From Eledone cirrhosa (lineage: Eukaryota): 64,000 bases of DNA. The notes under the pieces were generated by a model. The model searched no databases, was not told the DNA's origin, and worked only from the letters and a program-made list of their open reading frames with translations. The stretch's first letter is position 1; each line of letters begins with the position of its first letter. The stretch covers positions 3,286,001 to 3,350,000 of the forward strand of contig OZ024764.1 in NCBI GenBank assembly GCA_964016885.1, read 5' to 3'. The position numbers and the translations under genes are program-made. Positions 1-64,000 of the stretch are shown here, piece after piece.

Positions 1-11656: not shown

Positions 11657-14600
11657 CATCATCATCATCATCATCACCGTTTTACGTCCGTTCTTCCACG
11701 CTAGCATGGGTTAAATGCGTTGTCCTGTTGTGGGCAGTGTCTGGTCGGCTGACCATGCCTTGCTCACACGGGAACTGATTCTGGCTTGATTTCTACAGCT
11801 GGATGCCCTTCCTCATACCAACCTCATTTACAGTGTGGGCTGGGTGCTTCTTTGCCGTGGCACCTACACGTCCACTTTACAGTGAGGGCTGGGTGCTTCT
11901 TTGCCGTGGCACCTACACGTCCACTTTACAGTGAGGGCTGGGTGCTTCTTTGCCGTGGCACCTCCAAGACCACTTTACAGTGAGGGCTGGGTGCTTCTTT
12001 GCCGTGGCACCTACACGTCCACTTTACAGTGAGGGCTGGGTGCTTCTTTGCTGTGGCACGTACACGTCCACTTTACAGTGAGTGCTGGGTGCTTCTTTGC
12101 CGTGGCACCTACACGTCCACTTTACAGTGAGTGCTGGGTGCTTCTTTGCCGTGGCACCTACACGTCCACTTTACAGTGTGGGCTGGGTGCTTCTTTGCTG
12201 TGGCACCTACACGTCCACTTTACAGTGTGGGCTGGGTGCTTTTATTCCGTGGCACCTACACGTCCACTTTACAGTGTGGGCTGGGTGCTTCTTTGCTGTG
12301 GCACCTACACGTCCACTTTACAGTGTGGGCTGGGTGCTTCTTTGCTGTGGCACCTACACGTCCACTTTACAGTGTGGGCTGGGTGCTTCTTTGCTGTGGC
12401 ACCTCCACGTCCACTTTACAGTGTGAGCTGGGTGCTTCTTTGCTGTGGCACCTCCACGTCCACTTTACAGTGTGGGCTGGGTGCTTCTTTGCCGTGGCAC
12501 CTACACGTCCACTTTACAGTGTGGGCTGGGTGCTTCTTTGCCGTGGCACCTACACGTCCACTTTACAGTGAGGGCTGGGTGCTTCTTTGCTGTGGCACGT
12601 ACACGTTCACTTTACAGTGTGGGCTGGGTGCTTCTTTGCTGTGGCACCTACACGTCCACTTTACAGTGAGGGCTGGGTGCTTCTTTGCCGTGGCACCTAC
12701 ACGTCCACTTTACAGTGAGGGCTGGGTGCTTCTTTGCTGTGGCACGTACACGTTCACTTTACAGTGTGGGCTGGGTGCTTTTTTGCTGTGGCACGTACAC
12801 GTCCACTTTACAGTGTGGGCTGGGTGCTTCTTTGCTGTGGCACCTACACGTCCACTTTACAGTGAGGGCTGGGTGCTTTTTTGCTGTGGCACGTACACGT
12901 CCACTTTACAGTGTGGGCTGGGTGCTTCTTTGCTGTGGCACGTACACGTCCACTTTACAGTGTGGGCTGGGTGCTTCTTTGCTGTGGCACGTACACGTCC
13001 ACTTTACAGTGTGGGCTGGGTGCTTCTTTGCTGTGGCACGTACACGTCCACTTTACAGTGTGGGCTGGGTGCTTCTTTGCTGTGGCACGTACACGTCCAC
13101 TTTACAGTGAGGGCTGGGTGCTTCTTTGCTGTGGCACCTCCACGACCACTTTACAGTGTGGGCTGGGTGCTTCTTTGCTGTGGCACGTACACGTCCACTT
13201 TACAGTGTGGGCTGGGTGCTTCTTTGCTGTGGCACGTACACGTCCACTTTACAGTGTGGGCTGGGTGCTTCTTTGCCGTGGCACCTACATGTCCACTTTA
13301 CAGTGTGGGCTGGGTGCTTTTATTCCGTGGCACCTACACGTCCACTTTACAGTGAGGGCTGGGTGCTTCTTTGCTGTGGCACCTACACGTCCACTTTACA
13401 GTGTGGGCTGGGTGCTTCTTTGCTGTGGCACCTCCACGTCCACTTTACAGTGTGAGCTGGGTGCTTCTTTGCTGTGGCACCTCCACGTCCACTTTACAGT
13501 GTGGGCTGGGTGCTTCTTTGCCGTGGCACCTACACGTCCACTTTACAGTGTGGGCTGGGTGCTTCTTTGCCGTGGCACCTACACGTCCACTTTACAGTGA
13601 GGGCTGGGTGCTTCTTTGCTGTGGCACGTACACGTTCACTTTACAGTGTGGGCTGGGTGCTTCTTTGCTGTGGCACCTACACGTCCACTTTACAGTGAGG
13701 GCTGGGTGCTTCTTTGCCGTGGCACCTACACGTCCACTTTACAGTGAGGGCTGGGTGCTTCTTTGCTGTGGCACGTACACGTTCACTTTACAGTGTGGGC
13801 TGGGTGCTTTTTTGCTGTAGCACGTACACGTCCACTTTACAGTGTGGGCTGGGTGCTTCTTTGCTGTGGCACCTACACGTCCACTTTACAGTGAGGGCTG
13901 GGTGCTTTTTTGCTGTGGCACGTACACGTCCACTTTACAGTGTGGGCTGGGTGCTTCTTTGCTGTGGCACGTACACGTCCACTTTACAGTGTGGGCTGGG
14001 TGCTTCTTTGCTGTGGCACGTACACGTCCACTTTACAGTGTGGGCTGGGTGCTTCTTTGCTGTGGCACCTCCACGACCACTTTACAGTGTGGGCTGGGTG
14101 CTTCTTTGCTGTGGCACGTACACGTCCACTTTACAGTGTGGGCTGGGTGCTTCTTTGCTGTGGCACGTACACGTCCACTTTACAGTGTGGGCTGGGTGCT
14201 TCTTTGCCGTGGCACCTACATGTCCACTTTACAGTGTGGGCTGGGTGCTTTTATTCCGTGGCACCTACACGTCCACTTTACAGTGAGGGCTGGGTGCTTC
14301 TTTGCCGTGGCACCTACATGTCCACTTTACAGTGTGGGCTGGGTGCTTTTATTCCGTGGCACCTACACGTCCACTTTACAGTGTGGGCTGGGTGCTTTTT
14401 TGCTGTGGCACCTCCACGTCCACTTTACAGTGTGGGCTGGGTGCTTTTTTGCCGTGGCACCTACACGTCCACTTTACAGTGTGGGCTGGGTGCTTTTATT
14501 CCGTGGCACCTACACGTCCACTTTACAGTGTGGGCTGGGTGCTTTTTTGCTGTGGCACCTCCACGTCCACTTTACAGTGTGGGCTGGGTGCTTTTTTGCC

Positions 14601-16560
14601 GTGGCACCTCCACGTCCACTTTACAGTGTGGGCTGGGTGCTTTTATTCCGTGGCACCTACACGTCCACTTTACAGTGTGGGCTGGGTGCTTTTATTCCGT
14701 GGCACCTCGACGTCCACTTTACAGTGGGAGGGTGTGGGGGCATATAGTCTATATGCTTCAGCTTTGGCTTACACGTACACGTCCACTTTACAGTGTGGGC
14801 TGGGTGCTTCTTTGCTGTGGCACGTACACGTCCACTTTACAGTGTGGGCTGGGTGCTTCTTTGCTGTGGCACGTACACGTCCACTTTACAGTGTGGGCTG
14901 GGTGCTTCTTTGCTGTGGCACGTACACGTCCACTTTACAGTGAGGGCTGGGTGCTTCTTTGCTGTGGCACCTCCACGACCACTTTACAGTGTGGGCTGGG
15001 TGCTTCTTTGCTGTGGCACGTACACGTCCACTTTACAGTGTGGGCTGGGTGCTTCTTTGCTGTGGCACGTACACGTCCACTTTACAGTGTGGGCTGGGTG
15101 CTTCTTTGCCGTGGCACCTACATGTCCACTTTACAGTGTGGGCTGGGTGCTTTTATTCCGTGGCACCTACACGTCCACTTTACAGTGAGGGCTGGGTGCT
15201 TCTTTGCTGTGGCACCTACACGTCCACTTTACAGTGTGGGCTGGGTGCTTCTTTGCTGTGGCACCTCCACGTCCACTTTACAGTGTGAGCTGGGTGCTTC
15301 TTTGCTGTGGCACCTCCACGTCCACTTTACAGTGTGGGCTGGGTGCTTCTTTGCCGTGGCACCTACACGTCCACTTTACAGTGTGGGCTGGGTGCTTCTT
15401 TGCCGTGGCACCTACACGTCCACTTTACAGTGAGGGCTGGGTGCTTCTTTGCTGTGGCACGTACACGTTCACTTTACAGTGTGGGCTGGGTGCTTCTTTG
15501 CTGTGGCACCTACACGTCCACTTTACAGTGAGGGCTGGGTGCTTCTTTGCCGTGGCACCTACACGTCCACTTTACAGTGAGGGCTGGGTGCTTCTTTGCT
15601 GTGGCACGTACACGTTCACTTTACAGTGTGGGCTGGGTGCTTTTTTGCTGTGGCACGTACACGTCCACTTTACAGTGTGGGCTGGGTGCTTCTTTGCTGT
15701 GGCACCTACACGTCCACTTTACAGTGAGGGCTGGGTGCTTTTTTGCTGTGGCACGTACACGTCCACTTTACAGTGTGGGCTGGGTGCTTCTTTGCTGTGG
15801 CACGTACACGTCCACTTTACAGTGTGGGCTGGGTGCTTCTTTGCTGTGGCACGTACACGTCCACTTTACAGTGTGGGCTGGGTGCTTCTTTGCTGTGGCA
15901 CCTCCACGACCACTTTACAGTGTGGGCTGGGTGCTTCTTTGCTGTGGCACGTACACGTCCACTTTACAGTGTGGGCTGGGTGCTTCTTTGCTGTGGCACG
16001 TACACGTCCACTTTACAGTGTGGGCTGGGTGCTTCTTTGCCGTGGCACCTACATGTCCACTTTACAGTGTGGGCTGGGTGCTTTTATTCCGTGGCACCTA
16101 CACGTCCACTTTACAGTGAGGGCTGGGTGCTTCTTTGCCGTGGCACCTACATGTCCACTTTACAGTGTGGGCTGGGTGCTTTTATTCCGTGGCACCTACA
16201 CGTCCACTTTACAGTGTGGGCTGGGTGCTTTTTTGCTGTGGCACCTCCACGTCCACTTTACAGTGTGGGCTGGGTGCTTTTTTGCCGTGGCACCTACACG
16301 TCCACTTTACAGTGTGGGCTGGGTGCTTTTATTCCGTGGCACCTACACGTCCACTTTACAGTGTGGGCTGGGTGCTTTTTTGCTGTGGCACCTCCACGTC
16401 CACTTTACAGTGTGGGCTGGGTGCTTTTTTGCCGTGGCACCTCCACGTCCACTTTACAGTGTGGGCTGGGTGCTTTTATTCCGTGGCACCTACACGTCCA
16501 CTTTACAGTGTGGGCTGGGTGCTTTTATTCCGTGGCACCTCGACGTCCACTTTACAGTGG
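11657..16560 (-). repeat. SINE (family B, GAT tail) with a 49-bp minisatellite at about 11826-16560
   Basis: Unit cactttacagtgtgggctgggtgcttctttgctgtggcacctacacgtc; one interruption at about 14723-14771. Confidence 0.93.
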
Positions 16561-16609
16561 GAGGGTGTGGGGGCATATAGTCTATATGCTTCAGCTTTGG
16601 CTTATACCC

Positions 16610-16795
16610 GTGGGAAGTCGGGTCTTCTGTATTACTGCGTGACGCCAGAGGTCACAGCCGTGTGTCATCGCCCTTGAGAGGTGTAATTGAGTAAGGTCAG
16701 TTTTTATCACCTCATCCCAGGTCTCCTTGGGTCTCCCCACTCCACGGCTTCCATTGACTTCTAGTGCTCCGCACCTTTTTATACAGCTGTCATGT
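16610..16795 (-). mobile_element. RTE-type LINE 3' fragment
   Basis: Homologous to 3486-3670 (GSRGVGRPKETWDEVIKTDL...). Confidence 0.7.
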
Positions 16796-16824
16796 AGAGC
16801 TATACCTATTTGTTAGTTAATAAT

Positions 16825-17990
16825 AATAATTTTTCTACTATAGGCACAAGGCCAGCAATTTGAGGGGAAGGGAAAGTCAATTAAATCGACCCCAGTGCAT
16901 GACTGGTACTTTATTTTATCTAACCCCGTAAGGATGAAAGGCAAAGTTAACCTTGACGAGATTTGAAATCAGAACGCAAAGGGCCATAACTCCGTGCCAT
17001 TAAGAATTGTGTCTGACGGTCTACTGATTCAGCTAATCCACCATCAATCCTATATATAATTGTTTCTACTTTTTGGCACAAGGCCAGCAATTCCCCCAGT
17101 GCATTACTGGTACTTTTATTTTATCTAACCCCGTAAGGATGAAAGGCAAAGTTAACCTCAGCGGGATTTGAACTCAGACCGTAAAGGGATGTAACTCTAT
17201 GCTGCAAAGCATTGAGTCCGACCCTCTACCGATACTGCCAATCCACCTTGAAGACTGTGGGACTGTGTCAGGGATATTTTTGCTGAACCCCTTAGTAAAA
17301 TAAGTTGGATTACTTTGAATAAATAATTGTTTCTACTATTGGCACAAGGCCAGCAATTACCCAGTGTATTACTGGTACTTTATTTTATGTAGGTGCGACA
17401 GCAAAAAAGCACCCAGCCCTCACTGTAAAGTGGACGTGGGGGTGCGACAGCAAAAAAGCACCCAGCACTCACTGTAAATGAGGTTGGTGTTAGGAAGGGC
17501 ATCCAGCTGTAGAAATCAAGCCAGAATCAGTTCCCGTGTGAGCAAGACAAGGTCAGCCAACCGGACACTGCCCACAACAGGACAACCCGTCTAACCCATG
17601 CTAGCGTGGAAGAACGCACGTAAAACGGTGATGATGATGATGGCTGAATACAATTAATGTAATCTGAGTTTTTCGAATATTAATAATTGTTTCTACTTTT
17701 GGCACAAGGCCATCAATTCACCAGTACATTACTGGTACTTTATTTTATCGACCCCGTAAGGATGAAAGGCAAAGTTAACCTCGGTGGGATTTGAACTCAG
17801 AATGGCAAGGGCCGTAACTCTATGCGTGAAAGCATGGTGTCCGACCCTCTACCAATACTGCTAATCCACTGCTTATATATAATTGTTTCTACGATTGGCA
17901 CAAGGCCAGCAATTACCCCAGTGCGTGACTGGTACTTTATTTTATCGACCCCGTAAGGATGAAAGGCAAAGTTAACCTCGGCGGGATTTG
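16825..17990. mobile_element. Cluster of five family-A SINE copies or fragments (-) and one family-B copy (+, about 17400-17643)
   Basis: Repeated ctggtactttattttatcgaccccgtaaggatgaaaggcaaagttaacctc. Confidence 0.85.
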
Positions 17991-18064
17991 AATAATTGCT
18001 TATTTCAAGATTCACTTCTTTTTAAAATTTTTAAATGCCAACGCTTCCGGTTATGATATGAAGG

Positions 18065-18780
18065 CCCCACTCAGTCACGAATGACCAGGGTTTTGCCCCT
18101 AGAGAGTTTCCCCCGAGGCACAAGTCCGGGCAAGGGTGTTTGAGGAAGACCAGCAGTCAGCCATTCATACCAGTCTCCCGTCTCCACCGATGTTGTCCAA
18201 GAGAAAGGCAATGGCTGATACAGTTTGGTACCAGTGACATCATAACATATATATATATACACACAATATATATACAATATATACTATATATATTATGTAC
18301 TGTATATATACACTACATGTACACTATATGTACTATATATGTTGTCCAAGGGACAGGCAATGGCTGATACAGCTTGGTACCAGTGACATCACAACATATA
18401 TATATATTATATACACTACTATATATATACTTTACACACCATATATATATACACTACACTATATATGTTGTCCAAGGGACAGGCACTGGCTGATACAGCT
18501 TGGCACCAGTGACATCACAACATATATATACATTATATACACTACTATATATATACTTTACACACCATATATACACTACACTATATATGTTGTCCAAGGG
18601 AAAGGCAATGGCTGATACAGCTTGGTACCAGTGACATCACAACTCATTTCTACAGCTGAGTAAACTGGAGCAACGTGAAATAAAGTGACTTGCTCAAGGA
18701 AAGAACACATCACCCGGTCCGAGAATTGAACTCACAACCTCTCAATTACAAGCCCAATGCTCTAACCACTAAGCCATGCA
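18065..18780 (-). mobile_element. CORE-like tRNA-derived SINE with an internal tandem amplification
   Basis: Head gcatggcttagtggttagagc...gagttcaattc, core ccttgagcaag..actttatttcacgttgctcc; segment tgttgtccaaggga..gtgacatcacaac repeated 4 times with TA-rich linkers. Confidence 0.75.
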
Positions 18781-18911
18781 GTTATGACATAACGAACGCT
18801 ATATCACATTGCTTATATAAACATTCATATATTTGCATCATAACATATTTCGTCCCTAATTTTCTCCTTTTTAGTTTTCATAACATTTCGCTGTAATGCA
18901 GTTTATATATA

Positions 18912-19718
18912 GAACACCCAGTCCACTCTGTAAAGTGGTCATGTAGGTATCACTTCAAAAAGTACCCAGTCCACTCTGTAAAGTGGTCATGTAGGTGTCA
19001 CAACAAACAACACCCAGTCCATTCTGTAAAGTGGTCATGTAGGTGTCACAACAAAAAGTACCCAGTCCACACTGTAAAGTGGTCGTGTAGGTGTCACAAC
19101 AAAAAGTACCCAGTCCACTCTGTAAAGTGGTCATGTAGGTGTCACAACAAACAACACCCAGTCCATTCTGTAAAGTGGTCATGTAGGTGTCATAACAAAC
19201 AACACCCAGTCTACACTGTAAAGTGGTCATGTAGGTGTCACAACAAAAAGTACCCAGTCCACACTGTAAAGTGGTCATGTAGCTGTCACAACAAAAAGCA
19301 CCCAGGCCACACTGTAAAGTGGTCATGTAGGTGTCACAACAAAAAGCACCCAGTCCACACTGTAAAGTGGTCCTGTAGGTGTCACAACAAAAAGCACCCA
19401 GTCCACACTGTAAAGTGGTCGTGTAGGTGTCACAACAAAAAGTACCCAGTCCACACTGTAAAGTGGTCATGTAGGTGTCACAACAAATAGCACCCAGTCC
19501 ACTCTGTAAAGTGGTCGTGTAAGAGACACGGTAAAAAGGCGCCCAGTCCGCACTGCAAATGTGGTTGGTGTTAGGAAGGGTATCCAGCCATAGAAAACCT
19601 GCCAGAAACAGTCCTATATGAGCGAGACAAGGTCACCCGATCAATCTTGCCTCTAGTGGGACAAACCCGTCTAACCCATGCTAGCGTGGAAGATAGACAT
19701 TAAACAATGATGATGATG
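18912..19718 (+). repeat. 48-bp minisatellite (~13 units) plus family-B SINE 3' part
   Basis: Unit cacccagtccacactgtaaagtggtcatgtaggtgtcacaacaaaaag. Confidence 0.9.
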
Positions 19719-19849
19719 GTCTTTTTTTAATGTATCATGGATTACATTACAGATTACATAAGACAGTGTAACACAGTCTCTCTTCAATTTCTGTGTATAT
19801 TGTCAATTATGATTTTATTTGATGTATCATATGTACATGTATATATACT

Positions 19850-21022
19850 ATCATCATCATCATCGTTTAACGTCCATCTTCCATGCTAGCATGGGTTTAG
19901 ACGGGAGTTGTCCCACTTGAGGCAAGGTTGGTTGGCCTGCTTATATAGGACTGTCTGGCGGGTTTTCTACAGCTGGATGCCCTTCCTAACACCAACCACA
20001 TTTACAGTGTGGGACTGGGAGGTTTTTACCGTGTTACCTACTCGGTCACATTACAGCGTGGACTGTGTGTTTTTTTGTGGTGACACCTACACGACCTCAT
20101 TTGTTTCGGCCTGGATGTTGTGGCACCAACATAACTTTACATTGAAAGGGGTGGTGTGTATGGGGGTGGGGGAGTATTAAGAGGTGCCCTACACACCTTC
20201 ATTTATTTAGGACTGGATGTTGTGGTACCAACATAACTTTACATTGAAAGGGGTGGTGTGGATGGGAGTGGGGGAGTATTAAGAGGTGCCCTACACACCC
20301 TCATTTATTTAGGACTGGATGTTGTGGTACCAACATAACTTTACATTGAAAGGGGTGGTGTGGATGGGGGTGGCAGAGTATTAAGAGGTGCCCTACACAC
20401 CCTCATTTATTTAGGACTGGATGTTGTGGTACCAACATAACTTTACAGAGAAAGGGGTGGTGTGGATGGGGGTGGGGGAGTATTAAGAGGTGCCTACACG
20501 ACCCGACCTCATTTATTTAGGACTGGATGTTGTGGTACCGACATAACTTTATAGAGAAAGGGGTGGTGTGGATGGGGGTGGGGGAGTATTAAGAGGTGCC
20601 CTACACACCCTCATTTATTTAGGACTGGATGCTGTGGTACCAACATAACTTTACATTGAAAGGGGTGGTGTTGATGGGGGTGGGGGAGTATTAAGAGGTG
20701 CCCTACACACCCTCATTTATTTAGGACTGGATGCTGTGGTACCAACATAACTTTACATTGAAAGGGGTGGTGTGGATGGGGGTGGGGGAGTATTAAGAGG
20801 TGCCTACACGACCCGACCTCATTTATTTAGGACTGGATGCTGTGGTACCAACATAACTTTACATCGAAAGGGGTGGTGTGGATGGGGGTGGGGGAGTATT
20901 AAGAGGTGCCTACACGACCCGACCTCATTTATTTAGGACTGGATGCTGTGGTACCGACATAACTTTACAGAGAAAGGGGTGGTGTGGATGGGGGTGGGGG
21001 AGTATATTTGATTAAGAGGTGC
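19850..21022 (-). repeat. Family-B SINE followed by a 102-106 bp G-rich minisatellite (~9 units)
   Basis: Unit ggactggatgttgtggtaccaacataactttacattgaaaggggtggtgtggatgggggtggggg...; an unamplified version of the same segment is at 40130-40200. Confidence 0.88.
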
Positions 21023-21211
21023 CTACTGACTGTAGGTCTCACTTTGTACTTTGCACATAATATCAATATGCACACTACACATGCTAGCAGAAAACTGCCC
21101 TGGGGGTGGATTTCTGCTAGTAGATATAATAATTAGGCACAAGGCCAGCAATTTAGAGGGAAAGAGGAAGTCAGTTCTAGCGATGATATGGGAAGGAGAG
21201 AGGAATGTTAC

Positions 21212-21330
21212 CTTCAATGGACAACCTGTGTAGAATGTCCGACTGGCCGGTCAGGTGACCAAAGATCTCCGGGAACGCCTTGACAAAGTCTTCCGGGGCA
21301 ACTGTTGGGTCCGAGAATATTGCAAAGGCA
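21212..21330 (-). CDS. MTO1: MTO1 exon (119 nt)
   Basis: (S)AFAIFSDPTVAPEDFVKAFPEIFGHLTGQSDILHRLSIE(V); ends in the RL.IE motif; acceptor gtttccAG, donor GTAACA; phases 2/1 fit; not in the ORF track. Confidence 0.87.
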
Positions 21331-21367
21331 CTGGAAACAACAACAACAACAACAATCCGTAATATAA

Positions 21368-21715
21368 TGGTTTCTTATATAGGCACAAGGCCAGAAATTT
21401 TTTTTTTGGGGGGGGGGGAAGTTGATTAAATCGATTCCAGTGTATTACTGGTACTTTATTTTATCGACCCCGTAAGGATGAAAAGCAAAGTTAACCTCGG
21501 CGGGATTTGAACTCAGAATCTGTAATATAGTTGTTTCTACTTTTGGCACAAGACCAGCTATTACCCCAGTGTATTACTGGTACTTTATTTTATTGACCCC
21601 GTAAGGATGAAAGGCAAAGTTAACCTCGGTGGGATTTGAACTCAGAATGGCAAGGGCCGTAACTCAATGTGTCAAAGCATGGCGTCCAACCCTCTACCTA
21701 TACTGCCAATCCACC
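21368..21715 (-). mobile_element. Two family-A SINE copies
   Basis: Same body and A/B boxes as 4598-4780. Confidence 0.8.
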
Positions 21716-21879
21716 AATAAAAGCTGTGGGTATTTATTTATTACACAATGAGGAAGGAAGGGGTGATGACAAACTGAGGAAGAAGGGGTGAACATTTTTC
21801 GACAGGAAGATTGGCCCCACCAACCAACGGGGCCCTCTGTTTCATCATCATCCAGCAGCCTTAGCTGAAATGGACTCAA

Positions 21880-23230
21880 CAATTGATCTCCACGTGGGTC
21901 TGTCGTTCATTGTTGTTGCCAAGTCCTGGATTTCAATACCAGAATCTCTGGAGATGACATCGGGATAGGAGAGCTTGTGGCCCCTGTTATTAGTGACTGC
22001 TTGTGGTTTCTAGAGCACTAGTGGGGACACAGCCTCAGAGGTAGCACGATGGCAGTGGCCAGCAAATTGGGATAGGAGAGCTTGTGGCCCCTGTTATTAG
22101 TGACTGCTTGTGGTTTCTATAGCAGTAATGGGGACACAGCCTCAGAGGTGGCACGATGGCAGTGGCCAGCAAATTGGGATAGGAGAGCTTGTGTCCCCTG
22201 TTATTAGTGACTGCTTGTGGTTTCTATAGCAGTAATGGAGACACAGCCTCAGAGGTGGCACGATGGCAGTGGCCAGCAAATTGGGATAGGAGAGCTTGTG
22301 GCCCCTGTTATTAGTGACTGCTTGTGGTTTCTAGAGCAGTAATGGAGACACAGCCTCAGAGGTGGCACGATGGCAGTGGCCAGCAAATTGGGATAGGAGA
22401 GCTTGTGGCCCCTGTTATTAGTGACTGCTTGTGGTTTCTAGAGCACTAGTGGGGACACAGCCTCAGAGGTGGCACGATGGCAGTGGCCAGCAAATCGGGA
22501 TAGGAGAGCTTGTGGCCCCTGTTATTAGTGACTGCTTGTGGTTTCTAGAGCACTAGTGGGGACACAGCCTCAGAGGTGGCACGATGGCAGTGGCCAGCAA
22601 ATTGGGATAGGAGAGCTTGTGGCCCCTGTTATTAGTGACTGCTTGTGGTTTCTAGAGCACTAGTGGGGACACAGCCTCAGAGGTGGCATGATGGCAGTGG
22701 CCAGCAAATTGGGATAGGAGAGCTTGTGGCCCCTGTTATTAGTGACTGGTTGTGGTTTCCAAAGCACTAATAGGGACACAGCCTCAGAGGTGGCACGATG
22801 GCAGTGGCCAGCAAATCTTACTCTCCTCTTACGACAGATATGTGTGGGAGGCCGGCATATATCTCTCTCAAAGTCTGATGTCACCAGCTTTTGTTCTGAA
22901 TGTGCTGAAGCAGGCGAGTGTAGGTGACATCAAGGTAGTAGTAGTAATAGTGGTAGCAGTAGTAGTAGTAGTGTAGGTGCCATGAAGGTAGTAGTAGTAG
23001 TGTAGGTGCCATCAAGGTGCTTTTGTTGTCTGGATGAAAGCGTCCATGTTTCACTTCCATATAGCAAGATTGGTTGAATTGTGACTTGAAAGAGTCTGAT
23101 CTTGGTGTGGTTGGAAAGCAATCAACGGCAGTGATTTCAAGCAAGTCGAGGATTTCAAGTATCTTGGGGTCTGAGAAGGATTTTGCCACCAGAAAGGTCC
23201 AAGCATGGTCAGCTTGCAACAAGATGGATC
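21880..23230 (-). mobile_element. RTE-type LINE fragment containing a 107-bp minisatellite (about 21962-22815)
   Basis: TKIRLFQVTIQPILLYGSETWTLS...; RRVRFAGHCHRATSEAVSLLVLWKP; the unit is the FAGHC-LSYP segment. Confidence 0.88.
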
Positions 23231-23795
23231 GAGTTTTGTGCCCTGTACTTCAGTACAATAGTTAATCTGACACAGAGTTGTGATGACATTACTAACTGAC
23301 ACTTCTAACTTTCTATCTAGGTCTCCCTCTAGTTTATTGCTACAGCTTTACTAAACCTTATCAATTCTGCTCTAACAGCCCTGACGAATCAGGGCAAACC
23401 CATGGTCAGCTTGCAACAAGATGGATCGAGTTTTGTGCCCTGTACTTCAGTACAATAGTTAATCTGACACAGAGTTGTGATGACATTACTAACTGACACT
23501 TCTAACTTTCTATCTAGGTCTCCCTCTAGTTTATTGCTACAGCTTTACTAAACCTTATCAATTCTGCTCTAACAGCCCTGACGAATCAGGGCAAACCCAT
23601 GGTCAGCTTGCAACAAGATGGATCGAGTTTTGTGCCCTGTACTTCAGTACAATAGTTAATCTGACACAGAGTTGTGATGACATTACTAACTGACACTTCT
23701 AACTTTCTATCTAGGTCTCCCTCTAGTTTATTGCTACAGCTTTACTAAACCTTATCAATTCTGCTCTAACAGCCCTGATGAATCAGGGCAAACCA
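23203..23795. repeat. 197-bp tandem triplication
   Basis: catggtcagcttgcaac recurs at 23204, 23401 and 23598. Confidence 0.92.
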
Positions 23796-23977
23796 CTGTT
23801 GTTGATGATGGACCCTCTTAAGGACAACTGAACAATAATCTCGTCTTACAAATGTTTGCGTGCTGGGACTGACACATTCAGCTCCCAGTAACCAGGTCCC
23901 TGGATGTGATGCCAGGTTGGTTCAACCCCCGTAATGTGGTGTAGTGTACACCACACCACACAACCACAAGCACTAAC

Positions 23978-24161
23978 CTCTTAGACTGCACTTTCCTGTC
24001 CAGTACAGTTGCACTGTAGCTGCACACCTGATGTAATCTCTCTCTCCAGTTATATGCAGTGTTGAAGGTGTTCTTCAGGAGGTCGAGGTTCTCATGCAGT
24101 TCTTCCTTCATCTTTAACATCTTCTCGTATCTCTCTTCACTAACACAGCCTTGATGATAAC
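23978..24161 (-). CDS. MTO1: MTO1 exon (184 nt)
   Basis: (G)YHQGCVSEERYEKMLKMKEELHENLDLLKNTFNTAYNWRERLHQVCSYSATVLDRKVQSK(S); GY..GCVS..RY matches MTO1; acceptor ttgtAG, donor GTTAGT; phases 1/2 fit. Confidence 0.88.
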
Positions 24162-24279
24162 CTACAACAATACAACATACATACATACATACACATACAT
24201 ACATATATATATATATATATAACTCATTCATGCTCATCTCACAATATATCCTTACTTAAATTACTTGTTGTTCTTTTTA

Positions 24280-25292
24280 ATAATACATATTAACCTTTTC
24301 TTTCCATCGCACATATTATTAAACCCTTAAATATTATTCTTAATACATATCAACATTTTCTTTCCATCGCACATATTGTTAAACCCTTAAATATTATTCT
24401 TAATACATATTAACATTTTCTTTCCATCGCACATATTGTTAAACCCTTAAATATTATTCTTAATACATATTAACCTTTTCTTTCCATCGCACATATTGTT
24501 AAACCCTTAAATATTATTCTTAATACATATTAACCTTTTCTTTCCATCGCACATATTATTAAACCCTTAAATATTATTCTTAATACATATTAACCTTTTC
24601 TTTCCATCGCACATATTGTTAAACCCTTAAATATTATTCTTAATACATATTAACCTTTTCTTTCCATCGCACATATTATTAAACCCTTAAATATTATTCT
24701 TAATACATATCAACATTTTCTTTCCATCGCACATATTATTAAACCCTTAAATATTATTCTTAATACATATTAACCTTTTCTTTCCATCGCACATATTATT
24801 AAACCCTTAAATATTATTCTTAATACATATTAACATTTTCTTTCCATCGCACATATTATTAAACCCTTAAATATTATTCTTAATACATATCAACATTTTC
24901 TTTCCATCGCACATATTATTAAACCCTTAAATATTATTCTTAATACATATTAACCTTTTCTTTCCATCGCACATATTATTAAACCCTTAAATATTATTCT
25001 TAATACATATTAACCTTTTCTTTCCATCGCACATATTGTTAAACCCTTAAATATTATTCTTAATACATATTAACCTTTTCTTTCCATCGCACATATTGTT
25101 AAACCCTTAAATATTATTCTTAATACATATTAACCTTTTCTTTCCATCGCACATATTGTTAAACCCTTAAATATTATTCTTAATACATATTAACCTTTTC
25201 TTTCCATCGCACATATTATTAAACCCTTAAATATTATTCTTAATACATATTAACAATTTCTTTTCATCGCACATATTATTAAACCCTTCAAT
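24280..25292. repeat. 60-bp AT-rich minisatellite (~17 units)
   Basis: Unit tttccatcgcacatattattaaacccttaaatattattcttaatacatattaaccttttc. Confidence 0.95.
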
Positions 25293-25649
25293 ATACAAAC
25301 CTTAACTTTACATTATTTTTCTCTTCGTTAATTTTCAAATTCTTTTAATTTATATATTATCTTCCAACGGTTTTTCAACCTCTCTATGTAAAACAATATA
25401 TTTTTCTCAGTTATAAAAGCTATCTCTCTCTCTATCACCCATCTCTCCTCCTATCTCATCCTTCCTCATTATACTCCCCCCTCTCCACTTTTTACTCTCA
25501 TCTCCTCCTCTTTTTCATCCTTTCCACCCCACCTCCTCAAAATAAAATATTTTTCCCAATATCACACATCAATCTAAAGCTACTTTTCATATGTTGATTT
25601 AAAACTGCACTATTCACAAGTGTTTTTTAACCTTCATATCATGTCTTCC

Positions 25650-38304: not shown

Positions 38305-39250
38305 TCACTCAGCAAGACCTTTGTCAGCTATCTATTTAAAGCTGTATATAGCTATGGTGTGGCCACACTTAGAATTTGCATAACCAGTCTGGAACCCCTA
38401 TCTTGCTCAGAATATTGACCTCCTGGAAACTGTTCAGAGACGTGCAACCAAGCGAATACCCTCCATGGAACAAACTACCAGCATCAGTTGTTAGCTGTCG
38501 AGACACTGCATCCTTTAAAACCTCCATGGAACAAACTACCTGCATCAGTTGTTAGCTGTCGAGGCACTGCATCCTTTAAAACCTCCATGGAACAAACTAC
38601 CTGCATCAGTTGTTAGCTGTCGAGACACTGCATCCTTTAAAACCTCCATTGAACAAACTCCCTGCATCAGTTGTTAGCTGTCGAGACACTGCATCCTTTA
38701 AAACCTCCATGGAACAAACTACCTGCATCAGTTGTTAGCTGTCGAGGCACTGCATCCTTTAAAACCTCCATGGAACAAACTACCTGCATCAGTTGTTAGC
38801 TGTCGAGGCACTGCATCCTTTAAAACCTCCATGGAACAAACTACCTGCATCAGTTGTTAGCTGTCGAGACACTACATCCTTTAAAACCTCCATGGAACAA
38901 ACTCCCTGCATCAGTTGTTAGCTGTCGAGACACTGCATCCTTTAAAACCTCCATGGAACAAACTACCTGCATCAGTTGTTAGCTGTCGAGACACTGCATC
39001 CTTTAAACCCTCCATGGAACAAACTCCCTGCATCAGTTGTTAGCTGTCGAGACATTGCATCCTTTAAAACCTCCATGTTTCCTGAGATTTGCCAACACTA
39101 ACCTAATATTCTCCCTCCATACACACTCACATGTATATCATGACTCATACACTATTCACTTCCGTGACATTTGTATATTATTCTATGTACTATACATGCA
39201 CCTTTGATGAGTTGTAGTGCACCTGAGCTCTGTACACAATAATTTCATTC
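38305..39250 (+). mobile_element. CR1/L2-type LINE 3' fragment containing a 61-bp minisatellite (about 38460-39077)
   Basis: LYIAMVWPHLEFA*PVWNPYLAQNIDLLETVQRRATKRIP; the repeat unit encodes WNKLPASVVSCRDTASFKTS. Confidence 0.85.
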
Positions 39251-39381
39251 ATTCATTTCATATATATATAAGTTTTGCAAGAGATGTCAACATAAATGGA
39301 CCTGTTATTTTTCTCTAAAGACATTTTTTCCAATTCCACCCCACCTGTCCCCTCAATCTATCTCTAATATTTCTCATTCTT

Positions 39382-39417
39382 TCTTCTGATGAAGGACTAG
39401 CGTCCGAAACGTTAAGA
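39382..39417 (+). ncRNA. Minimal hammerhead motif in a Penelope-like terminal fragment
   Basis: TCTT CTGATGA A GGAC tagc GTCC GAAA CG TT AAGA; palindromic ACGT; a second copy of the element is at about 63020-63200 on the minus strand. Confidence 0.7.
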
Positions 39418-39828
39418 CCCTCTTCCTGCTATATCAAGCGTTAACCTAATATATCCCTTCCATATACTGTACCGATTGTGTTGTTATTTATGTTTACCTT
39501 TTACATATATATATATATATTTATTTAATATAGGCTTCAAAATATATATTTATTTAATAAAGGCTTCTACAGGACTAGAATTGTTTCATTCGGTGGAAAT
39601 CATCAGGATGACCTTGCACAATTACACCTCTCTTAGGCGATGACACAGGACCACGACCTCTGGCGCTATCCAGTATTACAGAAGACCTGCCTTCTATCAT
39701 TCTGATCATTTCTACCAAATGAAACAGTTCTAGTCCTGTAGAAGCTTTTCTAAATTAAAACATTTATACTCTGCTTTGTATTGAGTACCTTACTTGCTGT
39801 GGTTACCCCTGATTAAACCCGGGATAAA

Positions 39829-39883
<55 letters not shown>

Positions 39884-40008
39884 GTCCGACAAGCTTTTGA
39901 TTCCAGAGTCAGGCCAGATCAATACAAATCGAACCTTGAGCTGATCAATAGTGAAACACGCGTCACCAATCAATAAACGTAATGAAGACCTCATAAATCG
40001 TTCTTTTC

Positions 40009-40044
<36 letters not shown>

Positions 40045-40129
40045 CATATATATATATACAAGTTTCAGAAGATCCCGTTAAGGGTGAAAGCAGCGATTCT
40101 TTGCTTAAACTTTAATCTGTTATTTTAAT

Positions 40130-40446
40130 AACCCCATCCACACCACCCCTTTCAATGTAAAGTTATGTTGGTGCCACAACATCCAGCCCGAAACAAATGA
40201 GGTCGTGTAGGTGTCACAACAAAAAAACACACAGTCCACGCTGTAATGTGGCCGTGTAGGCAACACAGTAAAAACCTCCCAGCCCCACACTGTAAATGTG
40301 GTTGGTGTTAGGAAGGGCACCCAGCCGTAGATAACCTGCCAGACAGTCCTATACGAGCAAGACAACCACTCTTGCCTCAAGTGGGAAAACTCCCGTCCAA
40401 ACCCATGCAAGCGTGGAATATGGACGTTAAACGATGATGATGATGA
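40130..40446 (+). mobile_element. Family-B SINE
   Basis: ggtgttaggaagggcacccagccgtag...aacccatgcaagcgtggaa..ggacgttaaacgatgatg; similar copies at 48855-49108 (-) and 52840-53015 (+). Confidence 0.8.
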
Positions 40447-40459
40447 TATGTATATATAC

Positions 40460-40510
<51 letters not shown>

Positions 40511-40794
40511 TATGCATATATCTATATATATATATATATAGTTAGAGAAGCAAAAAATTGCTTATTGTGATCCAGTTCTTGGTTAAGAAAGCCAGTTTCA
40601 TGGATGGTTTCAACGTATGGTTAGGGGTAACTCCACAAGTTTGTAAGAATTCCGTTCAATCTTGGAGTATAAAGTATAAAAGAGAGGGACTGTGAACAAC
40701 TTATTTTCAGAATAATTGATTATGAATAATTTTGAACCTCCAAATTTGTGGGAGAGACACGGAGTTCTTCTTGGAATCCACGCCGGGAGGACAA

Positions 40795-41162
40795 ATAAGG
40801 CCAGAAGATCAACTCCCAGAACAACAGGTGGCTCGCTGTCTCATCCAAAGACATGACCAGAGTCATGCAGACAAAATTTCCAGTGACAACATTGGTCTTA
40901 TGTGTCGTCATGCCACCTCACTTCTTCCCTGAGGGCCTCAAGCTGAACACCGATGGCTACATCCGCGTTCTGAGCGAGGTAGTAAAGCCCTGGATCAACC
41001 AGGTAGCTGCAGGTAGGCTGTACGTGTGGCAGCAAGACTCAGCGCCCTGCCATACCAGCCGAAAGACCCAAGCCTGGCTGTCAGAGAACTGCGTCGACCA
41101 CACTTCACCTGACATATGGCCTCCCAGCTCGCCTGACTGCAACCCCCTCAACTTCTTTGTGA
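40795..41162 (+). pseudogene. Tc1/mariner-superfamily transposase relic, DD37D (maT-like) spacing
   Basis: QKINSQNNRWLA...VMPPHFFPEGLKLNTDGY...YVWQQDSAPCHTSRKTQAWL...WPPSSPDCNPLN; 37 residues between the QQD aspartate and the third catalytic position; truncated by a microsatellite. Confidence 0.88.
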
Positions 41163-41892
41163 CACCATTCCACCACCACTACACTACACTACACTACACT
41201 ACACTACACAACATCACCGCGCCGCGCCGCACCGCACCGCACTGCACCACACCACACTACAGTACACCACTACACCACACTACACTACACCACACCACAC
41301 CACACCACACCACACTACACTACACCACACCACACTACACCACACCACACTACAGTACACTACTACACCACACCACACCACACCACACCACACCACACCA
41401 CACTACACTACACTACACCACACTACACTACACCCTCCCCCCCCCCACACACACAATATATATTCTGCGCTAGTCAGACTGTATCACAACAATGGACTAC
41501 ACTACACCACACTACCCCACACCACTACACCATTCCAATCCTCCACACCACCACCACTCCCCCACACCACTACACCGTTCCCCCACTACTACACACTCCC
41601 CCACACCACTCCCCCACACCACTACACCATTCCCCCACCACTCCAATCCTCCACTACTACACCCCCCCACTCCACCACACCAGATATTCTACGCTAGTCA
41701 GACTGTATCACAACATTGGACTCTGTTGATGTTTATGGACGTTGCTGGATATTCTACACACAATTAACACTATACACCACTATATACACCACTATATACA
41801 CCACTATATATAACACTATATACACCACTATATATAACACTTTATACACCACTATATATAACACTATATATTTACAATTATATATATCTAGT

Positions 41893-42400
41893 TAAATAGC
41901 ACATATATACACAAGTGGTTGTATATTTAGACATATATACACAAGTGGGTGTATATTTAGACATATATTCACAAGTGGGTGTATATTTAGACATATATAC
42001 ACAAGTGGTTGTATATTTAGACATATATACACAAGTGGTTGTATATTTAGACATATATACACAAGTGGGTGTATATTTAGACATATATTCACAAGTGGGA
42101 GTATATTTAGACATATATACACTAGTGGGTGTATATTAAGTCATATATACACCAGTGGGTGTATATTAAGTCATATATACACCAGTGGGTGTATATTAAG
42201 TCATATATACACCAGTGGGTGTATATTAAGTCATATATACACAAGTGGGTGTATATTAAGACATATATACAACAGTGGGTGTATATTAAGACATATATAC
42301 ACAAGTGGGTGCATATTAAGACATATATACACAAGTGGGTATATATATTAAGACATATATACACCAGTGGGTGTATATATTAAGACATATATACACCACT
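41893..42400. repeat. 30-bp minisatellite, two variants
   Basis: acaagtgggtgtatatttagacatatatac / accagtgggtgtatattaagtcatatatac. Confidence 0.92.
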
Positions 42401-43288
42401 CTATGCCAGTATTGGTAAGTATTCTCTTTACACAATTTTTTTTTCTTCATAAATGGTTAATTCATAAATTTATCTCTTCTGTCTATCTCATATGTTTTAT
42501 CAGTCAATCTATCTCTCTATCTAGCTATCTGTCTATCTAGCTATCTGTCTGTTATCTATTTATTTATCTGTCTATCTATTTATCTGTCTCTCAATCTATA
42601 TATTTATCTATATATATATCTATCTGTTTATCCATCTATCTATCTATCTGTTTATCCATCTATCTATCTATCCATGGGCCTTCTCTCTATATAAGCCTGT
42701 AGGTTGAGGAAAAGGAAGAGGAGAGTAAAGGAGTACAAACTCTTCGTACTCCTGGAGATGAGGGTTGCACATTTTTTCGGGGGTATGTGTTACCCATATG
42801 AACTGTCTTCCCCTATTGGGGAAAATCGACTAATTTTTTAAATTACATTTGTGATAACATTTTACACGTTTTTATTGTATGTAAACTTCCCCCTTTGTAT
42901 TTGTCCCCTTCTTTTGTGCCCCTGTGGCTAATAAAGAAACATATATATATATATATATATATATCTGTCACTCTATCTATCTATATATCTATCAGTCTAT
43001 CTATTTATCTATCTATATATATATATAAATGGCTTCTACAGGACTAGAACTGTTTCATTCAAAGGAAATCTGCTATGTATTGAGTACCTTACTTACTGTG
43101 GTTAATTCCGATTGAACCTGGGATACACACATACACACACACACACACATACATATATATACATATATATATATATATATGTATCATTAAAAATGTTAAC
43201 AAATGAAAAATATTCTCATAATCAAAATATATCATCATCATCATCATCATCATCTTCGTTTAACGTCCATTTTCCACGCTAGCATGGG

Positions 43289-43349
43289 TATTATATATAT
43301 TTCAGAGGTACTGTGTTGTTTTTTCAGTACGCCCTCATCAGACAAAATA
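43289..43349 (-). ncRNA. Hammerhead motif, ATATATAT family, stem I truncated
   Basis: TTTTGT CTGATGA [GGGCGTACTG aaaaaacaaca CAGTACCTCT] GAAA TATATA TA ATA. Confidence 0.6.
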
Positions 43350-43483
43350 TATGATTTGATATTTGACATACCGCGACGGTCTTGATTATACAATTCCAGT
43401 ATTGGAACATATATATAGAAAAAAAGATGAAATCGAAAATGCAACTGGAGTCTTATTTAAAAAAAAATATATTTATATGGTTC

Positions 43484-43519
43484 CTTTACCGGTTTCGCAG
43501 TTCTTCTGCTTTTCAAAAG
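43484..43519 (-). ncRNA. Minimal hammerhead, U3-A8 core variant (left arm of fold-back)
   Basis: CTT TTGAAAA GCAG aagaa CTGC GAAA CCGG TA AAG; palindromic ACCGGT, GUA site. Confidence 0.65.
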
Positions 43520-43786
43520 TAGAGTTGATATGAAGGGTCTGTGGTTTTTCTCACATGTGAGAAAAACCACAGACCCTCCATCTAAACTCTACTTTTGAAA
43601 AGCAGAAGAACTGCGAAACCAGTGAGAAAAACCACAGACCCTCCATCTCAACTCTACTTTTGAAAAGCAGAAGAACTGCGAAACCAGTGAGAAAAACCAC
43701 AGACCCTTCATCTCAACTCTACTTTTGAAAAGCAGAAGAACTGCGAAACCAGTGAGAAAAACCACAGACCCTCCATCTCAACTCTA

Positions 43787-43822
43787 CTTTTGAAAAGCAG
43801 AAGAACTGCGAAACCGGTAAAG
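43787..43822 (+). ncRNA. Minimal hammerhead, U3-A8 core variant (last unit of the 65-bp array)
   Basis: Same sequence as 43484-43519 on the opposite strand. Confidence 0.65.
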
Positions 43823-44251
43823 GAACCAAATAAATATATATATTTTTTTAAAAATAAGACTCTAGTTGCATTTTCGATTTCACCTTTTTTTCTTTATACT
43901 TTCACTCGTGTAGGACACCTCGGTTATTTTTCATTTTGTAAAAAAAACCTCACTTTCTAATATATATATATATATACAATGATATTAAATAAATGGAAAC
44001 TATATTTATAAAACCATACATCTTTTAGAGAGGAATAAATCATAAAGAATTCCATTATTTATCAATCAGTTATAACTTAAAAGGCTCAACATTAAAGGAG
44101 CTATTTATAAGTAGAAGGGATATTTAATTTGTTGGAAATACAACAAATATCATTGAATATTTACTCCAGAAATCTGTAGAGTGCTCTGAATCAGTTATAA
44201 ACATTTATATTTATTTATTGTATTTCCAACAAATTAAATATCCCTTCTACT

Positions 44252-44286
<35 letters not shown>

Positions 44287-44422
44287 ATGTGCATGTATAT
44301 ATATATGCATGTGTGTATATATGTATGTGTATATATGCATATATGTGTGTGTATATATATGCATGTATGTGTGCATATATATGAATATATGTGTATATAT
44401 AAGTATGTGTGTATGTGCATGT

Positions 44423-44462
<40 letters not shown>

Positions 44463-44946
44463 GTATGTGTATGTATGTATGTATGTGTATATATGCATAT
44501 ATGTGTGTGTAGATATATATAATAAAATAAATATGGTTTTATAAAGATAGTTTCCTTTTATTAATATTATATATATATATTACATACATACACATACACA
44601 TACATATACATATATACATGCATGCATATACATATACATACATATATACATACACTACATACATACATATATCCCTACATCCATACTTATACATACATGC
44701 AAACATAGATACACATATACATACATAAATACATACATATATATATATTTATATACATATGCACACATACATACATATACACACACACATATACATATAT
44801 ATATACATATATACATTTACACATACAGATTCATACATATACAAATACACATATATATATATATACAAATACACACACATATACATATATATATACATTT
44901 ACACATACAGGTTCATACATATACATATACACATATATATACAAAT

Positions 44947-44977
<31 letters not shown>

Positions 44978-45072
44978 CACATACATACTCTCACACACAC
45001 AGACTTACACACATATACGTACACACACATATATGCACATACATACCAACACAGTAATGCACAAGTGTATGC

Positions 45073-45122
<50 letters not shown>

Positions 45123-45161
45123 GATATTAATAAATGGAAACTATATTTATAAAACCATATC

Positions 45162-45226
45162 TATTTCATTATACATATTTCAGGGATACCAAATTAAATT
45201 ATGGTATGCCTTCATCAGACAAAATA
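45162..45226 (-). ncRNA. Hammerhead motif (left arm of inverted element)
   Basis: TATTTTGT CTGATGA [AGGCATACCA taatttaatt TGGTATCCCT] GAAA TATGTA TA ATGAAATA. Confidence 0.72.
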
Positions 45227-45606
45227 CAATATATAACAGTTTTACAAATAAGCTTTGACGTACCCTTCTAAAATGCAACTATTGTTTTTGGAAGTCATCC
45301 GGATAGTGATTTGTTTATATTACTTTAATAAGTCATAGTGTTAAGGACAATTAGAAAAAGACGGAGAGAAAGAAAAAAGACGGAGAGAGAGAAAAAAGAA
45401 AAAGAAAAAAACGTGGAGAAATATCGGAGAGAGAGAAATGCATGGAGAAAAAAGGAAGAGATAAATAAAGACAGGAGGAAAGAATGAAAAAAAGAAAAGA
45501 CTTATTTAAATAATATAAACAATTCACTATCCAGATGGCTTCCAAAAATAATGGTCGCATTTTAAAAGGGTACGTCAAAGCTTATTTGTAAAACTGTTAT
45601 ATATTG

Positions 45607-45671
45607 TATTTTGTCTGATGAAGGCATACCATCATTTAATTTGGTATCCCTGAAATATGTATAATGAAATA
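45607..45671 (+). ncRNA. Hammerhead motif (right arm of inverted element)
   Basis: Near-identical inverted copy of 45162-45226. Confidence 0.72.
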
Positions 45672-45799
45672 AATATGGTTTTATAAATATAGTTTCCATT
45701 TATTAATATCGTATATCTACTCCAAATACTTGTTGAGTGCTTTATATCAGTTATAAAAATATTTGCTTGTTGTATCCCAACAATTTTAAATAGAACTTT

Positions 45800-45837
<38 letters not shown>

Positions 45838-45935
45838 TATATAGGAACAAGTTCCTATTACCCACTCTACTACCCTAAGTATTGAGTACTTTGGTGCGTT
45901 ATGGTCCATCTGGTTCCTTACCACATTTCCTTCGT

Positions 45936-45982
<47 letters not shown>

Positions 45983-46269
45983 TAAATGGGACAAACACGT
46001 CTAACCCATGCTAGATAGACATTAAATGATACATACATACACACACACACACACATATATACATATATATAAGTTTATCCTGGGCTCAATCGGGGATAAC
46101 CACAGTAAGTAAGGTACTCAATACATAGCAGAGTATAAATATTTAATATAGAAAAGCTTCTACAGGACTAGAACTGTTTCATTTGGGAGAAATCATCAAG
46201 CTTCTTGATGGTTTCTCCCGAATGAAACAGTTCTAGTCCTGTAGAAGCCTTTCTATATTAAATATTTAT

Positions 46270-46383
<114 letters not shown>

Positions 46384-47353
46384 CTATAGATACATACATA
46401 CACATACATATATATATACATATATACATATACATACATGCATGTATCTACATATATATATATATCACATATCTATAGATACATACACATACATATATAT
46501 ATACATATACATATATACGTATACATACATGCATGTATCTACATATATATATATATCACATATATACGTATACATACATGCATGTATCTACATATATATA
46601 TATATCACATATCTATAGATACATACACATACATATATATAAACATATATACATATACATACATGCATGTATCTACATATATATATATATCACATATCTA
46701 TAGATACATACATACACATACATATATATAAACATATATACATATACATACATGCATGTATCTACATATATATATATATACACATATCTATAGATACATA
46801 CATACACATACATATATATAAACATATATACATATACATACATGCATGTATCTACATATATATATATATACACATATCTATAGATACATACATACACATA
46901 CATATATATAAACATATATACATATACATACATGCATGTATCTACATATATATATATATCACATATCTATAGATACATACACATACATATACACATACAT
47001 ATATACATATACATACATGCATGTATCTACATATATATATATATCACATATCTATAGATACATACACATACATATATATATACATATACATATATACGTA
47101 TACATACATGCATGTATCTACATATATATATATATCACATATCTATAGATACATACACATACATATATATATACATATACATATATACGTATACATACAT
47201 GCATGTATCTACATATATATATATATATATACATATATATAAATGAAAAAGTATAGAAATTATTGTGAGCGTGAAGCCAACAGTATTTCATAATATATAA
47301 GTGACTATAATGTCAAAATATGTGTGTTTTTTAGGCCTCATATCATGTTACCT

Positions 47354-47424
47354 TATTTTATCTGATGAGAACGCAACTATCGTCCCAGGATTGTATTTGT
47401 TTTTGAAATGCACATAATAAAATA
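47354..47424 (+). ncRNA. Hammerhead motif, divergent long-stem-II family member
   Basis: TATTTTAT CTGATGA [GAACGCAA...GTCC ca GGAT...TTGTTTTT] GAAA TGCACA TA ATAAAATA; flanks homologous to the 25650 and 63557 copies. Confidence 0.65.
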
Positions 47425-47457
47425 TATGGAACTTTTTTAACCATCTTTTAATTTCTT

Positions 47458-47497
<40 letters not shown>

Positions 47498-47593
47498 TAT
47501 ATATAATGAAAAATTGAACAGGAACAAAACAGAGAGGCAGTACAACAAATGTTTATTAATTTCACACTCTTGAGAGTGGGGTGGTGGTGGGGA

Positions 47594-47626
47594 ACGACGT
47601 TTCGGGCATAAGCCCTTCTTCAGGTG
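47594..47626 (-). ncRNA. Minimal hammerhead motif, weak stem I
   Basis: AC CTGAAGA A GGGC ttat GCCC GAAA CG TC GT; GUC site, only 2 bp of stem I; AATAAA follows downstream. Confidence 0.5.
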
Positions 47627-48155
47627 AAAAGTGTGTGGGAAGAGAGTTCAAAGGGTGTGTAGGGGAGTGGTGGAGAGACATATAGCAAAAAGGAGGTGAG
47701 AGGAAACGGTGCAAATGAAATTAAAAATAAAGGCATGATCAAAATAAAATTAAAATGGGGTAAAACAGGTGGTGGAAGGGTGTGGGTCGTGTAGGGGTGG
47801 TGGCGGGTGGAGTGGGGGAGAGGGAGACGGGGTGTCCGAGCGGGGAGGGCTGAAGGTGGTGTGTGTGTGTAGGTGTACGTGTGTGTGTATGTGAAAGCAA
47901 GGGTTGGGGGAAGAACGGGGTTGCATGTTCAGGAAGAGGTGTGTGTGGGGTGTATATATAACGAAGGAAGTGTGGTAAGGAACCAGATGAACCATAACGC
48001 ACCAGAGTACTCAATACTTCGGGTAGTAGAGTGGGTAATGGGAAAATGGTAGACGCCAATGGCAGAGCTCAAGCTGTTTTGACGGCTATTTCTTGACTGA
48101 GTCCAGAAATAGCCGTCGAAACGGCTTGAGCTCTGCCGTCGGGGTCTAACATTTT

Positions 48156-48184
<29 letters not shown>

Positions 48185-48190
<6 letters not shown>

Positions 48191-48340
48191 GGAGAGCAAT
48201 AACTCCAACAGACCATATACAGATGTGTTCTATGTGACAAAGATTGTCACTCACGTGTAGGTCTGTTTAGCTACCAGAGACACTGCTCCAGCTGAACTGA
48301 CAGCCCATGGTCTCAGCCTTGACCGAAGGAGGCCTTAACT
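48185..48340 (+). mobile_element. LINE extreme 3' end with a C2H2-like zinc finger (RTE/RTE-X type)
   Basis: PYRCVLCDKDCHSRVGLFSYQRHCSS* followed by a short UTR. Confidence 0.65.
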
Positions 48341-48350
48341 ATATATATAT

Positions 48351-48855
48351 ACTAGCCGAATTACCCGCGCCTTGCTGCGTTTCACATTTTTTTTTGTAAG
48401 AAAATGATTGATTTTAAATCAGTGATATAATTAATGGAGAAAAACTCTGTATTTCAATATTACTCAATGTAAAATGCAATGCATGGAAATTTGAAAAACA
48501 TTATTTTTTGTAATACATCAAATCAAAATTACATTATTAAATCTTATTCTTATTTTGTTTCTTGTAAATAATTTTTTTCAAAATATCAATTCAAAGCTTT
48601 TGTGAATAGGCATCATATCTTGTCATTTACCTATGGTTTAAGTTTCATATAAATCGAAAGGTAAAAATTTTCAGTGGGGGTTTTGGGGCCCTGGGGAACC
48701 CTTTGATCAAAATGAAATATACGTAAGAAATCAAATGGGCATGAGCCCCACATATGTATCAAGTTTCATCAAGATCGGTTTGGTAGTTTTTAAGTTTTAG
48801 TTTCACAAACAGACTAACACACACAGAGACTGAAATTGTCATTTATGTATATATA
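48351..48855 (+). mobile_element. Non-autonomous Helitron-like element
   Basis: Starts actagccgaattacccgcgccttgctgcg; 3' part caagtttcatcaagatcggtt...acaaacagac...atttat; inserted in (TA)n; resemblance to Lep1-like elements is from memory. Confidence 0.5.
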
Positions 48856-50427
48856 TCATCATCATCGTTTAACGTCCATCTTCCACGCTTGCATGGGTTT
48901 GGACGGGAATTTTCCCACTTGAGGCAAGATTGGTCGTCTCACTCGTATAGGACTGTCTGGCGGGTTTTCTACGGCTGGATGCCCTTCCTAACACCAACCA
49001 CGTTTACAGTGTGGAACTGGGAGGTTTTTACCGTGTTACCTACACGGCCACATTACAGCGTGGACTGTGTTTTTTTTTGTCGTGACACCTACACGATCTC
49101 ATTTGTTTAATATAATAATGATAATAATAATATTTATACTTATATATACACTAGGTGTGTGGCTGAGAATGAAGGCGTGTGGCTGAGTGGTTAGAGAATT
49201 GGATTCGCAATCGTAAGGTTGTGAGTTCGATTCCTGGACCAGGCGATGCGTTACGTCCTTGAGCAAGACACTTTATTTCACGTTGCTCCTTCTACCTGGA
49301 GTTGCGACCGATAGATAGTATTAGCAATTGGAAAGACCAACGGAAACATTGTTCCCTCGGTCCGATTTGACGAAAGTCGATCGTTCCTTAAAAATATACA
49401 CTATATATAATTATAAACAGGAAAGGTAAGTAATTCATTACTACCTTATTACCAGTAAGGGAAATAGCTCAATGTAAATACATCAGATGTTTTACAGAGC
49501 CGGAATATAAATTACAGAATAATCAAAACTATGTTCAAAACATTTTATATATATTTCGTTTCTGAATTTGTTTAGCAAGATTCTTTATCTGAAATCGTGT
49601 GTTGAAACCGATATTGTTATACTTTGGGAGGGTCATGCGCAGACTGAGCACACAACACACACACAGAAACAAAATGGCGTAGGACAGAACAAAGGAGAGG
49701 CACAGAAACAAAGAAAGGAATCCCCAGCCACTGAAGAGGTCACAGAGTGTGTGACGTAAGAACTATGACTATATATAAACAACTATCTGGTTGTGGAACC
49801 AACCAACCAACCAGAAATTTATAAATTTATAAATTTATTATAAATTTATTATAAATTTATTATAATAAATTGAAGTGAAAGCAACTGGTGCGTGTGTTTC
49901 TTATTGGCAACATGACCCTCCCAAAGTATAACAATATTTTATATATATATATATGGGATAACAAGTTATCGTTTTAGGTAATCCAGTTAGAGGTTGTGAG
50001 TACTCTGTACTGTGGATAGTTTTAACGTACGGCTTTGTTTGACTCAACAAGAGGTTTCCTTAGGTAGGTAGCGAGTTTACGAGAATTCCCATGTAGGTTA
50101 TTCTTGGAGTAATAATAGTGAAGGACTGAAGAATAAGATGGTCGGCTGCTGTACAAAAAGGGTTTTATTTACAGTATTAACAATTGTTTCATTGATCAGG
50201 TGAGTCTAAAGGCTGCTAATCACTTGACCTTAAATACAGTGTGTCTCTGATCAAATCATCGGAATACCAATGGTTTGATCAGAGAGAGAGACACTGTATT
50301 TAAGGTCGAGTGACACAACTTTGAGTGATTAGCAGCCTTTAGACTCACCTGATCAATGAAACAATTGTTAATACTGTAAATAAAACCCTTTTTCGTACAG
50401 CAGCCGACCATGTTATTCTTCACTCCT

Positions 50428-50481
<54 letters not shown>

Positions 50482-50616
50482 AACAAAAGATGGTTAAAAG
50501 AGTTCCATTCTTTGTTCTTATATATTATATTATATATACTCCAGTCCTACAAACTGTAGAGTGCTTCTTATCCGATATCTGCATTGCTTTATTGTACTAC
50601 AATAAAACTCACCTCC

Positions 50617-50669
<53 letters not shown>

Positions 50670-50762
50670 AAATAGTAAAAATTCAGTAGAAAATGCTGAA
50701 GAGATTCTTTCAGTATAATATCAAAACATTTATTTATAAAGTGGATATTTCCACATTTAATA

Positions 50763-50950
50763 ATTCTTTCTACTTTAGGCACAAGGCCAGCAATTACCCA
50801 GTGCATTACTGGTACTTTATTTTATCGACCCGGTAAGGATGAAAGGCAAAGCTAACCTCGGCGGGATTTGAACTCAGAACGTAAAGGGCCGTAACTCTAT
50901 GCGTCAAAGCATGGCATCCGACCCTCTACCGATACTGCCAATCCACCGCC
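50763..50950 (-). mobile_element. Family-A SINE, full length
   Basis: Unamplified head ggcggtggattggcagtatcggtagagggtcggatgccatgctttg plus B-box and body. Confidence 0.85.
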
Positions 50951-51189
50951 CTCTTTCCCATTTAATAATGGTACCAGTTTCAGCATTATATGCTTTGTCA
51001 ACGGCAGATATGTAGAATGTAGTTGTGTTGCATATTTATAGGAATAATAAAAAGGGGAAGAAATATTATTAGTTTTTACAAACATATTTAGAGGAGAGTT
51101 CATATTTCTGTCCGAGGTTGTCCTTCGTTCTCTGTTAGTTGGCTGACACCATATATGGACACTGACCAAGAAAATCACTCAGATGGTGG

Positions 51190-51460
51190 ATGGGGAAGAA
51201 TTTGTATGTAGAAGATACACAGGGGTAACTGTGGGGGAAGAGAGCAAGTGAGATAAACCTATTCTAGTCCCACGATGGACCCATAGAAGTGGTTGATAGC
51301 TTCTGCTATCTAGGTGACCTAATTAGCAGTGGCGAAGGGTGTTCTGAGAGTATAATAGCTAGAATAAGGATAGTATAGAAGTTTAGAGAGCTTCACCCAC
51401 TGTTGGTAACAAATGGTGTCTCCCTACATACAAAAGGACGACTGTATGACGCCTGTGGGA
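51190..51460 (+). mobile_element. RTE-type LINE internal fragment
   Basis: EVVDSFCYLGDLISSGEGCSE...KFRELHPLLVTNGVSLHTKGRLYDAC. Confidence 0.7.
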
Positions 51461-51499
51461 AAATAAATGTACAAACGATGACGATATATATATACATAT

Positions 51500-64000: not shown

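What the first reader, a model, noticed from the sequence alone, without database searches (positions are those of the whole stretch)
43418..43893. U3-A8 core-variant hammerhead, inverted and amplified as a 65-bp tandem
Seen: TTGAAAA replaces CTGANGA, a double change that keeps the 3-8 pair. It is followed by a clean GCAG/CTGC stem II, GAAA, palindromic ACCGGT and a GUA site. Complete copies are at 43484-43519 (-) and 43787-43822 (+); three internal tandem units end GAAACCAGTG and lack a cleavable triplet. Established: positions 3 and 8 form a Watson-Crick pair, and U3-A8 variants occur naturally. Inference: standard CUGANGA searches would miss this family. A second, degenerate TTGAAAA...GAAACAATTGTA motif lies at 53149-53206 (-).
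Basis: partly seen in the sequence, partly recalled or inferred. Interest (0 to 1): 0.72.

Follow-up and report, generated by a model that had tools for sequence, protein, structure and literature searches.

The report
Penelope retrotransposon end with variant hammerhead
This is a fold-back scrap of a Penelope-type jumping gene whose end carries an already known variant of the hammerhead self-cutting RNA motif, and its short repeats stop at the predicted cut site, a likely fossil sign that this RNA does cut itself in the living animal.

Summary
The motif is real: UUGAAAA core, 4-bp stem II, GAAA, palindromic ACCGGU, GUA, 3-bp stem I. It is the hammerhead in the terminal repeat (pLTR) of a Penelope-like retrotransposon (RT plus GIY-YIG) with at least 8,451 exact copies here. 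U3-A8 hammerheads in Penelope pLTRs were published in 2014 (Schistosoma), so the variant is known. The locus is a typical head-to-head insertion: one arm ends at the short, the other at the long 3' end (59 of 69 pairs). New here: (1) at least four related families carry U3-A8 with covarying stems; (2) the 65-bp unit runs from the family's 5'-end hotspot to the predicted cut site, and 5 of 14 independent tandem junctions in this region stop there, against 0 of 14 in a sister family whose GAAA is GCAA (one-sided p=0.02). That suggests copied 5' cleavage fragments, hence in-vivo cleavage; numbers are small and cleavage is untested. The second motif is the standard form of another family, not a decayed copy. 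Earlier scan notes describe the two-armed layout for other hammerhead repeats of this genome; none covers this sequence.

The parts
43418..43555 (-). Left arm: inverted pLTR copy from the 5'-end hotspot to the short 3' end, followed by (TA)n
   Evidence: 92-93% identical to the right arm over positions 1-147
43484..43519 (-). Complete U3-A8 hammerhead motif in the left arm; predicted cut between 43487 and 43486
   Evidence: cut site predicted from hammerhead numbering
43550..43561 (.). Palindromic centre where the 5' ends of the two arms meet
   Evidence: same centre in many other loci
43557..43751 (+). Three extra 65-bp units, each from the 5'-end hotspot to one base short of the predicted cut site, with one G-to-A change in the palindrome shared by all three
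   Evidence: same unit boundaries at other loci
43752..43961 (+). Right arm: pLTR copy with the 63-68 nt tail (long 3' end), followed by (TA)n
   Evidence: 115 of 219 sampled 3' ends at position 210, 82 at 147
43787..43822 (+). Complete U3-A8 hammerhead motif: U3 43790, A8 43795, stem II 43797-43800/43806-43809, GAAA 43810-43813, palindrome 43813-43818, predicted cut between 43819 and 43820, stem I 43787-43789/43820-43822
53149..53206 (-). Second motif: standard 3' region of a separate abundant repeat family with two alternative 3' ends; hammerhead-like but imperfect in both possible registers; not part of the first element

Best explanation
The locus is a head-to-head insertion of two terminal-repeat (pLTR) copies of a Penelope-like retrotransposon whose pLTR carries a U3-A8 hammerhead motif, and the 65-bp unit is likely a DNA copy of the 5' fragment that the ribozyme would release by cutting itself. 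Steps: (1, shown) the motif is the 3' end of an element encoding RT plus GIY-YIG endonuclease. (2, inferred, about 0.85) transcription starts inside the pLTR about 70 nt upstream of the cut site, which is why 40% of copies begin there. (3, inferred from this family's ends and the published anole element, about 0.85) the protein cuts both strands of (TA)n and starts reverse transcription at two internal sites, giving one short-ended and one long-ended arm joined at their 5' ends; the template is mostly uncut RNA. (4, inferred, about 0.6) a minority of RNAs pair through ACCGGU, probably with protein help, and cut at GUA; on reaching the 5' end of its template the RT sometimes jumps to the 3' end of a cut 5' fragment, which the dimer would hold nearby, and copies it. 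(5, inferred, about 0.7) that first extra unit was then multiplied by copying of the copy, since all three junctions share one G-to-A change.
For: RT (PF00078) and GIY-YIG (PF01541) above Pfam cut-offs in a 791-aa open frame 1.2 kb upstream of the motif. 8,451 exact copies, 99 of 100 shown U3-A8. Three further families with U3-A8 and different, still paired stems II, variable position 7 and GUA/GUC/GUU triplets: 9,066 matches and 3,421 against 15 for the reversed pattern; RT-EN frames 42-66% identical to this family lie beside them; stems tabulated. 5' hotspot: 40 of the first 100 of 6,721 rows start within 6 nt, 4 in the next 30 nt (counted by eye); loose ends at the same place in an outside data set. 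59 of 69 head-to-head pairs have one short and one long end, 1 short-short, 1 long-long, 8 unclassified. Junctions: of 14 independent tandem loci breaking between U3 and 19 nt past the cut site, 5 break at GU or GUA; binomial p=1.7e-4 against a flat null. Sister family with the same ACCGGU palindrome but GCAA for GAAA (97 of 100 rows): 0 of 14, Fisher one-sided p=0.02. In the 6 loci with a junction at GU or GUA (these 5 and the one found only) the opposite arm lacks the duplication, so it did not come from a source copy. Published: two internal RT starts, both strands cut, protein-assisted hammerhead (PMC11167929).
Against: No RNA-level or biochemical evidence of cleavage. Junction counts are small, needed exact anchors, and the range compared was set after seeing the data; the window's own junction counts as 'at the site' only if one G-to-A change is allowed (without it 4 of 14, p about 0.05 by hand). 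About 40 further tandem loci break at positions 16-35, and others at 41-63 and 70-72, so jump-back duplication does not need cleavage; one sister-family junction lies one base short of the window counted. Junctions at the site have 1-2 nt of microhomology. Copies starting at the cut site are only weakly enriched (about 10 of about 52 readable 5' ends, about 6 expected; 100 of 1,174 rows seen), and there is no clear excess of 3' ends at the site (100 of 133 rows, mostly microhomology deletions). The hammerhead fold is 6 kcal/mol above the predicted minimum as a monomer and 13 above as a dimer. For the anole element no RNA-seq reads began or ended at the cut site. That A13C disables the sister ribozyme rests on a cited 10-100-fold loss for A13 changes (PMC4075628).
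Confidence: 0.62

Rival explanations
1. Same Penelope pLTR origin and same two-armed insertion, but the hammerhead does not cut in the cell; the 65-bp unit arose by RT template switching guided by short microhomology or by the edge of the folded or dimerised RNA, or by DNA slippage, and its end near GUA is incidental.
For: Most tandem junctions of this family lie elsewhere; the window junction has GT microhomology; no strong 5'-end peak at the cut site; weak predicted fold; the GCAA sister family thrives with 9,066 copies, so cutting may be dispensable; hammerhead mutants did not affect insertion in vitro (PMC11167929).
Against: The sister family has the same palindrome and a longer stem II yet 0 of 14 junctions at the site; three independent loci join exactly at GUA; a 4-nt microhomology site at position 47-50 is used only once.
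Confidence: 0.29
2. The 65-69 nt unit is a small circular RNA (a minimal retrozyme) that was copied by rolling-circle reverse transcription into the tandem.
For: Three independent loci share the identical junction at GUA, one with 7 extra units; metazoan retrozymes are tandem, pLTR-derived hammerhead repeats (bioRxiv 2026.07.22.740005).
Against: Inner units lack the 3' strand of stem I, and in the window also the cleavable triplet, so a multimer could not be cut back to monomers; arrays are rare (17 junction matches at 7 loci) and always end in a full pLTR arm; multi-unit arrays also form from 50-, 52- and 71-bp units unrelated to the cut site; one array alternates two unit variants, as DNA-level doubling would.
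Confidence: 0.07
3. A fold-back DNA transposon (MITE) with long terminal inverted repeats and a chance hammerhead look-alike.
For: The locus is a near-perfect 140-bp inverted repeat.
Against: Most copies are single-armed or continue into an RT-GIY-YIG frame; the two outer ends differ systematically; stems covary across four families.
Confidence: 0.01

Closest known systems
U3-A8 minimal hammerheads of Schistosoma mansoni Cercyon Penelope-like elements (Cervera and de la Pena 2014, PMC4209133; read parts 1-2 of 4, searched 2 of 3 supplementary files)
   Same: U3-A8 core in a Penelope pLTR, short helix I, palindromic helix III, dimer-type design, opposite-strand pairs 100-700 bp apart
   Different: About 1,300 heterogeneous hits there against more than 20,000 near-identical copies in four families here; here helix II is 4-6 bp with no bulged base after position 9 and helix III keeps a 2-bp stem; no octopus entry found in the files searched
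Anolis Poseidon element PAc (Frangieh et al. 2024, PMC11167929; read parts 1-2 of 4)
   Same: Two internal RT start sites giving an optional tail, both strands cut in AT-rich DNA, hammerhead in the pLTR, uncut RNA the main template
   Different: C3-G8 core lying in the ORF start; tail there short, here 63-68 nt; no in-vivo trace of cleavage found there, whereas tandem junctions here cluster at the site
Neptune-clade EN+ Penelope-like elements (Craig et al. 2021, PMC8557442; passages read)
   Same: RT, CX2-5CxxC linker, C-terminal GIY-YIG, 5' truncation, inverted 5' copy, tail at one end, microsatellite targets
   Different: Clade placement here rests on the linker motif and (TA)n targets only; no tree was built
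Natural U3-A8 hammerheads (Perreault et al. 2011, PMC3088659; passages and part 2 of 7 of section 3 read)
   Same: C3-G8 to U3-A8 covariation, stated to be active in vitro
   Different: A13C, fixed in the sister family here, is not among the variants named in the part read
Metazoan non-LTR retrozymes (bioRxiv 10.64898/2026.07.22.740005; passages and part 3 of 5 read, supplements closed)
   Same: Tandem repeats derived from Penelope pLTRs
   Different: Retrozyme monomers each hold a complete hammerhead; the units here are cut off at the site and the family has its own RT-EN

Membership tests
Type I minimal hammerhead ribozyme | Core boxes with a Watson-Crick 3-8 pair, GAAA and NUH triplet | tested here: met
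   U3-A8, GAAA, GUA in 99 of 100 rows shown of 8,451
Type I minimal hammerhead ribozyme | Helix II with G10.1-C11.1; palindromic helix III | tested here: met
   GCAG/CUGC and ACCGGU; G10.1-C11.1 and the palindrome kept in all four families, though the search patterns required them
Type I minimal hammerhead ribozyme | Helix I | tested here: met
   3 bp in the window's subfamily, 4 bp in the CACC subfamily, 3 bp (UUU/AAA) in family B, 2 bp plus a mismatch in C and D; short, at the lower limit of published Penelope motifs
Type I minimal hammerhead ribozyme | Compensatory changes in the stems | tested here: met
   Between families: stem II G-C to U-A and C-G to A-U, stem I C-G to U-A and U-A to A-U, position 7 A/U/C; only four lineages
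Type I minimal hammerhead ribozyme | Self-cleavage at the NUH site | not testable with these tools
   Only indirect junction evidence, 5 of 14 against 0 of 14
Type I minimal hammerhead ribozyme | Bulged base between positions 9 and 10.1 (usual in metazoan Penelope motifs, not required for hammerheads) | tested here: not met
   G10.1 follows A9 directly in all four families
EN+ Penelope-like element | RT followed by C-terminal GIY-YIG endonuclease | tested here: met
   L033:2448-4820, 791 aa, PF00078 E=2.5e-7, PF01541 E=5.9e-6, both above cut-off
EN+ Penelope-like element | pLTR at both sides of the ORF, 5' truncation, inverted 5' copy | tested here: met
   L033 has pLTR end and tail just before the coding region and the full pLTR after it; inverted pairs
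EN+ Penelope-like element | [quoted passage not shown] | tested here: met
   Two 3' ends 63-68 nt apart; 59 of 69 pairs short plus long
EN+ Penelope-like element | Retained intron near the promoter | not tested
   No RNA data
Neptune clade | CX2-5CxxC linker before the endonuclease | tested here: met
   CX4CxxC in family A and family B
Neptune clade | Placement in the RT phylogeny | not tested
   No tree built; Nematis shares the linker
Non-LTR retrozyme | Tandem monomers each with a complete hammerhead | tested here: not met
   Inner units lack the 3' strand of stem I and the triplet
Non-LTR retrozyme | Circular monomer RNA | not testable with these tools
   No RNA run listed

The most novel reading that the evidence does not exclude
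The genome preserves DNA copies of hammerhead 5' cleavage products, captured by template jumping, which would be the first in-vivo trace of self-cleavage by the ribozyme of an endonuclease-bearing Penelope element; and the sister family, as abundant but with a fixed GAAA-to-GCAA core change and no such copies, is a natural ribozyme knock-out showing that cutting is dispensable for spread.
Probability: 0.5. Interest if true: 0.65.

Novelty: new member of a known kind. Interest (0 to 1): 0.45.

Why it matters
Whether the hammerheads of endonuclease-bearing Penelope elements cut in vivo, and what for, is stated as open (PMC8557442; PMC11167929 found no reads ending at the site). This genome offers a matched natural pair, two related families of about 8,500 and 9,100 exact copies with the same U3-A8 core and palindrome, one with GAAA and one with GCAA, plus a DNA-level read-out (junction position) that needs no RNA. 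It also shows that more than 20,000 hammerhead motifs here are invisible to CUGANGA descriptors. The U3-A8 change itself and the inverted layout are ordinary for these elements.

Tried and rejected
Rfam scan: the locus hits only microRNA hairpin models below their gathering scores, explained by the fold-back; no hammerhead model among the 150 of 276 rows shown. RNA data: no RNA holder listed, so no evidence either way. Laying outside contigs on one 65-bp unit: no contig bridged the junction with 31 letters on both sides; inconclusive for whether the window array is in another individual. 5' ends at the cut site: weak. Target-primed 3' ends at the cut site: none clear; that pattern also excluded the tandem junctions themselves. 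MITE reading rejected (RT-EN linkage). Retrozyme reading rejected as family membership (units incomplete). A source copy carrying the duplication rejected because the opposite arm lacks it. A 3' splice site instead of a transcription start at the 5' hotspot was considered (CAG precedes it, no pyrimidine tract) and not excluded. Second motif: TTGAAAA register lacks stem I and G10.1-C11.1; the alternative CCGAAGA register (U4C) has stem I only in one subfamily and a mismatch at 10.1-11.1; no RT-EN frame tied to it in 23 loci (the one hit, L124, lies downstream of the motif). Literature searches: hammerhead + octopus + Penelope gave one work; A13C/GCAA core variants gave none; 'template jump' occurred in none of the 12 papers listed of 26; some searches gave background only. 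Earlier scan notes: none by sequence or by words.

Full report
Setting. The window is bases 3,286,001-3,350,000 of contig C25 of a 3.0-Gb, AT-rich animal genome, packed with micro- and minisatellites. Earlier scan notes call it octopus-type; I did not test that. Element positions below count the G of GTGAG at 43752 as 1, so U3 is 39, A8 44, the palindrome 62-67 and the predicted cut follows 68.

Observation. Both complete motifs and the three truncated units are as described. The whole is a fold-back: a left arm on the minus strand, a palindromic centre at 43550-43561, three 65-bp units, and a right arm that continues to about 43961; both outer ends abut (TA)n. A transcript through the whole locus is predicted to fold into one long hairpin (-238 kcal/mol) that buries the motifs, so this copy is unlikely to be a working ribozyme cassette.

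What it belongs to. The arm is the 3' end of a large repeat family (661 candidates, 40 scored, best hits 96-100% identical; 6,721 and 8,451 exact matches to two patterns). Longer copies extend through about 1.2 kb of untranslated sequence into a frame encoding reverse transcriptase and a GIY-YIG endonuclease with a CX4CxxC linker; in L033 the end of the same repeat also precedes the coding region. This is an endonuclease-bearing Penelope-like element, likely Neptune clade, and the motif is its pLTR hammerhead. Cervera and de la Pena (PMC4209133) already reported a U3-A8 core in Schistosoma Penelope pLTRs, about 1,300 hits, and noted opposite-strand pairs; Perreault et al. (PMC3088659) reported natural U3-A8 covariation and cite in-vitro activity.

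Is it a real hammerhead? U3-A8 is the family standard (99 of 100 rows shown). Stem I has 3 bp in the window's subfamily and 4 bp in a second one. Three more families share the core: B (9,066 matches; GCAU(U)/(A)AUGC stem II, UUU/AAA stem I, but GCAA for GAAA in 97 of 100 rows), C (GAUGG/CCAUC, GUC) and D (UUGAUAA or UUGACAA, GAUG/CAUC) (3,421 matches against 15 for the reversed pattern, which include some family A mutants). RT-EN frames 42-66% identical to family A lie beside B, C and D motifs. Paired stems with changed letters and a free position 7 are what a conserved hammerhead fold predicts; the patterns themselves fixed G10.1-C11.1 and the palindrome, and only four lineages are compared. 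Predicted stability is poor (monomer -3.0 against -9.3; dimer -15.5 against -28.3 kcal/mol, though the best dimer fold does contain the intermolecular helix III), in line with the weak, dimer-dependent or protein-assisted activity published for such motifs.

The inversion. Sampled 3' ends fall at two sites, 82 at 147 and 115 at 210 of 219 (the short end proper is 142, the rest matches the TA target). Of 69 head-to-head pairs, 59 have one short and one long end, 8 are unclassified (5 of them short ends over-extended by the aligner), 1 is short-short and 1 long-long; the loci were gathered by several searches and are not a random sample. Arms of a pair mostly share subfamily marks (16 of 18, 15 of 19, 17 of 20 at three sites); the window's arms differ at two of the three. 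This fits the anole element, which cuts both strands and starts reverse transcription at two internal sites (PMC11167929), and the known inverted pLTR with a tail at one end. An earlier scan note (e1-8665316) prompted this count. 5' ends pile up within 6 nt of position 1 (40 of the first 100 rows, 4 in the next 30 nt, by eye). I infer a transcription start there, as Penelope has an internal promoter (PMC2377424 abstract); a splice acceptor is not excluded.

The tandem. The unit spans exactly the 5' hotspot to the cut site. The same architecture recurs elsewhere: 17 junction matches at 7 loci, including one locus with 7 extra 69-bp units joined exactly at GUA. As a control I listed all exact-anchor tandems with periods 21-81 (90 matches) and 82-142 (46 matches). 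About 40 loci break at positions 16-35, so jump-back duplication at the 5' end is common and needs no cleavage. The 14 independent loci breaking at 39-87 lie at 41, 50, 52, 55, 63, 63, 67, 67 (window), 68, 68, 68, 70, 72, 72; dropped were duplicate loci, one flank duplication near 89, two inverted composites, and a sixth locus at 67 found only by the targeted search. Five of 14 at 67-68 gives p=1.7e-4 against a flat null over 49 positions. In family B the same search gave 47 matches; of the 14 loci breaking at or after the core none ends at GU or GUA, one ends one base earlier (10 of the 14 read with flanks); Fisher one-sided p=0.02. B keeps the palindrome, so structure alone does not explain the peak; A13 changes are cited as reducing cleavage 10-100-fold (PMC4075628, one passage). 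The simplest reading is that RT, at the 5' end of an uncut template, jumps onto the 3' end of a cut 5' fragment. Template jumping by retroelement RTs is recalled knowledge, not shown for this family. Against: small numbers, 1-2 nt microhomologies, a range chosen afterwards, only weak enrichment of 5' ends at the site and no clear 3'-end peak. Later multiplication was probably by copying the first junction, since the window's three junctions share one G-to-A change and arrays form from other unit lengths too.

Second motif. It is the standard form of another abundant family (1,928 candidates, 99% identity; two 3' ends and inverted pairs, so probably Penelope-type). It fits neither the U3-A8 register nor a CCGAAGA register cleanly, and no RT-EN frame was tied to it.

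Verdict. A genuine U3-A8 hammerhead motif in a Penelope pLTR, a new member of a published kind, in an ordinary Penelope insertion form. The added value is the junction signal and the GCAA sister family, which together make in-vivo cleavage and its dispensability testable. Identity as a pLTR hammerhead: about 0.95; cleavage-fragment origin of the unit: about 0.6.

Noticed in passing
L136-L155, L171-L175 (family B, 9,066 exact matches): A sister Penelope family has the U3-A8 core with GAAA fixed as GCAA (A13C) in 97 of 100 rows shown, yet is as abundant as the intact family: a candidate natural ribozyme knock-out.
   Followed up: partly
L156-L170 (families C and D): Two more U3-A8 families with 2-bp stem I; L160 holds a direct pLTR-ORF-pLTR copy of family C (motifs at 1843 and 6627, RT-EN 3310-5553).
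   Followed up: partly
L050 and L051, about 20-130 nt past the junction: One arm carries about ten A-to-G changes on the sense strand against one G-to-A, resembling ADAR-type editing fixed by retrotransposition; the locus is present twice 5 kb apart.
   Followed up: no
window 43292-43345 (-), 25658, 25963, 39386, 45218 (-), 45615, 47362, 63103 (-), 63565, 63793 (-): Several canonical CUGAUGA hammerhead motifs of other families with AT-rich palindromic helix III, one directly left of this locus.
   Followed up: no
window 53110-53250 (-): Abundant family with a hammerhead-like end that fits no standard register (possible U4C core or 3-nt insertion after A9); two 3' ends and inverted pairs.
   Followed up: partly
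L012 and L100: Both arms of a head-to-head pair share an unusually long A-tract, which suggests that both were copied from the same source RNA or source gene.
   Followed up: partly
L106 (G000:C27:4048000-4049700): A 130-bp array in which each unit holds direct and inverted pLTR pieces.
   Followed up: no
window 1-38000 and 56000-62300: Dense unrelated minisatellite arrays of 38-125 bp period, up to 117 copies.
   Followed up: no
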